Virus record (IMG/VR): IMGVR_UViG_3300027969_000047
Strand: one strand, 5' to 3'
DNA: 64,000 nucleotides
Source: a virus
Shown here: positions 1 through 64,000 of the stretch, in pieces
Layout of the letters: each line of letters opens with the position of its first letter
Numbering within the stretch: the first letter of the stretch is position 1
The notes under the pieces: model-generated
The model's input: the letters and a program-made list of their open reading frames with translations, nothing else
What the model was told of the DNA's origin: nothing
Databases searched by the model: none
Position numbers and translations under genes: made by a program

Positions 1-59
1 ATCGTATGCCTTAGCCGCATATAATATAAAATTATCTTTATTCAGATTTTTAAAAGACA

Positions 60-452
60 TTATTCTTCTTCGTAGTCCTCCCCACCAATTGACATAATTT
101 CTTCCAATTCATCTTCATCAATAATTTCAGAATAGAATTCATAATAACCGTCATCAGTGAGGCCATAGTTAATATACAAAAAGTAATCCGTTCCTTCGAT
201 TGAAACTACTTCTTCAAATTCATAATCCTCGTCAGGCATTTCAGCTTCTATTGAAAAAGAGAAGTCTGCACCATATCGTGATAGAATGCTTCGAAGCATT
301 TCAAGTCCAGCTTCGGCAGATAAAAATTGTTTATCTAAGTCCATAAGACCTTGATTGATATCTGCACGAACCATAGGATCGTTTACATCGACTGAGACTT
401 GAAGACTAGCGTCATTCAACTCTTCAGCCAAATAGTCAGCAAACTTTTTCAT
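60..452 (-). CDS. Acidic hypothetical protein with capsid-targeting-like N-terminus
   Basis: 130 aa ORF; MKKFADYLAEE resembles the T4 internal-protein leader MKTYQEFIAE; coupled to the upstream ORF by a TAATG overlap. Confidence 0.6.
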   Translation of the reverse strand: MKKFADYLAEELNDASLQVSVDVNDPMVRADINQGLMDLDKQFLSAEAGLEMLRSILSRYGADFSFSIEAEMPDEDYEFEEVVSIEGTDYFLYINYGLTDDGYYEFYSEIIDEDELEEIMSIGGEDYEEE

Positions 453-805
453 TAGCCTGCTGTATCTTGGAAGATTACATCATCGTTAGCAGATGCGGAA
501 CCGTCACCAGTCATCGAACCCATCGCTACCAAAACTTCAGTTTGGACACGACCAACACGATTGCCAGTACCAGCTTTACGCAAAACCCAACCAGCGTGAG
601 CAGGTTTACTCGCTTTACTTGCGGCTGATGTATTTGCTACCTCATTTGTATCGACACCAAATATTCCAACATTAGCACCAGTTACGAATGCGCTTGTTTG
701 AGTATTAGCATACAATGTTCTTCCGTTTGCGGAAACGCCTAAACCACCTGCTCCACCCCATTTTGGTGCGCTTGTGTTTGCGTCTGTATTTGACCATAAA
801 GCCAT
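452..805 (-). CDS. Small putative virion structural protein
   Basis: 117 aa, Gly/Ala/Asn/Thr-rich, MALWSN start; AAGGAG RBS upstream; late region. Confidence 0.55.
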   Translation of the reverse strand: MALWSNTDANTSAPKWGGAGGLGVSANGRTLYANTQTSAFVTGANVGIFGVDTNEVANTSAASKASKPAHAGWVLRKAGTGNRVGRVQTEVLVAMGSMTGDGSASANDDVIFQDTAG

Positions 806-815
806 TTTTTTCTCC

Positions 816-1322
816 TTAGTGAAAACCTAGTTCTCTTAATTTTAATAATGAAACCCTTGCGCTAACATGGTGAATGCCGATACCATCAGCACTGTCAAAT
901 TCTTTGATGTTCTTGATATAATCGTCAATCAAAATATTCTTCTTGTCACCATCTTTAGTGTAATCTTGTTTTTCTTCTCTTTTAACTGCATGAAAACGAT
1001 CCATCGGAAGATTTAAGTATTTCTTTACCCACAACTTTTTACCTTCAATCGATGATTGATCCCATTCAGCATATGCAGTTAGAATGTGTGCATCATATTT
1101 ATCTATAACTTTCCACAATGTTTTAAAATCTTTCATTGGTGGCAAGTCAGCCCAGAAATTATCATGGCTCGCTATTTTTGCTTTACGAGCAATCTTATCT
1201 TTTTTATCATTGTATGGTGCATCGAAATGGTGTCCTAGAACTTTCTCAGCGCCTGCCAAGAAGTCAACTAAGACACCATCCATATCACAATATATGATAC
1301 CTATATCTTCTTTGTTTTTCAT
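816..1322 (-). CDS. HAD-family 5'(3')-deoxyribonucleotidase-like phosphatase
   Basis: YCDMDGVL (motif I), ILTA (II), K (III), LIDD (IV). Confidence 0.8.
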   Translation of the reverse strand: MKNKEDIGIIYCDMDGVLVDFLAGAEKVLGHHFDAPYNDKKDKIARKAKIASHDNFWADLPPMKDFKTLWKVIDKYDAHILTAYAEWDQSSIEGKKLWVKKYLNLPMDRFHAVKREEKQDYTKDGDKKNILIDDYIKNIKEFDSADGIGIHHVSARVSLLKLRELGFH

Positions 1323-3028
1323 TGTTTATCATTAACTAATGATGTCATTTGAGGTTCGGCTTCGAATTTGTCACCTTTACCACCTATAGCATCTTTTTTC
1401 TCTTCTTTTTTACCTTTTTTTTCCATACGGTCTTTTGCATCTTTCAATGCTTCACGAACAATAGCCTTCTTGCGAGATTCTTGAATGTTATCGATTGCTT
1501 CGGATGCTTGCACTTCTTCGCCATCAAGAACTTCTACAGATTCTTTGACATGACCATATTTCTTTTTGTACCAATCAGGCATACCATTCTTCTGACGGAA
1601 GTAACGAACAGTTGCAGAATCATTTGCTTGGTCACGATACTTATTCTCAGCATCTGTATTGTGTGACTTCATTGCATCGGCTGCCTTGTGTGCATCTTTT
1701 GCAATGTAAACTAATTCAGCATCAGTCTTTTTATGATAATCATGTCCTTCTAAAGGATGTCTTTGTGATGGGCGACCTTCTTCAAGAGTTTCATTCATAT
1801 TCTTTTTTGTATTATTATTCGACACAGCTTGTGGGCGTGACAATGATTTTTGAATAATTTTTAATGCATCACTGGATACTTTTTTAGCAGTTGTTGGTTT
1901 TGCTATTTTTTCTGGTCCGGGCATTGGTGGACCATCACGGCCACCACTAGGTTCACTTTTGTCCATTTCCATCACCCCTTCTTTTTTCATTGCAGGTACA
2001 CCTTCTCCAGGAACACAATTTGGTACTTTTTTACCATTCTTGTCTTTCATACCAACCATTTTGTAACCTGTCCAGCATGGGTCAGCATCTTCTTTTTTCA
2101 AGTCATTTGCAAATTGTTTCTTTGTTGCTTTTACAATACCAGAAAAACGACTATCTGCTTTTTTATAGTTACCTGCTTTATCTAACTCAGATGCTTGTTT
2201 GCTTGCACCAGTCTTGTAGCGACCAAGTAAATCGGTAGACAATTCATCAACTTGTTCAACTTCTTCTTTTCTCAATTCGCTTGCAGTTTTCTTGTGAGTA
2301 ATCACACCATACTTATCTTTAACTTTAACATGTATAGTATCGCCTTCAACTTTGTGTACTGTTCCAACTTTTTTCATAGTCTTTCCAGGAATTGCTTTCA
2401 TCGGATGGTCAAAGTTAACTTTGTCTCCAACTTGCATTTCTTCATCCATACGACCATTTGATGATAATCTTTCCTTGCGTCTTTGAGCGGCAAAGTCTGC
2501 ACCTTGTGGTAGTTTCTTTTTAGTTTGAGCATCATCATAAGCCTTATCAGTCTTCACATTGTGTTCTTTGCCACCAGCACCAATATCAGCAACACGGAAG
2601 CCAATTGGTTTATTGGTTTTAATCACAACAGCCTCATCAACTTCACTCAGCATATAATTAGCGACTGTTGAAATATAATCTTCTGCAAGAGTAATTTTTG
2701 ACTGTACCCATTCAGGAAGATTATCATTATCTTCTAACATATCATGCACTCTTTGAGCATTACTAATGACGCTTTGTAATTGACCACGAGCCATGTCACC
2801 TTCGTAATCATACTCAGTCTTTTCTTTAGCTTCGGCAGTAATTTCTACAGATTCTTCAGTGGTCTGCATGGCTCTTTTCTTAGCATGGTCAATTTGCTGT
2901 TGCCATTCTATTTCTCCAACAGCACCATGCTCTTCATCATCAGTTGAGCCTTTAGGACCCTTATCATGTTTAGGGTCTAACTTTGCAAACTTTATAGATG
3001 AAATGAATGATGATAATTTCTTAGCCAT
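1319..3028 (-). CDS. Large charged modular protein, probable internal head (poly)protein
   Basis: 569 aa K/E-rich; modules (EYDYEGDMA..., PCWTGYKMVGMK...VPNCVP, DELSTDLLGRY) separated by hydrophobic-x-E sites. Confidence 0.6.
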   Translation of the reverse strand: MAKKLSSFISSIKFAKLDPKHDKGPKGSTDDEEHGAVGEIEWQQQIDHAKKRAMQTTEESVEITAEAKEKTEYDYEGDMARGQLQSVISNAQRVHDMLEDNDNLPEWVQSKITLAEDYISTVANYMLSEVDEAVVIKTNKPIGFRVADIGAGGKEHNVKTDKAYDDAQTKKKLPQGADFAAQRRKERLSSNGRMDEEMQVGDKVNFDHPMKAIPGKTMKKVGTVHKVEGDTIHVKVKDKYGVITHKKTASELRKEEVEQVDELSTDLLGRYKTGASKQASELDKAGNYKKADSRFSGIVKATKKQFANDLKKEDADPCWTGYKMVGMKDKNGKKVPNCVPGEGVPAMKKEGVMEMDKSEPSGGRDGPPMPGPEKIAKPTTAKKVSSDALKIIQKSLSRPQAVSNNNTKKNMNETLEEGRPSQRHPLEGHDYHKKTDAELVYIAKDAHKAADAMKSHNTDAENKYRDQANDSATVRYFRQKNGMPDWYKKKYGHVKESVEVLDGEEVQASEAIDNIQESRKKAIVREALKDAKDRMEKKGKKEEKKDAIGGKGDKFEAEPQMTSLVNDKQ

Positions 3029-3030
3029 GA

Positions 3031-3927
3031 TTAATCCTTCATTGCTTGCTTGGTTGCTGTTGCATACATCACTGATTTAGCACGGTCACCATAACGCTCT
3101 TTGAAACCTGCCATACCTTTTTTCATGCCTTTTACAATGTCTTCACGCTTGTTCTTTTCATCATCAGTCATTTCGGCTTCACCGATAGTAGACATTTTTA
3201 CACCATTGATAGCATTGATATCCATGTCTTCTTTTTTCATTGTAGGCTTTGTCATCTTAGCATGTTTACGAACAGCGTGTTCTGGACCATCTGCCCAAAC
3301 ATGATGAGGTTCATCTTTCTCACCTCTTTCTGGATTATGTTTAACTGCTTTGCCATTCTTAACAGCATAACGGTCTTGATAACCAGTATCATCTTCTGCA
3401 ATCGCTTCAACTTCTTCTTGCTGTACTGCATCGACTTTAGCTTTAGCAACTTCAGCTTTTTTCTTACCTGTAGATTTAGATTGTGTGTCATCTAATTCTG
3501 CTTTGAATTCATCATTGGTAGATTCTTCAGCAATTGCTTTCTCTTCAATAGCTTCAAACAATGATTTTAGACCAGCAGACTTATATGTCTCAAGCATTTC
3601 GGAGAAAGGCTTTTTCTTTGTTTTTGCCATTGGCTTTTCTTTAACTTCTGGCTCATCTTTTTGATTACTACCACCATAGCGAGTACCTTTTTTGACACCG
3701 CTACCGCCACTTGGCTGTGGACCAGACTTAGCTTTAACAGCCTTCATCATATCATCCCAACCTTCTTCAACTTCATTGTCTTCTTTACGAAGTTTGGCTA
3801 AATCTTCACCATCAATTTTATTGTTCTTGTTGAGGTCTATCTTTTTTTGTTTTGCTGTCAATTCTTCAGCCTTCATTTTTATGTAAGCATTAGAAACGCT
3901 CTTTGTGATTGGATCATTCGTATGCAT
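3031..3927 (-). CDS. Charged hypothetical protein, probable internal head protein with EF-hand-like loop
   Basis: 298 aa; DLNKNNKIDGED loop; AGGAG RBS. Confidence 0.6.
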   Translation of the reverse strand: MHTNDPITKSVSNAYIKMKAEELTAKQKKIDLNKNNKIDGEDLAKLRKEDNEVEEGWDDMMKAVKAKSGPQPSGGSGVKKGTRYGGSNQKDEPEVKEKPMAKTKKKPFSEMLETYKSAGLKSLFEAIEEKAIAEESTNDEFKAELDDTQSKSTGKKKAEVAKAKVDAVQQEEVEAIAEDDTGYQDRYAVKNGKAVKHNPERGEKDEPHHVWADGPEHAVRKHAKMTKPTMKKEDMDINAINGVKMSTIGEAEMTDDEKNKREDIVKGMKKGMAGFKERYGDRAKSVMYATATKQAMKD

Positions 3928-3942
3928 TTGGGGTTCTCCTAT

Positions 3943-4209
3943 TTAATTTTTATAAGCTATTGAAACTGCTCTAACATCTGTACCTGCATTAACTAATAAT
4001 GCGTGGTCTCTATCTTTTTCTATAATCATTTCTGAATTGTTCAGAATTGTTATATTTGCAATATTGGCACCAGTACTATCTTGAATTGTAATCACATGTT
4101 CTTGTGAGCCAATATGAACAAGTCTAACCACAACTGCATTGTTAACTGTTGTATTTGCAGTTGATGATAGAACAACTTCAGTTCCTAATGTTCTGATTAA
4201 CAATTCCAT
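3943..4209 (-). CDS. Small beta-rich hypothetical (possible head decoration) protein
   Basis: 88 aa ORF, GAGGAG upstream, packed in the operon. Confidence 0.55.
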   Translation of the reverse strand: MELLIRTLGTEVVLSSTANTTVNNAVVVRLVHIGSQEHVITIQDSTGANIANITILNNSEMIIEKDRDHALLVNAGTDVRAVSIAYKN

Positions 4210-4478
4210 CTCCTCAGGGCTTTGTTAATTGGTGAATCGGGGTCTCTCGCATTCTCAGGATTAGTCAATCTCTTTTTCATGCCACCCATTCTACGACAAA
4301 ACGCTAGACGGCGGTCTGCTCTTTTACCTTTTGGGTCTTTTTCAGTCACAGCAGTTTTTAATTTTGAACCAGGATTTTCACTACGATATGCGTTGACTGC
4401 TTTCTGAGAAAGCCCATCAGTCTTATCTTTACGATTGACATCCTGCCAATCTTCTGTAAATGTTTTAAATGATTTCAT
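4197..4478 (-). CDS. Conserved-type T4-like hypothetical basic protein with capsid-targeting-like N-terminus
   Basis: 93 aa; MKSFKTFTE leader; ends FCRRMGG...ALRRWNC. Confidence 0.7.
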   Translation of the reverse strand: MKSFKTFTEDWQDVNRKDKTDGLSQKAVNAYRSENPGSKLKTAVTEKDPKGKRADRRLAFCRRMGGMKKRLTNPENARDPDSPINKALRRWNC

Positions 4479-6934
4479 TTTGGTATCAACTCAGGATATT
4501 TTTTATACATGTCTTCTTTTGATAACTCATGCATATCAGCCCACACCTTAGCTTCTTTTTTTGTTTTTGTGGTTCTGATATGATTACCTTTTTCATCATG
4601 CACATTATATTCAACATCAGCAGTTGTTCTACCTCTAAAACTTTCTTTCTTAGTTATAGAGGCTTTCTTTTCTTCTGTCACCCTACCCAATGAATCGTAT
4701 TTACTACTAGCAGTTCCTAATGGTGGCGTGATTAATTCTTTACCTTCAAACTCATCGTCAATATTGATTGGAGAGTTATGAAGTTTTTTCTTTATTTCTT
4801 TGAGCGAGAGGGTGCCGGCTTTGCGATTACTTTTTTCGCCGCTGGCTTCTTTGGCGTAGATTGTTGTTTCTTCGCTGGCGCTTTCTTCGGCGTGGTTGGC
4901 TTCGCAACCACAGTGTTCTCTAAGTTCACGGGTAGTTCTTGGACCGGTGCTGGTTCGACTGCTGGTGTCTGTACTACTTCCGGCTCTGGTTTCTTCTTGA
5001 ATAAGGCGGCTATTGCTTTGAACATGTGGATTCTCCTCTTTTATTTTTTGTGTCAACTTCTCTTTGATTGATGATAGCATCAATGGCTCTGCACTGCTAC
5101 CATAAATTTCAATTTGTTTACCAAGCATCAACATTTTGGTTGATGAGTTATCTGAAAATTCAAAACTCTCACCAATAAGTTCACTGAAACTTGTATCGAT
5201 ATCTTCTTTTCTGATACCTTTTTCTGCCGCTTTCAATTTATTGAGCGTAGATGATTTCTTTGCTTTGTCTAAACGACCTTTGAGTTCTGGACTCATTTCA
5301 GGTTTTGTAATATCTGCAACTGATTTTAATTTTGGTGCCGTAGGTTGTTTAGCATGTGCCGGTTTAGATGCACCTAAAGAACCTGACTGAGTTGGTATAT
5401 TTGGTGATGGTGTTGGTTGATTTTTATCGATAGCAACCAATTCATCATTAACTGAATGATGTGTTATTTGCCTATCTTTACCATAACGACCAAATCCATA
5501 GTAAGTCAGACCAAGTTTAGATGCTTGCTCACCTGCACCAGAACCTTTACGAACAGGTTTAGCTTCAAGATTTTTATCGACCGTCTTATCTTTACGAACA
5601 AGTTCAGTTGAAATCCATGACTTAGCAATATCTGATTTAGGTGCGGCCGATGTAAATTTTCTTACATTCTTGAAGATACCATCAAGTTCTTGTGTTTTCT
5701 TATGAACAACTTCGGGTGATGCATTTCGTAAATCTTCTGAGTTATCATAGTGAAAGAAATTGTTTTGACCAAATAGTTTTTGTAATTCGGGTCTTGCTTT
5801 CTGTGCAGACATCCATTTATCTTTACGAATGTCTTCTGGTACTTCACGACCACCTCTTTGACCTCTTTCAATATTTCTTTGACGAGACACTTCATCAGCA
5901 GTATCAACAAAAACCATTTGAGTCTCATAACCCAAATCTTCAAGTTCTTTTTTGATACGCTTTGTCTTTTCAATATCGTCAGCAGTACCATTGATGATTA
6001 GACCATTGCGACCATTGAGTGCAAGGCGCTGTCTTAATTCTGTAACTGACTTAGCAGTACCACGAATCTCATCTCTCTGTGCTTTTTCTGAATCAGGCAT
6101 CTTTTTATTCAGACGCTTTTTGTCCATCAAGAATTCAAAAGCATTGTCAGAATTGATTTCAGTTAGACCATTCCCAGCAAGAGTTTTACCCATCACAAAA
6201 TCTTTGCCTGAACCAGGACCACCTGCTAAGAAAATTGCTTTGAAGATACCTGAATCGTGAACACCTTCAACAAGAAGATTCTCAAAAAGAATGTCCATTG
6301 TAATCTCAACAGATTCTTTCACTTCACCGATGTACTTGTCTAAAAGACTCTTCACTTTCTCAGGACTTTTTGCATGTGGATATAATTGACTTATCATTTG
6401 TCTCTTTGCCTTATCATCCGCTTTGGCATACATCTCTCTGACTTGTGAACCTGAGTAGACTTCTTTGCCATTTAATTGGAATACTTTTTTCTTTGTAACG
6501 AATATGTATCCATGCCCAGTCTTCTCATCAAAAGGCTTGCATTCTTTAATTGATTTGTATGGTTGATAGTATGCCTTTGAACCATCTTTCTTTGTGTAGT
6601 TCACAGGGTCTCGCTCACTACGAACCAAGATAAGAATATCTTTCTTTGGGTTGTACTGCGCTAGAATTTCTTTGGGATTGACAGGTTGAATAACCTGCAC
6701 GAATTTATCTGTAACGCCTGCTTGTTGCGCTAAGAATTGTTTGTCTTTGAATGGAATAGGTCTTTGCTTTGTGTCGTTACTTGAGGCGACATAGAAATCA
6801 GCACTTGGGAAAGCACTTTTCGCTTGTTCGTAACTGCTCATATGACCTGCATGGAAAGGCTGAAAGCCTCCACCATACACGACAATGACCTTGGATTGAC
6901 TTTTGGCTTCCGCCAAAAACTTGCTAAATTTCAT
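4475..6934 (-). CDS. HxGH cytidylyltransferase/NMNAT-like domain fused to P-loop (zeta-toxin/PNK-like) kinase, with capsid-targeting-like leader
   Basis: GGGFQPFHAGH and YSGSQVRE nucleotidyltransferase motifs; Walker A GGPGSGKD; MKFSKFLAE start; late box upstream. Confidence 0.8.
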   Translation of the reverse strand: MKFSKFLAEAKSQSKVIVVYGGGFQPFHAGHMSSYEQAKSAFPSADFYVASSNDTKQRPIPFKDKQFLAQQAGVTDKFVQVIQPVNPKEILAQYNPKKDILILVRSERDPVNYTKKDGSKAYYQPYKSIKECKPFDEKTGHGYIFVTKKKVFQLNGKEVYSGSQVREMYAKADDKAKRQMISQLYPHAKSPEKVKSLLDKYIGEVKESVEITMDILFENLLVEGVHDSGIFKAIFLAGGPGSGKDFVMGKTLAGNGLTEINSDNAFEFLMDKKRLNKKMPDSEKAQRDEIRGTAKSVTELRQRLALNGRNGLIINGTADDIEKTKRIKKELEDLGYETQMVFVDTADEVSRQRNIERGQRGGREVPEDIRKDKWMSAQKARPELQKLFGQNNFFHYDNSEDLRNASPEVVHKKTQELDGIFKNVRKFTSAAPKSDIAKSWISTELVRKDKTVDKNLEAKPVRKGSGAGEQASKLGLTYYGFGRYGKDRQITHHSVNDELVAIDKNQPTPSPNIPTQSGSLGASKPAHAKQPTAPKLKSVADITKPEMSPELKGRLDKAKKSSTLNKLKAAEKGIRKEDIDTSFSELIGESFEFSDNSSTKMLMLGKQIEIYGSSAEPLMLSSIKEKLTQKIKEENPHVQSNSRLIQEETRAGSSTDTSSRTSTGPRTTRELREHCGCEANHAEESASEETTIYAKEASGEKSNRKAGTLSLKEIKKKLHNSPINIDDEFEGKELITPPLGTASSKYDSLGRVTEEKKASITKKESFRGRTTADVEYNVHDEKGNHIRTTKTKKEAKVWADMHELSKEDMYKKYPELIPK
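4792..5025 (-). CDS. Nested alternate-frame Pro/Ala/Lys-rich 77-aa protein
   Basis: AGAGGAG 7 nt before the ATG; protein-like composition (PKKAPAKK, PKKPAAKK); lies entirely inside 4475..6934 in another frame. Confidence 0.6.
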   Translation of the reverse strand: MFKAIAALFKKKPEPEVVQTPAVEPAPVQELPVNLENTVVAKPTTPKKAPAKKQQSTPKKPAAKKVIAKPAPSRSKK

Positions 6935-6968
6935 TTTGCCTCTACAGCAAACAGTTAAAGAATACTGT

Positions 6969-6976
6969 TATTTATA
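6969..6976 (-). promoter_or_regulatory. T4-type late promoter TATAAATA
   Basis: Exact box upstream of the 819-aa gene; gp55 is encoded in the window. Confidence 0.8.
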
Positions 6977-7439
6977 ATTCTGCCATAGTGGGGTCTTTCA
7001 GCAACTCAGGAAAATCAGTACAAATGCCTAAGAAACTCATTTTAAGAACTTCATCAGGTAAGAAATGATGTTCTGGCATCACACCTATAGACAATGGTCC
7101 TACTGGCATTTGACCTGGATAAGCCCACACATATCCCCATGAAGTCATGGTGTAATCATCTTTATCATGGAAGAATGTGTGTAGGTTATGTTTCAGACAA
7201 TATTCAAACGCTTCTCTATTTTTAGCATGAATCCAAAGAAGAGTTCTTCTACTCTGAAGCCAATCTAAATCGATATCATATTGTGGACCATCGTGGCCGA
7301 GATAGATTACATCTCCAACAAGTCTCAAATCTATCTCAACAGAAAAACCTTTTGCTATCGCCTCATCAATGAATGATGGAGAATTCTCTCTGGTCTCATC
7401 AGGACCAAAGCGATTGCCACGATGGGAGATAAACATCAT
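6972..7439 (-). CDS. GDPD/PLC-like phosphodiesterase-fold protein
   Basis: ISHRGN, EN, VEIDLR, LGHD, WIHAKN motifs; start set at the ATGA overlap. Confidence 0.75.
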   Translation of the reverse strand: MMFISHRGNRFGPDETRENSPSFIDEAIAKGFSVEIDLRLVGDVIYLGHDGPQYDIDLDWLQSRRTLLWIHAKNREAFEYCLKHNLHTFFHDKDDYTMTSWGYVWAYPGQMPVGPLSIGVMPEHHFLPDEVLKMSFLGICTDFPELLKDPTMAEL

Positions 7440-8128
7440 TTTTGCACCTGAACCCAAATCCATTGTGGATGCTCATCATGGCAAGTACCAGTCAATGTGT
7501 GTGAGAAGTTTTTGAATCCTACACTACAAACATCAGTCTGTAATGCATTTACATCTTCAACTCTTGTATCTTTGTTATGTACTTCACTAAACGAACCATA
7601 GTCGCTTTGAAAGTAATCAACAGACCTTGGATGTCCTGAACCAAATCCCATTTGAAAACAGAAACTACCGCCTGGTTTCAATGCACGGAAAAACTCTTTG
7701 TAGAGATTGATACGAACATTTCGTGATGTGATATGTTGCATACAGATAACACTGAAGATAACATCATATGTTTCATCTGCAATCATTGGAATAGATTTAC
7801 CATCATTAGCCCAAAGATTTGGGATTGCAATACCAGCATCTTCAAGATTGATTTTTGCTTTATCAATACAGTCAGGTGCAATGTCGCAACCATCAACTCT
7901 ATCAAACCAATCTTTAAAACGAATCATGTTACGACCAGGACCGCAACCATATTCAAATGCTAACTTGCCTTTTGTATCAAGACCTCTGAACAACTCAGTC
8001 TCATATTCTTTGAATGCTTGATGTTCGTGATACCATCCAACTACAGGATTCTTATTCTGTAATGACCAACCACCAGAAATGTGATTCCAAAAGTTGGATT
8101 GATTTTGTAAAAACTCTTCTTCTTTCAT
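7436..8128 (-). CDS. Class I SAM-dependent methyltransferase
   Basis: FEYGCGPGRN, YDVIFS, LKPGG motifs. Confidence 0.85.
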   Translation of the reverse strand: MKEEEFLQNQSNFWNHISGGWSLQNKNPVVGWYHEHQAFKEYETELFRGLDTKGKLAFEYGCGPGRNMIRFKDWFDRVDGCDIAPDCIDKAKINLEDAGIAIPNLWANDGKSIPMIADETYDVIFSVICMQHITSRNVRINLYKEFFRALKPGGSFCFQMGFGSGHPRSVDYFQSDYGSFSEVHNKDTRVEDVNALQTDVCSVGFKNFSHTLTGTCHDEHPQWIWVQVQK

Positions 8129-8129
8129 A

Positions 8130-8915
8130 TTAACCTCTCAAATATTTTGTTGTGAACCATGGATACCAATCAATCTCAGGGAATGCTGGCGGTGTCATAT
8201 AATTGATAATCGGACCGATACCATTTATTCCGTTGCCAGGAGTCTGCCACTTTGCTTTAAAGTGTGCTTGAGAATGATTGAGAATATAATTTGTATTAAC
8301 GCCAGTAATGTTTTCAATTTCGTGATGTTGATTTACATATGTTTCATCGATTGCTTTAGAACCAATGTCAGTAGCGATTAGACTTCTGATACCAATATCA
8401 TTGTGAACAAAACCCCAATCGTGAGTTTCTGCAATAGACAATTTAGATTTATCATAGAACATGAAACATCTTTTTAGAAAGTCTGCATCGCCACAGTAGC
8501 AACCAAGATATCTTTCATCGAACCAACCCACTGTAGCCAAGACTTTCTTCTTCATGTAAAAGAATGTATCACCAGCAGGTCCCCAAATCAAATCATACTT
8601 ATCACAATCTCTGCGAATCAGGTTTGAAATGTTAGGATGAATAGCAGTATCATCTTGAACAAACATTGCATCATCATTATTTTTGAATGCTTTAATGAAG
8701 ATGTTGTTCCAAGACCTAGCACAATATGAATTAGCCTCAGGGTCTGATAGAGTGTTGTAAGTGACACTCTTAACACGCTTTGCATTTTCTTCGGTCAACC
8801 TAACTTCAGGATGATTAGAAAATATATGAATGTCGTGAGCAGTAGATGCACCGAAAGTGTTAATCTGTCTGTTCAGTGCCTGTGGTCTATTAAATGTCAA
8901 AATCCAAACTTGCAT
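8130..8915 (-). CDS. Glycosyltransferase family 2-like (GT-A)
   Basis: LTFNRP, QDD, VGWFDERY...GDADF motifs. Confidence 0.75.
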   Translation of the reverse strand: MQVWILTFNRPQALNRQINTFGASTAHDIHIFSNHPEVRLTEENAKRVKSVTYNTLSDPEANSYCARSWNNIFIKAFKNNDDAMFVQDDTAIHPNISNLIRRDCDKYDLIWGPAGDTFFYMKKKVLATVGWFDERYLGCYCGDADFLKRCFMFYDKSKLSIAETHDWGFVHNDIGIRSLIATDIGSKAIDETYVNQHHEIENITGVNTNYILNHSQAHFKAKWQTPGNGINGIGPIINYMTPPAFPEIDWYPWFTTKYLRG

Positions 8916-8917
8916 AA

Positions 8918-9514
8918 TTATCTCCAAAATTTCAAATCTACTTCTGTGTCGTGGGCATGCCAATAATCTTCTTCGACTTGAAATCCTTTATCTTGTAACC
9001 AAGACTTCACATCTTCATAGTGATTATTAATACCTTCGTAAAGAGGTACTTTATTCGTACACTCACAACGACCTGCTTGCACAATACTTATCTTATCTCC
9101 AAATGACTTCAGAACATTAAAGTCATTTCCTTGTGCATCAATCCATAACATATCTATCTTCTCAATACTTTCTTGTTTGATGAATGTATCCATACGAATG
9201 CATTTGACTTCGTAAGTATTGTGAAATCCTTCTCTGTAGCATTGATAGATACCAGCATCACTGTTAATCAATTCAGGATGCAAATCATAGAGACTACCAA
9301 TACCATTCTCAATATTAGATGAATGAAATGTTCTATTCTCTTCGCTAACATCTACAGCATACTCATACAATTTGACATTCGAATTACTGCCAAACTTTGC
9401 TCTCAATTTTTGAAATAGATTAGGTTCAGGTTCAAATGCGTAGACGATACCTTGTCCTGCAAATCCTTCTGTGTCTGAACCAATGTTCGCACCAACTTCA
9501 ATAGTGATATGCAT
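8918..9514 (-). CDS. FkbM-family methyltransferase
   Basis: EVGANIG, YAFEP, WIDAQGND motifs. Confidence 0.85.
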   Translation of the reverse strand: MHITIEVGANIGSDTEGFAGQGIVYAFEPEPNLFQKLRAKFGSNSNVKLYEYAVDVSEENRTFHSSNIENGIGSLYDLHPELINSDAGIYQCYREGFHNTYEVKCIRMDTFIKQESIEKIDMLWIDAQGNDFNVLKSFGDKISIVQAGRCECTNKVPLYEGINNHYEDVKSWLQDKGFQVEEDYWHAHDTEVDLKFWR

Positions 9515-10890
9515 TACTTGTAATTATCTAAAAAGTAATTCAAGTCCTCTGGTGTACCAATACCCCACATTTTTTGAATTTGTTTAACACGAATCTTCTT
9601 ACCATCACCAATAGCCTCATTGAATACTGGGCAGACATAGAACTCACCATTTGTTCTAATGTCTTTATGAATCATTTGTCTAGCATACTTGACATAATCA
9701 GAACCTTTGTTCCAGTAGTAAACACCAACTGTTGCTTGATTAGAAATTACTTTCTTCTCTGCAACTTCTGAAACAAATCCATTGTCATCTAGTTTAGCAT
9801 ATGACCATTTAGGATGTGTAGCTTCGAATGTCAGAATGCCACCATCGATGTTATCTGCTTTGAAAGCATACATGCATTCGTTTGAATTCCATTCGACAAA
9901 CTGGTCAGAGTTTGCCATGATAAGTGGTTCATCATTGTTGATAAATTCTTGTGCAAGTAATGTAGTGCAAGCGGCACCTTCTGTCATACCATCAACTTGA
10001 ACGATTGTGCAGTTTGGTGCAATCAAGTTAAGCATGTATTTAAGATTGTATTTCTCATAGTGTTCTTTCTGAACTAGAAAGATGTAGTTGGCTTCAATGT
10101 TCAAATTCTCAACAACAACTTGAATCATTGGTTTACCACGAACTTCAATCAGTGGTTTAGGGAATGTATATCCTGCTTGTGCAAATCTTGAACCTGCGCC
10201 AGCCATTGGGATTAAGACATTCAGTTTTTTGTCACGCCAAGGAATGTTTGTCTTCTGTTGTTCGTTTTCAAACTCTTCAACTCTTTGCATGAATTTCAAT
10301 GCATTCAAGTCACTGGCATTCTCAACTGGATATAAAATTGCACCAGAGTCAATTGCACCTTGGCGCCCTATGTGGCTGTCTTCAATGATGATTGTATTCT
10401 TAGGTAATGCATTCAACCCAATCATACAGCGCCAATACATTTCTGGAAATGGTTTTGCAAATCGAACATCTTGATTGCTGACAATGTAATCAATTTCACC
10501 TAAGATACCGATTGTATCAAGTGCAATGCGAACAGTTTCACGAATGCTGTTAGATGCAACTGCAATCTTCCAGCCTTTCATTTTCAACTGAGCAATTAGA
10601 TATCTAGCCGTATGATTCTTTGGAAGTTTTCTGAGCAAATCAAATGTTGCTGTCTGTTTATCTTCCCAAATTTGATTGAAGTATTTTCTATCTAAACCTT
10701 TTCGTTCAGACAACATCTCAAGTTTTCTTGTAGTGTTCAATCCATCGTATGTGCTTAGATGTTCTTCACGAGTAATTACAAACTCTTGACCAATCTTAGC
10801 AAGTGCATCATTCAATGCATCATAGTGTAACTCTCTCGAATCAATTAACACACCATCCAAATCAAAAATTACAAGTTTATTCTGCATCAC
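9514..10890 (-). CDS. HAD phosphatase fused to sugar-phosphate nucleotidyltransferase
   Basis: N-terminal FDLDGVL...KPFP...EDS; C-terminal IPMAGAGSRF...PKPLI...WGIGTPEDL. Confidence 0.9.
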   Translation of the reverse strand: MMQNKLVIFDLDGVLIDSRELHYDALNDALAKIGQEFVITREEHLSTYDGLNTTRKLEMLSERKGLDRKYFNQIWEDKQTATFDLLRKLPKNHTARYLIAQLKMKGWKIAVASNSIRETVRIALDTIGILGEIDYIVSNQDVRFAKPFPEMYWRCMIGLNALPKNTIIIEDSHIGRQGAIDSGAILYPVENASDLNALKFMQRVEEFENEQQKTNIPWRDKKLNVLIPMAGAGSRFAQAGYTFPKPLIEVRGKPMIQVVVENLNIEANYIFLVQKEHYEKYNLKYMLNLIAPNCTIVQVDGMTEGAACTTLLAQEFINNDEPLIMANSDQFVEWNSNECMYAFKADNIDGGILTFEATHPKWSYAKLDDNGFVSEVAEKKVISNQATVGVYYWNKGSDYVKYARQMIHKDIRTNGEFYVCPVFNEAIGDGKKIRVKQIQKMWGIGTPEDLNYFLDNYK

Positions 10891-11500
10891 GATGAACCTT
10901 ATTATGTTTTACTATACTTGCACCATTACACTTCCAATTAGCAATCTCTCTCATACGAAGAGACCACTCAACATCTTCAGCACTGCCCCATGTCATTTCT
11001 TCATTCATTGGACACTTCTTCATAAAATCTTTTTTCACAATCATGTAACCACCTGACTGATACATGAATTTAGTATGACCCCAATCATCATATCTCAATG
11101 ATGTGTAACGAGGAAAGATACGAGAGTCCCAACAAACCCAATCAGTGAAATGTCTCTTACCAGTAATCAACTGTTGTGCATTAGAACACACATCCCAATC
11201 TTCACCGAATGCTACAAAGTTTGTATACCAGTCTTTGTCGAAAGTGTAGTAGTCGTGAAAAATTACAACATTGTCGTACTTAGCTTCCTGTGCAAGAATG
11301 TTTTTCTTACGAGTGACCCATTTATCTTTTACAGTCTCATCAAAGAAAATGTGTTTGGCATTAGCGGTGTCGTTAAGAAAACCTTGTCCGATGACTAGAA
11401 TTTCATGGTTAGGTATATTGAGTGCGGTAATAGAATCACAGACTTCATTTAGTCTCTGTTCATTTTTGTAGTCTGTTGTTATGCCGAAAGTAAAATTCAT
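10877..11500 (-). CDS. GT-A fold glycosyltransferase-like protein
   Basis: AKYDNVVIFHDY, WGSAEDVEWS; located in the sugar island. Confidence 0.65.
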   Translation of the reverse strand: MNFTFGITTDYKNEQRLNEVCDSITALNIPNHEILVIGQGFLNDTANAKHIFFDETVKDKWVTRKKNILAQEAKYDNVVIFHDYYTFDKDWYTNFVAFGEDWDVCSNAQQLITGKRHFTDWVCWDSRIFPRYTSLRYDDWGHTKFMYQSGGYMIVKKDFMKKCPMNEEMTWGSAEDVEWSLRMREIANWKCNGASIVKHNKVHRDAE

Positions 11501-12450
11501 ACGCACCTCAAAATATCATCGACTGTGTTCCCAATCAATCTATTGAGTGTAACATATTCATAGGATTTGTCAATCAATTCTTTGTCGCTTTTGAATGTTT
11601 TGAGAATGTTTACCAATTGTTCATCAGTATCATACACCATACCAAAGTCTTTCATTGTCTCAGCGCCAGCAATGTTACGAGCAACCCATTGTGTTTTATT
11701 CAACATCGATTCAAGAAGAACTAAACCAAAGCCTTCTGAGTGTGAATGTAGAATATACAAGTCTGCTTCACGAATTGCAGACATAACATCTGCACGAGAA
11801 TCGATTAAAAATGGTTTGACAAACTCAGATTCATTTGGCATCATACCATGGCGATTATCATAACCAGTTAGCACGAGAGTTGTATCAGGAACTTGTGCAT
11901 TGTTGAACACTTTAACTAATTCATGCATTGCTTTGTTTGGCCAGTAACCACCGCATGATAGAAACATATTCTTAGTTTTGATACCATACTTCTCACGAAA
12001 GCCTTGCATACCGATAGAAATCTTCTCATCAATGCCATGTCGAACAGCAACACCTTTTCTGAGTATATTGTGTTTTCTAATGTGTTTCCAATCTGCTGTA
12101 GTTGAGCATCCAAGATATTTACAATCTTGTAATGCTTTCAAACATGTTGGCGATTCAGATGGCAGAATCAATTGATAGAGAATAGGTGATTTTATTTTTG
12201 ATGCATTCGATAAAACAAAATTCTGAACATTCACATCACCACCATGAACAACAATCAAATCCCATGTTTCATTTAGAATTTGTGCATCACTGCTAACTTT
12301 AACACCATTCAAGTCGCCTTGATGTTCGCCTGCTAGAACCCACACTTCATGCCCACGAGATAGGGTTTCTTCTGCCATGTCTCGAACATAGTTTTCTGAG
12401 CCACCAGGAAAAGGTGCATAACGATGCACAACATATAATAACTTAGCCAT
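11497..12450 (-). CDS. Glycosyltransferase family 4 (GT-B)
   Basis: PGGSE N-terminal motif; SHSEGFGLVLLESM (EX7E). Confidence 0.85.
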   Translation of the reverse strand: MAKLLYVVHRYAPFPGGSENYVRDMAEETLSRGHEVWVLAGEHQGDLNGVKVSSDAQILNETWDLIVVHGGDVNVQNFVLSNASKIKSPILYQLILPSESPTCLKALQDCKYLGCSTTADWKHIRKHNILRKGVAVRHGIDEKISIGMQGFREKYGIKTKNMFLSCGGYWPNKAMHELVKVFNNAQVPDTTLVLTGYDNRHGMMPNESEFVKPFLIDSRADVMSAIREADLYILHSHSEGFGLVLLESMLNKTQWVARNIAGAETMKDFGMVYDTDEQLVNILKTFKSDKELIDKSYEYVTLNRLIGNTVDDILRCV

Positions 12451-13306
12451 ATTTCTTCTCAATAATTTTTCGCCATTCGGGAACACGGTCATACTGATGC
12501 ACAAGATAGAATGGTTCACCTGTGCTGGTACACACTACATCATCTTTCATAATTGGTGTAGGCTCAAAGAGATGTGGTCTGAATTCTTCAATCTTACTTG
12601 GGTCAGCAGTTGTTCCTAATTGGGCTGCCCAACCTTCTTCAGAATTTGTGAATCTAGTCGTATCACGATATGTTTTTGTTTGTAACAAAACATTCAGTGC
12701 GGCTTGGTCTGGACCACCACCGCCAGGAACATTCTGTGGTGAACCTGAGCATGACATGAACAGATTCAAAAACAAATCAATCATTGTATCAAATCTACCT
12801 GATACAGTTCCTGCATTGTAGATGAGATTGTTTTTGTTTGCTTCGTAGATTAATGGACCAAAAGATTGAATGAGGTTATTCTTACCCCATGCCTCATCTC
12901 TGTAACGAATAGATTCACAAGCGACATTGATAGTCTTGTCGCCCATATTCTTTTCTAACCACTCTGATGGATTTCTTTGAAAGACAACATCACGAACATC
13001 GGTTGCTATTAGATAGCGATATTCTGCACGGTCTTCTAGTTGACTCATAAAGTACCATAGATGCATGAATCGTTCAAGCATGATGTTGAACTCTTCACGG
13101 TACTCGAATCTTTTCAATTCATCATTGCGAGTGAAAGCAATGATTATATAGCCTCTTTTGGTTAACTCTTCTACAACATCAAAAGAGATATTGTAGCAAA
13201 GCATAACTTTCTTGCCTGTGAACCCACAAGTGTCAAGAGAGTTTACCCAATACTTTATTTTGTCGAAATCATAATTGGTGATAGCACCAACAACCACATC
13301 TTGCAT
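12443..13306 (-). CDS. Glycosyltransferase-like (GT-A) protein
   Basis: TDVRDVVFQRNP, YNAG, DQAALN, VHQYDR motifs. Confidence 0.7.
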   Translation of the reverse strand: MQDVVVGAITNYDFDKIKYWVNSLDTCGFTGKKVMLCYNISFDVVEELTKRGYIIIAFTRNDELKRFEYREEFNIMLERFMHLWYFMSQLEDRAEYRYLIATDVRDVVFQRNPSEWLEKNMGDKTINVACESIRYRDEAWGKNNLIQSFGPLIYEANKNNLIYNAGTVSGRFDTMIDLFLNLFMSCSGSPQNVPGGGGPDQAALNVLLQTKTYRDTTRFTNSEEGWAAQLGTTADPSKIEEFRPHLFEPTPIMKDDVVCTSTGEPFYLVHQYDRVPEWRKIIEKKYG

Positions 13307-13325
13307 AACAACCTCACTTAATTAA

Positions 13326-13847
13326 TTACTTATCTATAAATCCTAAAAATGACTCTACAGCAATTTTATCATCACTTGTTTTGAAATCTTTCTTTCGCAT
13401 GATAGTCTTCATTCTAACTTCAAACGAATCACCCATTATATCAATAACTACAGGAAGATTCAAGTCTTTTTGCAAGTCTACCAGTACTGCTTGCCCATCA
13501 CCATGTGCTTTAATCTTAGCCGCTTTGTTCTTCTCAATCTTTTTGAAGAACTGTTGCAACTCGGTAATCTTAATACAAGGAACATTTCTCGAATCGCTCA
13601 TTCTTTCAGCAAAGTGTTTTGTGAATTGAATGTCTACTTGATATTTTTTAAGAAGTCTATCGGCAAATGTTTCTAAGTCTTTCAATTGCTGTGATGTATA
13701 TAGAGTACATTGTTCAGCATCTTCTTTGACTGTTTGACCAGGAGTCTCTTTTTTATATTTCTTCACTAACTCTGGTCTACCTTCTTCACCAGCACCAGCT
13801 TTAGAGACAAACTCTTGTTCAGCAATATGTTCGGAAAACTTTAACAT
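13326..13847 (-). CDS. Hypothetical protein with capsid-targeting-like leader and possible RelE-like domain
   Basis: MLKFSEHIAE; FTKHFAER...VRMKTIMRK. Confidence 0.55.
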   Translation of the reverse strand: MLKFSEHIAEQEFVSKAGAGEEGRPELVKKYKKETPGQTVKEDAEQCTLYTSQQLKDLETFADRLLKKYQVDIQFTKHFAERMSDSRNVPCIKITELQQFFKKIEKNKAAKIKAHGDGQAVLVDLQKDLNLPVVIDIMGDSFEVRMKTIMRKKDFKTSDDKIAVESFLGFIDK

Positions 13848-14126
13848 TTAACCTCTTGTAAGTGTTAGAATCTTTTGAATCTGCGCTTCAAGAATTGGTC
13901 TACGATTAGGCCAATTGATATATGGTTTGTCAGCAGTCTTTAGAAGATTCGATAAGAACGGCATAATAAGTTTTTCTACTTGCGTCAATCGTGCTTTGTA
14001 TTCTTCAACAGTTTCATCTTTCTCTGCAATTACAGCATTGTATTCTTCTTCAGATACAGCAGAGAATCCAAAATCATTATCACTGTATTCATTTAGAATA
14101 GCATTAATATCATATTTCGTTGCCAT
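13848..14126 (-). CDS. Hypothetical protein
   Basis: 92 aa; TAATG overlap; DFGFSAVSE...YINWPNR. Confidence 0.65.
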   Translation of the reverse strand: MATKYDINAILNEYSDNDFGFSAVSEEEYNAVIAEKDETVEEYKARLTQVEKLIMPFLSNLLKTADKPYINWPNRRPILEAQIQKILTLTRG

Positions 14127-15358
14127 TATTTGCTCCATGCCTTTTGTGCAGTGAAGTTTAGATGACTGAACTCAAGCCTATCAACTAACTTCACAGCGTT
14201 GCCTTTTAGTTTATCTACTGCAACAAAGCCTTCTGGATTTGTCACTTTGAAACCATCTTCAGTTTGTACAAATGTACTTGTGACTTGTCTCATCTGTTGC
14301 AACTTCTTAATTGTCATGTTCTTTGCTTCAACAAGTAAATTCTGCAAATCAAAAATGAGTTTTAAGTTACTTGCATTTGAACGATAGAATCGCATGATTT
14401 CATTCTTCTCTGTGATTCTTTTCTTTATGGTCTCTGCCATCTTAACTTCTTTGATAGCCTTGTTCAATTTATCTTCAACATAACGAATCAATTCAGCAGT
14501 GTGTGCAGTAGTGTTCTTAATAGCTTCACCTGAACGAACTTTTGTATTGTTGAATGTTTTGATTTGAACTTTTATAGTTTCACTTGTAGCAATCTCATTC
14601 AATGTTTTTGCATTGATTTGATTGAAGAGTCTTCCTGCATCAGCAAGAATGCCGGTGATTTGTATTGTCTCTTCTTTTGTGAATGTTGCAGTGCCTGATG
14701 CATCAGTGAAATATGCATCACGGAACCAAACATCTTTTGTTGTTGTCAGATTCTTGATATCGATATTGAATGATGCCTTCATATCTGAGAAAGTTTTACC
14801 AGTGTATGAAGTGTGAAATACAATACCCATCTGTGCGGCAAGCATTGTCTTTGCTAACTTTGATTCTGATGGAACTGCATAGATTAGTGTGTTTGGTTGA
14901 AATGTAATATACTCAACACCATCAATTGTCTGAGTTTTCACATCACCTTTAGAGAACATCATGTCACCTTGCAAGACACCTTTGATGCCAAGTTTTGGAA
15001 GATATCTTAGTGCAACTTTCAACTTTGCATTAAGACCTTCACCACTATGGTTAGTATCGATATCGGCATCAGTGTAATTCAACTTTGCATTTGCATTGAA
15101 GACACCTTTAGTACCAACAAAGAATTTACCATTGTCTGGATTGATACCGCAGAACACTGCTGGTGAACCATCCCATTTTGTTGTGGTATTGATTTTTGAT
15201 TCTGAATGACCAGCAAGCATATCACGCAGTGAACGAAGAAAGTTAATCGCATCTCTAGTACCAGCGACACCACGATTCAGAACTTCATCTTCAAGATGTT
15301 CAAGGTGAAGGTTTGCACCCTCTTTCTTTGCTTCGTTTAAAAATTGTGCGAATTTCAT
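14126..15358 (-). CDS. Conserved T4-like protein with KxDG nucleotidyltransferase/ligase-like motif (DUF6267-like)
   Basis: HLEHLED, TTKWDGSPA, QGD, PEGFV, VKLVDRLEFS; MKFAQFLNE leader. Confidence 0.7.
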   Translation of the reverse strand: MKFAQFLNEAKKEGANLHLEHLEDEVLNRGVAGTRDAINFLRSLRDMLAGHSESKINTTTKWDGSPAVFCGINPDNGKFFVGTKGVFNANAKLNYTDADIDTNHSGEGLNAKLKVALRYLPKLGIKGVLQGDMMFSKGDVKTQTIDGVEYITFQPNTLIYAVPSESKLAKTMLAAQMGIVFHTSYTGKTFSDMKASFNIDIKNLTTTKDVWFRDAYFTDASGTATFTKEETIQITGILADAGRLFNQINAKTLNEIATSETIKVQIKTFNNTKVRSGEAIKNTTAHTAELIRYVEDKLNKAIKEVKMAETIKKRITEKNEIMRFYRSNASNLKLIFDLQNLLVEAKNMTIKKLQQMRQVTSTFVQTEDGFKVTNPEGFVAVDKLKGNAVKLVDRLEFSHLNFTAQKAWSK

Positions 15359-16428
15359 TTGCTGTAAATACCTCTACCAACTTCTAAGTAGAATTTTGCT
15401 TCATTCGCTGGCGGTGGTCTTAGTTTTGTTCTAATCTGAAAAATTGGAAGATTGAAAGTAAATTTATCAAATTTATAGAGACCTTCAAAAATTAAATTAT
15501 TTCCTCTAACTTTCACAATCAATTTTGTCTTTTTTTCAAGTTCATCAAAATGCTCTACAGTAATTTCCTTCACGGTGCTACTTTGCACATCAACAACATT
15601 TGCTAAGTCAGAACCAAAAATACTTTTTCTTAAAAAAGCATACGCCGTTTTTGAAAAATTTGCGTCTTTTGATTTTTTAACTATCTCATCTTTTAACTCA
15701 GTATACATTTCAGTTATCAATTCAAATTTTGCTTTTTGTTCAATAGGACCATTAAAAGGTTTACTTAGTCTAATATACTTTTCTTTCGCATCCCAATCAA
15801 TACCCATAGCTTTTGCAAAATCTAACATACCATGATAAGGTGATAAATTTGCAACTGTAACGCTTTCTGATTTAAGAGAAAATGGTAAACTACCAGATAT
15901 TATTTTTTTATTAGAATTTTTAGCTGTGGCATAAACTTCTAATGTAACATCACCTTTCAATTCTCCTCCACTCGATTCTCCTGCAATCCCATCGGCAATA
16001 ACTGTAAATGTCACATTATCCGATGCATTATTATCTAAAAAATAATTCACAGCATCATTAGCTTTTTTTGCAAAACTTGCCGACTTAAACGATGTGATTA
16101 ATTGATTAATTTTCATATCAATATTACCAACATCTTTAGATGATTTATATAACAACTCATATTCTTTATCAAAAGCACCTTGAACGGATTGTGGTTTTAG
16201 ACGCATTTCAAATCCAACATTAAATAAATCCGCAGGATTTTTATCTTTTTGTCTTTTCAGTTTTGAAGCTACAGTATATTTAAATCTTCCTGTATTAAAC
16301 ATTTTTGTGTCAATTTGTGTGCGAATTTTATTTAATGCACTCTTATCTACTTTTCCATAAGCCAAATGCAAAGCTAGAGCAATCGTGAAAAGACCTTCAA
16401 CTATGTCTCCTTCATTTAATTTTGCCAT
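15355..16428 (-). CDS. Hypothetical protein, possible PD-(D/E)xK nuclease; AT-rich
   Basis: 357 aa; EG...KGDV...SLK pattern; GGAG RBS; directly after a late box. Confidence 0.5.
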   Translation of the reverse strand: MAKLNEGDIVEGLFTIALALHLAYGKVDKSALNKIRTQIDTKMFNTGRFKYTVASKLKRQKDKNPADLFNVGFEMRLKPQSVQGAFDKEYELLYKSSKDVGNIDMKINQLITSFKSASFAKKANDAVNYFLDNNASDNVTFTVIADGIAGESSGGELKGDVTLEVYATAKNSNKKIISGSLPFSLKSESVTVANLSPYHGMLDFAKAMGIDWDAKEKYIRLSKPFNGPIEQKAKFELITEMYTELKDEIVKKSKDANFSKTAYAFLRKSIFGSDLANVVDVQSSTVKEITVEHFDELEKKTKLIVKVRGNNLIFEGLYKFDKFTFNLPIFQIRTKLRPPPANEAKFYLEVGRGIYSK

Positions 16429-16460
16429 TGTAACTCCATGAAGTTGTTATTGTAATGACC

Positions 16461-16468
16461 TATTTATA
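16461..16468 (-). promoter_or_regulatory. T4-type late promoter TATAAATA
   Basis: Exact box at the boundary between replication genes and the late accessory block. Confidence 0.8.
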
Positions 16469-16714
16469 TCAATCGGGTCCTAACATCTTCTCCATGAGCA
16501 TGTTATGTTTAGCGGTCTCAAGCATTCCAATTGTACCGACAAAATCATTTGTGTGTCCATATAGAGTAATCTCAGCATCTGAATCCATAGTTGCTACAAG
16601 ATATTCTTTAATCGTACCATCTTCAATATTTTTTCTCACTTCTTCTAAAATGTCAAGCATGTGTTGTTTTGTCTTTTTTTCATTTTTACTCGAATCAAAT
16701 TCTACGACTTTCAT
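16469..16714 (-). CDS. Hypothetical protein
   Basis: 81 aa; AGGA RBS. Confidence 0.6.
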   Translation of the reverse strand: MKVVEFDSSKNEKKTKQHMLDILEEVRKNIEDGTIKEYLVATMDSDAEITLYGHTNDFVGTIGMLETAKHNMLMEKMLGPD

Positions 16715-16721
16715 ATGTTTC

Positions 16722-17285
16722 CTAAGTGTAATGCAAATAACCGCCAATGATATATTTAGGTCCGCTTATAGGTTTCAGACCTGCGTGAGGATATGTCCAC
16801 ATAGGCGGAAACATGAGTAGTCTGCCTGTGACTGGTTTAACTACGGATGTCGTTTCAGAATCACTATTCCACTGAAAAGCAGTCTCACCACCAACTTCAA
16901 CATCATTCAAGTACCAGAAGTAAACAAGAAATCTACGAGCCGAATCGTGATTACCCACATCAACATGAAGTTTGAATTCATCTTTATCATTGGGCATGTA
17001 TCTTTTCATTCGAAAATGTTCACATGCAAGTTCATCTGGCCAGACTTTATCATCAAGGCTCAAGTCATGCTTGTAATATTTCAGAAACTTCTGCATCTCA
17101 TCCACAAGCATATTGTGAATGTCTTTCCAATCAGGATATGCTGATATGTTTAATTCGGTAAAATATCTATGACCTTCCAATTCTGTTTGTATATGTCTAT
17201 CGGTGTCATACTCAAATCTCTTTATGATTTCATCACACTTATTTTTATCAAGTGCATTATCATAATATCTCACACAGTTTATCAT
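16722..17285 (-). CDS. 2OG-Fe(II) oxygenase (prolyl-4-hydroxylase-like)
   Basis: HVD...YLND...GGET...H...K motif set. Confidence 0.9.
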   Translation of the reverse strand: MINCVRYYDNALDKNKCDEIIKRFEYDTDRHIQTELEGHRYFTELNISAYPDWKDIHNMLVDEMQKFLKYYKHDLSLDDKVWPDELACEHFRMKRYMPNDKDEFKLHVDVGNHDSARRFLVYFWYLNDVEVGGETAFQWNSDSETTSVVKPVTGRLLMFPPMWTYPHAGLKPISGPKYIIGGYLHYT

Positions 17286-18685
17286 ACTTTAAAACCCTCA
17301 AACTTTTTATTGAATTTACCTTCACGATTACCGAATGTGTTCAGTGGTCTGTCAGGTGCGTTCTGACCTGAGTCAGAGATATCATCTTGTGCAGACTGTT
17401 CAACATCATACAATCTCATCTTTGATTTGTCAATACCAACAACGAATCTTTTGTTTGTAGTTGGGTCTGCATATCTATTCTTCAATTGCTTTACCATAAT
17501 CTGATTCAAGGCTTCAAGTTCTTCAGTTGAAATCAAAGCAAACATAAAGTCAGCAGTCGCTGGTAGACCAAACGATTCAGAAGTATCTTCAAGCCCTGGA
17601 TCGGTATTTGAGAAACCACTTCTTGTTGTTTGTGTAGCTGATACAATTGGTAGATTCTCTTCAACAGCAAGCCCACGCAACTCTTCTGCAATTGCTTTGA
17701 TGTATGAGTAACTATTCACATTTGCGCCATGTTTCAATCGTGCAGAACAGCAAATGTTCAGATAGTCAATGAAGATAATATCAGGGCTGAAATTTCTTTT
17801 CAATCTCAATTCATTCAACAATGCTTTGAAGTGTAGAACAGATGCACCAGCGGTTGGATATTCTTTGATGATTAACTTACCTTGAGTCTTTGACTTCAGT
17901 GCAGAGAATCGTCTATCATAATCAGACTTTGAAATCAAGGCCAAGTCACTGATAGGCACATTCAAAAGATTTGCATCAATCCTCTCAGCAATCTTTTCTT
18001 CAGCCATTTCCATTGTGATATAGAGAACATTCTGACCAGCAGAGATACAACCAGATGCAACATGACACATGAACAAACTCTTACCAACACCAGTACCAGC
18101 AAGTGCAATGTTAAGAGTCTTGTTAGGTAGACCACCTTTTGTAATCTTGTTGAAGAAGTCTAAATCAAAACCAATTCGTTCTTCTTTACGATGATAGAAT
18201 TCGAATCGTTCATTAGAGTTTTCAAGATAATCATGCCCAACATTTGGGTCAAACGAAACACCAAGTGCTGTAGAAAGCATCTCTGGAATAGCACCTTTGT
18301 TCTTTGCGCCACTCTTATCATCAAGAACAGAAACTGCCTCTAGGACTGCATTGTAGATTGCTTTATCTTGACAGAACTTTTCTGTAGTCTTTACCAACCA
18401 TTCTTTTTCAGTTGGCTCATCTTTGTTTGTTTTGATTGTTTCAAGAATACCAATCGCAGAACGAACCTCTTCCTCTTTGAGTTTCTTAGACTCAGTTAAG
18501 TTTATTACAAGAGATTCGTGAGTTGGTAGATTATTGTATTCATTAACGAAGTCAGATATTTCTTTGAATACAACTCTCTCATTAGTGTCGCCAAAGTATT
18601 CTGGCTTTAGGAATGGCAGAACTTTTCGTGTAAATTCTTCACTATAGATTAGATTCTTCAGAATCGTAAGTTCCAACCGATGCAT
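17282..18685 (-). CDS. 41: Replicative DNA helicase
   Basis: LAGTGVGKS, ITMEMAE, SATQTTR, SESFGLPATAD; synteny after uvsX. Confidence 0.97.
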   Translation of the reverse strand: MHRLELTILKNLIYSEEFTRKVLPFLKPEYFGDTNERVVFKEISDFVNEYNNLPTHESLVINLTESKKLKEEEVRSAIGILETIKTNKDEPTEKEWLVKTTEKFCQDKAIYNAVLEAVSVLDDKSGAKNKGAIPEMLSTALGVSFDPNVGHDYLENSNERFEFYHRKEERIGFDLDFFNKITKGGLPNKTLNIALAGTGVGKSLFMCHVASGCISAGQNVLYITMEMAEEKIAERIDANLLNVPISDLALISKSDYDRRFSALKSKTQGKLIIKEYPTAGASVLHFKALLNELRLKRNFSPDIIFIDYLNICCSARLKHGANVNSYSYIKAIAEELRGLAVEENLPIVSATQTTRSGFSNTDPGLEDTSESFGLPATADFMFALISTEELEALNQIMVKQLKNRYADPTTNKRFVVGIDKSKMRLYDVEQSAQDDISDSGQNAPDRPLNTFGNREGKFNKKFEGFKV

Positions 18686-19016
18686 TTTCTTCCTTTAAAA
18701 TATATTGTTCAAGCAACAGCACAAGGATGTCACCCATCATTGTAGCAAATTTTTCATTTGATTGCAATGATTCGTATGAATGTTCACCTAGATAATCCAC
18801 AGTATATTCATACGATAATTTTGCCTGAACATCTTGGTCGGTTATCCATGTCTTTCCGTAGTGATACTTTACACCTTTGAAGTCACCCTGTAGGATTGTA
18901 ACACCAGTCCATTCAGGTGCTTCAAAGAATTTAAAGTCTACGCCTTCTTCAAGCGTCTTCAGCTTCGGCATGAACAAGTTCTTCAGTTTGGAGAATACTT
19001 CCATAAGATATCTCAT
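18642..19016 (-). CDS. Hypothetical protein in the gp40 position (start uncertain, possibly 18971)
   Basis: Between uvsX and 41, as T4 gene 40 is. Confidence 0.5.
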   Translation of the reverse strand: MRYLMEVFSKLKNLFMPKLKTLEEGVDFKFFEAPEWTGVTILQGDFKGVKYHYGKTWITDQDVQAKLSYEYTVDYLGEHSYESLQSNEKFATMMGDILVLLLEQYILKEENASVGTYDSEESNL

Positions 19017-20007
19017 ATTTTTTACTCACATATTCTTTGAAAGATTCACTTGATAAAATGTCTTTCCAAAATGCTTCGGTTTGAGTTGCATCGAATCTAA
19101 CTTTGTCACCAATCTCACCAGTTGATTGATTGACTTTTGCATACCAACCAGGACTTGGTTTGGCAACAAACTTACCTTCCATTGCGACATCAAGTAGACC
19201 AGAGAATTTCTGAATACCACCTTCAAATGAAACTGCAATTGGTATCTTTGATTTCTCTCTCACATAACGAGACTTCTCAACATTGATGATGAAGTTATAA
19301 CCTGTGACTTCTGTACCATCTTTTTCTTGTTGGCGACCAATGATGAAGATGTTATCAGCAGAGTAGTAAGAGCCTGTACCACCACCAACGATATCTTTAG
19401 GATACAAACCAATCTCTTTGTATGTGTGATTCACAACAATCATTGGAATGTCTTTTAGATTCAAGTGTGGAGTAATCATACGAAACAAACTCTTCACTTG
19501 TTTTGCACGAGACATGTCTGCAACAGACTTACCTTCAAGTGCATCATCAACTTCTTTCTTTGATGCCAAGTTACCGATTGAGTCAAGAATAACAATCAGT
19601 TTGTCACCACGGTCAACACCTTGAAATTGTTGCATGATGTCAAACTTCAATTGTTCAATGTCAGTCAATGGTGTGTGTAGAACACGGTCCATGTCAATGC
19701 CAAATGTCTCAAAGTATTTGATGGGTGTGCCAAACTCTGAGTCATAGAACAAAAGAACTGCATCTTGATACTTGTCCATGTAAGACTTTGCCATGAGTAA
19801 AGAGAATGCAGTTTTAAAGTGTTTAGATGGTCCTGCCCACATTGTAAGACCTGGAGTCAATCCACCATCTAGCTTACCAGACAATGCCACATTGACCATT
19901 GGCACTCCAGTAGTAATCATATCTTTATTGTTAAAGAATTTTGATTTCGAAAGAATCGCCGTCTCTTTGATAGAGGAATTCTTTTTCAATTTTTCAAGTA
20001 TGCTCAT
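18949..20007 (-). CDS. uvsX: RecA-like recombinase
   Basis: AGPSKHFKT, YDSEFG, DSIGNLASKKE, GGGTG. Confidence 0.97.
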   Translation of the reverse strand: MSILEKLKKNSSIKETAILSKSKFFNNKDMITTGVPMVNVALSGKLDGGLTPGLTMWAGPSKHFKTAFSLLMAKSYMDKYQDAVLLFYDSEFGTPIKYFETFGIDMDRVLHTPLTDIEQLKFDIMQQFQGVDRGDKLIVILDSIGNLASKKEVDDALEGKSVADMSRAKQVKSLFRMITPHLNLKDIPMIVVNHTYKEIGLYPKDIVGGGTGSYYSADNIFIIGRQQEKDGTEVTGYNFIINVEKSRYVREKSKIPIAVSFEGGIQKFSGLLDVAMEGKFVAKPSPGWYAKVNQSTGEIGDKVRFDATQTEAFWKDILSSESFKEYVSKKYEISYGSILQTEELVHAEAEDA

Positions 20008-20825
20008 TTAAAATCTCCAGTCATATTAGTAATTTGTGTTTTCGGTATAACTTCTGAGTTTTCATCAACAAAGAAGTTGTCAATCGTATTTGTAGGTTTA
20101 GTTTCAGTTTTCTTTTTCTTATTCTTGTTCACTATTATATCAGGTGTCTTCTCAGATTGCAAGTTCTTTAGTGTCATATTAGCGGCAATCAATAACAAAA
20201 CTGCTAATGGGTCAAAGACAAAAATGATGATGAAGATAACCACTCTCACAGCTTTATCTATGAATTGGGCATCGTTTTTATCATACAACAACTCGGCGAC
20301 ATAGCGAATAGGACCAACATCTGCCATCAATTTATTTTCTTCAGTCATCAATGGCAATTTGTCTTTTGTTATCTGAGTCAACTCAACCTGAGTCTCTTGT
20401 ATTTGCTTATCGATTTTTCGACTTGCTGTTGCAGGGTCACCTGCCCTCTTCATCAAATATTCAAGTCTTTCTCTTGTCATCTTTTCTTGTGATTCAAGAG
20501 TCTTCAACTGAACCGTATTGGCACCAACTGATACAGTAGATTCAATGTGTGCTTTTGAAAGATAACCAAAGATACCCATCGATGTAATCAACATCAATAA
20601 GGCAACTGCAACTGTGAAATATGATTTCATCAAGATGGGTGCAGTCTTCCAGTTACGATACAACCATGATACAGTAACTAACTTAGATAACTCTAATGCA
20701 CCGCCCATCACAATGATTGGCCAATACGAACCAGGAAAGATTAAAGCAAGCCCCACTACCGAATAGTAACCTGCAATTGCTGATAGAATAATTGCTGTAA
20801 TGAATGGTAGTAGAACTTGTATCAT
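20004..20825 (-). CDS. Membrane protein with several TM helices and a coiled coil
   Basis: Hydrophobic N-terminal segments, coiled coil, FVFDPLAVLLL; ATGA overlaps on both sides. Confidence 0.7.
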   Translation of the reverse strand: MIQVLLPFITAIILSAIAGYYSVVGLALIFPGSYWPIIVMGGALELSKLVTVSWLYRNWKTAPILMKSYFTVAVALLMLITSMGIFGYLSKAHIESTVSVGANTVQLKTLESQEKMTRERLEYLMKRAGDPATASRKIDKQIQETQVELTQITKDKLPLMTEENKLMADVGPIRYVAELLYDKNDAQFIDKAVRVVIFIIIFVFDPLAVLLLIAANMTLKNLQSEKTPDIIVNKNKKKKTETKPTNTIDNFFVDENSEVIPKTQITNMTGDFK

Positions 20826-23362
20826 CCGAAGAAGTCTTCTAAAGAACTTTCTTTTACTGCTCTCCAACCAATGCAGTCAAGAACAATCTTCAAAGGCTCA
20901 ATGAATGATTTCTCAAACTGCATATCATAATCGATAACAGTAGTCATGTTCCATTCGGATGGCATACGACTTGCGAAAGAAAGTATGTTGGATTGAAATG
21001 TATTTGGTTCACGAAGAAAAATAAACTTAATCTTTTCACCTTCACGAATCAATTCATATCTCTTAGTCAACTTGTCAGCACGAAGTCTGTTATTGTGAAT
21101 CAATGCACCACGAACATGAATCGGTGTGCCTTTTGAAAAGATTGTCTTTTCATTAGCATACTCTTTCAAGCCATTCACTGTTCTTGGAAAAGAAATGTCT
21201 TCAATCGGAACTGACTTGAATTCTTTTCTAAACTTCTCAATGAAAGTATGTAACTCTTCTTCAGTACCACCAATGATAATCTTCAAGGCTTCTTTAATCT
21301 TATCACGACATGCACTTGGTGTTGATGATTTGATTGCCTCAAGACCTTGAATCTTGATTTGTGGTTCTGCATACTGAACACCTTCAGAATTATGTACATG
21401 AAGAATGTATCTCTTCTTAGCAGTCCAGATTGCTTTGTCTGCCAAGACCTCTCTCTTCATTTGCATTTTTTGCTGGTATGCGTGAACATAGTCAGCAAGC
21501 GTCTGATAACTTTCATCAATAAAAGGTTGAAGTTTATCTTCACAGACACGGTCCATGAAGGAGATGAGATTGTTAACATCTGTTGTTTTTGAATAGACCT
21601 TATCAACAAGCGGACCAAGATTAAGATAAATCGAATCTGTGTCTGAGGCGAGAACATAATCAACTTCATTTGTTTTCAATAAATTATTCATGTATTGATT
21701 GATACGATTTTCAATCCATCTAATACTTAGTTGACCTGCTAAGGTAATACCTTCTGCTTGTCTCACATCAAAGAATCTGAAGTATTGATTACCCAAAGCA
21801 CCATAAGCAGAATTCAGACCAACTTTCTTAGCCAACTGAAGATTCTTGTATCTTGAAATGTGATTACTCAATTCTCTTTTCGTTACAAGATTCGTTTCAA
21901 CTTCATACTTCTGCTGTGCCTCAATCATGCTCTTCTTATAAACTACACGACCATCATACATTCTTTCCATAATGTCTGGAAGAAAGCCTTTGATATCTGT
22001 GCGAAAGAATTGTCCGTTTGGAGTCAGAGTCACATTTTTCAATCTTGATGTGTCAATTTGACATGTCAAGAGTTTATCAACTGTAACACCTTGGGCAATG
22101 ATTTCACGCATCTCTGGTGTATAATCACGAGGCTCAACCAATGTCTCTGGTGAGATATTGTATTGCATAATCAAATGCGGATACAAACTGTTCAAGTCAA
22201 ACGATGCAACAAAATCATGCTTACCTACTTGTGGGTCTTTAACATATGCACCTTCATAGGCAGTGTCTTTAGCAGTAGTTCTCTTTGGTGGAACAATGAT
22301 GTTCTTTGAACGAAGGTGATTGAATGTGATTGCATCCCACATACGGACTTGCGTAAACACATCATCATAATTCACTTTGTTGTCGTAAGCCAAAGTCAAT
22401 GCCATGTCAATCAAACGACCTTTGGCATTCAGTTTTTCTACAAGTTCTACATCTCGAATGTTGTACTCAATGAATAACTGAAAGTTCTCACGATACAGTG
22501 CTTGCAAGCTATCATACTCATCATATGAAATCTTTTCACCGACTTTTTCTACCTGTGCAATATGGTCAAGACGATATGATTCTTGCGAATAGTTTGGCGC
22601 ATATTTGCGAAACAATTGCATATAGTCTAGTGTTGGCACACCAACTAAGTCATAGATTTTATTTGTCTTACCATAGAAGGTTTCTTCACGAACAGATATT
22701 AGACCCCAAGGAGAAAGTTTCTTAACTTCTTTCTCATCATAAAGTCTTTCGATTCGATTGTGTAGATATGGTACATCGAAGCCTTTGACATTCCAACCAG
22801 TCAATGCATCAGGATAATGTTTCTGCCAGAATTCTAAAAATCTTGCAAGCAAAGACAATTCATCTTTACATTGTGTATAGATGATATCATCACGATGCGG
22901 TTTGAAGTCACCACATGCGAACACATGAAATTTTGAATCTGTAGAAAGTTTAACTGTGATTGCAGTCACAGGTTCAGATGCTAATGATGGTTCAGGAAAA
23001 CCATTCTCAGAACCAACCTCAATATCAAGATAAGCTACACAAACATCTTGAACATTCCAGTCAATAGTTTCTTCTGGATGCTCATCTGAAATGTAAACAT
23101 ATTCGTAACGATTGTTACCATAGATTTCAAAGTTATCGACACCTTCATATCTTTTCACAAAGTCACGGGCATCACGAATACTCTCAAACTTCATCGGTTC
23201 AAGATAGTCACCTTTGAGGGTTTTGAATTTTGTTTGTTTTTTAGCAGGTAAAAACAAAGTCGGCGTATAAGGAACTTTCTCTTTTATACGCCGACCGTTC
23301 TCTACACCACGATAGAGAATGTTGTTACCTACACAGTTTACGCTGGTGTAGAATTTACTCAT
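20822..23362 (-). CDS. 43: Family B DNA polymerase
   Basis: DIE exo I, GWNVKGFD, FDLNSLYP, KxxxNSxYG, DTDS; uninterrupted. Confidence 0.98.
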   Translation of the reverse strand: MSKFYTSVNCVGNNILYRGVENGRRIKEKVPYTPTLFLPAKKQTKFKTLKGDYLEPMKFESIRDARDFVKRYEGVDNFEIYGNNRYEYVYISDEHPEETIDWNVQDVCVAYLDIEVGSENGFPEPSLASEPVTAITVKLSTDSKFHVFACGDFKPHRDDIIYTQCKDELSLLARFLEFWQKHYPDALTGWNVKGFDVPYLHNRIERLYDEKEVKKLSPWGLISVREETFYGKTNKIYDLVGVPTLDYMQLFRKYAPNYSQESYRLDHIAQVEKVGEKISYDEYDSLQALYRENFQLFIEYNIRDVELVEKLNAKGRLIDMALTLAYDNKVNYDDVFTQVRMWDAITFNHLRSKNIIVPPKRTTAKDTAYEGAYVKDPQVGKHDFVASFDLNSLYPHLIMQYNISPETLVEPRDYTPEMREIIAQGVTVDKLLTCQIDTSRLKNVTLTPNGQFFRTDIKGFLPDIMERMYDGRVVYKKSMIEAQQKYEVETNLVTKRELSNHISRYKNLQLAKKVGLNSAYGALGNQYFRFFDVRQAEGITLAGQLSIRWIENRINQYMNNLLKTNEVDYVLASDTDSIYLNLGPLVDKVYSKTTDVNNLISFMDRVCEDKLQPFIDESYQTLADYVHAYQQKMQMKREVLADKAIWTAKKRYILHVHNSEGVQYAEPQIKIQGLEAIKSSTPSACRDKIKEALKIIIGGTEEELHTFIEKFRKEFKSVPIEDISFPRTVNGLKEYANEKTIFSKGTPIHVRGALIHNNRLRADKLTKRYELIREGEKIKFIFLREPNTFQSNILSFASRMPSEWNMTTVIDYDMQFEKSFIEPLKIVLDCIGWRAVKESSLEDFFG

Positions 23363-23368
23363 TCAGTT

Positions 23369-23377
23369 ATTGTATCA
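23369..23377 (-). promoter_or_regulatory. Extended -10 promoter (TG-n-TACAAT) 6 nt before the gene 43 ATG
   Basis: TGATACAATAACTGAATG; no SD. Confidence 0.5.
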
Positions 23378-23683
23378 TTATTTAGGGATAGATGTGGCAA
23401 TTTGAATACCGCTACCAAACACAGAATTGTATTGATTCTCAAGTTCAACCACTGGTGTTGTGATGCAAAGAATGTCGTTACGGTGAAACGATATTCCTGT
23501 TTTGAATTCAGCACAGTAGTCTAAGAAAGGAGAGAAAGCCATGCCGCCTTGGTCTTGGGCACTCTTTGGAGGAATCACAACAACTTGAACAGGTTGTTTG
23601 ATTTTGATTGTTTCATTACTAACATCAACATCACCTAAGATGGTGTGGTTTGTTTTGAAAGTGATTAGCAATATCTTGTTCAT
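23378..23683 (-). CDS. Conserved-type T4-like hypothetical protein (Sm-like fold possible)
   Basis: 101 aa ending YNSVFGSGI. Confidence 0.65.
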   Translation of the reverse strand: MNKILLITFKTNHTILGDVDVSNETIKIKQPVQVVVIPPKSAQDQGGMAFSPFLDYCAEFKTGISFHRNDILCITTPVVELENQYNSVFGSGIQIATSIPK

Positions 23684-23907
23684 GCAAGACTCACTTTCGT
23701 GCTTGCATCAAGCACGGCTAAGGTTACCCAACGCTTGGGTACGAGCATTTCTCTACCAGAGAAATCATTCATGTTCACTGTTGGGTCAGGAACTCGACCA
23801 ATCAACTCGACCATATTGTCGAAGTCACGAAGAACCAAATCGTACCGGTCTGCACGAGGAAGTTTCTTTTCGATTGCAATTTTCTTAGCAATTTCAAAAA
23901 TATTCAT
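23680..23907 (-). CDS. Hypothetical protein
   Basis: 75 aa; sigma70 promoter upstream. Confidence 0.6.
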   Translation of the reverse strand: MNIFEIAKKIAIEKKLPRADRYDLVLRDFDNMVELIGRVPDPTVNMNDFSGREMLVPKRWVTLAVLDASTKVSLA

Positions 23908-23934
23908 ATTCTCTTTCATTAACATTAAAAAAAC

Positions 23935-23963
23935 ATTATAACATAGTTCATGTTAGAATGCAA
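23935..23963 (-). promoter_or_regulatory. Sigma70-type promoter TTGCAT-N17-TATAAT with TG extension
   Basis: Read directly; intergenic. Confidence 0.7.
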
Positions 23964-23979
23964 TAGCTATGTTAGATTA

Positions 23980-24336
23980 TTACCTAACATATTCCTTCAA
24001 GTCAGGAGGTTTCCATCCCTCTGGCTTCAAGATTTTACCGTCTGCACGGCGTATTACTTTACCAGTTGCTTTATCAACTTTGGCAAAATTAGATTTGGCA
24101 ACTTCATCCCAAGCCAATGACACTTTGAATTTTTTCATGTGACAGTAGCCTAGAATGACCCAAATCATATCTACACATGCATCTAGTTGTTCAACATTAT
24201 CTTCATCAAGAAGTGCTTCCTTAAACTCATTAAACTCTTCTTCAATTAATTTTGCATAAAGTTCAGCATTTTCTTCTGAAGAATGTTGTTCACATGCAAG
24301 TTGAAATGCGTGAACATCAAGTGGCATGTTAGTCAT
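23980..24336 (-). CDS. MazG-like/all-alpha NTP pyrophosphatase
   Basis: EEFNE...DACVD...SN..K...DGKILKP. Confidence 0.85.
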   Translation of the reverse strand: MTNMPLDVHAFQLACEQHSSEENAELYAKLIEEEFNEFKEALLDEDNVEQLDACVDMIWVILGYCHMKKFKVSLAWDEVAKSNFAKVDKATGKVIRRADGKILKPEGWKPPDLKEYVR

Positions 24337-24337
24337 A

Positions 24338-24949
24338 TTAAAGTACCTGTAAATTATTGTTCCAATGTTTTGTTCGGTCTTCTAATCCAATTGTACCACC
24401 ATTGATTCGTTTAGTCATCAAGGTAATATCTTTCTTATCTGCAATCTCATTCAATCCATTCTTCTTCCAGAACCAACATGCAGATTCAATTGCACCTTCT
24501 AGTGTTTCAAGATATATGATAGTCTCATCAATAGTCTTGCCAATATCTTTTGCAAATGCAGTGTAGTTGCTACATCCAGTCAATTGTATTGCACCACGAC
24601 CACGATACTTGTAGCCATCACCAGATGCCTCATTACCATTACCCATACGAGATGCATAAACACGATTAGCAATCATCTCTGGCTTGCGTTCATATTTTGC
24701 GGCAGTCGCATCATCAGGAAAATACTTACCAAATGTTCCACGAAGACCTTTAGCACCATAATTCAAATTCTCTTTTAGAACAGTGAAGTCTAAAGATTCA
24801 TGCCCACATTGTGCTAGAAAACCAGCAACTCTTTCTTTAGTGTTTATCTGATACTTCTCAAACACTTTATTGAATGCGTTCAACAGACCTGCATGGTCTT
24901 TGTTATTTGGTACGCACTTTTTTAGTTTTTCCAGATTTAGTTCGACCAT
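24338..24949 (-). CDS. Glycoside hydrolase family 19 endolysin
   Basis: FLAQCGHES, ENLNY, YRGRGAIQLTG, TKRINGG. Confidence 0.92.
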   Translation of the reverse strand: MVELNLEKLKKCVPNNKDHAGLLNAFNKVFEKYQINTKERVAGFLAQCGHESLDFTVLKENLNYGAKGLRGTFGKYFPDDATAAKYERKPEMIANRVYASRMGNGNEASGDGYKYRGRGAIQLTGCSNYTAFAKDIGKTIDETIIYLETLEGAIESACWFWKKNGLNEIADKKDITLMTKRINGGTIGLEDRTKHWNNNLQVL

Positions 24950-25121
24950 CTCTTTTGTCCTTTGTTAGATTTTTTATGAATACTTTTCCATCTTTCAATT
25001 TATAATCTAAAGTATCACCAATCTCCCATCCTAATTGTGTTACCAATTCATCTGGCAGTTCGACAATAGCGTCACCGTTATCGCATATTTCAACGACCTT
25101 TGTAGTATATATCTTGCTCAT
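24903..25121 (-). CDS. AbrB/MazE/SpoVT-like small DNA-binding protein
   Basis: GDAIVELPDELVTQLGWEIGD pattern. Confidence 0.65.
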   Translation of the reverse strand: MSKIYTTKVVEICDNGDAIVELPDELVTQLGWEIGDTLDYKLKDGKVFIKNLTKDKRDGRTKSGKTKKVRTK

Positions 25122-25567
25122 ACTTGTTCCACCTCAATACCGGAATTTTTGAGAAATACGACACCAGCAATATCCCTATAAGTGTTACGATATAGAACAC
25201 TGCTAATACCACTTTGGTATATAAGTTTGGCGCAGTCCAAACATGGAGCATGGGTAATGAACATAGTAGCACCCATACCAGATTCGGTAGATTTAGCAAG
25301 TTTTGCAATTGCATTCGTTTCAGCATGTAACACCTCTGGTTTGGTTCTTAATCGATGGGATATGATAGAACCTTCAAATCCTGCGTAGCCATCTACAACT
25401 TCATATTCACATTCGTTTGTCCATCCAGAAGGCATGCCATTGTAACCGATTGATATGATGCGGTCATCTTTCACAACAATGGCACCAACATGAAGTCTTG
25501 TTGCAGTAGAGCATTCAGCAAATATTTCTGCTGTCTTCATGTATGCATCAATTAGTTTAGGCTTCAT
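25118..25567 (-). CDS. cd: dCMP deaminase
   Basis: GYNG, HAETNA, PCLDC zinc motifs. Confidence 0.92.
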   Translation of the reverse strand: MKPKLIDAYMKTAEIFAECSTATRLHVGAIVVKDDRIISIGYNGMPSGWTNECEYEVVDGYAGFEGSIISHRLRTKPEVLHAETNAIAKLAKSTESGMGATMFITHAPCLDCAKLIYQSGISSVLYRNTYRDIAGVVFLKNSGIEVEQV

Positions 25568-25733
25568 TCTTATCTTTGCGAGATTTACCAGATTCACGCT
25601 TTGCTTTTTCACCAGCAAGTTGTGATTGAATCATCATTCTTTTGAATTCATTGCGTTCACTGTCATTCACAATTGAACACATCATTCTCTTAGTTGTTTT
25701 CGATAGTCGAAAATTCTTATCAGGTTTTAACAT
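25557..25733 (-). CDS. Small basic hypothetical protein
   Basis: 58 aa; TGATG overlap with the upstream gene. Confidence 0.55.
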   Translation of the reverse strand: MLKPDKNFRLSKTTKRMMCSIVNDSERNEFKRMMIQSQLAGEKAKRESGKSRKDKNEA

Positions 25734-26404
25734 CAGTCCCATAGCCCTTCATAATATTTACCAAACAAACGAAAGCCGTTTGTAATTCTTTCCTGAACCA
25801 CTTTCATACCATCATAGTCACATTTATATGTGTGATTTGGTCCATCAGCCATTTGGTACATTGTGGCTTTGCCGTTTTCATCCCATTGACAAGCAACTGA
25901 TTTGTGGTCGATATGACCATATCGAAATTTTTCTTGCCATGAATCATCAATTTTACATTCGAAAGAAAAAATCATCTCATCAAGTACCCAATCCCAGCGT
26001 TTGAAATGATTGTTATCAGTGTCCCATTCATTTTCTTTTGCTGGCGCTGAAGTAGATTTCAATTCTTCTGGAACATCTTCATCATCAACATAAGGTGCAC
26101 CATGTTTACTTTCTTTCAACTGTTTCAACATTGGCAGAATGATATCTGCTAATGTGTGGTCCATTGACCAAGTATCGTATCTGTCAATCTTCACATAGTT
26201 GATTTGCGGATGAACAAAATTGAGAAACTTAGTCCACGCACCACAAATTGGATTTAGAAAATTAATCCACTTATCATATTTGTGACCAGGAACTTCTTCG
26301 TGGTTGTAAAACACATCATCATCTTTCTCCCAAAAACAAACAGTCTTCAGAATAGTATATGGTGATACCCAATGATTACGATAACCGCTTTTGTAGATTT
26401 TCAT
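25733..26404 (-). CDS. Hypothetical protein
   Basis: 223 aa; DTWSMDHTLA...WDWVLDEMI...LFGKYY. Confidence 0.75.
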   Translation of the reverse strand: MKIYKSGYRNHWVSPYTILKTVCFWEKDDDVFYNHEEVPGHKYDKWINFLNPICGAWTKFLNFVHPQINYVKIDRYDTWSMDHTLADIILPMLKQLKESKHGAPYVDDEDVPEELKSTSAPAKENEWDTDNNHFKRWDWVLDEMIFSFECKIDDSWQEKFRYGHIDHKSVACQWDENGKATMYQMADGPNHTYKCDYDGMKVVQERITNGFRLFGKYYEGLWD

Positions 26405-26679
26405 TCTTTATAATCAATCTTGTTAATAAAACTCAACTTCTTTTCTTCAGACCAAGAAGCCATGTACTGATTGTCCTTATCGAACAATGTCAGGTATTCT
26501 TCTTTTGAAATTTCACGAGAACTAAAAATCGATTCATCGATATGTTCTTGTGAAAATTCTTTGAAAGAATCATTACCTCTTTCCATAATGACTTCATCAT
26601 GTGAATGAGACTCTTCTTTAGCCTCAACAACATAACGCATACGAAACATCGAAACAGTCTCAACAATATATAACGGCAT
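26401..26679 (-). CDS. Hypothetical protein
   Basis: 92 aa, coupled overlaps. Confidence 0.65.
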   Translation of the reverse strand: MPLYIVETVSMFRMRYVVEAKEESHSHDEVIMERGNDSFKEFSQEHIDESIFSSREISKEEYLTLFDKDNQYMASWSEEKKLSFINKIDYKE

Positions 26680-26963
26680 TATAACATCCTTATTAAACCA
26701 ACAAAATCAATACTCACTAACAGAAGGTAGTTGGCTAACATACCAAATGATTTTCTAGAATAAGCAGCCCAAGCATACAAGGCACAACCAGCAATCCACA
26801 CAGGATATAAAGCAAGAAGAGGAGGGGTTGGGACTGTGAGTGCCATGGTAATTGAACAGCCAATACTAATAGCCCAAGCCAACAACTCAATAGCAAACCG
26901 TATGCGATTAGAAGAGTAATCATCTTTTATCCATTGCAAAGTAGGGCGAAACAATTCTATCAT
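26679..26963 (-). CDS. Small membrane protein (about 3 TM)
   Basis: 94 aa with three hydrophobic stretches. Confidence 0.7.
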   Translation of the reverse strand: MIELFRPTLQWIKDDYSSNRIRFAIELLAWAISIGCSITMALTVPTPPLLALYPVWIAGCALYAWAAYSRKSFGMLANYLLLVSIDFVGLIRML

Positions 26964-27904
26964 ATTTCAACACTCACCAATTTAAATGAATCAGCACGAC
27001 TTTCGTAATTGATATAACCACGAGGGTTACAAACAATGCGAGTCGAACCTAGCATGTAGTCAAAGTCTTCATGCGTATGCCCATGAGTCCACAATTTGAT
27101 TTGTGGATGTGCTAAGATGAATTCATTTAAGTCAGTAGAGTAACCACCATTCATCACTGTATCATGTTGATAGCGAGGATGAGTAGATGCTTTGCTTGGT
27201 GCGTGATGACCAACAACTACAAACTTCTGGTCGAACTTACCTTCAATCACAGTCTGAATATATTGCATAAATTTCTTGTGGTCTTCAACTGCATCTTCTG
27301 GAGAAAATGTTGAAGGCTCAGATTTTCTTTTATACCCAATCTCAATGTAATCGCCACCCTCTTTCGTAAGGTACATGCCGCCATTCTTACCATCTTCAGT
27401 GTACAATGGATTCTCTTCATAGATTGGAACTTTACGCTCAAGCATACGATTAGAATTTTTCACACAACGAAAGTCATTCATCATTACACGAATGTGACTC
27501 AGTGTCATCTCATCACTGTTGTTCATATCAGTCCACAGTGTACCACCAACAAATGTCACTTCATCAATTGTCTTAACTTCTTTGTCAAGCAAGTAAACAT
27601 TGCTCAACATGTTAGACTCTAACATTGATTTGATTTTGTTTCCACTTGTTGCAAAGTCACCATTGTAATGTTCATGGTTACCCATGATGTACACTACATG
27701 TGGAAATTGAAACGAACATCTTTTGAAGAAGTCGGTAACACGATTGCTACGAGCACCTTCTAAGAGGTTGTTTGGGTCAGGTCGACCAATGTCTGCGGCA
27801 ACGCAAATGTCACCACTGAGGATAAGAACATCGGCATTGTTATCATTGTTGATAAACAAGTCACCGAATTCTAAGTGTATATCTGATGCGATTGAAATTT
27901 TCAT
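26960..27904 (-). CDS. Calcineurin-like metallophosphoesterase
   Basis: SDIH, GD, GNHEHY, GHH, GHTH motifs. Confidence 0.92.
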   Translation of the reverse strand: MKISIASDIHLEFGDLFINNDNNADVLILSGDICVAADIGRPDPNNLLEGARSNRVTDFFKRCSFQFPHVVYIMGNHEHYNGDFATSGNKIKSMLESNMLSNVYLLDKEVKTIDEVTFVGGTLWTDMNNSDEMTLSHIRVMMNDFRCVKNSNRMLERKVPIYEENPLYTEDGKNGGMYLTKEGGDYIEIGYKRKSEPSTFSPEDAVEDHKKFMQYIQTVIEGKFDQKFVVVGHHAPSKASTHPRYQHDTVMNGGYSTDLNEFILAHPQIKLWTHGHTHEDFDYMLGSTRIVCNPRGYINYESRADSFKLVSVEI

Positions 27905-27944
27905 AATGTAAGTATAACATAAAAAAATAAGTTGTGGGGCAAAG

Positions 27945-27966
27945 ATGGGAGCCAAAAGGCTCCCAA
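27945..27966 (-). terminator. Hairpin downstream of hsp20
   Basis: TGGGAGCC-TTTT-GGCTCCCA followed by a T-rich tract. Confidence 0.65.
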
Positions 27967-27969
27967 CAA

Positions 27970-28434
27970 TCAACTCACTGTTTCAGAAAGTAATTGTTTT
28001 TTGGTAAAATTGAGTTCTTTGCTCAACTCAATTTTTCTTGGTTTCTTATGCTCAGGAATTACATTCTCTAAAGCAATTTTAAGAATACCATCTTTGAATT
28101 GGGCACCACGAACCTCAATACTTTCACTCAGTCTAATTGACTTGGTAAAAGAACGAGTAGCAATGCCACGATACAAATATTCCACTTCTGTTTGGTCTCT
28201 CTTTTCACCCTTAACGACTAGTGTGCCGTCTTGAAGTTCAACATCAATTTCATCTTGACTGAAACCAGCAACAGCCATTTCAACGACATACTTGCTGTCA
28301 TCGATTTTGATGATGTTGTGTGGGGGAAAAGATGTATTGCGTTGTGGTGCAGTACCTTCAACAAGTTTTTCCAACTCATTGAACAGGTGGTCGAAACCAA
28401 CAAATTGTGGATATAGTGCTGTTAAGCGTGTCAT
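27970..28434 (-). CDS. hsp20: Small heat-shock protein Hsp20 (IbpA-like)
   Basis: FPPHNI, EMAVAGF, YRGIATRSF, DGIL, PEHKKPRKI. Confidence 0.95.
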   Translation of the reverse strand: MTRLTALYPQFVGFDHLFNELEKLVEGTAPQRNTSFPPHNIIKIDDSKYVVEMAVAGFSQDEIDVELQDGTLVVKGEKRDQTEVEYLYRGIATRSFTKSIRLSESIEVRGAQFKDGILKIALENVIPEHKKPRKIELSKELNFTKKQLLSETVS

Positions 28435-28440
28435 AGTTTT

Positions 28441-28485
28441 CTCCTTTTAAGCGAGTTACAAAATTAGTGACCCCGAAGGCATCAC
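28441..28485 (-). ncRNA. ROSE-like RNA thermometer leader of hsp20
   Basis: CUCGCU-UAAA-AGGAG hairpin with a bulged G opposite the SD, plus an upstream C(UUCG)G hairpin. Confidence 0.65.
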
Positions 28486-28489
28486 ATTT

Positions 28490-28675
28490 CTATTTATCCT
28501 GGACCTCGAAGGCATTCAGGTTAACTAGAAATTCTCTCTGAGGGTTCTCTTCTTTGAAAACCTTCACAAATGTTATGTTCTCTGACGATACAGTCTCTTT
28601 GATATTTCTTGCATAGACAATATCACCAGAGTATCTGTTCTTTAACTTCACAATTTTTTCTTTCACATTTTTCAT
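28490..28675 (-). CDS. Hypothetical protein
   Basis: 61 aa between regA and hsp20. Confidence 0.6.
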   Translation of the reverse strand: MKNVKEKIVKLKNRYSGDIVYARNIKETVSSENITFVKVFKEENPQREFLVNLNAFEVQDK

Positions 28676-28689
28676 AATAAAATCTCATA

Positions 28690-29094
28690 TCAGTAATCGG
28701 TTTTCTTTTTACCGATGTTGTATTTAGTGACCAACTGCCATTCATCTTTCTCTTTGAAAGAGATAATTTTTATCTGATGCAGAGGTGCAATGTTGTCTGT
28801 CATTACTTGTCGATTGACAATCTTAACGAGACCCCACTCTTCTAACAAATTGGCGATAGCATTTCTACGAGAAATATCATTATCATCAATAGTAGCCTCT
28901 TTACCATCTAAGGCAAAAAGTTCTTTAAAGTGGACAATGTAATATTGTCCCTGTTTGTGTAGAATATGACAAGATTGATACAAGACTTTTTCTTTGCGTG
29001 AAGATACCCCAATACGGGTTAGTGTTTCTCTTACTTTTAAAAAATCATCCTGCTCTTTCAATGTCACTTCAATGAAGCTATTCAAATCATTCAT
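28690..29094 (-). CDS. regA: Translational repressor RegA
   Basis: DFLKVRETLTRIG, QSCHILHK, HFKELFALDG. Confidence 0.97.
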   Translation of the reverse strand: MNDLNSFIEVTLKEQDDFLKVRETLTRIGVSSRKEKVLYQSCHILHKQGQYYIVHFKELFALDGKEATIDDNDISRRNAIANLLEEWGLVKIVNRQVMTDNIAPLHQIKIISFKEKDEWQLVTKYNIGKKKTDY

Positions 29095-29468
29095 TTTCCG
29101 CCAATATCCGTTTTTGTTTTTAGTTCTTGGATTTGTTCATCACTAAGAAGGCGAAGTGCCTCACGGGCTTTGGAATTTGAATAGCCGAAGATTATCTTGA
29201 TGCATTCTATATCTTCACTTTTTTCAGATTTAGCCCACTTGGTGAAAGGTCTTTTGCGAGACCTAACGGTATTTAGTAAAAAATCATTTTGCATTTTGGC
29301 ATCTACATGATGCCTTGTGTTCATCTCATTAGCAAACAGAATGCAATCTTTATGGTACGAAAGCGACCGATTAGTCAGAAACGGAACATACTCTTTCTCT
29401 GTAAGGTCATCAACAATTAACTGTTGTTTACCTTGCAAAATTTGGTTTACAAAGTCAAATGGTGTCAT
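29091..29468 (-). CDS. 62: Clamp loader small subunit
   Basis: YVPFLTNRSLSY...ANEMN; synteny. Confidence 0.92.
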   Translation of the reverse strand: MTPFDFVNQILQGKQQLIVDDLTEKEYVPFLTNRSLSYHKDCILFANEMNTRHHVDAKMQNDFLLNTVRSRKRPFTKWAKSEKSEDIECIKIIFGYSNSKAREALRLLSDEQIQELKTKTDIGGK

Positions 29469-29470
29469 GG

Positions 29471-29923
29471 TCAGTACTTTGAAATAGTGTACTTACGCAT
29501 CTCATCCATGTACTCATCTGAGACTCTCTCGACTGGGACAACAGCATCTTGTACGATGTTAACCAAAAGCATTTCACGACCATCTTTAGTATTGTATTTT
29601 CTAATCAAAAACTCTTGTGGGTTCACTTTGAAAATCCAACCTTCCCACTTGTATGAATGTGAAGGAGCAGGCACTGCTACAAAATACAACTCATCTACAC
29701 CACGACACTTCTTCAGTTGATTGGGTTTGAATGTGAAAGCATTCTGCATGATAAAAGGAACTTGAGTCTTCACCTCAATCTTCTTACCATCACACACCAA
29801 ATCTTTTTCTCTATCATACGGGTCGATTGATTCTTCAACAACAAGACCTTGTCTACTGAAATAGTTGACAACAATCTTTTCACCCATACGACCTAACCAA
29901 TCCATCTTCTGTTCGTTGTTCAT
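29471..29923 (-). CDS. Putative PD-(D/E)xK nuclease inserted between genes 44 and 62
   Basis: GE...D...KD...IEVKT pattern. Confidence 0.55.
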   Translation of the reverse strand: MNNEQKMDWLGRMGEKIVVNYFSRQGLVVEESIDPYDREKDLVCDGKKIEVKTQVPFIMQNAFTFKPNQLKKCRGVDELYFVAVPAPSHSYKWEGWIFKVNPQEFLIRKYNTKDGREMLLVNIVQDAVVPVERVSDEYMDEMRKYTISKY

Positions 29924-30855
29924 ACAAACTCACAATCTGCCATGATTTCAATTAGACATGCCACCACATTAATTTCAGTGTCGGCAACGAATGCATTCTT
30001 GTATTGATAGTCAGCGAGAATCAATACTGCACGAGGAATGCTTTGTGGTTTTATCGAATCATAAAGCGAGTCATAGATTTTACGAAAGAAAGTTGTTGGG
30101 TCAATGTCATTGCTACCAACCCATTTACGAATTGATGTGAAGTCTTTCTCTTTCATAAACTTGATGATTTCAGAAATTGAAACATCTTGAATCTGAGCCA
30201 GAAGACCTGTATCAATCTTTCCAAATTTAGAATATCGCTGTAGTTCATTTAGCACACGGCGAAAGTCTGGAAAGTGTTTCTTGATGATTTCAACAACCAC
30301 CTTGTCTTCATATTCGATGTGTTCTTTCTCACCAAGAATGTTTTGAATTCTCTTAAAGAAAGCACCAGCCATCTTAGCCCGTTCACCATTCTTCAAAACA
30401 AATTCAACCACTGCACAGCGAGAGTGCAATGGCTCAATGATTTTGTTTTTGTAGTTACATGTAAAGATGAATGAACAATTAGAAGAATACTCTTCAATTG
30501 CATTACGCAAAATTGCTTGTGCGTTTGGTGTCAGATAATCAGCCTCATCGATAATGACAACTTTACGACCACCTGCCATCGACATTGATGATGCATAGTT
30601 TCTGATTTTGTAACGAATAGTGTCAACACCATTCTCATCAGAGCCATTGATAATCATGTAGTCACAACCAATCTCTTCACACATGGCTCTTGCAATTGTA
30701 GTTTTACCTACGCCTGCACCACCAGTCAAAAGAAGATTAGGTATGCTACTCTGATTAACATATTCCTGAAATGGTTGTTTCAACCTATCAGGAAGGATAC
30801 ACTCTTCAACCGTCTTAGGGCGATACTTCTCCACCCATAACATATGTTCTGACAT
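29920..30855 (-). CDS. 44: Clamp loader large subunit
   Basis: WVEKYRP, GVGKTT, IIDEAD, SRC. Confidence 0.97.
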   Translation of the reverse strand: MSEHMLWVEKYRPKTVEECILPDRLKQPFQEYVNQSSIPNLLLTGGAGVGKTTIARAMCEEIGCDYMIINGSDENGVDTIRYKIRNYASSMSMAGGRKVVIIDEADYLTPNAQAILRNAIEEYSSNCSFIFTCNYKNKIIEPLHSRCAVVEFVLKNGERAKMAGAFFKRIQNILGEKEHIEYEDKVVVEIIKKHFPDFRRVLNELQRYSKFGKIDTGLLAQIQDVSISEIIKFMKEKDFTSIRKWVGSNDIDPTTFFRKIYDSLYDSIKPQSIPRAVLILADYQYKNAFVADTEINVVACLIEIMADCEFV

Positions 30856-30884
30856 TCAAATTCTCCATAATAAAATAAGTCATA

Positions 30885-31214
30885 TTAAGATTCAATAGCA
30901 ACTCGGTGCCACTCATCTCCAATTTTCATCCACAAGCGATTGTCTTTACCAACAGTCATAGAAACCTTGTGAGTAACCTCTTGGTTCCAACCATTGACAT
31001 AAAATGTTTGTTGACCCATAGTTGGTTCTGGTGCTTTAGGTTTCTCACCATATGCACCCGTAAACTGAATTGTTATTGCTTCTTTTGGTGGTGCAAGATG
31101 ACTAATGTCTTTATGCTCATTAGCCATCTCTTTCACTTGTCTATAAGATGCAACACCTACAGCAAATGCACCAATGATACCAGCACCTTTTAAAAAATTA
31201 CGCCTCTGTTCCAT
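30885..31214 (-). CDS. Protein with twin-arginine (Tat) signal-like N-terminus
   Basis: MEQRRNFLKG followed by hydrophobic GAGIIGAFAVGVASY; GAGG upstream. Confidence 0.7.
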   Translation of the reverse strand: MEQRRNFLKGAGIIGAFAVGVASYRQVKEMANEHKDISHLAPPKEAITIQFTGAYGEKPKAPEPTMGQQTFYVNGWNQEVTHKVSMTVGKDNRLWMKIGDEWHRVAIES

Positions 31215-31371
31215 TGCGAATTTCCTCAATGCGTTTTTCTAAGACTGAGATTGCGGTATTGAAATGTCCAGTACCTTCTGTCTCTGGATTGAAGTAATAT
31301 CTACGAAGTGTCTCAACTTCAGTTTCTAATACTGCAATGTATTCTTCACGAGTGGTATTAAAGACTTGCAT
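31198..31371 (-). CDS. 57-aa hypothetical protein (not in the ORF track)
   Basis: Hand-translated MQVFNTTREEYIAVLETEVETLRRYYFNPETEGTGHFNTAISVLEKRIEEIRNGTEA; fills the gap after gene 45. Confidence 0.6.
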   Translation of the reverse strand: MQVFNTTREEYIAVLETEVETLRRYYFNPETEGTGHFNTAISVLEKRIEEIRNGTEA

Positions 31372-31373
31372 GA

Positions 31374-32057
31374 TTAAGCACCTTCAAACTTTGAACCGTT
31401 TTCAGTTGCAAGCCAGTATTCGAGTTTACGATTCTTGTTCTTAAAGTGTGCAAGACCTTTAGATGAAATCTGCAAATCATAAGCACCAGTGATAACTTTA
31501 GAGAGATTCTCTGTCTTGAAGAGGATACGATAAACATCACCATTACCAGTAGCAACAGTTAAGGAGTCGCTGTGTGCTGAATCGTTTTGTAAATCTAGTG
31601 TAGAGATACAAACATCAGTGCCATCACTCTCAATAGCAATATGTGGAGAACTCAAAACAGATGCTACACGATTAACCCATGTGAAATCTTCTTCAGACAA
31701 TGCTAATGTGATTTCTGGTGTTGGAAGAACAATGTTCTTCTCTGGTGGTACCTTAATCATTGTAGGGTCACAGTAGCGATACTTGATTTTGCTACGACCT
31801 TTGTTAGAAACAATCTTGACCAACTTATCTTCAAATTCAATCGCAGGTGTTTCTTTACTCAGAGACATTACAGAAAGAAAAGTGTTCAAGTCATAGATAC
31901 CAAACTCTTGAGGAAATGAATCATCAATAGTCGCCTCAGCAAGAATTGTTTTCTGTGAAGAAACGGTTCTCAGTACATTACCTTTTTTGAAGAAAAGACC
32001 CGAATTGATATTCGCATAATTCTTCAATACATCCATCGTGTTAGTGGACAATTTCAT
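31374..32057 (-). CDS. 45: Sliding clamp
   Basis: MKLS...LKNYANINSG, FGIYDL; synteny with gene 44. Confidence 0.95.
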   Translation of the reverse strand: MKLSTNTMDVLKNYANINSGLFFKKGNVLRTVSSQKTILAEATIDDSFPQEFGIYDLNTFLSVMSLSKETPAIEFEDKLVKIVSNKGRSKIKYRYCDPTMIKVPPEKNIVLPTPEITLALSEEDFTWVNRVASVLSSPHIAIESDGTDVCISTLDLQNDSAHSDSLTVATGNGDVYRILFKTENLSKVITGAYDLQISSKGLAHFKNKNRKLEYWLATENGSKFEGA

Positions 32058-32080
32058 ATTTAACTCCATTCAAAAATAAC

Positions 32081-32089
32081 ATTATAACA
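32081..32089 (-). promoter_or_regulatory. Extended -10 promoter TGTTATAAT for gene 45
   Basis: Read directly; GGAG SD downstream. Confidence 0.55.
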
Positions 32090-32091
32090 AA

Positions 32092-32703
32092 CTATCTAAA
32101 AAATTGCAACATGCTTTTGACTTCATTGCCTAAGTCTTGCACGGTACCATTGTTGTCAATCACATAATTGAATTCAGAACCAATCCAGTCCCATTCCGAT
32201 TTGTGAATACCTTTATCTGCCATACCCATGATTGCAGATGAGAAACCTTGATTGGCATCTTCTGCAAGATAATACCAAACAGGCTCTGGTCCTCTTTTTA
32301 CTCGAACAACAACTCCATTATTGTCTTGAATGTATTTGATTTCGTTTTGAAACCTAACATCAGTCACTACAACATCTTTGTTTTTTGCACGATTAAGAAG
32401 AGATATTACCCACAGGTCTTGGTGAAAGACATTTCTACCAGCCTCAGTTCCCATCAGTTGCAATGCTAGTCTTGGTGTGAATTCATATCCAAATTTTTCA
32501 CTCCAATATGAATCAGGTTTCTCACGCCAAGAACGGGAGACCTCGGTGTCACCTTCCAGTAACTCCCGAGGCCAACCGAACATGACAGCGACAGCATCTT
32601 TTAAAGGTTTTGCAAAAGAATCTTTTATAAAACCTTGTTCAACTAATAAGTCACCGACTGTACCTTTACCTGAACCTATGAAACCGACTAACCCAATAAT
32701 CAT
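32092..32703 (-). CDS. 1: Deoxynucleoside monophosphate kinase (T4 gp1-like)
   Basis: GFIGSGKG, SFAKPLKD, LQLMGTE, DVRFQNE, HKSE. Confidence 0.9.
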   Translation of the reverse strand: MIIGLVGFIGSGKGTVGDLLVEQGFIKDSFAKPLKDAVAVMFGWPRELLEGDTEVSRSWREKPDSYWSEKFGYEFTPRLALQLMGTEAGRNVFHQDLWVISLLNRAKNKDVVVTDVRFQNEIKYIQDNNGVVVRVKRGPEPVWYYLAEDANQGFSSAIMGMADKGIHKSEWDWIGSEFNYVIDNNGTVQDLGNEVKSMLQFFR

Positions 32704-33515
32704 AGTTTGCCGGTAAGTTCAGCTACTTTAGGCATGTCACCAGTGAAAGCATATGTTCCAATGTGCTGAGTTTTCATCCATGGACACAACCAAATCTCAC
32801 CACCCATCTTACGCCACATTTGACAGAACATGTAATCTTCTGAAAGATATCTGTCTGTACCACCACCAGTGATTGACTCTTTTGAATCGATTACTGTATC
32901 GAAGTAAGCATGAATGTATCTTGAACCATCAAAGTTTGATTGCCCAACATGGTCTGGTTTGTATCTGATGTTTGGATATTCAACAGCCATCTTATCGAAC
33001 ACATGGCGTTTAACTAACATGTAGCCAGTACCAATCTCCATCACCTCAAGTGGTTCTGTTACTTGAAACTGTGAAGTTCCTTTCACGACATTGAAAACAT
33101 ATTCACCAACAAGTTTCTCTAGTTCACGAGGATTCATGTTAGGATGTTTACGAGCCGCCTCTGCAACATTACCCCAATTGATAGATTTCTTTGGGTATGG
33201 TCCACCAATAACATCTTTATCTAATGCTAACAGTGCAACCACATCTTCTGGATTGTAGTGTACATCAGAATCGATAAAAAGTAAGTGTGTGTAACCTGAG
33301 CGAAGAAATTCATCTACCAAATAATTTCTTGCACGAGTGATTAGTGATTCATTGAACAGAAAAGAAAACTTAGTTTCGATTCCATATTTACCTAATGTAG
33401 ATTGTAAGTCTAAACAGGATTTAATATACATCCCATGAGCCATACCTCCATACATTGGTGTCGCAATGAACACTTTGTGATTTTTCAAATCTTCAACTTT
33501 AACTTGTATTTCCAT
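32700..33515 (-). CDS. GT-A fold glycosyltransferase-like protein
   Basis: IATPMYGG, ESLITRARN, LFIDSD (DxD), LSEDY. Confidence 0.75.
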   Translation of the reverse strand: MEIQVKVEDLKNHKVFIATPMYGGMAHGMYIKSCLDLQSTLGKYGIETKFSFLFNESLITRARNYLVDEFLRSGYTHLLFIDSDVHYNPEDVVALLALDKDVIGGPYPKKSINWGNVAEAARKHPNMNPRELEKLVGEYVFNVVKGTSQFQVTEPLEVMEIGTGYMLVKRHVFDKMAVEYPNIRYKPDHVGQSNFDGSRYIHAYFDTVIDSKESITGGGTDRYLSEDYMFCQMWRKMGGEIWLCPWMKTQHIGTYAFTGDMPKVAELTGKL

Positions 33516-33530
33516 AATGTTCCTATGATA

Positions 33531-33568
33531 AAAAGAGGTGTCACTTTTATGTATGTGACACCTCTTTT
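33531..33568. terminator. Long bidirectional intrinsic terminator
   Basis: AAAAGAGGTGTCAC...GTGACACCTCTTTT, a 14-bp inverted repeat. Confidence 0.8.
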
Positions 33569-33582
33569 ATTTTCAGGCTTTT

Positions 33583-33828
33583 TTAGGCAAAAGCACTAGA
33601 ACCCATAACTGCATATGCAGTTGCAACCATAGCACGAGTTGGATTACCCAAACGGTATGCGGTACCGTTTTTAGTTTTGTTGGTATAGATGCTGTAACCT
33701 TCTGCACGGAGTTCTTGAACACGAGCAGGCAATCTAGCAACACCAAAGCGGCTTTGAGCCTCTGATTCAGTCAGTGATTTTCCTGTGCTGAAAAACTGTA
33801 CCAATTTTTCGTTTTGTGATTTAGTCAT
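33583..33828 (-). CDS. Small winged-HTH DNA-binding protein
   Basis: SLTESEAQSRFGVARLPARVQELRAEGYSI; GAGG RBS. Confidence 0.75.
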   Translation of the reverse strand: MTKSQNEKLVQFFSTGKSLTESEAQSRFGVARLPARVQELRAEGYSIYTNKTKNGTAYRLGNPTRAMVATAYAVMGSSAFA

Positions 33829-33848
33829 AATTAACCTCATTAATGTAA

Positions 33849-33894
33849 GTCGCACTTTTCAAAGTATAACCTGAGAGGCGACATATCTCTCAAG
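33849..33894 (-). ncRNA. H-type pseudoknot in the 5' leader of the HTH gene
   Basis: S1 CUUGAGAG/CUCUCAGG; S2 GUCGC/GCGAC. Confidence 0.55.
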
Positions 33895-33902
33895 ATGTTA
33901 GT

Positions 33903-33941
33903 ATTATAATAGAAAAAGACCCTTTGGTCAAGGGTCTTTTC
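33903..33941 (-). promoter_or_regulatory. Sigma70 promoter TTGACC-N17-TATAAT overlapping the terminator hairpin of the AAA+ gene
   Basis: AAAAGACCCTT-GACCA-AAGGGTCTTTTT hairpin with the -35 across its loop. Confidence 0.75.
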
Positions 33942-33962
33942 GGTTAAGGTGTATTGTTTACC

Positions 33963-35159
33963 TTAGAAAGGAACTTCATCGCCTTTGTATGAAGGTGCAG
34001 TTGCCGTCACTTCAGGCACGGTGTTAGCCATGCTCACGCTTGCATCTACTTTGGTATACAAGTCAAGGAAGGATGCTTTCGTATCTTCATCGAAACGATT
34101 CAGGCAATACTGAATTGCTTTGAGTCGGTCACCAAAGATGCCATATGCTTTCGCAATATGCACAAGACGGCGAGTAGAAATCACTTCATCACAGCCACCA
34201 TCTTCAAAGGTTTTACGAACCGCATCAGCCCACACAACAAGGTTGTCAGCAAATTCATCATCGGCACGACCTTCACTCGCCAATTCTTTCTTAACGATTT
34301 TCTTTTCTACAGTGTTAGGAGCCCAACCTTGTTCGAAGGTAATTGGGAATCGTTCAAGGAAGGCTTCGTTCAGAACATTGGTGAACATGAAACGACCATC
34401 ATCTGAACCTTTACCTTTTGTATTTGCAGTAGCAATGATAGTGAAACCTGCGGCAGGCGCAATCACTTCATTTTTCTTCTTCAAAAGAAACGGCTTACCT
34501 TCAAGGACACGCTGAAGGCATGAAAGGTTCTGAGCACCATAGTCAATTTCATCGATACACAAAACGGCACCTTGGCGAGCCGCAACAGTCACAGGACCAT
34601 CACGCCATACCATCTCACCATTCATAAGAACATAGTTACCGAGCAAATCACTTTCATCGGTTTCAGGCGTCATTGAAATACAAACGAATTTGCGTTTCAG
34701 TTTAGCACACACTTGTTCAACGGACATGGTCTTGCCGTTACCAGATTGACCAGTGATAAACACAGGATAGAATTTATTCGAACCGATGATACGATTCAAA
34801 TCTTCAAAGTTACCAAAGGGAACATAATTTGAATACAGAGTAGGAACCAGATTCATCTGTTCCATGTCAGTGACAAGGTTTGTAATTTTTTGCATTGTAC
34901 TAGGTGCAGGTGATTGTACTGGCATCTGCAAAACTTGTGCAGTGAGATTCACTTTGGCAGTGGATGCTGGAGCCACAATCGTATTAGGAACTTTATACAA
35001 ACCACGACCAAGGCGGTTCTCTTCTTCTTTTGTAAACCACTGAGGAACTTTCATTCCGTTGGCATCACAAATGGTTTGAATTTCTTTAATTGTGATACTG
35101 GCTTGACCAGTAGCGGCAATCAAACTGAAAAACTTATCACGGTTATCACTTCTAGACAT
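33963..35159 (-). CDS. CobS/MoxR-like AAA+ ATPase
   Basis: GQSGNGKT, LCIDEID, ATANTKGKG, LNEAFLERF, ISTRRL. Confidence 0.92.
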   Translation of the reverse strand: MSRSDNRDKFFSLIAATGQASITIKEIQTICDANGMKVPQWFTKEEENRLGRGLYKVPNTIVAPASTAKVNLTAQVLQMPVQSPAPSTMQKITNLVTDMEQMNLVPTLYSNYVPFGNFEDLNRIIGSNKFYPVFITGQSGNGKTMSVEQVCAKLKRKFVCISMTPETDESDLLGNYVLMNGEMVWRDGPVTVAARQGAVLCIDEIDYGAQNLSCLQRVLEGKPFLLKKKNEVIAPAAGFTIIATANTKGKGSDDGRFMFTNVLNEAFLERFPITFEQGWAPNTVEKKIVKKELASEGRADDEFADNLVVWADAVRKTFEDGGCDEVISTRRLVHIAKAYGIFGDRLKAIQYCLNRFDEDTKASFLDLYTKVDASVSMANTVPEVTATAPSYKGDEVPF

Positions 35160-35194
35160 AATAAAAACCTTTCAACATCAACTAATCAAACTAC

Positions 35195-35250
35195 AGTATA
35201 CCTCAAAACCTACCTTTTGTCAAGTCTTTTTTTGTTGTATTTTTACAACA
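35195..35250 (-). promoter_or_regulatory. Sigma70 promoter TTGACA-N17-TATACT with upstream palindrome TGTTGTA-N4-TACAACA
   Basis: -10 at 35195-35200; -35 at 35218-35223; palindrome at 35233-35250. Confidence 0.85.
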
Positions 35251-37561
35251 CTGCAACTTGGTCGATAAATTTTGAGACTAGAACACGGCTCACTTGTTTC
35301 TTTTTAGAAAATTTCATAAAAGCGGTAGCAAGTTTATTGGAAGTAACTTTGCCTTCAACTTCAATAGAATTTTCTTCAACAGCCAATTCAGAGCCACCAG
35401 GAATCAAATAGAAACGGTTATAGCCTTTTGTATATGATTCAATAAACTTTTGCTTACGCATCAGTTTACCCAATTCACTAGCCTTCTCTTGTCTTTGTTG
35501 ATACTCATGTTCTGGAACATAACCATCTTTAAACAAGGTCTCACCTTTTTCATTGGCATAGTATCTGTACACTGCATTTTTAATGCCGCTAGTTTTTGGT
35601 GATGTTATGTAGAAACCAACAACTTTTGAATTGGTAGTCACTTGCAACATTTCCATAAGGCTAGCAGTCATGCCACGATAATCACGATTGTCAACTTTAA
35701 TCTGCATTTTGCTTTTTGGCTCACGCAAAATAACATTGTCACTTGACCTGAAGTTTTTCAAATGAGAACCATCGTGAACATGGTTGCATGAATCAGAATC
35801 ACCATCATGCAAAATAACAATGTTTGAAATTTCAATATTGTTCACTTTGTTGAAATTCTCAACAACAGGTTTCAATGCAACCAAAGCGGCATTCAAAGGA
35901 GTATTCGACAATGATTCACTGTCTGGTATACGAAGACTATTACGATAACCATTCGACTTTGTATATGAATGCATCAACATTACCAGAGCCATCATTGCTT
36001 TGTTAAACTCAGTGGAACTCATGCGAGAATTAATCATCTCACGCAGGAACACTTTGCTAAAATGCAAGTCACCATTATTCTCAGAAAATTGTTTGAATGC
36101 ATAAGTATCCCAAACATTTACTTTATCATTTGGAAAATCTAAATTACGAACACCAACTTCATCACCGAAGCCATATGCAACAAAAGGAATGTTCACTTTG
36201 CGGCAGAAGGAAACTAGAATCAATAACTGTTCAATAGTACCAGCCATGTTATCATGCATGGAGCCAGACTTGTCGAGCAACATCACTAGACCATGAGACT
36301 TGCCTTTTGGCACTCGCATAACCTTGCGGAAGATTTGGTCATCGATTTTGTAATTGTAGATTTTGCTAATATCAATATCACCAGTGTTCGACAATTTAGA
36401 TTTAGAAAACGATTTTGCGGCTTTACGCATTTCGAATTCTTTAGCTAACAAACCAATGTAACGGTCATTCTTAGAACGGAATTCATTCAACAATTTTTGA
36501 CCACTCAGATTAGGATAGAAATCTGAGTAGTGATTCAAAATCTGTTCATTAACTCGCTTGGCAGGTGTAACAATCTTATCCAAGTTTGCAGTTGGAACAT
36601 TTGCATACACATATTGTTTAGATTTTTCATCTAACAGAGAAGATTCATTACGGCGAAACTCTTCATCGGTTTTGCAAACTGGTTGCTTATACGATTCGGC
36701 AGATTCTTTATAACGATTGATGGCTGAACCAACATCGGACTCTTCAGATTCAGAATCATTTTCTTCATCGGAATCATCGAAGTCATAATCACCTTCACCA
36801 GAAGTTTCGGCTTCTGATTTATCTTCACCATCTTCATCACCGTAGTCGGAATCACCTTCATCGGAACCACCGAAGTCATCTTCCATTTCTTCAGAATCAA
36901 AATCATCTTCACTAGATTGTGATTCAGATTTTTCTTCATCGGCTTCTTCAGCCGCTTGTTTTTTTAATTTCTTAGCGGCTTCTTCATTAGCCTTGTTTTG
37001 CTCATCTTGAGAATAGCCGAAGATTTTTGTAGTAACCCGTTCAACATCTTCCCATGTTTCGCATGATTCTACTTCCTTGACCAACAAGGTTTCTTCATCA
37101 TTGAATTTGACAGGCAGAGTGTAACTAGATTTTGTATAGAGGTTCAGACGGTCGATAAAAAACAGACCATCGATTTCGTTTTCTTTAACACCAAAGAAAC
37201 CTTTTTTGAAAAGACCATGGTATGCATTGACAAACGATTTACGAAGACCAGGATAACGGCGTTTGATTTTCTTTTCGATACGGGCATCTTCAATCACATT
37301 CAGGAAGTGTCGAAAGTTTTTACCTTTTTTCGAAGTGGCAGTGTGCCAACCTTTTTCAGGTGTCTCTAATGCGTGACCAACTTCATGGCCCATCAAAAGG
37401 TCGTACAACTCGCCAGTCATTTCTTGCCAGATAGGGCAGGTCAATGTGCGAGATTTTAAATCAAAGGATGCGGTTTTTACAGGCGCATGTACAATTTGAA
37501 TGTCTTCATTAGCCATCAACTTGGCTAGTTGGGACTTAGACTCAACAGAAAAATTTGTCAT
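35243..37561 (-). CDS. Zincin (HExxH) + acidic linker + VWA domain protein (CobT-like partner)
   Basis: HEVGH, NVIEDARIE, D/E/S-rich tract, DKSGSM MIDAS, LHDGD. Confidence 0.88.
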   Translation of the reverse strand: MTNFSVESKSQLAKLMANEDIQIVHAPVKTASFDLKSRTLTCPIWQEMTGELYDLLMGHEVGHALETPEKGWHTATSKKGKNFRHFLNVIEDARIEKKIKRRYPGLRKSFVNAYHGLFKKGFFGVKENEIDGLFFIDRLNLYTKSSYTLPVKFNDEETLLVKEVESCETWEDVERVTTKIFGYSQDEQNKANEEAAKKLKKQAAEEADEEKSESQSSEDDFDSEEMEDDFGGSDEGDSDYGDEDGEDKSEAETSGEGDYDFDDSDEENDSESEESDVGSAINRYKESAESYKQPVCKTDEEFRRNESSLLDEKSKQYVYANVPTANLDKIVTPAKRVNEQILNHYSDFYPNLSGQKLLNEFRSKNDRYIGLLAKEFEMRKAAKSFSKSKLSNTGDIDISKIYNYKIDDQIFRKVMRVPKGKSHGLVMLLDKSGSMHDNMAGTIEQLLILVSFCRKVNIPFVAYGFGDEVGVRNLDFPNDKVNVWDTYAFKQFSENNGDLHFSKVFLREMINSRMSSTEFNKAMMALVMLMHSYTKSNGYRNSLRIPDSESLSNTPLNAALVALKPVVENFNKVNNIEISNIVILHDGDSDSCNHVHDGSHLKNFRSSDNVILREPKSKMQIKVDNRDYRGMTASLMEMLQVTTNSKVVGFYITSPKTSGIKNAVYRYYANEKGETLFKDGYVPEHEYQQRQEKASELGKLMRKQKFIESYTKGYNRFYLIPGGSELAVEENSIEVEGKVTSNKLATAFMKFSKKKQVSRVLVSKFIDQVAVL

Positions 37562-37586
37562 AGTGTATTTATCTCAATCAATCAAA

Positions 37587-37781
37587 CTACAGTATAGCAC
37601 ATTCGGCGGTGCTTGTCAAGTAGTCAGAAAGTTGTTGTCTCAACTCAGGTTTCTGAGACAGAAGTTCACAAAGAAAAGTTTGAATACCTTGGCTTTCAAT
37701 CAATTCTACTACATCCATAGTTACAAACGATAGTTGCATTTCATCAACATCTATCAAGTCATTGAGGGAAGTAATCGGCAT
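37587..37781 (-). CDS. Small hypothetical early protein
   Basis: 64 aa; AAGGA RBS; own promoter. Confidence 0.6.
   Translation of the reverse strand: MPITSLNDLIDVDEMQLSFVTMDVVELIESQGIQTFLCELLSQKPELRQQLSDYLTSTAECAIL
37591..37619 (-). promoter_or_regulatory. Sigma70 promoter TTGACA-N17-TATACT
   Basis: Same TATACTGTAGT start region as the two neighbouring promoters. Confidence 0.85.
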
Positions 37782-37810
37782 ACAGTGTCCTTTTCGATTA
37801 ATCAGACTAC

Positions 37811-37866
37811 AGTATACAACAGAACCGAGGTCCTGTCAAGTGTTTTTTTGTTGTATTTTTACAACA
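37811..37866 (-). promoter_or_regulatory. Sigma70 promoter TTGACA-N17-TATACT with upstream palindrome TGTTGTA-N4-TACAACA
   Basis: -10 at 37811-37816; -35 at 37834-37839; palindrome at 37849-37866. Confidence 0.85.
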
Positions 37867-39444
37867 TCATGGCTTGTAAAATATGAAAATTGGTTCGTAT
37901 TTCAGCCACATATCACCTTTAATCTTACAGAAGTTTTTCGCTTTTGGCAAGCCAGTCTCTGTATCGATTCGATTACCACCTGGCATTTGTGCGAGTGCCA
38001 TTTTCAACTTACCTTGATACTGCATACCAAGACTTGTCAGAATGTCCATTGAGTCTTGCTCAAGTGGTAACATGTCACCATCGAAGACTGCATCTGCAAT
38101 GTTCCATAAAAGATATCTATCATTCTTCAAGTACTCTACACATGTTTCAAGTGTCTTACGAAGAAAACCTTCTCGCCACAAATCGTATTGAGAGAACTTT
38201 TTGTATGACTGTTCTTCATCTTCAGAGTAAGCCTCTTTCGCAAAGTATGGTGGTGAAGTAAAGATTAAGTCTAGCTTACCTTTGTACTTTTGAAACTTAG
38301 GGTCTTTGCTAATCTCTTCAGAGCCATGTTGAAAGATTTCGTATGTGTGTGTTTTTGGGTACAGTGTTCCTATTGCTCTTGTAGTTTTTGTATTAAAGAA
38401 GTCGGCGAACTCGTGATACTTTGTACGACCGATTGAGGTATCATGGTCTCTATTAGGGTCTGTTCCGATATAATGTATATTACGCTCATCGTCAATAGAC
38501 ATAGCGCCAAGCAAGCGCCCACCCCAACCAGAAGATGGGTCGTAAATATTGATTTGGTCTTGGTCTTTAAATTCATTAGTGTATCGTTCATAGAGATATT
38601 TCGCAGTCAATGGTGGAAAGTTTACAGCATATTGACAGAAAGAAACACGAAAGGCTTTCAATCCAACAGGAAAAAGTTTTTGTCCTTTTTCAAACATTCT
38701 AATTCTAAACATTTTTGCGTTTTTGTATTCGATGTTTGTAATGCAGTGTGCAGGTATTGGAAGAGTATCAATCTCATCACGGGTGAGTGTGATGTATTTG
38801 TTGTTCTTCAACTCTTCATTGTAACCAGTGTATTCTTTATCTTCTTCAGTCGATTCAAGCCAATAGTCATGCGTATCATATCCACGCCATTGAGTCTCAA
38901 AATGTTCAATGAATTCTTTTGCAGATTTTATTTGATTTGTGATTGAGCCAATTTTAATTATTGCACCAATCTGAACTGGTGTAGAGTAATGATAGAATGA
39001 ATCTCTCTTGAAGTGTCTGCTTGCATAAGTGACAAAAGTGTCAAGCAATTCATCTTTAGCAAAGTAATCGTAAATCGATTTACCTTTGTTCACATCTTTG
39101 GTATAGTTGATGCGAGTCTTCATCATTGTTGGGAACCACTGATTAACAGCATTGCCAATTACACTTGTGTTTCGAATCACATCTTCTTCACCTGTCAATA
39201 CATCTTTTACAAGAAATTCATTCACACGAAATGAAGTCATTTTATTGAATTGATTTACAATCTCATGCTCATCATAACCAACTCTAGGCGGTTGACCTTT
39301 CTCATCCCACAACTCAACAACAGTTTTACGAAGGTCGATTACCCATTGGCGAAATTCATCTTTGGTCATCCAAAGAACTTCTTCAAATGTCTTATTGACA
39401 TTCGATTCTATTAATTCTCGATTCTTCTCATAAAAATAATTCAT
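37867..39444 (-). CDS. SAM-dependent DNA amino-methyltransferase-like protein
   Basis: YDPSSGWGGR (motif I) and FTSPPYF (motif IV). Confidence 0.85.
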   Translation of the reverse strand: MNYFYEKNRELIESNVNKTFEEVLWMTKDEFRQWVIDLRKTVVELWDEKGQPPRVGYDEHEIVNQFNKMTSFRVNEFLVKDVLTGEEDVIRNTSVIGNAVNQWFPTMMKTRINYTKDVNKGKSIYDYFAKDELLDTFVTYASRHFKRDSFYHYSTPVQIGAIIKIGSITNQIKSAKEFIEHFETQWRGYDTHDYWLESTEEDKEYTGYNEELKNNKYITLTRDEIDTLPIPAHCITNIEYKNAKMFRIRMFEKGQKLFPVGLKAFRVSFCQYAVNFPPLTAKYLYERYTNEFKDQDQINIYDPSSGWGGRLLGAMSIDDERNIHYIGTDPNRDHDTSIGRTKYHEFADFFNTKTTRAIGTLYPKTHTYEIFQHGSEEISKDPKFQKYKGKLDLIFTSPPYFAKEAYSEDEEQSYKKFSQYDLWREGFLRKTLETCVEYLKNDRYLLWNIADAVFDGDMLPLEQDSMDILTSLGMQYQGKLKMALAQMPGGNRIDTETGLPKAKNFCKIKGDMWLKYEPIFIFYKP

Positions 39445-40181
39445 GCAACATTCCATATTAGGGCACCAGCAGTGCCATGTTCTTTAACGAAGGACCACAC
39501 TTTTGCATCATAACACACTTCCGATGGGTATGGGGGCAAATGTTCTAGCTTACATACTTGGTCAAACTTATATGGTGAACGATATGCTGTCGCTCTACCA
39601 ATCTCTCTCTCATTCATAACATGACCAGTCATTACAATGTTTACATTAGCATCTGGCCATGCCATTTGAAGACCTCTTGACAATGTACCTGAACTGGCAA
39701 CAGTCCATACTTCTTTTGGCACAATTGGCAAAGACTTTGCTACTTTAACTATTGATGCCAATACAGTTGGGTGTTCTAAACCTAGAGGAAGAATTCTACG
39801 ATTGATTGTATCTTCTTCATAGTATTTTTTTGCTTTTGACAAAGTGACATTTAGCATACCCATCTTCACCCAATGAATCGTTCCACCTAAGTCAAGAACT
39901 TTTTGTTGTTGCTCAGTTGGAGTTTTTCTTTCAGCCATGAAGAAGGTTGCTTTCTTTCCATATCTATTACAGACTGCTGTAAGTGAGATAGGACCCCAAC
40001 CAACTTTATTCGCACCACCAAAGACCCATTCAGTTGCAGGGTCTGTCTTAACCAAGTAATCAATGAATCTTACTTTGCTACCATACCCTAACAAGTCATC
40101 ACGAAGTACATTGAAACCTTCATGCAATTCAATAACTGGTTTTGGGTTTGGGTCTTGCCAATCTTCAAATGATTCTATCAT
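39441..40181 (-). CDS. PLP-dependent fold-type II enzyme (ACC deaminase/cysteine desulfhydrase-like)
   Basis: VLRDDLLGYGSKVR (Schiff-base Lys), VASSGT, YDAK. Confidence 0.82.
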   Translation of the reverse strand: MIESFEDWQDPNPKPVIELHEGFNVLRDDLLGYGSKVRFIDYLVKTDPATEWVFGGANKVGWGPISLTAVCNRYGKKATFFMAERKTPTEQQQKVLDLGGTIHWVKMGMLNVTLSKAKKYYEEDTINRRILPLGLEHPTVLASIVKVAKSLPIVPKEVWTVASSGTLSRGLQMAWPDANVNIVMTGHVMNEREIGRATAYRSPYKFDQVCKLEHLPPYPSEVCYDAKVWSFVKEHGTAGALIWNVA

Positions 40182-41256
40182 GTAATTTTTTCTCAGTTTC
40201 TATATCAACAACAAGATGAATTCTTTCTTCATCTCCACCATTCACTGCCATGTGTGGTTTTCTTGTATCAAGAAACCAGCACTCATTTTTTGACATATGA
40301 ATTTTTTGTTCATTACCTTTTGTTCCCCACACAGTAAAAACAACATCATCATTTGTCTTGATTGGGAAATGAAGTCTTGCTACTTTACCAAGTGAACCAC
40401 CAGAGTCAGGGTCTACTTGGTCAGTGTGTCTCTCTAACTCTCCACCGCCAGGTTTCAATCGCATGAATCTCACACGATGAACCTTATCACCAAATTCTTT
40501 TAACAACTCTCTGACTTCAGGAAACACATCATACAATACAGTGTCTTGCAATTCGAAGTTAACATCTTTGTTCTCTTCTTTCCATTTGTCATTCATCTCA
40601 ATTGGCTTAGTGATGAATTCAGGTTCTGGTCTGTATCCACGAAGTGACAATGCACCCCATGATTTGCCTTTGTTGTAGTTGCTGTAATGATTTGTGAACT
40701 CAGGCAACTTCTGCAACTTCTCATAAATTCCTTGAATCAATTCAGGATTCACATCACCAATCTTCTTGATTGATGTATACTCTGCCTTATCGATTACAGG
40801 AAATGGTCTAGCCATTCCTCTGTAGTATATCATATACATCTCACCAAATGTGGTAATCTTTGGACCTACTTGACAGAAACCACAAGTGTGAGCAAGCGCA
40901 TTCATCTCAACATCTTCTGCCCAAACATACATCCAACAATCATCACTGTAGTTGTTGATTCTTTTCTCTAACTCAGCAACATCACCAGTCATGCTACCAA
41001 AAGTAATATCACCTTTTTTCTTGTTTGCAATGACAGTCTTACCATGCATTGTAATTGGCGAAGATGTTTTCGAGATTGATATCTCAATCATTGTATCTTC
41101 TGAAAGAATATGAAGTGAGCCATCATCTAACATACTTGCAATGTTGTTCTTCTTTACTTGAGTAAAAGGTCCGAGAGTGAATGAGTTATACTTCTCAAAC
41201 TTTCCTGCTAGACCTTTGAGGTAGTCTAATTCAAAACCTTTTTGCCATTCTTTCAT
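40165..41256 (-). CDS. GNAT-like N-terminal domain + Asp/Asn beta-hydroxylase-type 2OG-Fe(II) domain
   Basis: C-terminal RFMRLKPGG..HTD...RLHFP...H..VN...RIHLVVD; N-terminal WMYVWAED..NALA..GF..VG. Confidence 0.75.
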   Translation of the reverse strand: MKEWQKGFELDYLKGLAGKFEKYNSFTLGPFTQVKKNNIASMLDDGSLHILSEDTMIEISISKTSSPITMHGKTVIANKKKGDITFGSMTGDVAELEKRINNYSDDCWMYVWAEDVEMNALAHTCGFCQVGPKITTFGEMYMIYYRGMARPFPVIDKAEYTSIKKIGDVNPELIQGIYEKLQKLPEFTNHYSNYNKGKSWGALSLRGYRPEPEFITKPIEMNDKWKEENKDVNFELQDTVLYDVFPEVRELLKEFGDKVHRVRFMRLKPGGGELERHTDQVDPDSGGSLGKVARLHFPIKTNDDVVFTVWGTKGNEQKIHMSKNECWFLDTRKPHMAVNGGDEERIHLVVDIETEKKLHDRII

Positions 41257-41840
41257 TCTACTTGTTCCTGAACTTTAGGTTGAGTCGCTAATCTTCTCTT
41301 AATGTCTACAAGCATTTTCTTTTGTTTCTTTCTAGCCATCTGAACTTTTAGCTGACTAACTTTCTCAACAAAACGAACACCATTCATATGGTCTAATTCA
41401 TGCATGTAACATTGTGCAGTCATGCCTTCAAATCTTTTTTGAATTGTAGTTCCATTGGCATCTTCATATTCTGCTATGATGTATGTAGGCCGAGGAACTT
41501 TCAATGTCATTCCTGGAAAAGAAAGACAACCTTCAGGCTTAATTGTTTCTGGTCCAGTCTCAACGATACGAGGATTGAAACAAACGATATCTGGCATCAT
41601 CACAAAAACACGAAATGGTAATGCACATTGATTTGCAGAGAGACCAAGACCATTGTAATGTTTCAATGTTCTAAGCAATCTTATCGACAAAGACTTTGGA
41701 TCAATCGGTGGATTGACAAAGTTAAAATCAGGCATTCTCATTTTCAGTAATGGAAGATGTTCATCATACACATTGTATGGTTCGTAACTTTCAATTACTG
41801 GTGTTGGTGCTTTTGTGTTAATTACTAGTACTTCACTCAT
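41253..41840 (-). CDS. def: Peptide deformylase
   Basis: GLGLSANQ, EGCLS, HELDH motifs. Confidence 0.93.
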   Translation of the reverse strand: MSEVLVINTKAPTPVIESYEPYNVYDEHLPLLKMRMPDFNFVNPPIDPKSLSIRLLRTLKHYNGLGLSANQCALPFRVFVMMPDIVCFNPRIVETGPETIKPEGCLSFPGMTLKVPRPTYIIAEYEDANGTTIQKRFEGMTAQCYMHELDHMNGVRFVEKVSQLKVQMARKKQKKMLVDIKRRLATQPKVQEQVE

Positions 41841-43549
41841 TTTGCTATCCTCGAAAAGTTTTTGACTTTCTCAAACTTAATAATGTTTCTAAATTTATCT
41901 TGCAGTATGTCACCCTTATGTGAGATGACAAACAGATTCACACCCTCAAGAAGATGCAGAATTTTCATCAAATCATCTGTGCCATTTGTATCTAATGATG
42001 AATCGAATATTTCATCAAGTATCAGTAGATTGGTGTTTGCTGAGTTTTTCAACTTAGCAACAGCCCGCCATGTCAACATCAGTGCCATATCGATTCGTTG
42101 TTTCTCACCTTCTGAAAATGATTCATAAGTGAAATCATCACGATGCCTTGACTTGATTGTTTCTTTGAAGTTCTCATCAAGTGTGAAGTTAACAAAGAAG
42201 TCCATCGAAGCCAAATACTTGTTCACCAACTTGTTGATGACTGGAAGATATTGCTTGATGATTTTTGTTTTGATACCAGTGTCTTTCAAAAGAATAGATG
42301 CGGCATCATAGTAAGACTTTTCATCAAGCAACACTCTCAGTCGATTCTTCAAATCACTGAGTGTTTGTTTCAAAGATGCCAATGCTAATTCTTCAGCATC
42401 TGTGGTATCTTTGGGCGACTTCAATTCTGCAATTTTAGCATTCAATCTATCAATCTGCTTGTTTGTTTCAGTGATGGCATTGTTGTTTGTTGCAATTTTT
42501 ATCTGTAACTGCTGAACAATTTTCTGCACATTGTTTATCTCACCCAATGATTTTTGCAAGCCTTGAAGTTTCGAATCTAGTTCTTTGAGTCCATGCTCAC
42601 ATTCCGCACTCTTGGTCGAAAGGTTGGCAATCTCCGTCTCTTTAAACCCGATGGCAATGGTTTGCCTACAGGTTGGACAATCGTCATTATGTTGAAAGAA
42701 ACTGATATCTTTTCTATATTTGGATACTGTGCTTTCAATTTGCGATTCAAGTTTTGTAATTTTCTTGAGTTTATCTTCCACCACAATCTTATCTGCCAAA
42801 ACTGCTTGATGCGTTTCGACTTGTACGGAGAGGTTAGCAACTTCTCCATGTAGGGTTTGTATAGTACTCTGATGGCTCTGTATCTCTTTAGCATATTCAG
42901 TCACCTTGTCTTCATTGTTCTGTTTCATGCTTGCAATAAATTTCTCTTGCATAGCAATCTTTTCATTTGATGATTCGATTAACAACTTACTATCTGAAAG
43001 ACCTTGCCTGTTCTCAGATAACTTTAACCTAACAATACCATTCATAGCAGAGAAAATCTGAATGTCTAGCAAGTCTTCAATGATTGCTCTACGGTCATTT
43101 GCACTCAACTGCATGAAAGGAGTGAACGATGCTGAACCAAGAAGAACAATCTGTGTGAAAGATTTGTAATTCAATTTGAGAATGAATTTCTCAAGAAAGT
43201 CTTGATAGTCTCTTGCGGCGGCATCTTGGTTCAGCAGTTCACCATTCTGATAGATTTCAAACACATTCGGTTTGATACCACGAATAATTTTGAACGACTT
43301 GTTGCCTGTATCGAATTCAACTTCTACAACACATTCTTTAGCATTGATTGAATTCAACAGTTGCGGCTTGTTGATTTTACGAAACGGTTTACCAAACAAA
43401 GCAAAGCACACGCCATCAAGCATTGTGCTTTTACCAGAACCATTTGCACCAACAACTAGTGTGTTTTCAAATTCATCAAAACGAATCTCTGTGAAATGAT
43501 TGCCAGTTGAGATGAAGTTTTTATATCTAAGTTTACGAAAAATTATCAT
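41837..43549 (-). CDS. 46: Recombination endonuclease ATPase subunit (Rad50-like)
   Basis: GANGSGKS, CPTC hook, SFSEGE, LDE. Confidence 0.97.
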   Translation of the reverse strand: MIIFRKLRYKNFISTGNHFTEIRFDEFENTLVVGANGSGKSTMLDGVCFALFGKPFRKINKPQLLNSINAKECVVEVEFDTGNKSFKIIRGIKPNVFEIYQNGELLNQDAAARDYQDFLEKFILKLNYKSFTQIVLLGSASFTPFMQLSANDRRAIIEDLLDIQIFSAMNGIVRLKLSENRQGLSDSKLLIESSNEKIAMQEKFIASMKQNNEDKVTEYAKEIQSHQSTIQTLHGEVANLSVQVETHQAVLADKIVVEDKLKKITKLESQIESTVSKYRKDISFFQHNDDCPTCRQTIAIGFKETEIANLSTKSAECEHGLKELDSKLQGLQKSLGEINNVQKIVQQLQIKIATNNNAITETNKQIDRLNAKIAELKSPKDTTDAEELALASLKQTLSDLKNRLRVLLDEKSYYDAASILLKDTGIKTKIIKQYLPVINKLVNKYLASMDFFVNFTLDENFKETIKSRHRDDFTYESFSEGEKQRIDMALMLTWRAVAKLKNSANTNLLILDEIFDSSLDTNGTDDLMKILHLLEGVNLFVISHKGDILQDKFRNIIKFEKVKNFSRIAK

Positions 43550-44625
43550 TCTATATTTTCTGTATTCAAGGCTTCAACATAAAGTTCACGCATGAATGTT
43601 TTCAGTTTCTCATTGTCAACATTGAGTTCTAAATTGTCAATGTATTTGGAAAGAATTGTCATTGTATCTTCTGCTTGGTCTACAATGTCTTTATCATCTT
43701 CAATAATTATCTCAGTGAAATCTTCAACAACAGAGATATCAGCTAGACCTGCTTTGTAAAGATTGTCAATCACAGTATCAAACAGATATGGGTTCTGCTT
43801 ATTAACTACAATAACTTTGACATGTGTACCTTGATATTGTGAGTAGTCATACTTTTTCCAATACTCAAAATCATGTTCACTGTCATCATAGACAATCTTG
43901 AAGAACATCTTATATGGGTTCGGAATGAATTCTATTTGACGAGTCTCTGTATCAAAGATATGAAAACCTCTTGTGTCATTATAGTCAGCCCAAGTAATCT
44001 CATACTGATTACCAAGATAGTGTACAACACCATCTGAAGACTTGTGATGAAAGTGTCCAGACAATACCATATCGAATCTATCAAACACATCTCTGTTCAG
44101 ACCTTCATGGCACACATTGCCACGGTCCATTTCAAAGCCAGAGATTTCAAAATGACCAAAGACTAATTGTACTTTAGCATCTTTCAAAAGAGCCATACTT
44201 CTATCATAGTTCTCTTCACATATCCATGGCATCAATAGAATATCAACACCATCGAATGAAACTACTTTAGGGTCATCATAGATGAATGGCTCATTCACAC
44301 CATCATATGAAGTGCAGAGATTTTGAATTGCGTTTACTTTGTTTGTGTTCTTGAAGTAGGTGTCGTGATTACCAATCAAGATGTGTGTGTCAATGCCTTC
44401 TTCCCAGAATCTACGCATGAAACGATTCTGAAAGTCAGATGCAATATTGTGATTGATAAACTTACGGCGGTCAACAACATCACCCAAATGAATACATGTT
44501 TTGATGTTGTGTTCTTTTAGGTATGGAAAGAATGTGTTTTCCCAAAACTTGAAGAAGAAGTCATTGAAGACATGACTGTCTCCACGGGCACCGAAGTGCG
44601 TATCATTTATGAGTGCAATTTTCAT
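43546..44625 (-). CDS. 47: Recombination endonuclease subunit (Mre11-like)
   Basis: DTHFG, LGD, GNHD, SGHFH. Confidence 0.97.
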   Translation of the reverse strand: MKIALINDTHFGARGDSHVFNDFFFKFWENTFFPYLKEHNIKTCIHLGDVVDRRKFINHNIASDFQNRFMRRFWEEGIDTHILIGNHDTYFKNTNKVNAIQNLCTSYDGVNEPFIYDDPKVVSFDGVDILLMPWICEENYDRSMALLKDAKVQLVFGHFEISGFEMDRGNVCHEGLNRDVFDRFDMVLSGHFHHKSSDGVVHYLGNQYEITWADYNDTRGFHIFDTETRQIEFIPNPYKMFFKIVYDDSEHDFEYWKKYDYSQYQGTHVKVIVVNKQNPYLFDTVIDNLYKAGLADISVVEDFTEIIIEDDKDIVDQAEDTMTILSKYIDNLELNVDNEKLKTFMRELYVEALNTENIE

Positions 44626-44633
44626 AGTCTCAC

Positions 44634-44662
44634 ATTATAACAAAAAATGACAAAGGTGTCAA
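44634..44662 (-). promoter_or_regulatory. Consensus sigma70 promoter TTGACA-N17-TATAAT for the gene 47 operon
   Basis: Read directly. Confidence 0.85.
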
Positions 44663-45270
44663 GAACTTTTTTCTGATTCTTTTAAGATTGCCTCTACCTC
44701 TTCTAGCGGTATCGTTTCAATGTCTTCCAATAACATTTCTTCAGGCTCAATGAATTTCTCTATGCCTTTATTGGCTGACTTGTCTTTCTTCTTTTTCTTG
44801 CTTTCTTCAAAGTTCTGAATGAATTCGGAAATGTTATCGTAGAGTATGAATGGTCTGCTTGTACCAGTGTCTTCATCGTACTCATCTTCCATGATTCCAA
44901 ATTGTTCAGTTGCTTTGTACTTCACATAGAGTTGTTTCTTCTCTTTCATAATTCGCCGTAAGAAAGCAAAGTAAATGATTTGAGTGAAGTAAGCAAATGG
45001 GTTCTTAGACTTGTCAGGATCAAAGTTATCAACATACTGAATACAGTTTTCTATACCATCAGAAATCATCTCTTCTCTGAATGAGTATGATATGAAGTTA
45101 GGTTTTCTTGATAGATGTTCTGCAATCTTCAAGAAACATGCACCAATGTAGTTTGACAGTCTAGGTTTTTCTTTATCGGTCTCTTTGGCTTCTTTGACCT
45201 TCAGACGATACTCTATGATTGCCTGTAGAAAGTCGGCATTGTTTACATAGTGTTTTGGGTTTGCGGCCAT
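44659..45270 (-). CDS. 55: Late-transcription sigma factor
   Basis: HYVNN, PNF..Y, EMISDGIE, NPFAYFTQI. Confidence 0.97.
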   Translation of the reverse strand: MAANPKHYVNNADFLQAIIEYRLKVKEAKETDKEKPRLSNYIGACFLKIAEHLSRKPNFISYSFREEMISDGIENCIQYVDNFDPDKSKNPFAYFTQIIYFAFLRRIMKEKKQLYVKYKATEQFGIMEDEYDEDTGTSRPFILYDNISEFIQNFEESKKKKKDKSANKGIEKFIEPEEMLLEDIETIPLEEVEAILKESEKSS

Positions 45271-45302
45271 AATGTTTTCCTGGTAATATTATAAAATTTC
45301 AC

Positions 45303-45332
45303 TTGACAAGATTGTCATCAATGCAGTATACT
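45303..45332 (+). promoter_or_regulatory. Opposite-strand sigma70-like promoter TTGACA-N18-TATACT
   Basis: Intergenic, upstream of gene 55, pointing against all the genes. Confidence 0.55.
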
Positions 45333-45351
45333 AACTGTGTTCCGTTTGAAG

Positions 45352-45816
45352 TTAATGTATTGGATTGTTCTTTAGGACCTCTGATACCATCTCATCATAT
45401 TCTTCAATCTCTTCTTCTCTCAACCTATTTAAAGCATATCTGATTTGTTCATCTTGCAGAATCAAACGATTCTGCTCACTATCAACAATGGTATTGTAGT
45501 GGTCAACGAGTTCTTCTTTTGGGTTCACAACTGTAAGAATATCAGCACAATGTATTTGAGCAATATTCTCTTCAATCAATTCAATTGGTAACCAAGGACT
45601 TATATGCATTGCATTTTGTCCTGTAGGCATTCTCTTAAAGACAAGACGCATTGGGTTTGAAAGCAATGCTGTACCATCAGAAGAGTCTTCAATAAAATCA
45701 GCAAGAACATCTTCTCCCGTAACTAGACGGACTATCTTGACATTTAGATTATCAGGTTTTGAGGTCAATGTTGTAGAATTTGTAATTAAATTTTTCGTCA
45801 TCGTATATTTTAACAC
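45352..45816 (-). CDS. Conserved-type T4-like hypothetical protein between uvsW and 55 (start uncertain)
   Basis: VKIVRLVTGEDV...NPM...PW. Confidence 0.7.
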   Translation of the reverse strand: MLKYTMTKNLITNSTTLTSKPDNLNVKIVRLVTGEDVLADFIEDSSDGTALLSNPMRLVFKRMPTGQNAMHISPWLPIELIEENIAQIHCADILTVVNPKEELVDHYNTIVDSEQNRLILQDEQIRYALNRLREEEIEEYDEMVSEVLKNNPIH

Positions 45817-47218
45817 GCTCTATGAAATGTTGCAATGTATAATTGGCATGTTTACCTATTCTGAAATCATCTGATATATCAAACAATACTGCCTTTTCTT
45901 TGTTTTCACCTATTCGTAAACCTCTACCTATAGATTGAAGATTCCGAATACGAGACTTTGAAGGAGAAGCAAAGATAATATTATGGAGATTGCGAATGTT
46001 GACGCCAGTAGAAAAAGTGCCATAAGAAGCAACAATAATGGCATCATTTTCTTTTTCAGTGATTGCCCTAACTGACTCACGAATCTCAACATCAGTTCCA
46101 CCAAAGACAAAAAACACTTGTCTTTTTCCTGCGGCTTCTTTGATGTTGGCATACAATTCTTTACCGTGTTTCTCAACAAATTGAAACAGAATTAGGCTAT
46201 TGCCTTTCAATGAAAGAGCAAGATTCTTAATGAATTCATTTCTTGCTTTGTTCATTACTATGTATTCAATCTCAGTATTGAAGTCCCAGTCTCTTGATTG
46301 TTTGCAAATGGCTTCAGGATATTTCAATATCAAACACTTGATGAAAAAATCTGCTAACTGTTTATTGTCAATCAGTTCTTTTGTGGTAGTGACTTGTGTA
46401 GCAGGACCAAACAGACCTTCAAGCACAAGTTTATGTGTCTGAGTTCCATCAAGTGTTCCTGTACAACCAATGCGATATTTTGAATTGACAAGACCAGTCA
46501 TAATCGTTGTCAATGATTTTGCTTTGAATTGGTGTGCCTCATCACCAAGAACAAAATCAAATTGTTCAAAGTACTCAGGTGGATTTTTATAAATCGATTG
46601 CCATGTAGTCACTGTCAGAAACTTTTCTGTGACTTTATCTTTACCTGAGTATTGTCTGTGTATGTATTCTTCTGAATCATAACCATATGATTTGAAGTCT
46701 GTGAACATCTGTTCAACCAATGATGTTGTTGGTACAATCATCAGACCTTTTCTGTTCTGCATACTGAATTGAAGAAACGATGTTATCAAATAAAGTATCA
46801 GAGATTTGCCTGATGCTGTTGGAGATATCAACAACATTCTTTTATTACGAATTGCTTGAGCAAACGCTTTGAGTTGATAGTCTCTTACTTCGTGTGGAAG
46901 GTTTAATGATAACGCCCAATCATGGGCTTCTTTCATTGAGAAGTTTTCTGTGACTTCTGAGAATCTATCAACTGAAAGAGTATACTCTCTTTCTTTAGCA
47001 AACACACGAATGTGGTCTAACAGACCATGATAGATGTGAAAACTTCTTAGGTCAATTAACCTAATCTTACCATCCCAATATCTTGATTTGTATGCTGGTG
47101 TATATTGATAACCAGGAACATAAAATGTGAAGTAGTCTGACAGTTCTTGTGCTACTGATTTCTCACATTCGATATGTAAGAATACTTCATTCACTTTTCT
47201 AATTACTAAATCATGCAC
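45752..47218 (-). CDS. uvsW: SF2 DNA helicase
   Basis: SPTASGKS, DEAH, TGT, QSIGRGLR. Confidence 0.96.
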   Translation of the reverse strand: MHDLVIRKVNEVFLHIECEKSVAQELSDYFTFYVPGYQYTPAYKSRYWDGKIRLIDLRSFHIYHGLLDHIRVFAKEREYTLSVDRFSEVTENFSMKEAHDWALSLNLPHEVRDYQLKAFAQAIRNKRMLLISPTASGKSLILYLITSFLQFSMQNRKGLMIVPTTSLVEQMFTDFKSYGYDSEEYIHRQYSGKDKVTEKFLTVTTWQSIYKNPPEYFEQFDFVLGDEAHQFKAKSLTTIMTGLVNSKYRIGCTGTLDGTQTHKLVLEGLFGPATQVTTTKELIDNKQLADFFIKCLILKYPEAICKQSRDWDFNTEIEYIVMNKARNEFIKNLALSLKGNSLILFQFVEKHGKELYANIKEAAGKRQVFFVFGGTDVEIRESVRAITEKENDAIIVASYGTFSTGVNIRNLHNIIFASPSKSRIRNLQSIGRGLRIGENKEKAVLFDISDDFRIGKHANYTLQHFIERVKIYDDEKFNYKFYNIDLKT

Positions 47219-47645
47219 CCTGTATAAATCTTTCCCATGCTATAAAGTCTCGCAGTTGCCATGTACGATTGTTGAGTTCTTTTAAAATAGCGTTACATGA
47301 ATCAACCATTTCTTCGTTGAGTGCTTTCTGAGCAATCACACGATTCATGTCTTCATCGCTTTCTAGATATGTAGATATGTCCGATTTGAGAACAAATGGA
47401 AATGGTTCCCAACCATGCTCTTTCAATTGGTCATCATCCAATTTACCTGTGTAGTATTCCCACTTCAATCTTTTTATTTTGGCTAACTTGAATTCACAAT
47501 TCTTGACTTCAAGTTTACTGTTCGATAGAATACGCAGATACTTGCTATGAAGTTTAGGTATGTTTAAAAGTTCTTTGCCTGGTTCTGTTCTGTCCATGTC
47601 AGAATCTTTGGTCCACATATCTAACAACTCATTCAATTTATTCAT
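47211..47645 (-). CDS. uvsY: Recombination mediator
   Basis: IPKLHSKY, WEYYTGK; synteny. Confidence 0.9.
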   Translation of the reverse strand: MNKLNELLDMWTKDSDMDRTEPGKELLNIPKLHSKYLRILSNSKLEVKNCEFKLAKIKRLKWEYYTGKLDDDQLKEHGWEPFPFVLKSDISTYLESDEDMNRVIAQKALNEEMVDSCNAILKELNNRTWQLRDFIAWERFIQGA

Positions 47646-47680
47646 AATTACCTCAGTAATAGTTACACTAATCTGCAACT

Positions 47681-47708
47681 AGTATAACACAATTTTAAAC
47701 TTTGTCAA
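47681..47708 (-). promoter_or_regulatory. Sigma70-like promoter TTGACA-N16-(TG)TATACT for uvsY
   Basis: Read directly. Confidence 0.6.
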
Positions 47709-48225
47709 TATTAAATACGGTAAATCTGAATGACGCATCGGCAGTAATAACTGCATTGGCATCATCGGTTGTTGACATCATTATAGATGATAGAGTTGTT
47801 GGGAAGCAATCGATAAACTTAATTCTATAAGTTGGATTGTTTTTTGAGTTAAGCAAAGTCAATGATGCATCAGAGTATTGAGGAGTTGATGTGTTAATTG
47901 CATTTGGTGAAAGTTGTCCTAGATTCTTATACTCTTCAAACTTTGTTGGGAATGTCAATGCACGAATCCAATCGTGAATTTCAAACCATGAAATCAAATC
48001 TTCATCTACCAAGAAAGTCACATTGAGTACATCATATATGATTTTCTCTCCAGGTCTGAAGATATCAACAAATGGTGTTGATTGTGGAATTTCTGATAGA
48101 GACACTCCAGGCAAATTCACTGACTGGCAGAAATATTGCATTGCTGGTGCTCTAAGAAATGTCAATAGAAACTTGTTCGATTGGAAGAAGTTTGTATTAT
48201 CGGGGGTTCTGTTAAGTGCTGTCAT
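47695..48225 (-). CDS. 3: Tail tube terminator / tail completion protein
   Basis: YFCQSVNLPG, FLVDED, EIHDW, SDASL, FPTTLS. Confidence 0.85.
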   Translation of the reverse strand: MTALNRTPDNTNFFQSNKFLLTFLRAPAMQYFCQSVNLPGVSLSEIPQSTPFVDIFRPGEKIIYDVLNVTFLVDEDLISWFEIHDWIRALTFPTKFEEYKNLGQLSPNAINTSTPQYSDASLTLLNSKNNPTYRIKFIDCFPTTLSSIMMSTTDDANAVITADASFRFTVFNIDKV

Positions 48226-48230
48226 ATGTG

Positions 48231-48238
48231 TATTTATA
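48231..48238 (-). promoter_or_regulatory. Late promoter TATAAATA for gene 3
   Basis: Exact box 5 nt before the ATG. Confidence 0.8.
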
Positions 48239-48241
48239 AGC

Positions 48242-48269
48242 AAAAAAAAGAGGGACCGAAGTCCCTCTT
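48242..48269 (-). terminator. Intrinsic terminator after the major capsid gene
   Basis: AGAGGGAC-TTCG-GTCCCTCT followed by a T-run. Confidence 0.92.
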
Positions 48270-48300
48270 TCAAATACCACTCTTGAAGGTGGTTTATTAA

Positions 48301-49641
48301 TTACATCAAGTTCGTTACTTTGAATGAACGATAGTAATTGTTGCTTTGTGCTGTCAATGCACCATAGCTTTGAGTGGTACCGTTTGCGAATGGGTTTGCA
48401 ACCAATCCGTAACGAGTTTTGAAACCAATCTTTGGTTGGAATGTTGAAGTATCAACAGCACGAACCATTTGCAATGGAACATATGGGCAGTAGAAAATAC
48501 CAGCATCATATGCGTTAGTACCTTTGTAACCAACAACAGCGAATTCAGAAGAACCAGTTGCTGTGAAATACGGATCGATGTACACTTTGATACGACCGAA
48601 CATAGTACCTGCAAAAGTATTACCTGTATCGTCAACTGTCAAGTTAACTTGAGAGTTCAATGCAGAGTTGTAATCAAGAACACCAGCCATAGCCAATGCA
48701 GATGCTACATCTGAAGAAACGATAAGGATGTTACCTTTACCACGGCGAGTTGTTTTAGCAATCGCATTAGCTTCTCTTTCGATTTGGAAAGTCAAACCTT
48801 TGATTTTTTCAACCATCCAACGACCGTTAGAGTCAGTGTCAAGGTCGAAAGTACCAGTAGTAGTTGTACCAACTTGTGCGCCGATTTTAGAAACGCCATA
48901 GATTGTACGGATAACTTCACGGTTAATTTCAGCAAGAATTTCAGCGGAAAGAATATTTGACAATTCTGTTTCAGCGTCAAGACCATGAACTGCTTTCAAG
49001 TCTTGTGCAAGTTCCATTGTGTATTCTGCTTTCAAAGCACGAGTAAGTGCAGTAACAGTAACTTTCTCAATTGCGAAAGCCATTTCTTTCATTGCATCAG
49101 ATGAACCAAGTGATTCAGCTTGTGTTGTTGTCAAACCACCACCAACTGCCGCATTTTGTACGAAAGTGTTAGTTGTGTTTGCAGTACCAGCAACACCAAG
49201 CGTTACTTGTGTGTCATTTGGATAATCACCAGAGTGAGTAGTGTTAGCTTCGTTGAAGAATGCTTCATCGTTTGTGTTAGCTTGACCAGCATAGCGTGAA
49301 CGCATTGCGAAAATCAAACCTGTTGGGCCTGTCATTGGTTGAACACCGCAGATATCATAGGCGATAAGGTTTGGTAATGAACGGCGAACTAGGCTGATAA
49401 GAATTGGGTCGAAACCTGCAACTGGACCACCTGCGTTTGCACCACCACTGAAACCACCAGCGCCAGCGGCGTTAGCGTGAGTAGCTTCACGAAGAATGTT
49501 ATTTTCTTCGTAGAATGCTTTTTCTTGATTTTCAAGAATAACTGCCGTAACAGCTTTACGATACGGATCTTTAATTGGTGCTAGTTCTGGATGGTCAAGA
49601 ACTGGCGACCATTTTTTGGAAATTTCTTCTGAGAGAAACAT
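48301..49641 (-). CDS. 23: Major capsid protein
   Basis: PNLIAYDICGVQPMTGPTG, RALKAEY, FQPKIGFKTRYG. Confidence 0.98.
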   Translation of the reverse strand: MFLSEEISKKWSPVLDHPELAPIKDPYRKAVTAVILENQEKAFYEENNILREATHANAAGAGGFSGGANAGGPVAGFDPILISLVRRSLPNLIAYDICGVQPMTGPTGLIFAMRSRYAGQANTNDEAFFNEANTTHSGDYPNDTQVTLGVAGTANTTNTFVQNAAVGGGLTTTQAESLGSSDAMKEMAFAIEKVTVTALTRALKAEYTMELAQDLKAVHGLDAETELSNILSAEILAEINREVIRTIYGVSKIGAQVGTTTTGTFDLDTDSNGRWMVEKIKGLTFQIEREANAIAKTTRRGKGNILIVSSDVASALAMAGVLDYNSALNSQVNLTVDDTGNTFAGTMFGRIKVYIDPYFTATGSSEFAVVGYKGTNAYDAGIFYCPYVPLQMVRAVDTSTFQPKIGFKTRYGLVANPFANGTTQSYGALTAQSNNYYRSFKVTNLM

Positions 49642-49658
49642 ATTTTTGCTCCTTGGGT

Positions 49659-50630
49659 TTATTTAGGTAAAGTTTTTGAAATTGCACTTGCGTAAGCGGC
49701 CATACGAGCGTCTTTGATAGCAGGTTTTTCTGAACCATCTTCGACTTGCTCATGCATTTGCGATGCATTGGCTTTCTTCATTCCTGAAGGGAAGTAATTT
49801 TCACGAATCGTTTCAAGTTTTTCTTGGTATTCTTCCTCTGTGGAGAATTCTACGCTCTCTGCAAGCGATTTGATTTTTTCAACTTGAGTAGATGTCAATC
49901 CTTCACACACTGTGCGAACAACATCAATCTTTTTAGCTTCGGTCAATTGCTTCTTGTATTCGATACCACGCTGAATTTCTTCGTTCAACTTGTCTTCAAG
50001 GCTTTCAACTTTCGTTGCCAACTCATCAACAAGGTCAACTTTTTCAGCAGGCACATCGATATAATGCTCTGCAAATAGGTTACGCAATCCACCAATAAAG
50101 TCTTCTACCATTTCGGTACGAAGTCCTTTTTCGATGGCTACTTCATTTTGTTTCATCCACTCTTCTACAATGTAGTCGAGATAGTCGTTAACTTTTTCTG
50201 TCAAATCTGTACGAATAGATTCAACCGCTTCTTCAAGCATAGAAGAATATTCGGCTTCGATTTCTTCTTTAATTGTATTGATTCTGTCAGTAACACGAGC
50301 CTCAAAAATTGTAGAAACTTTTGATTTGAATTCTTCAGAGATGTTTTCATCTCCAAAAATTGCATCAATGTCAGCAGACAAGTCTTCAGCAACCATTTCG
50401 CCATCAACTTCAGCTTCTTCCATTTTAGAAGATGCGGCAGATGGTTTTGTAGTCGGCGCTACTGCTTTAGTACCAGTAGCATTTTTTACATTGCTGTCGG
50501 CGTGCTTTTCAGGTGTATCACCACCCAAGTCTTGAATTTCGCCTTCTGGTTTTTTAGGACTGTCAGATGGTGCAGATTTCTTGCTGTTAGCTAGAATTTC
50601 GGCAGCCGCTTCTAAGAGTTGATTAGCCAT
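49659..50630 (-). CDS. 22: Prohead core scaffold protein
   Basis: Acidic coiled coil, TIFEA, YLDY..EEW; synteny. Confidence 0.93.
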   Translation of the reverse strand: MANQLLEAAAEILANSKKSAPSDSPKKPEGEIQDLGGDTPEKHADSNVKNATGTKAVAPTTKPSAASSKMEEAEVDGEMVAEDLSADIDAIFGDENISEEFKSKVSTIFEARVTDRINTIKEEIEAEYSSMLEEAVESIRTDLTEKVNDYLDYIVEEWMKQNEVAIEKGLRTEMVEDFIGGLRNLFAEHYIDVPAEKVDLVDELATKVESLEDKLNEEIQRGIEYKKQLTEAKKIDVVRTVCEGLTSTQVEKIKSLAESVEFSTEEEYQEKLETIRENYFPSGMKKANASQMHEQVEDGSEKPAIKDARMAAYASAISKTLPK

Positions 50631-50652
50631 TTAAAATCTCCTTATGATTCTT

Positions 50653-50660
50653 TATTTATA
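50653..50660 (-). promoter_or_regulatory. Late promoter TATAAATA for genes 22-23
   Basis: Exact box. Confidence 0.85.
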
Positions 50661-50663
50661 AAA

Positions 50664-51317
50664 TTAAAGTTTTCGTAAAAAATTCTCGAATAGTTGTGCG
50701 GCAACCGTTTCGATATCCTTGCGGGATGCTTTCTGAATTGCGGTTTTTGCTCTGTCAATATCGACTTCTTCAAATCGACCTTCAACAAAAACCCATTCTT
50801 TTCCTTCACGAATTCCATGTACAAAAGCGTCTGGCGCTGATGGGTCTGCTACGATATCGGCCGCTGTTGCAAGACGAAAATCATCTTGTACGACATTGAT
50901 ACCATCATTTCTTTTACGCAATGATCCAAGACCACGAGAAGACACGCCTATACCAGCACCTTCATCAATCAGATTTTTGACGATGTTTCCGTAAGGCGTA
51001 TCCATAATTTTTGCTTTTCCGATAAAATTATTACCTTCAGCTTTCAGACTCTTAATCATGTGTGAAACACGCTCAAGATTGATTGTTGGTGTATCAGGAT
51101 GTCCTAACTCACCATACGCACGATTTTGTTCTACATATTCTTTCACATATCTATTCACTTCATTACCGAGAATATCCATAGAGTACTCTCGCATATTTTT
51201 GTTTGGGCGATTTGCTTGCATGAAAACGCCTTCAATATAGTACCCTTTTTTGCCAGTCTTTTCATCGGCTTCAGTCAAGTACTTTACATTCTCAACATAT
51301 TCTTTAATTAGTTTCAT
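50664..51317 (-). CDS. 21: Prohead protease
   Basis: GELGHP, VSSRGLGS, DIVADPS. Confidence 0.97.
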   Translation of the reverse strand: MKLIKEYVENVKYLTEADEKTGKKGYYIEGVFMQANRPNKNMREYSMDILGNEVNRYVKEYVEQNRAYGELGHPDTPTINLERVSHMIKSLKAEGNNFIGKAKIMDTPYGNIVKNLIDEGAGIGVSSRGLGSLRKRNDGINVVQDDFRLATAADIVADPSAPDAFVHGIREGKEWVFVEGRFEEVDIDRAKTAIQKASRKDIETVAAQLFENFLRKL

Positions 51318-51682
51318 AGTAGACCTGTATCAACTGTGTAAGTAGTGCTTTTTGTGAATTGCATAATAAGTGTTCCATCTGTACCTGAGTTTGTTACATA
51401 GATGTTTGATGTTGATCCATTAGCAAGTGCCACATCATATACAGATAATGGTAAATCGTTTGAGCCAAACAGTGAAAGCAATACTGGACCACTTGCATCA
51501 TTACCACGATAGATTACCCACTTACCATCAGTGGCTGTAATCACATGTGTTAGTGATGCTGAGTTAACGGTCTCAAGCGAACTGTTAGCTGAAAGAGCCG
51601 ACAAGTTAATTCGTGTGGCAGTATTACCAGTAACACGAATAATTGAACGACTTCTTAATGAGTTTAAAATTTCATAAGCCAT
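51314..51682 (-). CDS. Hypothetical (probable structural) protein
   Basis: 122 aa, S/T/N-rich, in the head operon. Confidence 0.65.
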   Translation of the reverse strand: MAYEILNSLRSRSIIRVTGNTATRINLSALSANSSLETVNSASLTHVITATDGKWVIYRGNDASGPVLLSLFGSNDLPLSVYDVALANGSTSNIYVTNSGTDGTLIMQFTKSTTYTVDTGLL

Positions 51683-51683
51683 T

Positions 51684-52109
51684 TTATTTTAGTCCTATTG
51701 CCTTACGGCGGTTCATTGACATTTTTCTTTTAAGTAATGTTCTACGCAACTTAGAGCGGCCTTTTGACCTCCAAAACTTTTTCAAGTTACGAGACTTCTT
51801 CATTCTTGATACGGCAGAGACACGAACAACTTTGTTACCAGAAATTCTGAAACCTTTAATTGCTGACTTTCTCTTATTCTTTTGAATAACCATCTTACCT
51901 TTTTTATCTCTACGAATACGGCGGCGAATCTTAATGATTCTTCCTACCTTCTGTCTGTTAGGATTAAAAGCCTCTGATAGTTCTTCAAAATAATCTGATG
52001 CAATTGTTCTTTTGAGAGCAATCAATTTGCGCTCAAGCATTTCATCTAGTGACGCAAAGATTCTATCTTTTGCATCTTCAAATCGTTGTCTGATGATATC
52101 GTCAATCAT
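51684..52109 (-). CDS. 68: Prohead core protein, gp68-like
   Basis: 141 aa with a very basic C-terminus; position before gene 21. Confidence 0.65.
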   Translation of the reverse strand: MIDDIIRQRFEDAKDRIFASLDEMLERKLIALKRTIASDYFEELSEAFNPNRQKVGRIIKIRRRIRRDKKGKMVIQKNKRKSAIKGFRISGNKVVRVSAVSRMKKSRNLKKFWRSKGRSKLRRTLLKRKMSMNRRKAIGLK

Positions 52110-52861
52110 TTCATTTGTTTGAATGCAAAAGATGAAGCCTTCATCATACCAGCTTTACTTTTGTTGACTAAATCTTCAATCTTTTTCTTATTGTCATCGT
52201 TCAATGCTTTATGAACAGCCATAATTGCTGATGCAGTAAACCCATCAACTGTTGCACTTGAGCCATCATCAAATTTTACTTTTTGATGTTGCTTATCATC
52301 AACAATCTTTTTCAATGCATCAAATGCACTTTCGTAAATGACTTCTTCAGTGGCAATTGCTTGCATACCTGCCATCTGTGCAGTGCTATCAAATTTATTA
52401 GTCTCATCTGGTGTTGAATAAGGCACACTGAAGTAACGACCAATCTTGTCATTGAAGTAAAGTGCAACTCTTGTTCTATTTGGGAAAACACGAATAGCTT
52501 TTCTTTTCAATACCAAGACTGGAGGTGGGTCAACTGGTCTTGCATATGCCTCATCAATAGATTCGGTACTGATTGAGTTTTCAATTTCTTCTTCTTCTTT
52601 AACCGCTTTACGAGCCAAAGAGAAAACTTGTTTGTTATTCGAAAGAACATCAACCATACGGTTAAAGATATTCACAACAATAGCACGGTCAGCACTACTG
52701 AATTGTGGATTTGGTTCTTGCATCTTATCAAGAATTTTATGGATTCTTTGTAACTGTGCCTTATTGGCAAGTCCTGCACGAACCAGTGTGTCGAATTTGG
52801 AGTAGTCAGACTTCTCCTCTTCAACAACAATATCTTCACGAATGTTCTTTAAGAATTTCAT
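52106..52861 (-). CDS. Hypothetical head-operon protein (possible internal protein)
   Basis: 251 aa; MKFLKNIRE leader; several IxE/VxE sites. Confidence 0.65.
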   Translation of the reverse strand: MKFLKNIREDIVVEEEKSDYSKFDTLVRAGLANKAQLQRIHKILDKMQEPNPQFSSADRAIVVNIFNRMVDVLSNNKQVFSLARKAVKEEEEIENSISTESIDEAYARPVDPPPVLVLKRKAIRVFPNRTRVALYFNDKIGRYFSVPYSTPDETNKFDSTAQMAGMQAIATEEVIYESAFDALKKIVDDKQHQKVKFDDGSSATVDGFTASAIMAVHKALNDDNKKKIEDLVNKSKAGMMKASSFAFKQMK

Positions 52862-53028
52862 TCTGTTTCTGTTTCTGTGTCAAACATGGTTGATGCAATA
52901 TCTTGCTTACGAGCATCTAGTGCCGCAATTATTCTTTGCGATAACATATCTTCAATTACTTCTCTTGCTTCTACTTTATCGTCTTGACCGATTAAGTCTA
53001 AAAATTGTCTTGTTTGTTCATTAGCCAC
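52858..53028 (-). CDS. 67: Prohead core protein, gp67-like
   Basis: Small acidic ORF after the portal; GTG start after GGAG. Confidence 0.6.
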   Translation of the reverse strand: MANEQTRQFLDLIGQDDKVEAREVIEDMLSQRIIAALDARKQDIASTMFDTETETE

Positions 53029-53043
53029 GATGTTCTCCAATAA

Positions 53044-54771
53044 TTATTTCTTTGATTTATTTATACCACCTGATAACTTATCTACAGTAGAATCAAGCAT
53101 AGGAGTCATAGATTCTCCATTTGATTCAGTAGAGTTATCAGCAGTATTATCTACACCAGTCAAATCACCCAACTCAGTTCCTTCACCTGGAACTGGCGCT
53201 GGTTGTTCTTGTCCTGGTGGTACAGGTTGACCATTAGGTCCTGATGGTTGTGCTAAGTCAGGAAATAGCTTTTGCTCTTCCTCAATTTGTTTTTGCATCT
53301 CTTCAATCTCATCATCAGATTGTTGAAGAACATTTTTCTTAACCCACTCTAATGAGAAGTACTTACCAATGTATGGGTCAACTGTAGCAACTAAATTTAA
53401 TCTTTCACGCAACAACTCTGCTTCACGCATCTCAGCAAAGTTATTGTCTTTCTTAAAATCATACCAAATAGATTCTTTGATTTCATCCCACTCTTCAGTG
53501 GTGCAGATACCTTTAAGAGATAATTGTACCTTTAAAGCACCATCAAATAACTGACAGAATTTATTACGAAGACGATTTACAAATTTGGCAAACTTAACTT
53601 CATCTCTTGTGACTTCAGTAACACGACCAAGACCAACCATACCTCCAGGTTGTGTATCAAGTCTACCAACTGGCACATTCAATGACTGATATAATTTTCT
53701 TTGAAAGTACTGAACATCTTGCAACTCACCAAGGTTCTGTCCTGCTGGTAATGTTGTAATCTCTGTACCTTTACCACCTTCACGGCGAGGCAACCAAAAA
53801 TCTTCAAGCATCGAAAGATGTTTGCGCTCATCTTTAATCTCACCAGTGTTTGCATCATAAACAAGTTTGTTACGATACTTGACCATGATATCACGAAGAT
53901 ATTGTTCTGCTTTTAATTTTGGTAAGTTACCAACATCGATATAGAACACTCGGCGCTCAGGTGCTCTTGACAATCTGTAAATGACAATAGCATCTTCAGT
54001 CATTCTCAATTGATTCAGTGGTTTGATTGCTTTATGCAAGTAACCAAGAACCATTGTGTTCTTGGCATCCATTAAACCTGAGTTTACATTAATGATTGAG
54101 TCTGGTGCAATACGAATACCAGATGCGCCTGCTGTAGCATTTGCTGTATATCCTTGAGTGGTCATGCCTCTATCATTATAGACATAGTACTCAGTGACAG
54201 ATGTAATTAATTCAGCACCCGTTCTTGGGTCTTTACCTTTTTGAATCTCACGAACTTTTCTAATTTTTCGTGGGTCAATAAATCTTAATTCTTGTATGCC
54301 TTGTTTAGGCTGTTTTTCGTTGACAATAATATGATAGTTAAGTCTACCATCAATATACCAACGGCGATAAATCTCATCTCCAAGATTCGAGAAGTTCAAC
54401 ATGCGTTTAACATTTTGAAACTCTTCTCTAATTTTCTTTTTGATAGATTCAGGCTGTTTCAATTTGTCCATATTGATATCAACGATTTCACCATCGTCAG
54501 TGTCAATAGTAATTGATTCAGTAATAATTTCATCGATGGCCGCTTCACATTCTGCATGAAGAGACATCTCACGATATCGTGTAATTAATTCAAGTTCATT
54601 GCGAACTGAACCTTCGAGGTCCACATAGGTGCCATAATACGCACCAGACTGAACGGTTATAGCGCCGTCTTCAACAGCGGCTTGCGGCATAACGAAAGAA
54701 GACTGCTCAGGTTTTTCGACCTGAGTTACTTCTTTCTTGCCTAGATTGAAACCAAAAAGTTTGATAGCCAT
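53044..54771 (-). CDS. 20: Portal protein
   Basis: WYIDGR, RAPERRVFYIDVGNLP, EDFWLPRREG. Confidence 0.98.
   Translation of the reverse strand: MAIKLFGFNLGKKEVTQVEKPEQSSFVMPQAAVEDGAITVQSGAYYGTYVDLEGSVRNELELITRYREMSLHAECEAAIDEIITESITIDTDDGEIVDINMDKLKQPESIKKKIREEFQNVKRMLNFSNLGDEIYRRWYIDGRLNYHIIVNEKQPKQGIQELRFIDPRKIRKVREIQKGKDPRTGAELITSVTEYYVYNDRGMTTQGYTANATAGASGIRIAPDSIINVNSGLMDAKNTMVLGYLHKAIKPLNQLRMTEDAIVIYRLSRAPERRVFYIDVGNLPKLKAEQYLRDIMVKYRNKLVYDANTGEIKDERKHLSMLEDFWLPRREGGKGTEITTLPAGQNLGELQDVQYFQRKLYQSLNVPVGRLDTQPGGMVGLGRVTEVTRDEVKFAKFVNRLRNKFCQLFDGALKVQLSLKGICTTEEWDEIKESIWYDFKKDNNFAEMREAELLRERLNLVATVDPYIGKYFSLEWVKKNVLQQSDDEIEEMQKQIEEEQKLFPDLAQPSGPNGQPVPPGQEQPAPVPGEGTELGDLTGVDNTADNSTESNGESMTPMLDSTVDKLSGGINKSKK
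53058..53065 (-). promoter_or_regulatory. Late promoter TATAAATA in the 3' end of the portal gene
   Basis: Exact box upstream of the gp67-like gene. Confidence 0.7.
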
Positions 54772-54789
54772 ATCACTCCATTATATAAT

Positions 54790-54822
54790 AAAAAGTAAGG
54801 GAGGGGAAATCCCTCCCTATAC
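54790..54822 (-). terminator. Intrinsic terminator after the tail tube gene
   Basis: AGGGAGGG-ATTTC-CCCTCCCT followed by TACTTTTT. Confidence 0.85.
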
Positions 54823-55368
54823 TTAGTTGATGCCGATTTCGGCGGCTTCCCAATATTGATACGCCATAGATACTGTAAACTCTTCAATTGTATCGTTTGA
54901 TCCCCAATCGACATCGATTTGACTGACATCAGTTGGAAACATTCCGACAAACTTGTATGATTTAATTTCATTTCCTGTTTTACCATACTGTCTTACAACA
55001 GCATCTACACCATAAGATGTAGAAGAGGAAGCGATATTATTTCTCAAGTTAGTAGAGTGTGAATTCAACGCCGCCATCCAACGCTCGAAAGCATTACGGA
55101 TAACGAAGTCTTCATCATTGATAATTGTGATTGTCCAATCAGCAAATGTTCTGTTACCCGCTACTTTAATCTCACGACCAAAATATTGGATAGGCACAGC
55201 ATTAACTGTAGAACCTGGCAAGCCAGCAGTCTTACAAAAGAATGTAAGTTTTTGTGAAGCATTTCCGGGATTAGAGAAAAGAGGGAACTGCATCTCAACT
55301 TGGAATAAGTTAGGACGAGCGCCATCTCCTTGCATCTGAGAGCGGAATTCATAGACATTAAAAGCCAT
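54823..55368 (-). CDS. 19: Tail tube protein
   Basis: GARPNLF, LPGS, GNRTFADW, IEEFTV. Confidence 0.96.
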   Translation of the reverse strand: MAFNVYEFRSQMQGDGARPNLFQVEMQFPLFSNPGNASQKLTFFCKTAGLPGSTVNAVPIQYFGREIKVAGNRTFADWTITIINDEDFVIRNAFERWMAALNSHSTNLRNNIASSSTSYGVDAVVRQYGKTGNEIKSYKFVGMFPTDVSQIDVDWGSNDTIEEFTVSMAYQYWEAAEIGIN

Positions 55369-55395
55369 TTAATTTTCTCCTGTTCTCTTTATTTA

Positions 55396-57288
55396 TTAGA
55401 ATTTACCAACAACTTCATCGAATGCAACACCAGTTCTAACTGCAACGAAGTTCAGTTGAATGAAATTGATTGAACGAGCAGGTTTGATATAAATGTCACC
55501 AATAAATTCATTACGGTCAATTACTTCACCAGTGTTATTTGTCTCATCGCAAACAACACGATAATCGTAAATACCACGGCGACCTCTTACATCACGCAAG
55601 AATGGTTCGACTAGTGCTACGAATTGGGCACGAGTAAATTCGTCATTAAATTCAAACAATGAAAACTTGGCTGCTTTTGCAATTGCTTTTTCAAGAACAA
55701 TAAACAAACGGCGAACATTGATTCTGTCGAATGCAGATGGTTTAGCTAACATTGTCTTATCACCGAAAAGGATTGTACCTTCACCAGGGAATGTAACGAC
55801 AGGGTTAATACCAATCTTGTACAACTCATCACGCTCTGCTTTGGTTGGATTGAAAGAAAGTTTAATAACATTCTTAATTTGACCACGATTGAAACCAGCT
55901 GGTGAGAACCATGGGTCACGCTCAGTGTCTGTTCTTACACACAATCCTGCTGTGTCACCGTTCATAGGAACATAACGGTATACATCGTTGTATTTGTCGT
56001 ATTGATATTTCCATGCTGAGTCTATGACTGCGTATGAAGATGATGTTAACAAATTACGGAATGTAGTAATGTTTGCTCTTTCGCTACCTGCTTGGTCAAC
56101 AACATCAGTGCGGCGTGGTGATAAGAATACTAAGCAGTCTTTACGAGACTCAATAGTACTAATCAAGTCTGTTGCAACAGTTTGGGAAGTAGCACCACCT
56201 AAAACCAATGAAATGTCAACAATTTCTGGGTCTGCAAAAAAATCATAACCTCTGATAAGGTCATCATCACCAGGAGTTTCATATAAACCACCAGCTAGAG
56301 ATGAACTCACTGGAGTATTAATGTTAGTATAAGTTATACCTAGTGCGGCTGAACCCCAATTGGTACCACCTGAAGTGTGGTCACCCCAATAAATGTATTT
56401 GGATTTATTGAAAAGAACACGAGGATAGTAGCTTGATGAACCGCTATCGCTCTTAGCATCAGATGCTTTAGAAAGATATGCATATTTTTCAAGAACTGTG
56501 TTTGCTGAACCTGTTAGTTGACCGTCTTCATCGATAACGATAATGTGCATTTCATCTTTACTACCACCTTTATCAGCGACAAAAGTAGAAGTTCCTGGTG
56601 CACCATCAAAGTTATCAGCATATTGCCACTTACGAAGAACTGATGCTCCAGCAGAAACTGCTGTTGTCAATGCTGTTGCGAGTGTAACAACTGTTGTAGA
56701 AATTTGAGCAACACGGATATATGTTGTACCGCCATCTACAGAGATGAAGTCGTTGTTTGCAATCCATGTGGCACCGCTTGAACTAAGGTTAATAGTTGTG
56801 TTACCAACGATAGATGCGTTTGATGTGATAGATGCTAGTGAGGTCAAGTTTCCAGAAAATGCATTTGCACTTGGGCAAATAGAAATTCTCAATGAATCAC
56901 CTAAAGGGCCAGCATATCTAGCGGCGAAATCGCCGAATGTGCCTTGTCCGTTAAAATAGTTCTCTTCGTATTTTTCTTCATTCTTAATATAAATTCCATT
57001 CCCGCCTGTTGTAGCGTTGTTTGAATTTGTATTAGCGGCACGAACAATACGAAGATTGTTTCCATACGCCAAAAAGTTGGCAGCCGTAAAAAATGATGTG
57101 GCAGTATTTGCATCCGGTTTACCGAAGATTTCAACGAGTTTTACTTCGCTGTCAACAAGAATCCTAGTGTCAATAGGTCCCCATTGAAATGCTCCAGAAA
57201 ACGCACCTTGAGTTGTCCCAACAGCAGGAACTACTGTTGTTAAGTCAATCTCTGATACATTTACGCCTGGACTTAGTTGAAAGGCCAT
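55396..57288 (-). CDS. 18: Tail sheath protein
   Basis: SPGV..EIDLT, WFSPAG, RINVRRLF, KPARSINFI. Confidence 0.98.
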   Translation of the reverse strand: MAFQLSPGVNVSEIDLTTVVPAVGTTQGAFSGAFQWGPIDTRILVDSEVKLVEIFGKPDANTATSFFTAANFLAYGNNLRIVRAANTNSNNATTGGNGIYIKNEEKYEENYFNGQGTFGDFAARYAGPLGDSLRISICPSANAFSGNLTSLASITSNASIVGNTTINLSSSGATWIANNDFISVDGGTTYIRVAQISTTVVTLATALTTAVSAGASVLRKWQYADNFDGAPGTSTFVADKGGSKDEMHIIVIDEDGQLTGSANTVLEKYAYLSKASDAKSDSGSSSYYPRVLFNKSKYIYWGDHTSGGTNWGSAALGITYTNINTPVSSSLAGGLYETPGDDDLIRGYDFFADPEIVDISLVLGGATSQTVATDLISTIESRKDCLVFLSPRRTDVVDQAGSERANITTFRNLLTSSSYAVIDSAWKYQYDKYNDVYRYVPMNGDTAGLCVRTDTERDPWFSPAGFNRGQIKNVIKLSFNPTKAERDELYKIGINPVVTFPGEGTILFGDKTMLAKPSAFDRINVRRLFIVLEKAIAKAAKFSLFEFNDEFTRAQFVALVEPFLRDVRGRRGIYDYRVVCDETNNTGEVIDRNEFIGDIYIKPARSINFIQLNFVAVRTGVAFDEVVGKF

Positions 57289-57339
57289 GTTTTGTCTCCT
57301 TTAAAATTCTTAGTCTGGCTTAAAATTCCAATTACTGTT

Positions 57340-57347
57340 TATTTATA
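57340..57347 (-). promoter_or_regulatory. Late promoter TATAAATA for genes 18-19
   Basis: Exact box. Confidence 0.85.
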
Positions 57348-57350
57348 GTT

Positions 57351-59036
57351 TTATAAATTTGAGGAAAGATAGCGACTTTTTACGCTAGTCCATAAATCAC
57401 CATCCTCAACTCTCATCTCTTCATAATCATTTACACCCTGATATCCATCTATGATACCAAAAGGTGTCATTGAGTCTTCAATTAGGGAGTTTTGCTCTTC
57501 TAGAATGTGCTGTCTAATGTCTGTATTTGTAGTTTCTTTGAAAAATTTCTGTGCAACTAGCCAAGCAAAAAGCACCAGCGTCATTGCTAAGTCATCATTG
57601 TTACCTTCTTCAGCGGCATAACTATCTTTAACACGCACAAATGTGTTAAGTTCTGCAATGGTATCAAAGTCATAAATCAAAAATTTATTGTTCTCAACAA
57701 TTGCTTTTAAGTTAGCACATCCAATCTTCTTAACTGCTGATGTTGTTCTCAATCCAAAAGAGACTGATTTTTTATATCCAGCAGAAATTGACTGACCTTT
57801 GATAGAGTGATGTTCTAACTTGAAGATATTTTCATACTCTAAATCATTATGTAGTATATCCACAACTTGCTGTCCGTTGTCATTGATTTCAACAAGCACA
57901 AATGCTTCATTGTAATACTTTGCTACCCTATAAATTAATGTAGGAAATGTCAACGGTGAAATGGTATTGCTTCTATATTTGGCAACTTGTCTGTAAGGAA
58001 CAGTAGTTACATCGACAACTGAGAATGCTGAATAATCTAAACCTAAACCTCTCGAAACATCGACTGTCATTGTATACATGTTTTTAGGTTTCATTTTTTC
58101 AGTGACTTCATCAATGCATTCACCAATCGGTCTTTCGTATATTGATAGACCATTCTCTTCTTCAAGAGGATTCTTGAATGCTAACTCACGAAGTTTTATA
58201 CCAGAGATTAATGTTGCCGAAGAACCAATGAATTCTGTCTCAAACTCTTGTCTAAATTGTTCTTCAGAAGTGTTTCGTATTGTCTCTTCTTTCCAAGCAT
58301 CATCACGACCCGGAACCATTGACCAATGAACTTCAAGTGGTTTGTATGTTGAACGACCTTCTGTCGCATCGACCCACATCTTATAGAATTGATTCAGACC
58401 ATTAGGTGTCGATACAATAATAACCTTTGTTGTTTTACCTGATGAAATAACTGGATATGTCGATGTGAAGAAGTCTTGTGCCATGTTGTGTTGAACGAAG
58501 GCAAACTCATCTAGAAAAACTAGATTGTAAGTACCACCACGAACACCAGATGCAGAAGTAGCGTATGCCCAAATAACAGAACCATTTTCAAGTTCAATGT
58601 TACCTTTGTTCCAAACTTTGATACCTTGTTGCAACCATAGAGGCAAATATTCATATGCGTATTGAAGTCGACCTAAAATCTCACGAGCCAATGCGCCTTT
58701 GTTTGCAAGAATTGCAATCTTATAATCAATGTTGAATAGTACAGTCCAAAGCATATAACCAACTGTCGTGGTTGTCTTACCAACCTGACGAGGCATCTTT
58801 GCAATACAGAAACGATTGTTGTGAAATGTATCAACCATCTCTTCTTGAAATGGCCACATGTCGAATGGGACAAGACCTTTGTCCACATTGACAATCTTCA
58901 CATATGTTTTGATGAAGTAAATTGGGTCCTCAGAACACTTTACAATCTCTGCAACTTGTTCTTCAGTGTAGGATATCTCTACACCTAATCTTTTTAGACT
59001 CGCATTACCATTATACCCACCACCATTATCACTCAT
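57351..59036 (-). CDS. 17: Terminase large subunit
   Basis: RQVGKTT, LDEFAF, STPNG, DVSRG, DDL. Confidence 0.98.
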   Translation of the reverse strand: MSDNGGGYNGNASLKRLGVEISYTEEQVAEIVKCSEDPIYFIKTYVKIVNVDKGLVPFDMWPFQEEMVDTFHNNRFCIAKMPRQVGKTTTTVGYMLWTVLFNIDYKIAILANKGALAREILGRLQYAYEYLPLWLQQGIKVWNKGNIELENGSVIWAYATSASGVRGGTYNLVFLDEFAFVQHNMAQDFFTSTYPVISSGKTTKVIIVSTPNGLNQFYKMWVDATEGRSTYKPLEVHWSMVPGRDDAWKEETIRNTSEEQFRQEFETEFIGSSATLISGIKLRELAFKNPLEEENGLSIYERPIGECIDEVTEKMKPKNMYTMTVDVSRGLGLDYSAFSVVDVTTVPYRQVAKYRSNTISPLTFPTLIYRVAKYYNEAFVLVEINDNGQQVVDILHNDLEYENIFKLEHHSIKGQSISAGYKKSVSFGLRTTSAVKKIGCANLKAIVENNKFLIYDFDTIAELNTFVRVKDSYAAEEGNNDDLAMTLVLFAWLVAQKFFKETTNTDIRQHILEEQNSLIEDSMTPFGIIDGYQGVNDYEEMRVEDGDLWTSVKSRYLSSNL

Positions 59037-59446
59037 TTATTATTCTTCAAAAACTTTACTAGTTCTGTTGTTGAGCCAACAAAAACTGCTTTATCAACAT
59101 TTACATTACCGCTTTGTTTTTTATCGTCAGACCCTTGTAAATCTTTCTTGCGCTTTTGCAATTCAAGCAAGTCTTTATTCAAGTCAGATAAATTTTTGAT
59201 GAATGTTGCGGCAACTTCATATGCTCTTGGTTGTTCAGATTCGTTTGCTACCAACAAAAGATTATCAAAGGCAACACCGCCTTTGTTGATTAATTTTTTG
59301 ATATTCTGTCTGGCAAACTCAACATCATCTTCAATAGTTGAATCTTTTATTTCGACAACGGCAGTCTCTTTGACCTCAATTACATTTGTTGGTGTTATTG
59401 GGTCTATGTCGAATATGTCTGATAAGTTTTTATCTATGCTTTTCAT
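59033..59446 (-). CDS. 16: Terminase small subunit
   Basis: PRAYEV, FVGST; synteny. Confidence 0.93.
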   Translation of the reverse strand: MKSIDKNLSDIFDIDPITPTNVIEVKETAVVEIKDSTIEDDVEFARQNIKKLINKGGVAFDNLLLVANESEQPRAYEVAATFIKNLSDLNKDLLELQKRKKDLQGSDDKKQSGNVNVDKAVFVGSTTELVKFLKNNK

Positions 59447-60492
59447 AATGTATCAGGATATTCTTTTGACTGAATGGTATAGCCAAAATCATCATTTGTG
59501 TCAGCAGTCACAGGGCTTTGAGTAATCTTTGTGTTTGCTATCAATAATGGTGTAGTCTCTACAGTAGAAACGACATATCTTGCATGTGAATCTGCACCAA
59601 TAACAATATCGTTTGCAGACAATACGCCAGTCATCGAAGTTGCAATCAGAGTGTTTGAATTTGGTCTCCAGTACAATACTGTGCCAAGAACATCTCTTCT
59701 GTTTTCAACATTGATAGTCTCACCTTCAAGATATGTTCCGTTTCCTGTGTTTGCAGTATTCTGCATAACTACAGTCTGAATTGCTTTGTTATTGGTATCG
59801 TAGAACAAGTTTGTTGTAGAACCACCAGTGATAATGTTTGCGCCGTTTGCAACAATACCACTATCGATACCAATAATGATAGCACTGTTAGCAACAGGAC
59901 CAAACAGATATCCTTTGACAGTGAATGTCAAATCCCATGTAATGATTCTTTGTGAATCTAAACCACCTTCATATTCTATGTTCTGTGAAACACTATTGAG
60001 AACAATAGGAATGTCTTTGATGATATTCAGTGATGGAACTAGATTAGCAGTGACTGTATAGTCTGGAACAAAATATGGTAGAATTTGTTCAACAAGTTGT
60101 GTACCATCTTCAATGTTGCGAACAAAAACACTCAGTGTGAAATCAAAGTTATATGGTGCACCAACATACTGAGACTTGACTGTTCTTTTGACTGTTGTGT
60201 CAGCGGCTGCAATCTTAATAGCCGATTGTTGCTTACGGCTAGAATCATATGAAATGTTTGTCATTTCAAAATTAAGTCTAGGTAAACTTATAGCGACAGA
60301 CTTTGTTAGAGTAGGGTCTTGCTGTAATCTTGTAATGAATTTTTCTTTGGCACCATATGCAAGAGGCACTTTAATAACTTCTCTTGCAGTGCCATCATTA
60401 GCATATCTTTTGATAGACAAATTATTAAACATCGTACCAAAAATTACGACATATTTTCGAAAGCTACGATTGTAAAAATGAGTACCAAACAT
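59443..60492 (-). CDS. 15: Tail sheath stabiliser/completion protein with C-terminal extension
   Basis: FGTMFN, VPLAYG, LPR, EQILPYF. Confidence 0.92.
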   Translation of the reverse strand: MFGTHFYNRSFRKYVVIFGTMFNNLSIKRYANDGTAREVIKVPLAYGAKEKFITRLQQDPTLTKSVAISLPRLNFEMTNISYDSSRKQQSAIKIAAADTTVKRTVKSQYVGAPYNFDFTLSVFVRNIEDGTQLVEQILPYFVPDYTVTANLVPSLNIIKDIPIVLNSVSQNIEYEGGLDSQRIITWDLTFTVKGYLFGPVANSAIIIGIDSGIVANGANIITGGSTTNLFYDTNNKAIQTVVMQNTANTGNGTYLEGETINVENRRDVLGTVLYWRPNSNTLIATSMTGVLSANDIVIGADSHARYVVSTVETTPLLIANTKITQSPVTADTNDDFGYTIQSKEYPDTL

Positions 60493-61403
60493 TACGGTTC
60501 ACCAAATGGATTGTTTTCAGAGAAGTCGATGATATTATCACCCTCTGTTTGAACAATTTTATTATCTGCAATATCTTCAAATGAGAAGTCGAGGTCTTGT
60601 GCTTTCGATTCACCACTTGTTGAAAGTATCCAAGATGCATTACTTGTGGCACCTTTAATGGCTTGTAAACTTGTGAATGTTCCATTAATCTTAATGACTT
60701 CAAGTTTTCTTGTTGTTGAATTAAACGAAGTGCATTCAGCAAAAGCGGTTGCTGTAGCAACATTGCTACCTTGATATACTGTCTCATTATTTGCCGCATC
60801 GAAGTTTCCGCTACCTCCAGCATTCACAGACAATGTTGTTACTGTATAATTGTGTCTAATTTGTTCATCAACTTCTTCAACACCAGTTTCAATAATTTCA
60901 CTAGAGAATACGAATTGGCGAAGTTTCAATGAGTACAAATACACATTGTTGTCACGCCCACGACCCAATGGATAGAACATTGCAGGAGTGTTCTCATGCT
61001 CAACATGGGCAATCTCAAAGAAGTTTTGTACAAGAGGAATGTAAATTAAGTCACCTTCTTGCGCCCTAAACAATCCAGGAACACTTGCTTTAAATCTACG
61101 GCGTGAAACAAGCATTGTCATCTCATCACGAATGTCAAGACCAAACTTAGAAATGAAATCGCCTTCACCTTCCATACCAGACACATTGTTGATGTACATT
61201 TCAATTGGGTATGCAGTAACATATTTTTTCAGCTGGTCTTCACCATACAACTTATCAATACCTGAATTGTCTGTAGTTCTTGGTAAATAGTAAACATCTA
61301 TACCATAAATTTTCATGGCTTCAATCATCAAATCCTCAACGAGCAACTGCTCATTGGTTACTTGATTAACCGGAAAATTATTGAAATATAGATTCGTTGC
61401 CAT
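60492..61403 (-). CDS. 14: Neck protein
   Basis: YYLPR, PIEMY, SKFGL, DFSENNPFG. Confidence 0.93.
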   Translation of the reverse strand: MATNLYFNNFPVNQVTNEQLLVEDLMIEAMKIYGIDVYYLPRTTDNSGIDKLYGEDQLKKYVTAYPIEMYINNVSGMEGEGDFISKFGLDIRDEMTMLVSRRRFKASVPGLFRAQEGDLIYIPLVQNFFEIAHVEHENTPAMFYPLGRGRDNNVYLYSLKLRQFVFSSEIIETGVEEVDEQIRHNYTVTTLSVNAGGSGNFDAANNETVYQGSNVATATAFAECTSFNSTTRKLEVIKINGTFTSLQAIKGATSNASWILSTSGESKAQDLDFSFEDIADNKIVQTEGDNIIDFSENNPFGEP

Positions 61404-61405
61404 TA

Positions 61406-62359
61406 TTAGCCAACTAAAATATCTGGTGGCAATACATTCAGACTTTGAATATCTTCTTCAATCTTTTGAATTTCAACAACAGCCTCATCGTAAATTGCTT
61501 GACCGTTTAGCATCACACCGCCTGGCATTTGAATGCCTGCAAACTTTTTAAGATTATTACCCCATTGTTTTTTAATCAATGCAATAGCATATCTCTTTAA
61601 GAATCTATCATTCCAAACATCAGAGATACCTGATTTTGTAATTGTTTGTCCAGTTGCTGTGCTGGTGAATGCACTGTAAACATTTAATGAAGTTGGCGAG
61701 TTGATTTGAACGATTGTTTGTGTTTGACTGCCAACAGTGATTTCATCACCAATAAACAAATCATTGTAGAAGTTTGTTCCGGTGCCAGTTACTACAACCG
61801 AAGCATTCGCAACATTGGCTGTTCCGGATGCAGTAAATGTATCGGGGTCTAATTTACGATAACATTCAACAATTACCCAATCGTTTGTTGTTATGTTATT
61901 ATTCCAATCGATATCAAGAAACAATTTGTTGAGATGGCGATTGAAACGATATTGTGGTTTACCAGAGAACAGCAAATTCAATGTTGCGATATGTTGCATT
62001 GTAATTTCATATGGCACATATGACACTGAAGTAAAGTCGTACAGGTCATGTAATCTCAATTGATAACGCAAATCGAACATGTTGATTGATGAGTTTGAAT
62101 CATCAAATGGAAACACATTCACAACACCAATCACTGCATCAGGAACATAAATCCATTTTCTTGCAATATCATCTGTTGTAATTTTGTGTTTCATGTAAAT
62201 CTTCTCAACACCATCGAAGTGATAGTCTTGAAAAAATTGTAATGCTTCATCTATTCTGTCTTCTAGTTGGTCATCATCGACATTGATATCAATGACAGGA
62301 AAACCTAACTCACGAAGACAGTAGGTTTTAAAAGTGGATCTTGTTGTTGGTTTAGCCAT
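61406..62359 (-). CDS. 13: Neck protein with inserted beta domain
   Basis: YCLRELG.PVIDINV, KKQWG.NL.KF..PGG. Confidence 0.95.
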   Translation of the reverse strand: MAKPTTRSTFKTYCLRELGFPVIDINVDDDQLEDRIDEALQFFQDYHFDGVEKIYMKHKITTDDIARKWIYVPDAVIGVVNVFPFDDSNSSINMFDLRYQLRLHDLYDFTSVSYVPYEITMQHIATLNLLFSGKPQYRFNRHLNKLFLDIDWNNNITTNDWVIVECYRKLDPDTFTASGTANVANASVVVTGTGTNFYNDLFIGDEITVGSQTQTIVQINSPTSLNVYSAFTSTATGQTITKSGISDVWNDRFLKRYAIALIKKQWGNNLKKFAGIQMPGGVMLNGQAIYDEAVVEIQKIEEDIQSLNVLPPDILVG

Positions 62360-62369
62360 AGTGGTATAT

Positions 62370-62954
62370 TTATCCTAGTGCGATTGCCATTGCCATTGCA
62401 TCACCAATTGTTCCTGCCTGTTGTCCGCCAATAAAAACATTATCGGCATACACATTACCTTTAACGCCAGCACCGCCGGCAATAGTTATTGCGCCTGTTA
62501 TATTTGATGTTGATGTTTTTGTGTTTGAGACATATAATTGCGATGCGCTATTAACTGTAATCAATGCACCACTGTTTGCCAAACCAGTCGAACCACCGGC
62601 ATTGGCAGTGTATTGTCTTGAACCATCTGAGAATTGAATGTATTGCGAAGTCGCAACTGCACTTGCAGTAAAGTTTGTCGATACATTAATGTTATTTACA
62701 TTAAGTGTCGCTATAGTTTTATTGAATGTGAAGTTGGCATTTGAACCAAAAGAACCAGCGTCATTGTACTGAACTTCTGTGGTGAGACCGGCAGGCTGAG
62801 TTGTCCTAATCGAACCAAGAGTATTCGATGAAGTCTTATAGTAAATTATACCATCGGCGTAATTGAGAGCAATCTCACCGTTAGCAATAACACCTAAAGA
62901 AGGAGTGGCTGCCGCTGTACCCGAAGAACGGACTGCAATGACTGTATTTGCCAT
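62370..62954 (-). CDS. Tail-fibre-like structural protein
   Basis: RSSGTAAATPS...GEIALNYADG fibre N-terminal motif; GAITIAGGAGV. Confidence 0.6.
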   Translation of the reverse strand: MANTVIAVRSSGTAAATPSLGVIANGEIALNYADGIIYYKTSSNTLGSIRTTQPAGLTTEVQYNDAGSFGSNANFTFNKTIATLNVNNINVSTNFTASAVATSQYIQFSDGSRQYTANAGGSTGLANSGALITVNSASQLYVSNTKTSTSNITGAITIAGGAGVKGNVYADNVFIGGQQAGTIGDAMAMAIALG

Positions 62955-62956
62955 GC

Positions 62957-63496
62957 TTAGAAAGTTCCGCCAGCCGATTCAACTTTCAAAACAACATTAT
63001 TTTCTTTTACAGAAACTTTCTCGGTAGATTTTACTTCTTCAACTTCTTCTTTGGTGGTTTCAATTACTTCTAAACCTAGTTTTTTTCTTTTTGAATTTGG
63101 TAGCATGTCTTCTAACTGTTTGATGTAATGGTTTTTATCAGCAATATCATTTTCAACATTTGCAACTTTATCATTCAGTTTTGCAAGTTCCCTTGCTTGC
63201 TCATTCAATGCAGTCTGTAGACGATGTTTATCAGCATCACTATTGCTAGTGTTCTTAATGATGTTGTCTTTGTTTTCAACTTCTGAAGTTAGAGAAACTA
63301 TCTTGTTTTGTAGATTAGCATTTTCTCTAACAACAGATTCATATAAATTTCCTTTTTCTTGAAGAGCAGGTATTTCTTTTACCTTCTCTTCAAGAAATTT
63401 GATTTGCGTTTGAAACATAAAATTCTGTTTCAGCACAGCAGTGAAATTTTCTAGTACTACCTCATTGTAAACATTTATAAAATTTGCATCGGACAT
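62957..63496 (-). CDS. Coiled-coil hypothetical protein
   Basis: 179 aa with heptad pattern. Confidence 0.7.
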   Translation of the reverse strand: MSDANFINVYNEVVLENFTAVLKQNFMFQTQIKFLEEKVKEIPALQEKGNLYESVVRENANLQNKIVSLTSEVENKDNIIKNTSNSDADKHRLQTALNEQARELAKLNDKVANVENDIADKNHYIKQLEDMLPNSKRKKLGLEVIETTKEEVEEVKSTEKVSVKENNVVLKVESAGGTF

Positions 63497-63527
63497 AATA
63501 AAACCCTTTCATAGTATTAATTATATA

Positions 63528-64000
63528 TTAGAAACTTCCACCATTCAAATGTGCAAATGTTGGTACGCCTGAAGAATTGATTTGTAACACATGACCTTCA
63601 GTAGATGAAACTACAGTAGTCAATGCGCTGGAACCTTGACCAATGATAACACCATTCAATGTGAGTGCAGTATTACCAGTACCACCATTACCGACCGCAA
63701 GTGTGCCAGAAATGTGAGTTGTAAGACCAATTTTACCATAGCTAGGTGCAACACCCACACCACCAGAGATTAGAGCATTGCCTGTAGCAACATCGGCAAG
63801 TGATGCTAGAGTTGTTGCACCAGATGCATATACAATATCACCAGTAGTGTATGATGCAAGACCTGTACCACCACGAACAACAGCAAGTGTACCAGATGTA
63901 ACTTGAGATGCGGCAATTGCAATTTCTGCGGCAGTTACTGCTGAAACTTCACCATACTGATTAACAGTCAATGATGTGATTGTATTACCAGCGGCAACAC
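63528..64000 (-). CDS. C-terminal part of a tail-fibre-like protein (5' end outside the window)
   Basis: Repeated GTL.V..GGTG motifs; ends GGSF; the frame is open to the window edge. Confidence 0.7.
   Translation of the reverse strand, partial: VAAGNTITSLTVNQYGEVSAVTAAEIAIAASQVTSGTLAVVRGGTGLASYTTGDIVYASGATTLASLADVATGNALISGGVGVAPSYGKIGLTTHISGTLAVGNGGTGNTALTLNGVIIGQGSSALTTVVSSTEGHVLQINSSGVPTFAHLNGGSF

Follow-up and report, generated by a model that had tools for sequence, protein, structure and literature searches.

Introduction

Genes that are fully nested out of frame within longer genes are textbook features of tiny phages and of the Rz/Rz1 pair of phage lambda. To our knowledge, annotations of large T4-like phages hardly ever include such nested genes, which gene callers miss. 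The stretch of viral DNA analyzed here (64,000 nucleotides; hereafter the window) raises the question of whether a late gene of such a phage encodes a second protein and, if so, which of the two reading frames came first. The window carries T4-like gp23, gp20, gp18, gp17 and gp43 genes, and its DNA was found in sequencing runs of freshwater and lake metagenomes. An initial annotation, made from the sequence of the window, had pointed to a small gene lying inside an 819-aa ORF, with one frame overprinting the other and either of them possibly ancestral; free-standing homologues and per-frame dN/dS were named as checks, and stop codons in the nested frame or loss of its ribosome-binding site at homologous loci as counter-evidence.

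In this study, the nested frame was compared across related loci, with control frames of the same gene and with free-standing relatives of its product. On the basis of these comparisons, true dual coding is very likely for this late gene, which belongs to a freshwater T4-like myovirus, and we infer that both products are translated. The case is unusually clean: about 70 distinct versions are available, the gene itself supplies a negative control, and a single family has embedded as well as free-standing members.

Layout and start signals of the nested frame

The nested ORF lies wholly within the host ORF on the same strand with a shift of +1 (Table 1), which is the layout of an embedded out-of-frame phage gene pair. 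It starts with an ATG at 5023-5025, stops at 4792-4794 and encodes a product that reads MFKAIAALFKKK...SRSKK. The minus strand 5' of the ATG reads AAGAGGAGAATCCAC, and the GAGGAG core overlies Lys/Glu-Glu codons of the host gene. The overlapping bases double as host residues ~637-714, a linker rich in Ser, Thr, Gly, Arg and Glu. As the initial annotation had described, an alternate-frame gene with its own strong ribosome-binding site is thus present in the sequence (ORF, ATG and GAGGAG, all on the minus strand), the segment is more GC-rich than its flanks (0.48-0.54 in 4780-5019 versus 0.33-0.40), and the host frame, which is of low complexity across the overlap, runs through it uninterrupted.

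Table 1. Features of the nested gene and its host gene in the window
Feature	Position	Strand	Description	Basis
Nested gene	4792..5025	(-)	77 codons + TAA, +1 frame of 819-aa host ORF	ORF list
Shine-Dalgarno core GAGGAG	5033..5038	(-)	7 nt upstream of nested ATG	Sequence
Host late gene, 819 aa	4475..6934	(-)	HxGH nucleotidyltransferase-like domain, zeta-toxin/AAA_33-like P-loop kinase, modular tail	Pfam and host alignment A1
Cytidylyltransferase/NMNAT-like domain (CTP_transf_like)	6611..6880	(-)	Host residues 19-108	PF01467, E 1.5e-7
Zeta-toxin-like/AAA_33 kinase domain	5795..6241	(-)	Host residues 232-380	PF06414, E 9.7e-12; PF13671, E 3.1e-9; phrog_12810, E 2.5e-29
Last 62 host residues	4478..4663	(-)	Match a separate downstream gene (6439-6681) in relative L013	ORF comparison, alignment A1
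T4-type late promoter box TATAAATA	6969..6976	(-)	~35 nt upstream of host ATG	Pattern search, sequence

The host gene and its late context

The host protein is modular. Its Zeta_toxin match spans residues 232-380 and its AAA_33 match residues 234-375, and the occurrence of its C-terminal 62 residues as a separate gene in a relative (L013) indicates that a further module was fused onto the host ORF in the lineage of the window. The TATAAATA box upstream of the host gene presumably drives the mRNA from which both proteins would be made; the same box is also found upstream of the free-standing genes of two other contigs (L029 and L030). Contigs from lake metatranscriptomes are 88-99% identical to parts of the host gene, with the overlap not usefully covered.

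Two readings of the late mRNA from this box are envisaged. Ribosomes that initiate at 6934 would produce the 819-aa modular enzyme protein and would pass through the overlap as a low-complexity linker, while other ribosomes would bind at the internal GAGGAG and start at the ATG at 5025 in the +1 frame, giving the 77-aa protein.

Conservation of the start site

The nested ORF was found with an HMM of nested proteins in 93 of 103 related loci, in 73 distinct DNA versions; the ten remaining loci are truncated, too divergent for the profile (one case) or of different architecture. At all 93 loci, the ATG is present together with an SD-like motif and the host frame is uninterrupted, whereas the third frame over the nested ORF contains a mean of 6.2 stops. 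The ATG is retained across differing pairs of host residues (N-D, H-V, H-D and D-V), the SD sequence is kept as xAG-GAG while the overlying host residues vary (K-E, E-E and Q-E), and the distance between the two is 3-9 nt, which is compatible with initiation. Neither stops in the nested frame nor loss of the ribosome-binding site, the counter-evidence named initially, was seen at any homologous locus examined.

The ingredients of prfB-type frameshifting, namely two frames in a +1 relation and an SD-like sequence located within an ORF, are present here. Programmed ribosomal frameshifting into the +1 frame, with the internal SD acting as a stimulator as in prfB, would fuse the N-terminal part of the host protein to the small protein. 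However, an in-frame ATG, which a shift does not need, is present at every one of the 93 loci, and stops in the +1 frame lie 1-5 codons before it (in L013 a TAG lies one codon upstream). Furthermore, no conserved slippery or hungry codon was found, the SD-ATG spacing fits initiation, and the free-standing homologues described below start at the same Met as the nested protein. In view of the invariant ATG and of the +1 stops that precede it, we reject this reading as extremely improbable.

Selection on the two frames

Substitution rates were estimated from 26 independent pairs of loci, which were picked on upstream identity. The nested frame has a dN/dS of 0.54 (bootstrap CI 0.42-0.68), compared with 1.30 (1.15-1.49) for the +1 frame upstream in the host gene, and a different long +1 ORF of the same gene has a value of 1.55; since NG86 estimates are biased for overlapping frames, these values count relative to the controls and not as absolutes. 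In the host frame, dN/dS rises from 0.15 upstream to 0.65 in the overlap, where host dS is 0.54 times and host dN 2.3 times the upstream value. The per-frame dN/dS values called for initially thus lie well below those of the +1 controls in both frames, and on this pattern of substitution both frames are under purifying selection.

Chance openness and the loss of third-position T

When the host protein was fixed and its synonymous codons were shuffled, the +1 frame was open at the overlap in 2-35% of trials (P 0.02-0.35). This openness is largely owing to the Ser/Thr/Gly-rich sequence of the host, since few stops arise in the +1 frame of a linker in which T is uncommon at the second codon position, and the openness of the ORF was accordingly dropped as evidence of a gene. 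The same result favors an alternative in which the small ORF is an untranslated by-product of the composition of the host linker, its conservation being explained by constraints on the host protein or mRNA, as does a second +1 ORF, of 109 codons, that lies at 5662-5991 within the host gene and is clearly no gene. However, this second ORF has no SD, shifts in position between lineages and has the dN/dS of 1.55 given above, against 0.54 for the nested frame. In addition, the nested ATG and SD persist despite the varying host residues, and homologues of the nested product are encoded by free-standing phage genes. The by-product explanation is therefore very improbable. Beyond chance, as judged from the sequences compared, are the persistence of the ATG and SD, the way in which substitutions fall, the depletion of T at third positions and the existence of free-standing homologues.

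The frequency of T at third positions (T3) is 0.085 in the nested genes versus ~0.36 elsewhere in the host gene, and third positions without T mean that no TAA, TAG or TGA can arise in the host frame. Given the nested protein and the normal codon usage of the gene, the host frame was open in fewer than 0.1% of trials (P<0.001) in each of ten lineages. Six free-standing homologues provide a natural control: their T3 is 0.25-0.35 and their host-like frame contains 8-15 stops, showing that the purge is restricted to nested copies.

These results also bear on the possibility that only the small gene is selected, the long ORF across the overlap being neutral read-through that is open by chance and the 819-aa product being unselected. 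The low complexity and raised dN of the host overlap would agree with it, as would recurrent Cys pairs in the host protein, which are explicable as T-G junctions before nested Val and Ala codons, and the single C>A change that creates a TAA in the host frame of L027, an anecdotal case from one 1-kb contig that is possibly a chimeric assembly. However, the host frame is open at 93 of 93 loci, for which the chance per lineage is as given above, T3 is purged in nested copies only, and the host segment that follows the overlap (KITLxEIR...ESIDKGIEPG...) is conserved in frame. We consider neutral read-through to be no more credible than a compositional by-product. The preferred reading, a real nested gene with one frame overprinting the other, was that of the initial annotation and is supported by the invariant ATG and SD together with purifying selection in both frames.

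A free-standing family and the direction of overprinting

The search for free-standing homologues revealed an unnamed family of 60-130-aa phage proteins, the genes of which were free-standing in all seven contexts checked. A profile search added 38 representatives of 53-127 aa, mostly aligned end to end, and the family consensus is MLxFxKKLFGxK...E[VA]PYKVE...basic tail (alignment A6). Profiles of the nested and free-standing proteins were aligned by hhalign over the first 29 columns with a probability of 96.8% and an E value of ~2e-10 (2.2e-10), and an HMM built from free-standing members alone matched the nested ORF at E 1.3e-5, its sole significant match in the 64-kb window. Against PHROGs, the free-standing family gave two weak single-member matches and nothing more.

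The two groups have a common length class (most family members have 60-105 aa) and begin with an amphipathic motif, which is followed by a middle part of acidic residues, Pro and Val and by a tail of Lys, Pro and Ala, with a mean net charge over the last 30 residues of +9.7 in nested and +10.6 in free-standing proteins. The N-terminal motif of the free-standing family, M-[LIF]-x-[FLA]-[ILF]-K-x-[LF]-F, is present in the window protein, the likeness of which to the family is compositional beyond the first ~30 residues. The free-standing genes have normal third positions and a near-invariant PYKVE (P, Y, K and E are invariant or nearly so in A6), whereas the window copy is embedded, T3-purged and has PEPEVVQTPAVEP without PYKVE; the nested copies of L011 (VEVPYKVE) and L012 retain this motif.

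A profile of the host gene found no full homologue on nine IMG/VR contigs that carry the free-standing gene (fragments of 69-300 kb), while its positive control worked; on one of the nine, a single host module forms a separate 240-aa gene. The cultured relatives Pelagibacter phage HTVC008M and Methylophilales phage Melnitz gave no match to the small-protein profile; of the host protein they possess the kinase domain alone, encoded by its own gene of ~220 aa. In the window, no small gene adjoins the 94-aa membrane protein at 26679-26963, the syntenic site of a free-standing copy. As far as these incomplete contigs extend, the small family is more widely distributed than the host gene, which favors the small gene as the older one, with the host linker overprinting it. 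Of the two directions left open by the initial annotation, an ancestral small frame is thus the more likely one: the small gene is probably older and was overprinted by the linker of a modular enzyme protein, and a nested gene that arose de novo and later escaped to free-standing sites is less likely, though still plausible.

The small gene, free-standing in other phages, would thus have been enclosed by the long ORF in the clade of the window, after which its third positions would have been purged of T, keeping the host frame free of stops. The contrast between embedded and free-standing members likewise argues that the segment of the long protein, and not the small gene, is the newcomer, and it gives a direct readout of the cost of enclosure (T3 from ~0.3 to 0.085, loss of PYKVE and a dN/dS of 0.54). 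If a pre-existing gene was indeed swallowed, this would be a natural case in which to measure the cost of overprinting, with both forms of the family side by side.

Predicted properties of the small protein

AlphaFold2, run with a 35-sequence alignment, predicted a single helix at residues 2-9 and no further secondary structure (pLDDT 50-80). For residues 2-12, a hydrophobic moment of 0.54 was calculated, in line with the amphipathic N-terminal helix proposed initially. The 77-aa product would therefore combine this helix with a disordered Pro/Lys/Ala/Val tail, and its net charge is +12. It resembles the histone-H1-like or AlgP-type PAKK tails of DNA-binding proteins in composition alone (K 19%, P 14%, A 8%). 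The protein has no match in Pfam or PHROGs, tblastn against 50,697 GenBank phages returned zero matches, and the matches in the ESM Atlas are 'hypothetical protein' clusters from viruses only.

A spanin identity (o-spanin, Rz1-like) was considered and ruled out: not one Cys occurs among the 35 aligned nested proteins, signal peptide and lipobox are likewise absent, and charged residues come after the amphipathic helix at the N-terminus. We tentatively suggest that the protein is a polycation fitted with a peripheral-membrane anchor and that it binds DNA or some other polyanion late in infection; alternatively, it may be a disruptin-like helper of lysis or a virion protein associated with DNA. 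A more specific proposal, doubtful as a whole, is that of a late membrane-to-polyanion tether or disruptin-like factor with a MinD-type anchor and the +12 disordered tail, the output of which would be mechanically coupled, through the location of its start site within the enzyme gene, to the translation of a capsid-targeted enzyme cargo, and the gene of which would have existed before it was swallowed by a neighboring ORF and re-coded by the T3 purge.

Comparison with known systems

A close likeness in layout is to lambda Rz/Rz1, in which a larger late gene likewise contains, in full and on the same strand, the +1-frame gene of a small Pro-rich late protein that has its own start (PMC5295617, PMC6139136), and in which the enclosing segment is again the more permissive one. 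Spanin pairs of this kind have been proposed to originate by loss of a stop codon and extension over the downstream gene (PMC6139136). However, Rz1 functions together with Rz and is a lipoprotein of the outer membrane; its signal sequence and lipobox Cys have no counterpart in the nested proteins. The enclosing gene here encodes an enzyme-like modular protein, unlike Rz. Furthermore, a survey of spanins found no family that mixes embedded and separated members (PMC6139136), whereas the family described here has both.

A precedent for the layout in a T4-type phage is T4 gene 30.3' within gene 30.3 (NC_000866, NP_049817.1), an ORF of ~75 aa that is annotated as an internal translation in a different frame. 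Its product has no sequence resemblance to the window protein, and 30.3 is an early-region gene of unknown function. We know of no comparative evidence for 30.3'.

The membrane-targeting sequence of Escherichia coli MinD, KGFLKRLFGG (PMC5471200), is a short cationic amphipathic helix, and one family member (P0004) reads ...GFLKKLFGG.... Mean hydrophobic moments of 0.64-0.67 compare with 0.55 for the MinD sequence, so that the value for the small protein is about equal to or above that of MinD (0.54 in the window, 0.67 as the family mean). However, the MinD sequence is C-terminal and part of an ATPase, whereas the predicted helix of the small protein is N-terminal on a disordered polycation. 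The phiKT gp28 'disruptin' (bioRxiv 10.1101/515445) is a membrane-active protein of host lysis and, like the small protein, is small and strongly cationic. However, the predicted structure of gp28 is largely helical and resembles LL-37, whereas the window protein is helical at residues 2-9 only, has no homology to it and lies outside a lysis-cassette context.

With the nested frame, abundant freshwater phages would gain in their gene list an unannotated, widespread and strongly cationic late protein, the membrane anchor of which is predicted only. Only two of the ~90 nested copies had previously been called as proteins. On the L027 contig, a HigB-like gene takes the place of the upstream part of the host gene, and the nested gene is intact there.

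Locus layout and conservation

Comparison of related sequences argues that the locus is a genuine, ancient and conserved gene-within-a-gene. The initial annotation described an ORF nested in an alternate frame of an 819-aa ORF on the same strand, with its own ribosome-binding site and in a segment richer in GC than its flanks. The ORF listing confirmed the nesting, a Shine–Dalgarno (SD) core is present and GC is 0.48–0.54 over 4780–5019 against 0.33–0.40 on either flank. The enclosing long protein carries a cytidylyltransferase/NMNAT-like HxGH domain (residues 19–108) and a zeta-toxin/AAA_33-type P-loop kinase domain (residues 232–380), beyond which no family match was found. Its N-terminus is MKFSKFLAE; if this is a T4-like capsid-targeting leader and the long protein a processed cargo, tolerance of a junk-like linker would be explained. 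The window belongs to a T4-like myovirus (genes for Gp23 capsid, T4 portal, sheath, T4-type terminase, family B polymerase and DnaB-like helicase), and its DNA was found in freshwater and lake metagenomes.

Positions of the nested gene, its enclosing gene and other window features
Feature	Position	Strand	Remarks
Nested ORF, 77 codons	ATG 5025–5023 to TAA 4794–4792	minus	from the ORF listing
Long ORF, 819 codons	4475–6934	minus	wholly encloses the nested ORF, which is shifted +1
Shine–Dalgarno, GAGGAG core of AAGAGGAGAATCCAC	5033–5038	minus	seven bases 5' of the nested ATG
T4-type late box TATAAATA	6969–6976	minus	about 35 nt before the ATG of the long gene
Second +1-frame ORF, 109 codons	5662–5991	minus	inside the kinase domain of the long gene
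Last 62 residues of the long protein	4478–4663	minus
94-aa predicted membrane protein	26679–26963	minus

IMG/VR and metagenome contigs were scanned with the long protein, giving 103 related loci with 36–97% protein identity near the overlap (the bases shared by the two genes). A profile of nested proteins detected the nested ORF in 93 of them; among the ten others, four contigs stop before the region, five resemble the long gene in the N-terminal domain alone and one (L110) has a divergent ORF in the same layout. In all 93, the profile start is an ATG, the frame of the long gene (the host frame) is uninterrupted and a GGAG, GAGG or AGGA motif lies 4–18 nt 5' of the ATG, so that neither stops in the nested frame nor loss of the ribosome-binding site, which the initial annotation held would speak against the gene, was found in homologous loci. 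The third frame of the same bases contains a mean of 6.2 stops. The nested ORF occurs in 73 distinct DNA versions of 51–105 codons. The host residue pairs that spell the ATG vary (Asn-Asp, His-Val, His-Asp, Asp-Val), as do those that spell the SD (Lys-Glu, Glu-Glu, Gln-Glu), and conservation therefore acts on the bases and not on the host residues. The universal ATG, and the +1 stops located 1–5 codons 5' of it, are at odds with access to the +1 frame by frameshifting.

One related contig, L027, has the same sequence as L008 and L046 from the SD on, and carries a HigB-like gene upstream in place of the first 690 codons of the long gene. Its nested gene is intact, and the sole difference in the overlap is a C>A change that makes a TAA in the host frame. 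The HigB/RelE-like toxin ORF (L027:2–262; ...QYRICFTW...IEITDYH) terminates exactly at the SD of the nested gene. This single 1-kb contig, which may be a real recombinant or a chimeric assembly, is compatible with an autonomous small gene.

Constraint on the two reading frames

The openness of the small frame alone is not beyond chance. When the long protein sequence was fixed and synonymous codons were shuffled, the +1 frame was open at the nested site in 2–35% of shuffles, depending on lineage. Codons of this frame start with the second base of the host codon, and the stretch, rich in Ser/Thr/Gly/Glu/Lys, has little T there, so that few stops are possible. How easily such frames arise is illustrated by the second +1-frame ORF in the same long gene; it was rejected as a gene and regarded as a compositional artefact because it has no SD, occupies different positions in different lineages and has a +1-frame dN/dS of 1.55, and it serves as a negative control. 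Since +1 openness can arise by chance, evidence independent of openness was sought.

The initial annotation had suggested dN/dS by frame in relatives as a check, and this was carried out on 26 phylogenetically independent pairs, picked by upstream identity (600 nt) so that the choice would not bias the result. As simple NG86 estimates are biased in overlapping frames, weight is placed on the contrast with the controls and not on absolute values: dN/dS of the nested frame was 0.54 (bootstrap 95% CI 0.42–0.68), against 1.30 (CI 1.15–1.49) for the +1 frame of the upstream 600 nt and the still higher value of the control ORF. The host frame gave 0.65 (CI 0.50–0.88) in the overlap and 0.15 (CI 0.13–0.18) upstream, and host dS in the overlap was 0.54 of its upstream value (CI 0.36–0.79). 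Between the related loci L005 and L008, differences by host codon position were 33/18/175 in the rest of the gene, with a pile-up at third positions, and 25/8/13 in the overlap, where this excess was gone. An alternate-frame dN/dS below 1, combined with suppression of synonymous changes in the host frame, is the classic dual-coding signature. The proposal that the nested ORF is a non-translated by-product is contradicted by these controls, by the conservation of the start site and by the existence of homologues.

The opposite proposal, that only the small gene matters, is countered by a conserved in-frame host segment downstream of the overlap and by a depletion of T at nested third codon positions. 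Such a T followed by AA, AG or GA makes a stop in the host frame, so that its purge keeps that frame open; it occurs at 4/77 positions in the window and at a mean frequency of 0.085 in the 73 versions, compared with about 0.36 elsewhere in the long gene. Furthermore, with the nested protein fixed and codons sampled at the frequencies that the gene shows outside the overlap (5,000 trials), no more than 0.08% of trials left the host frame stop-free in any of ten lineages. The long frame is truly kept open through the overlap, which is the cleanest result of the analysis.

Paired cysteines recur in the host frame of many lineages (CGCE, CDCGCG, CSCDE, CNCGCG; EHCGCE at about 4880–4900 in the window). 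They fall on Val/Ala runs of the nested frame, in which a T at the third position does no harm if G follows, and are more probably a by-product than a metal-binding site.

Predicted product of the nested gene

The amphipathic N-terminal helix noted in the initial annotation was also predicted by AlphaFold2 (35 sequences; mean pLDDT 68), which placed one helix at residues 2–9 and nothing else. This helix is strongly amphipathic, with a hydrophobic moment of 0.54 for the window protein and family means of 0.64–0.67, against about 0.2 in the remainder of these proteins. The membrane-targeting sequence of Escherichia coli MinD, KGFLKRLFGG (PMC5471200), has a similar moment of 0.55, and some members of the small family read GFLKKLFGG. 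The net charge is +11 to +12, nearly all of it within the last 30 residues. We infer that the product may be a polycation made late and anchored peripherally to the membrane; possible roles are binding of DNA or another polyanion, a disruptin-like aid to lysis, for which phiKT gp28 provides a comparison (bioRxiv 10.1101/515445), and travel with the DNA. An o-spanin identity was ruled out because the 35 aligned nested proteins contain no Cys.

Free-standing homologues

With the nested alignment as query, a word-indexed search returned two nested copies called as genes and, in another genomic setting, an 84-aa protein (P0003). An exhaustive HMM search of 1.84 billion representatives (E ≤ 0.001) gave 41 proteins, most of 64–104 aa and most aligning end to end, with the consensus M-[LIF]-x-F-x-K-K-L-F-G-x-K, E-[VA]-P-Y-K-V-E, a Pro/Val/Ala/Glu middle and a Lys/Pro/Ala tail. 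The small gene stands alone between unrelated genes in all seven contexts examined, and the free-standing homologues for which the initial annotation proposed a search therefore exist. An SD of its own precedes each of the six free-standing genes for which DNA sequence was available; the exact TATAAATA lies 20–25 nt 5' of the gene in two contexts (L029 and L030), and L029 also has a clear terminator hairpin. IMG/VR contains at least 77 further loci of the family, some on contigs of 215–300 kb.

Over the first 29 columns, the nested-only and free-standing-only profiles matched with a probability of 96.8% (E = 2.2e-10), and VEVPYKVE is retained in the nested lineage L011. When a free-standing-only HMM was run against all six-frame ORFs of the window, the nested ORF was the sole significant match (E = 1.3e-5). 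The six free-standing genes have T at 0.25–0.35 of third positions and 8–15 stops in the host-like frame, so that the T purge is specific to enclosed copies; enclosed and free-standing members of one family provide an unusually good natural control. T4 30.3' (annotation confirmed) has no sequence similarity to the nested protein. A motif, (K/S)HPLDGP(I/T)R, is conserved after the N-terminal helix in a subset of nested proteins (L013, L052, L069, L078, L098, L103 and others), in place of the PYKVE of the free-standing family.

Order of events and module mosaic

The initial annotation allowed either frame to be the ancestral one. To judge from the family distribution, the small gene is probably older than the host-frame reading, which in the overlap is confined to the clade of the window and is of low complexity. 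The long gene was not detected on nine contigs (69–300 kb, fragments) that carry the small family, in a search in which the positive control worked. The separate modules, the fusion in the window lineage and the lack of a free-standing copy in two fragments with a nested copy and beside the membrane protein, all described below, point the same way. The linker of a growing modular protein would then have overprinted the older small gene by stop loss or fusion, a route that has also been discussed for embedded spanins (PMC6139136). The opposite sequence of events, in which the small gene was born inside the linker and then escaped to free-standing sites, is less likely but credible.

Parts of the long protein occur elsewhere as separate genes, such as a 240-aa gene in the phage contig G011, and the long protein is thus a mosaic of modules. 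In G011, which has a free-standing small gene, L201:883–2227 encodes a DUF6321-like protein ending ...RRRWNC and the separate 240-aa protein, which matches one middle module of the long protein (NIGMMEL..KF...AWKLVQD..GVKL). In the window lineage, the long ORF has been extended by fusion with a downstream gene, which L013 has as a gene of its own: the last 62 residues correspond to the small gene L013:6439–6681, whose product starts MKSFKSFIFEE. The two ORFs were joined, in the window as in L001 and L002, by a deletion that took the usual C-terminus of the long protein (GDET..SIG..KEDELKK..FK) and the leader of that small gene.

The 94-aa predicted membrane protein of the window is 72% identical to the product of L035:3406–3693 and 49% identical to that of L122:790–1089, which indicates that phages with a free-standing copy are fairly close relatives. 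In both contigs this gene neighbours the free-standing small gene (tail-to-tail in L035); no small gene is present beside it in the window. A second, free-standing copy was not found in two genome fragments with a nested copy.

Between the related loci L004 and L005 (overlap at about 5922–6188), the long gene outside the overlap shows 4 differences in 2,052 bases. The middle of the nested gene, rich in Pro/Val/Glu, shows 39 in 258 aligned bases and indels as well, which points to local recombination or repeat slippage limited to the overlap.

Follow-up and report, generated by a model that had tools for sequence, protein, structure and literature searches.

A leader pseudoknot, probably cis-regulatory, upstream of HTH_39 genes in T4-like environmental phages

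Introduction

A gene for a small helix-turn-helix (HTH) protein is located on the minus strand of IMG/VR virus record IMGVR_UViG_3300027969_000047, and the whole 64,000-nt stretch of this record that was analysed is referred to here as the window. The RNA leader of the gene includes complementary segments that could interleave in an H-type pseudoknot, raising the question of whether this fold is more than a chance arrangement and, if so, what it does for the gene. The initial annotation of the window had proposed the fold, and regarded it as either a translational operator subject to autoregulation or an unrecognised ligand-sensing RNA.

Methods

All loci were gathered via the HTH gene, using searches with the HTH protein and with a protein alignment (A1), which gave 42 + 80 viral-contig loci and 80 metagenome loci; relatives in the protein-based search numbered at least 575. 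The strict detector used to score the presence of the motif required perfect helices together with a downstream Shine-Dalgarno (SD) sequence and start codon.

The MAFFT alignments are structure-blind, and in the global alignment (A2) family F is one column out of register. Leader families were aligned separately because one covariance model for all families failed. The covariance model R1, built from families A-E and H, detected family F only at 10-22 bits and gave no match to family G.

Results

Genetic context of the HTH gene

The window is a portion of a T4-like myovirus. The gene order on the minus strand is vWA/CobT-like, CobS-like AAA+ (AAA_5 + CbbQ_C), HTH_39, glycosyltransferase-like, dNMP kinase and gp45 clamp, and the CobS gene shares ~70% DNA identity with its cyanomyovirus counterparts. 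The CobS/CobT-like pair directly upstream of the HTH gene (33963-37561, minus strand) encodes a MoxR/CbbQ-type AAA+ protein of 398 aa and a 772-aa acidic-linker protein for which there was no Pfam hit. Both of these genes are behind their own early promoters, and the AAA+ gene is also syntenic with the HTH gene in family G (L034) and in the pelagimyophage HTVC008M.

The TTGACC/TATAAT promoter claimed earlier for the minus strand was present (Table 1), and the predicted HTH leader is ~68 nt long. As a second, strong terminator lies behind the HTH gene (33567-33530), the gene forms a monocistronic cassette. The promoter is fused to the terminator of the CobS gene, with the -35 hexamer inside the terminator loop and the T-run forming part of the promoter spacer (33913-33939). 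A terminator-with-promoter layout was also seen in the upstream regions of L119 and L058, in families A and H, where the family H terminator is GAGUGU-UGAC-ACACUC followed by a T-run, and in family B a hairpin makes up the promoter spacer.

Three early promoters of the form TTGACA-17-TATACT (37811-37839, 37591-37619 and 35195-35223, minus strand) have in common a nearly identical initial transcribed sequence, GTAGTyTGATTr. These are the strong early promoters of the window other than that of the HTH gene, and their leaders are short and unstructured. The sequence GTAGTTTGATTAG, found after all three, is also located behind the HTH-homologue promoter of L029/L032.

Table 1. Features of the HTH gene and its leader in the window
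Feature	Coordinates	Strand	Sequence or description	Basis
S1 5' arm (S1a)	33887..33894	-	CUUGAGAG, purine-rich	direct reading, interleaved-helix scanner, covariation
Loop L1	33883..33886	-	AUAU, 4 nt	direct reading
S2 5' arm (S2a)	33878..33882	-	GUCGC; abuts S1b, L2 = 0	
S1 3' arm (S1b)	33870..33877	-	CUCUCAGG, pyrimidine-rich	direct reading, scanner, covariation
Loop L3	33854..33869	-	16 nt	direct reading
S2 3' arm (S2b)	33849..33853	-	GCGAC	direct reading, covariation, RNAalifold
Linker from S2 to ATG	33829..33848	-	20 nt, A/U-rich; carries SD GAGG (33838-33835)	
Intrinsic terminator of upstream CobS-like AAA gene	33913..33939	-	stem AAAGACCC/GGGUCUUU + T-run	direct reading
Sigma-70-type early promoter	33903..33931	-	TTGACC-17-TATAAT, 11/12 positions match; expected start ~33896, 0-2 nt before S1	
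HTH_39 winged-helix gene	33583..33828	-	81 aa, net basic	Pfam PF14090, phrog_4973, AF2 model
Intrinsic terminator after HTH gene	33530..33567	-	13-bp stem then T-run	direct reading; palindrome also in scanner

Geometry of the leader fold

The arms of the two helices follow one another in the order S1a-S2a-S1b-S2b, interleaved with no nucleotide shared between them, and the same order was found in all families. S1 is made up of 8 bp, the second of which is a U-G wobble, and S2 of 5 Watson-Crick bp, the whole spanning 46 nt (33894-33849, minus strand). Direct reading and the interleaved-helix scanner reproduced to the base the geometry that had been proposed, namely an S1 of 8 bp, an S2 of 5 bp, no intervening nucleotide and a 16-nt L3. 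The accompanying statement that the fold ends just before the GAGG SD was roughly right, the end of S2 being 10 nt from GAGG and 20 nt from the ATG (33828).

Two additional reading frames in this region were considered and rejected. A GTG at 33855 that would extend the HTH ORF to 90 aa is not preceded by an SD and would add residues that are not conserved. A possible leader peptide of 14 codons (33841-33885, minus strand), which begins with an AUG that straddles L1 and the first G of S2a and ends 2 nt before the SD, lacks its AUG in most families, and the frame is probably fortuitous because it is not conserved by the other families.

Evidence from the single sequence

The nested minimum free energy (MFE) of the leader was unremarkable (z -0.64); a nested folding algorithm cannot hold S1 and S2 together. 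With the interleaved-helix scanner, the leader obtained a score of 33; in 300 dinucleotide shuffles of its 80 nt, this score was never reached. When both strands of the whole window were scanned, 24 arrangements scored at least 30, compared with 6-19 in shuffled windows, and the single sequence would therefore fail a genome-wide correction. Alone, the single sequence is weak evidence, marginally above chance and not convincing, and the pseudoknot is considered more than chance because of conservation and covariation in homologous leaders.

Distribution and leader families

The strict detector found the motif in 87 of 193 loci, corresponding to 52 of 122 distinct upstream regions from viral and metagenome contigs. 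Reading of the upstream regions distinguished at least nine leader families, in which the sequences of S1 and S2 differ and complementarity is retained. S1 is formed by CUUGAGAG/CUCUCAGG in the window and by GGGAG/CUCCC, UUCGGAA/UUCCGAA, GUAGAG/CUCUAC, GCUGGGAGG/CCUCCUAGC, GUUACGAGGG/CCCUCGUAAC or AGAGG/CCUCU elsewhere. The S2 pairs found across families are GUCGC/GCGAC, GUAUCGC/GCGAUAC, GUAUCAC/GUGAUAC, GUGCCGC/GCGGCAU, CCGCCG/UGGCGG, CCACCG/UGGUGG, GGUCGA/UCGACC and GGAUCGA/UCGAUCC. A possible variant in the L105/L106 upstream region (L105:327-371), with a 9-bp S1 (GUUUGUGGU/ACCACAAGU) and an 8-bp S2 consisting entirely of A and U, was kept outside the statistics.

As judged from these leaders, the predicted fold is common to many T4-like (Kyanoviridae-related) environmental phages. 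The pseudoknot was not found in the cultured relatives HTVC008M, Mosig, Melnitz and DLP_6. Among homologues with their own promoter, those of L039-L042 and of phages Melnitz and DLP_6, which are more distant, have only a plain 5' hairpin, and homologues located directly behind another ORF, in operons, have no leader and no pseudoknot.

Covariation of the two stems

In the alignment of families A-E and H (A3, 20 sequences), 86.8% of cells were paired. Column shuffles gave 74.2%, with none of the 500 as high, and sliding the partners by 1-3 columns gave 29-52%. S2 was 96.3% paired in this alignment and included four double-sided pairs, with a further five in S1. The alignment of family F (A4, 12 sequences) was 91.6% paired and included nine double-sided pairs (eight in S1 and one in S2), again with 0 of 500 shuffles as high, and one S2 pair occurs as G-C, G-U and A-U in four sequences each. 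The small alignment of family G (A6) also agrees with the pseudoknot, and RNAalifold, run without knowledge of the proposal, returned S2 as the consensus helix of A3.

The initial annotation had staked the proposal on the conservation and covariation of S2 in the leaders of homologous HTH genes, and both were found. Over the alignments, 87-92% of cells pair versus 29-59% in the slid controls, S2 is 96-97% paired with double-sided changes and the G-C/G-U/A-U series, and compensatory change was seen in S1 as well as in S2. The non-Watson-Crick cells of S2 comprised 19 G-U and 0 A-C, indicating a fold of the sense RNA rather than of DNA or an antisense transcript, and the reverse complement usually lowered the scanner score. 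On this comparative evidence, the leader pseudoknot is real, with both stems kept via compensatory mutations in ~50 distinct versions.

Shared anatomy of the fold

L2 is 0 nt and rarely 1-3 nt, and where L2 is 0 coaxial stacking of S1 and S2 is possible. S1 is 4-12 bp long, purines predominating in its 5' strand and pyrimidines in its 3' strand. L1 (1-6 nt) is A-rich in all families. L3 (3-17 nt) is often U-rich and has no sequence conserved across families, and its length is 3-7 nt where S1 is 4-5 bp and 7-17 nt where S1 is 6-12 bp. By the published steric rules for H-type folds, these loop lengths are compatible with a pseudoknot in which L1, of at least 1 nt, passes across S2 and L3 spans S1.

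The best-conserved nucleotides are located at the helical junction on the continuous strand (UCGC/CUCU and variants, the slash marking the junction) and in their partners. At the junction C-G is invariant and its neighbours are near-invariant, a near-invariant A opens L1, and U or GU usually ends L3 in families A-E and H. In all families, 17-26 nt separate the 3' end of S2 from the AUG and 7-17 nt separate it from the SD, the linker is A/U-rich, and the SD is never inside the fold.

No conserved alternative pairing that sequesters the SD was found in nested ensembles across families. Anti-SD sequestration was also rejected as a general mechanism; S1b often has CCUC, but family C is without it and there is no consistent pairing with the SD.

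Leader context and gene specificity

The 14 representatives of families A-E and H have a near-consensus sigma-70 promoter, with a match at 10-12 of 12 positions, and as the end of this promoter is 6-9 nt from S1, the transcripts of these families begin with the fold. Family G shares the CobS-HTH-glycosyltransferase synteny of the window, and its promoter lies 28-34 nt ahead of the pseudoknot. A conserved 28-34-nt 5' segment with a small hairpin, AAUC-GUGCGA-GGUU, precedes the pseudoknot in these leaders (L034:1443-1474), suggesting that the family G leader is composite. In family F there is no promoter, the motif is found behind the stop codon of an unrelated upstream gene, and S1 is terminator-like. 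The motif is hence linked to the gene in two contexts, behind the gene's own promoter or behind the stop codon of another ORF. A role in stimulating read-through or frameshifting in the upstream gene was rejected both for family F, where an in-frame stop lies inside S1b, and for the window, where the upstream gene ends >60 nt away behind a terminator.

R1 found one hit in the window, at 53.6 bits with the next at 14.4, and one hit in a 96%-complete 161-kb relative genome. The motif is gene-specific and single-copy per genome, the motif-to-gene direction having been checked in these two long sequences. A weak second R1 match in the window (42689-42750, plus strand) is without S2a and was dismissed as noise.

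The HTH_39 protein

The HTH protein matched Pfam HTH_39 (PF14090) at 40.9 bits (cut-off 21.3, E 1.9e-10) and also phrog_4973, the function of which is unknown. The AF2 model is confident (pLDDT 83) and has three helices, a two-stranded wing and a C-terminal helix, and a Foldseek search with weak E-values returned only generic winged helices (MarR, ArsR/SqrR, Z-alpha). A PDB sequence search with the HTH protein found no significant relative, and fused or longer forms of the protein were not found. The most conserved residues are located in the wing (GYSIYTN ... YRLGxP). The model confirms the winged-helix fold, and the product is thus small, basic and of a nucleic-acid-binding fold.

Only one marginal hit was obtained in 185,579 prokaryote genomes, indicating that HTH_39 is a phage protein and giving no host or prophage context. 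Distant homologues are carried by HTVC008M and its relatives, all Kyanoviridae. In HTVC008M (L220, KC465899.1 91228-91768), the homologue is 111 aa long and its gene starts 2 nt after the phage bS21 gene, downstream of CobS. S21 was absent from five complete related environmental genomes, and this adjacency is therefore not general.

Discussion

A candidate translational operator

The element appears, from the comparisons above, to be a cis-regulatory RNA motif whose job is probably translation control of the HTH gene, and it would act in cis on the translation and/or stability of the HTH_39 mRNA. A translational operator, probably autogenous and also capping the 5' end of the mRNA, is tentatively favoured. 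In the window, the pseudoknot lies at the very 5' end of a monocistronic early HTH_39 mRNA. Coaxial stacking of S1 and S2 would give a single rigid body whose end, 17-26 nt ahead of the AUG, would coincide with the 5' border of the 30S footprint, and the linker and SD would stay free. A protein bound to this rigid body would block 30S loading and so set the level of the regulator, and the most economical candidate for binding would be the gene's own basic winged-helix product. In families with their own promoter, S1 would start at +1 to +3 and should protect the 5' end of the mRNA; under the access rules for RppH and RNase E, a structured 5' end is protective.

An operator is favoured because the motif tracks one gene through different transcriptional contexts, and because the distance from S2 to the AUG stays within the 17-26 nt range while S1 and L3 vary several-fold in length. 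It is also favoured because the helical junction, and not the loops, is the best-conserved part, and because the product is predicted to be basic and nucleic-acid-binding in a layout that parallels the T4 gene 32 operator. RNA binding by HTH_39 is putative, as the nearest folds are ordinary DNA-binding winged helices of the MarR/ArsR type, and the 5'-cap role would not be universal since families F and G have the pseudoknot at an internal position. A point against an operator is that several own-promoter homologues carry a simple 5' hairpin and others are in operons without a leader.

Comparison with known leader pseudoknots

The gene 32 operator of T4 and RB69 begins with a 5' pseudoknot, behind which an unstructured segment carries the ribosome-binding site (RBS) (PMC535899). 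The HTH_39 leader is similar in that it, too, belongs to a T4-like phage and has a 5' H-type pseudoknot followed by an unstructured A/U-rich RBS stretch. The product is likewise predicted to bind nucleic acid, and autogenous control is the logic proposed here. However, the gene 32 pseudoknot is ~28 nt long and is followed by >40 nt with UUAAA repeats for cooperative gp32 polymerisation (PMC535899). In contrast, the linker in the HTH_39 leaders is 17-26 nt with no conserved UUAAA/UAAA repeats, the product is a predicted winged helix and not a cooperative ssDNA-binding protein, and the two share no sequence relation.

In the E. coli ribosomal-protein operators (rpsO/S15, rpmI-rplT/L20 and alpha operon/S4), leader pseudoknots by the RBS are bound by a small basic protein that competes with the 30S subunit or traps it. 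The layout proposed for the HTH_39 leader resembles these operators as well. Those folds in most cases take in the SD or AUG or bridge long distances, and mimic the rRNA site of the protein, whereas the SD of the HTH_39 leader is outside the fold.

Alternative explanations

The main alternative to an operator is a protein-independent cis element that stabilises the mRNA (against RppH, RNase E and RNase J) and/or insulates the RBS from upstream RNA, giving constitutive, context-independent translation with no repressor. 5' stem-loops are known to stabilise mRNA, ompA being the paradigm, and the HTH_39 leader is like the ompA type in that S1 lies within a few nucleotides of the predicted start in families A-E and H, beginning 6-9 nt after the -10 hexamer in the 14 representatives. 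Distant homologues swap the pseudoknot for a plain 5' hairpin, suggesting interchangeable structural caps, and there are no loop nucleotides conserved across families to suggest a recognition surface. However, a simple hairpin would suffice for stability, yet S2, a strictly covarying helix additional to anything in the ompA type, is the best conserved and best covarying of the two. The pseudoknot is also internal in families F and G (behind another gene, or with 28-34 nt between it and the promoter), no such cap is found on the phage's other early mRNAs, and a fixed spacing to the AUG would not be needed. This explanation is possible but, on balance, doubtful.

A sensor RNA, either a riboswitch or the target of another trans-acting factor (small ligand, temperature, host protein or phage RNase) that tunes the regulator, is improbable. 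The preQ1-I and SAM-II classes are built on small H-type pseudoknots in which L2 = 0, and the HTH_39 element shares with the preQ1-I/II and SAM-II/V riboswitches a compact H-type fold, coaxial stems and a position in the 5' leader. The concentration of conservation at the helical junction, the near-invariant A of L1 and the U or GU ending L3 in families A-E and H would also suit a sensor. However, in the Rfam search that the initial annotation had suggested, the Rfam 15 covariance models gave nothing relevant for the window (E up to 10) or for 20 family representatives (E up to 1), and no Rfam family, riboswitches included, was matched. The free variation of L1 and L3 between families, in both length and sequence, speaks against a riboswitch, the SD and AUG are free of the fold with no conserved sequestering alternative, and the downstream gene is a regulator and not a metabolic or transport gene. 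The unrecognised ligand-sensing RNA that had been raised alongside an operator is, on these grounds, not favoured.

That the element works as DNA, its inverted repeats being operator half-sites for transcriptional autoregulation by the winged-helix protein and the RNA fold incidental, is quite improbable. The nearest folds of the protein are those of DNA-binding winged helices and most families include a conserved asymmetric block (TCGCCTCT-like), but the spacing between the S2 arms ranges from ~8 to ~25 nt (S1b + L3) and S1 is variable in length and sequence, which is a poor fit to a fixed dimer site. The wobble pairs of S2 are, moreover, those of the sense strand only, and the G-C/G-U/A-U series is characteristic of RNA. 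Elsewhere in the window there was no enrichment of the core nonamer GTCGCCTCT, with 6 matches at up to one mismatch versus 4.0 expected.

A more speculative proposal, which we consider very improbable, is that HTH_39 is an RNA-binding winged helix that represses its own mRNA via a pseudoknot imitating its real target, with the motif mimicking an extended SD:anti-SD duplex and the protein acting on the mRNA-binding platform of the ribosome. When S1 and S2 are stacked, the continuous pyrimidine-rich strand in several families resembles the 3' tail of 16S rRNA (GAUCACCUCCUUA in E. coli), as in L145 (AUCACCUCC), L037 (GGAUC-G-ACCUCCUU) and L211 (CACCUCC), and the opposing 'nicked' strand is SD-like, e.g. 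GGGAG + GUGAUAC. The position of the HTVC008M homologue directly behind the bS21 gene speaks for such a mimic, and the lack of any resemblance in family C and of S21 in the five complete related genomes speaks against it.

It is highly improbable that the element is an attenuator or terminator that limits, by way of S1 and a U-rich L3, read-through transcription of the HTH gene. Family F has a G+C-rich S1 of 9-12 bp with 5-7 U behind it, located directly after the upstream stop codon, and a U-run also follows S1 in families G and H. The combination expected of an intrinsic terminator (G+C-rich hairpin, short loop, immediate U-run) is thus partly present in families F, G and H, but it is not present in the window, where L3 opens with UUAUAC and, as in families B-E, is without an initial U-run. 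The hairpin loops are 9-11 nt (9 nt for S1 in the window), and S2b, which is located beyond the U-run and so cannot affect termination, nevertheless covaries strictly.

A chance arrangement of short complementary segments, in line with the nested MFE and with the near-chance frequency of similar scores window-wide, is refuted by the conservation and covariation in ~50 distinct homologous leaders and retains a negligible probability.

Novelty and significance

Full-text literature searches on HTH_39/PF14090 and on phage leader pseudoknots found no account of the motif. According to its main text, a 2023 catalogue of IMG/VR intergenic regions includes 8,495 unnamed candidate structured RNAs, among them motifs upstream of gp32 (PMC10690425). 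The motif described here may be one of these candidates, and it is neither named nor discussed in the main text of that article. The motif is absent from Rfam 15 and appears to be a new representative of a known class of element, the cis-regulatory leader pseudoknot.

At 46 nt and 81 aa, respectively, the element and the protein are of a size that suits direct in vitro work. If the protein binds the fold, as a translational operator of the autogenous type would entail, a minimal winged helix would have a new, RNA-binding role, and this phage group would have a second autogenous circuit like that of gene 32. The motif occurs widely in uncultured myoviruses of freshwater and marine origin. With it, an RNA family supported by covariation joins the few cis-regulatory RNAs known from T4-like phages, and HTH_39/phrog_4973, a small conserved early regulator, is marked as a gene with probable post-transcriptional control of its dosage.

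Follow-up and report, generated by a model that had tools for sequence, protein, structure and literature searches.

A probable base-hypermodification module built around an SPPY amino-methyltransferase-like protein in a freshwater T4-like phage

Introduction

What do three overlapping genes, for a GNAT-like/2OG-Fe(II) oxygenase fusion (OXY, protein P0001), a fold-II PLP enzyme (PLP, P0002) and an SPPY amino-methyltransferase-like protein (MT, P0003), accomplish together in a freshwater T4-like phage? The genes are minus-strand ORFs in a 64,000-nucleotide stretch of virus DNA (the window; IMG/VR record IMGVR_UViG_3300027969_000047). A first-pass annotation of the window had suggested that the trio forms one pathway, leading to a base adduct beyond plain m6A or m4C. 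That suggestion has strong comparative support, from gene fusions, from homology of the PLP enzyme to M6 gp52 and ViI gp226, and from a gene cluster of the mycobacteriophage LilMcDreamy. We put a probability of roughly 0.75 to 0.8 on the trio being one post-replicative base-hypermodification module whose target is nucleic acid of the phage itself, most likely DNA. The product of the module is most likely an undescribed amino-acid-derived side chain on phage DNA bases.

The locus

The trio ends an operon that starts at a sigma-70 promoter and includes gp47-like, gp46/SbcC-like and peptide deformylase (def) genes (Table 1). The ORFs, coordinates and overlaps agree with the first-pass description, and the promoter that it called consensus matches perfectly, in a region where the total of promoter-like sites is no higher than in shuffles. 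On the minus strand a single terminator-like site, inside MT, was found among the genes, and none separates them. Translational overlaps join the genes: def and OXY share an ATGA at 41253-41256, OXY and PLP overlap by 17 nt (40165-40181), and PLP and MT by 16 nt. The last overlap becomes an ATGA only if MT starts at its second ATG, 39444, which is also the point where homolog alignments begin.

Table 1. Features of the operon and of the three encoded proteins (positions in the window).
Feature	Position	Strand	Description
Promoter	44634..44662	(-)	sigma-70 consensus TTGACA-17-TATAAT, TG-extended, 12/12 matches; directly upstream of gp47
gp47-like	43546-44625	(-)	upstream gene, same operon; context, outside module
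gp46/SbcC-like	41837-43549	(-)	upstream gene, same operon; context, outside module
Peptide deformylase (def)	41253-41840	(-)	Pfam match; upstream gene, same operon; context, outside module
OXY/PLP/MT trio	37867-41256	(-)	three ORFs
P0001 (OXY), 363 aa	40165..41256	(-)	GNAT-like domain fused to Asp/Arg/Pro-hydroxylase-type 2OG/Fe(II) oxygenase
GNAT-fold domain of P0001, aa 9-150	40807..41232	(-)	fold match; acetyl-CoA loop absent
2OG/Fe(II) oxygenase domain of P0001, aa 155-360	40177..40794	(-)	motifs, fold
P0001 H277-x-D279 (HTD)	40420-40428		facial-triad positions
P0001 H335	40252-40254		facial-triad position
P0001 R345	40222-40224		presumed 2OG-binding residue
P0002 (PLP), 246 aa	39441..40181	(-)	compact fold-II PLP enzyme, M6 gp52 / ViI gp226 family
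P0002 Lys36 (GSKVR)	40074-40076		motif
P0002 SSGT	39684-39695		motif
P0002 YDAK	39501-39512		motif
P0003 (MT), 529 aa (525 aa from 39444)	37867..39456	(-)	phage-specific N-terminal domain + class I SAM-dependent amino-transferase domain
P0003 DPSSGWGG	38518-38541		motif I
P0003 SPPY	38245-38256		motif IV

The three proteins

Each of the three proteins retains its conserved catalytic residues, and the HTD and H335, GSK (Lys36) and SPPY motifs listed by the first-pass annotation were each located. P0001 belongs to a family of more than 1100 proteins, every one without a name. Its oxygenase identity comes from a Pfam match to Asp_Arg_Hydrox (PF05118; 51.9 bits against a cut-off of 22.6) and from structural comparison, in which the oxygenase domain, a double-stranded beta-helix, aligns with L-proline cis-4-hydroxylase 4p7x (Z 15.1, rmsd 3.2 A, 178 residues) and with AspH (Z 14.4). 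H277, D279, H335 and R345 are invariant among 26 homologs, and R345 is, from its position, presumably the residue that binds 2OG. The nearest solved relatives of the hydroxylase include free-amino-acid hydroxylases and a nucleoside-antibiotic hydroxylase. A further relative is gp4 of LilMcDreamy (28% identity over 262 aa), whose neighbours are an ADDT-family amino-acid:DNA transferase, a TET/JBP-like gene and ParB. Because gp4 sits in such a ParB/5mYOX-AADT cluster, the hydroxylase family is tied to amino-acid-bearing DNA bases, a link made by this one cultured phage. We propose that P0001 hydroxylates an appended side chain.

Is P0001 also an acyltransferase? A GNAT-like N-terminal domain had been predicted, and at the level of fold it is there: in the AF2 model (pLDDT 91.3), residues 9-150 align by VIA-align with the GNAT 2pc1 (Z 11.6, rmsd 3.5 A, 137 residues), and further with 2fia (Z 10.9), SbzI (Z 10.4) and NAA60 (Z 10.2). 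A Pfam search of P0001 matched no GNAT family. The Q/R-x-x-G-x-G/A motif A, which binds the acetyl-CoA pyrophosphate, is absent, and alignment with stand-alone GNATs places a 5-residue deletion at that point in P0001 and its orthologs. Stand-alone GNAT paralogs adjoining MT in relatives retain the loop, as QGSGNA. Since the loop has been lost here and kept there, the domain is probably not an acetyltransferase, and the acylation that the first-pass annotation had offered as an option is unlikely in this phage.

P0002 is matched only weakly by Pfam PALP (17 bits), and phrog_7093 gives 3e-29. The P0002 family profile matches M6 gp52 at 77 bits, and hhalign of the family with that protein gives a probability of 97.9% (E 4.7e-13, 217 columns). 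ViI gp226 (YP_004327553) is matched at 48.7 bits (E 4.8e-14), over profile positions 15-175 only. Both proteins have been purified and are PLP-dependent decarboxylases of amino-acid:nucleobase conjugates in DNA, glycinyl- and serinyl-thymidine (PMC8989533). The best solved structure for the profile, 1j0a, scores only 39 bits, below both decarboxylases; cysteine synthases, tryptophan synthase beta and the ACC deaminase/D-cysteine desulfhydrase family are also matched. Lys36, in G-S-K-x-R, is invariant in 21 diverse PLP members, which include fused forms and a variant described below, and it aligns with the S-K-I-R lysine of M6 gp52; SSGT is nearly invariant, and YDAK invariant or nearly so. By this homology P0002 is a putative decarboxylase whose substrate would be an alpha-amino acid carried by a DNA base.

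P0003 is the module's core enzyme and its constant part. The SPPY motif of such enzymes binds the target exocyclic amine, and D306, G310, G313, S401 and Y404 are invariant in 43 homologs. The Pfam match to N6_N4_Mtase, at 27.4 bits, is barely above the cut-off of 26.7. Searches with P0003 gave no match to Met_10/TYW2, aminopropyl transferases or any acp transferase in Pfam (E up to 0.1), nor to the TYW2-Trm5 family in NCBIfam.

Linkage and variation in relatives

Do the three genes belong together? The same order recurs in 54 viral contigs, with PLP identities of 48-98%, so the arrangement is beyond chance. About 10 protein clusters, of about 1084 aa each, carry Asp_Arg_Hydrox, PALP and N6_N4_Mtase in one chain. 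The domain order of one of them, P0128, is MT(147-397)-OXY(500-808)-PLP(840-1084), permuted with respect to the gene order, and such fusions are therefore not read-through artefacts. Two-domain fusions occur in either order, MT-PLP in P0143 and P0306 and PLP-MT in P0345, and in gp1 of Erythrobacter phage R6L a PALP domain lies between motif I and the SCPPY motif of the MT. In Microcystis phage Mae-JY30 and in Comamonas denitrificans, an MTase gene and a PLP gene lie side by side; the association recurs in unrelated siphophages and bacterial islands. On these comparative grounds we regard the three genes as one functional module.

The module is variable, though. Among 63 classifiable T4-like loci scored for partners of MT, MT stands alone in 18, has PLP in 13, GNAT in 12, GNAT-like-OXY in three, OXY-core plus GNAT in four, and OXY plus PLP in 13. 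One complete genome (G005) has MT without partners. In another relative (G001) the flanks are 90-94% identical, yet a different PALP stands at the position of the PLP gene, and a GNAT is present as well. The possibility that the genes occur independently, which the first-pass annotation had named as evidence against a joint pathway, is partly borne out, since MT is found by itself and also with each partner singly. This pattern speaks for a core enzyme to which tailoring enzymes can be added, and against a set of unrelated genes. A glycosyltransferase gene (GT, 32700-33515) was earlier suggested to extend the product; that link finds no support, as the gene does not co-vary with the hydroxylase or PLP gene across relatives.

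A proposed chemistry

How might such a module build its base? A complete 150-kb relative with the module (G002) gave no match to a ThyA-family hydroxymethylase, TET/JBP or ADDT, the three families that the search covered; the partner of its PLP gene is an N6_N4-type MT. The known hmU-based route of amino-acid attachment thus seems to be absent, and we therefore propose that MT installs the 3-amino-3-carboxypropyl (acp) group of SAM. Any one tailoring enzyme can be the sole partner of MT and must therefore be able to use what MT makes. An acp chain is preferred over methyl because all three types of tailoring enzyme act on amino-acid or amine groups, and methyl offers none.

In the scheme that we favor, P0003 would flip out a base and alkylate its exocyclic amine (A-N6, C-N4 or G-N2), moving acp instead of, or besides, methyl, as TYW2 does in tRNA. 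P0002 would then form a Schiff base with the alpha-amine of the appended amino acid and decarboxylate it, leaving an N-(3-aminopropyl) base with a cationic amine. In the third step P0001 would hydroxylate the side chain, in the manner of amino-acid/AspH-type hydroxylases and of TYW5 on the acp chain of wybutosine, with its degenerate GNAT-like domain serving in substrate binding and not in acetyl transfer. Relatives with the core MT alone, or with other subsets of tailoring enzymes, an intact acetyltransferase included, would make different final bases. The analysis shows gene structure, catalytic motifs, folds, homologies, fusions and a combinatorial gene context; from these we infer which polymer is modified and at which atom, that acp is what is transferred, how the steps follow one another and what the module does for the phage. 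The full sequence of acp transfer, decarboxylation and hydroxylation is the most parsimonious chemistry, and we hold it at a little under even odds. The probable benefit of the module would be escape from host restriction and other DNA-targeting defences.

A broader idea is offered more tentatively. The P0003 family could be the first DNA aminocarboxypropyl transferases, specific for an exocyclic amine, with PLP, 2OG and acetyltransferase enzymes mixed and matched to yield novel bases. If so, T4-like phages of fresh and sea water, some siphophages and bacterial genomic islands would widely carry acp-, aminopropyl-, hydroxy-aminopropyl- and N-acetyl-derivatives, and in the islands such bases might be self-marks beside restriction systems.

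Alternative explanations

Might the trio be a joint DNA module with other chemistry? One would then suppose that P0003 is an ordinary N6-A/N4-C methylase, or only a base-flipping or targeting subunit, and that the amino acid arrives by PLP beta-replacement, in which serine, O-acetylserine or cysteine gives rise to an aminoacrylate that the base amine then traps; cysteine-synthase-like enzymes make willardiine or mimosine in this way. Alternatively, the PLP enzyme might decarboxylate SAM first, with P0003 then transferring aminopropyl. Beta-elimination and beta-replacement are the classical reactions of fold-II PLP enzymes, including the cysteine synthases and tryptophan synthase beta that the P0002 profile matches. 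Moreover, the PALP inserted within the R6L methylase would bring both active sites together, and genomes with MT alone, such as G005, fit a plain methylase equally well. However, the nearest characterised relatives of P0002 decarboxylate DNA-bound amino acids and do no beta-replacement, and the pairings of MT with only a GNAT or only a hydroxylase are hard to explain, as methylation leaves these partners without an amino-acid or amine substrate. We consider this combination of ideas unlikely.

The structural neighbours of P0003 raise another question: is the substrate RNA? Its nearest solved folds are tRNA and rRNA amino-methyltransferases, the tRNA m2G enzymes Trm11 (Z 15.3, rmsd 3.0 A, 179 residues), TrmN and Trm14 and the rRNA enzyme METTL5, not DNA methylases, and JGI's automatic names for some homologs are TrmN6. 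The module might then be a phage version of acp/wybutosine-like or m2G/m6A-type chemistry on tRNA or rRNA; TYW2/TYW5 chemistry is known on tRNA only, and a translation-related peptide deformylase lies in the same operon. But generic class I MTases are nearly tied with Trm11 in Z-score, Pfam places MT among the N6_N4 DNA methylases and detects no THUMP or other RNA-binding domain in P0003, and the relatives of MT in R6L, Mae-JY30 and Comamonas are typical phage DNA methylases. The PLP homologs of M6 and ViI act on DNA, the hydroxylase homolog sits in a DNA-hypermodification cluster, and def is missing from many loci that retain PLP-MT. An RNA target is accordingly improbable.

Two further explanations seem to us very improbable. 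The genes could be unrelated neighbours, a plain orphan DNA methylase that happens to stand beside auxiliary metabolic genes, one for an amino-acid hydroxylase and one for a PLP amino-acid lyase, in a hyperplastic T4-like region. Many relatives do have dCMP deaminase, other 2OG oxygenases, PfkB or cupin genes between PLP and MT, so that the gp46-to-MT interval also serves as a hot spot for insertions in general; among the auxiliary genes of aquatic T4-like phages 2OG oxygenases are common, and MT is found alone. The double and triple fusions, the permuted order and the many independent clusters already largely refute this account; the MTase-PLP pairing in unrelated siphophages and bacterial islands and the exchange of one PLP for another in G001 also speak against it. 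The trio could also be a SAM-consuming or small-molecule pathway in which the MT-like domain only binds SAM, for SAM breakdown as anti-restriction (phages do destroy SAM, as with T3 SAM lyase) or for making a modified amino acid or nucleoside in free form, and both the ACC-deaminase-like fold of P0002, which recalls SAM/ACC chemistry, and the free-amino-acid and nucleoside-antibiotic hydroxylases near P0001 would suit it, but SPPY, the target-amine motif, is invariant across the family, the homologies lead to enzymes acting on DNA-bound substrates, and MT occurs without any partner.

Comparison with known systems

How does a DNA-directed module led by MT compare with known hypermodification systems? 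In thymidine hypermodification by phages M6, ViI and PaMx11, an amino acid is appended post-replicatively and then "sculpted" (Lee et al., NAR 2021/22, PMC8989533). Shared with those systems are a homologous PLP decarboxylase family, acetyltransferases as optional tailoring enzymes, combinatorial gene sets and gene fusions in metagenomes. Unlike them, the present module adds a 2OG hydroxylase, and the dUMP hydroxymethylase, TET/JBP and amino-acid:DNA transferase have no counterpart found in G002; the initiating position is occupied by a SAM-dependent (S)PPY amino-methyltransferase-like enzyme. Because that enzyme initiates, the target is probably the exocyclic amine of A, C or G, and not the thymine C5-methyl. 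Clusters of ParB and a 5mYOX (TET-JBP) thymine dioxygenase with AADT are likewise a thymidine-hypermodification architecture (10.1101/2025.08.14.668559). The LilMcDreamy gp1-gp4 cluster, which has no MT or PLP partner and initiates with dioxygenase plus AADT, contains in gp4 a full-length homolog of P0001.

The pairing of a GNAT fold with an Fe oxygenase, and hypermodification at an exocyclic amine, may also bring to mind phage Mu. There Mom, a single GNAT-fold protein with iron-linked chemistry, makes N6-carbamoylmethyl-adenine at the exocyclic amine, and unlike P0001 it has neither an MTase nor a PLP partner.

In the wybutosine pathway of tRNA-Phe, TYW2, which has a class I MTase fold, transfers acp from SAM, and TYW5 then hydroxylates the acp chain. 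The latter step is a 2OG/Fe hydroxylation (PMC2938197). By our proposal the phage module would be analogous and no more than that, with a class I MTase-fold enzyme, SAM as acp donor and subsequent 2OG hydroxylation. P0003 has no detectable sequence membership with TYW2/Trm5, so that it may work like these enzymes without being one of them, and P0001 is an AspH/proline-hydroxylase-type oxygenase whereas TYW5 is of the JmjC type. The presumed substrate here is DNA, and PLP decarboxylation is without counterpart in wybutosine synthesis.

A further parallel is the CmoX/CmoA/CmoY system of Synechococcus phage S-B43, which makes 5-carboxymethylcytosine. CmoX, a homolog of C5-cytosine MTases, transfers carboxymethyl to DNA from carboxy-SAM that CmoA supplies; an ATP-dependent amide ligase acts next (PMC12783734). 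The module described here has no CmoA, and its MT, of the amino-(N) type, is joined by PLP, hydroxylase and GNAT partners. If our scheme is right, in both cases a phage DNA-MTase homolog would transfer a non-methyl "handle" for further enzymes, and in both RNA-modification chemistry would have been turned to DNA in aquatic phages.

The locus and its phage

Three genes of this phage, which encode an oxygenase with a GNAT-like domain (P0001), a fold-II PLP enzyme (P0002) and a methyltransferase-like protein (P0003, hereafter MT), probably act jointly to hypermodify a nucleic-acid base. We put the probability at about 0.75-0.8. The first-pass annotation had proposed that the trio forms one such pathway, and both gene fusions and the homologies of the partner proteins favour the proposal; the three overlapping genes and the motifs it described were all found in the sequence.

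Features of the module and its surroundings in the window
Feature	Coordinates	Strand	Remarks
Extended sigma-70 promoter, perfect	44662-44634	-	ahead of gp47, gp46, peptide deformylase, then the module genes
P0001, 363 aa	40165-41256	-	overlaps neighbouring module gene
P0002, 246 aa	39441-40181	-	overlaps neighbouring module genes
P0003, 529 aa	37867-39456	-	start possibly 39444, giving ATGA overlap
Near-consensus promoter (TTGACA-17-TATACT)	37811-37839	-	directly past MT stop codon
Near-consensus promoter (TTGACA-17-TATACT)	37591-37619	-	directly past MT stop codon
772-aa protein without Pfam match and CobS/CbbQ-like AAA ATPase	33963-37561	-	directly downstream of MT
Anp1-like glycosyltransferase	32700-33515	-	adjoins dNMP kinase

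The phage is a T4-like myovirus whose gp46 is 48% identical to gp46 of Synechococcus and Methylophilales myophages, and genes for clamp loader, clamp, dNMP kinase, UvsW and a CobS-like ATPase lie near the module. Its source is fresh water, as near-identical sequence occurs in freshwater metagenomes from at least ten studies. A nucleotide search of the module region against cultured phages gave no match. Short contigs of three metatranscriptome libraries map onto all three module genes, which is not proof of transcription because contaminating DNA is a possible source; stretches that they leave bare carry no meaning. In most relatives the MT gene is likewise followed by the 772-aa protein and the CobS/CbbQ-like ATPase. 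The three families are large, with over 400, over 1100 and over 3000 members; no source searched gives a functional name for any of them, and NCBIfam has no family for P0001, P0002 or P0003.

Fusions and linkage

The strongest result for the trio working together is the existence of fusions. In about ten clusters all three Pfam domains are joined in one protein of ~1084 aa, and in one of these, P0128, the domain order is MT, GNAT-like/oxygenase, PLP, which differs from the gene order in the window; this permuted order excludes a read-through artefact as the origin of the triple fusion. Fusions of MT and PLP domains are found in both orders (P0143, P0306, P0345), and Erythrobacter phage R6L has a methylase whose motif I and SCPPY motif are separated by an inserted PLP domain. 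Microcystis phage Mae-JY30 and two bacteria, Comamonas denitrificans and Giesbergeria, have a PLP gene immediately after a methylase gene. In the gene pair of C. denitrificans CCUG 44425 (L156:4271-6048) an N6_N4 methylase gene overlaps a PLP gene of the P0002 family (35% identity). The pair lies on the margin of a block of ORFs without annotation, adjoining housekeeping genes, and makes this strain a tractable natural carrier. Since unrelated genomic backgrounds carry the association, it is more than inherited synteny.

MT-PLP fusions are also found in bacterial islands, where their neighbours include an integrase and a Type ISP restriction enzyme. In one such island, on a 217-kb bacterial metagenome contig (L145:7340-18043), the fusion P0143 (680 aa) is flanked by a phage integrase, a Type ISP restriction-modification enzyme of 1636 aa and two unknown genes; one of these encodes 229 aa and overlaps the P0143 start, the other encodes 308 aa. 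Hosts may use the same modification as a self-mark.

Exchange of partners among relatives

Seen from the PLP side, the order gp47-gp46-(peptide deformylase)-oxygenase-PLP-...-MT is kept in 54 viral contigs, four of which lack the oxygenase. The census from the MT side covers 63 classifiable loci. MT stands without a partner in 18; it is joined by PLP in 13, by GNAT in 12, by the GNAT-like oxygenase and PLP in 13, by an oxygenase core and GNAT in four, and by the GNAT-like oxygenase in three. One complete 168-kb genome with MT has neither partner anywhere, in a search that included a positive control.

The nearest relative found for the window phage is 90-94% identical to it on both sides, in oxygenase and MT. 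Between them (L007:5390-6705), in the place of P0002, stand a PALP enzyme of 295 aa without BLAST similarity to it and a GNAT of 143 aa whose acetyl-CoA motif is intact. The exchange has the look of a recent cassette swap. PLP enzymes of the replacing type are also fused to the MT family of P0003 (P0306, P0345). Other relatives hold a dCMP deaminase, two other 2OG-Fe(II) oxygenase families, a PfkB kinase and a cupin between PLP and MT (L022:6726-8629, L026:6753-7429, L048:6999-8973); these are unrelated insertions. An ORF of ~81 aa recurs directly after the PLP gene in relatives.

Is the nearby glycosyltransferase part of the pathway, as the extender that the first-pass annotation suggested? 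In about 55 related loci it co-occurs with MT-alone and GNAT-only cassettes and is missing from several oxygenase-PLP-MT phages; its presence does not track the oxygenase or PLP genes. Without such co-variation we reject it as a pathway member for now.

The partner proteins

The C-terminal half of P0001 scores 51.9 bits against Pfam Asp_Arg_Hydrox, which makes it a 2OG/Fe(II) oxygenase of that type; H277, D279, H335 and R345 are invariant across the homolog alignment. Among solved structures, the high-confidence model (pLDDT 91) is close to L-proline cis-4-hydroxylase (Z 15.1), to AspH and to a nucleoside-antibiotic hydroxylase. A GNAT fold spans residues 9-150 (2pc1, Z 11.6), and this domain is homologous to the stand-alone GNAT that adjoins MT in other phages; an ESM Atlas feature search with the N-terminal part gave sub-threshold leads only (0.82, 'N-acetyltransferase'). 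The stand-alone paralog keeps the acetyl-CoA motif Q-G-S-G-N-A, whereas in P0001 this loop is deleted, and for that reason we read the domain as a non-acetylating remnant. Acylation by P0001 itself, one of the steps first envisaged, is accordingly unlikely.

P0002 is a short fold-II enzyme with an invariant Schiff-base lysine, K36; its family conserves an SSGT phosphate loop and a specific tail, PPxPSxxxYDAKxW...WNV. The family profile matches gp52 of Pseudomonas phage M6 (77 bits; hhalign 97.9% over 217 columns) and gp226 of Salmonella phage ViI (48.7 bits), both above the best solved structure, 1j0a (39 bits). On these scores P0002 belongs to the only family of PLP enzymes for which action on DNA-attached amino acids is known: M6 gp52 and ViI gp226 were purified by Lee et al. 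and decarboxylate glycine or serine already on thymine in DNA (PMC8989533). A distant P0002-like PALP domain (27% identity) occurs with a VP39-like (PARP_regulatory) methyltransferase region in P0148, a 1430-aa protein of a 134-kb JGI contig.

The sole cultured-phage homolog of P0001, LilMcDreamy gp4, comes after ParB, a TET/JBP-like gene and an ADDT-family amino-acid:DNA transferase, an architecture reported for thymidine hypermodification (10.1101/2025.08.14.668559). A search for further relatives of gp4 returned only LilMcDreamy itself. Considered as a P0002 homolog, gp3 of that phage proved not to be one; it is the ADDT-family transferase. Through the homologs of the one and the gene context of the other, P0002 and P0001 each point independently to amino acids on DNA.

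A proposed pathway and its alternatives

How might an amino acid reach the DNA? A complete 150-kb relative that carries the module has no ThyA-family hydroxymethylase, TET/JBP or ADDT, so the known route is missing, and the triple fusion suggests that the pathway is self-contained. PLP, GNAT and oxygenase can each be the sole partner of MT, so each must accept what MT makes. The PLP enzyme depends on an alpha-amino acid, and the GNAT, which resembles the N-alpha-acetyltransferase RimI, needs an amine; the oxygenase family of P0001 hydroxylates amino-acid side chains. The simplest route to a common substrate would be transfer by P0003 of the 3-amino-3-carboxypropyl (acp) group of SAM to the exocyclic amine at which SPPY-type enzymes act. 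The predicted product in the window phage would then be a hydroxylated N-(3-aminopropyl) base. We hold this full scheme on DNA tentatively, at slightly less than even odds. A different chemistry on DNA, by PLP beta-replacement or prior decarboxylation of SAM, is unlikely.

The fold of P0003 itself is that of class I SAM enzymes, and its motifs I and IV read DPSSGWGG and SPPY. Its best fold matches are tRNA m2G methylases, as one would expect if the module acted on RNA, but these are nearly tied with generic methyltransferases, and we consider an RNA target quite improbable. In whole-model fold searches the ~250 N-terminal residues ahead of the catalytic domain matched no known fold, from which fold novelty does not follow. 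A complex prediction for P0003 and P0002 scored 0.00, below the mark, and counts neither for nor against binding. Five full-length MT homologs of 725-771 aa (P0271, P0273, P0274, P0277, P0288) are longer at the C-terminus by ~190 aa, a stretch that matched no Pfam family and no PLP, oxygenase or GNAT sequence and that may represent an additional partner domain. That the module genes are unrelated neighbours is contradicted by the fusions and is very improbable, and a role in SAM or small-molecule metabolism is equally so.

Comparison with known hypermodifications

No description of the module, as aminocarboxypropyl or MT-PLP phage DNA modification, was found in open-access papers and bioRxiv. 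If the scheme is true, a methyltransferase-like start on an exocyclic amine would open a second way into complex DNA bases, independent of the first, and would probably enlarge the natural nucleoside repertoire. Given the family sizes and the ten or more freshwater studies, so abundant a module would alter how environmental phage DNA behaves in studies of sequencing, restriction and defence. The triple fusions and compact two-gene versions, the latter with cultured carriers in C. denitrificans CCUG 44425, R6L and Mae-JY30, would offer easy experimental entry and possible tools for site-specific DNA amination.

To our knowledge, all amino-acid-derived DNA hypermodifications described so far begin at a 5-hydroxymethyl pyrimidine. 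The module would be of their post-replicative type, but with a new initiating enzyme and probably a new target atom as well. In wybutosine synthesis TYW2 acts and is followed by TYW5 (PMC2938197). This sequence parallels the scheme proposed here, and a parallel for non-methyl transfer is phage CmoX, which is homologous to methyltransferases and puts carboxymethyl on DNA (PMC12783734). As in the thymidine hypermodifications of Lee et al., tailoring genes are swapped around a constant core, and such swapping around MT would be the expected product of an arms race with host nucleases.
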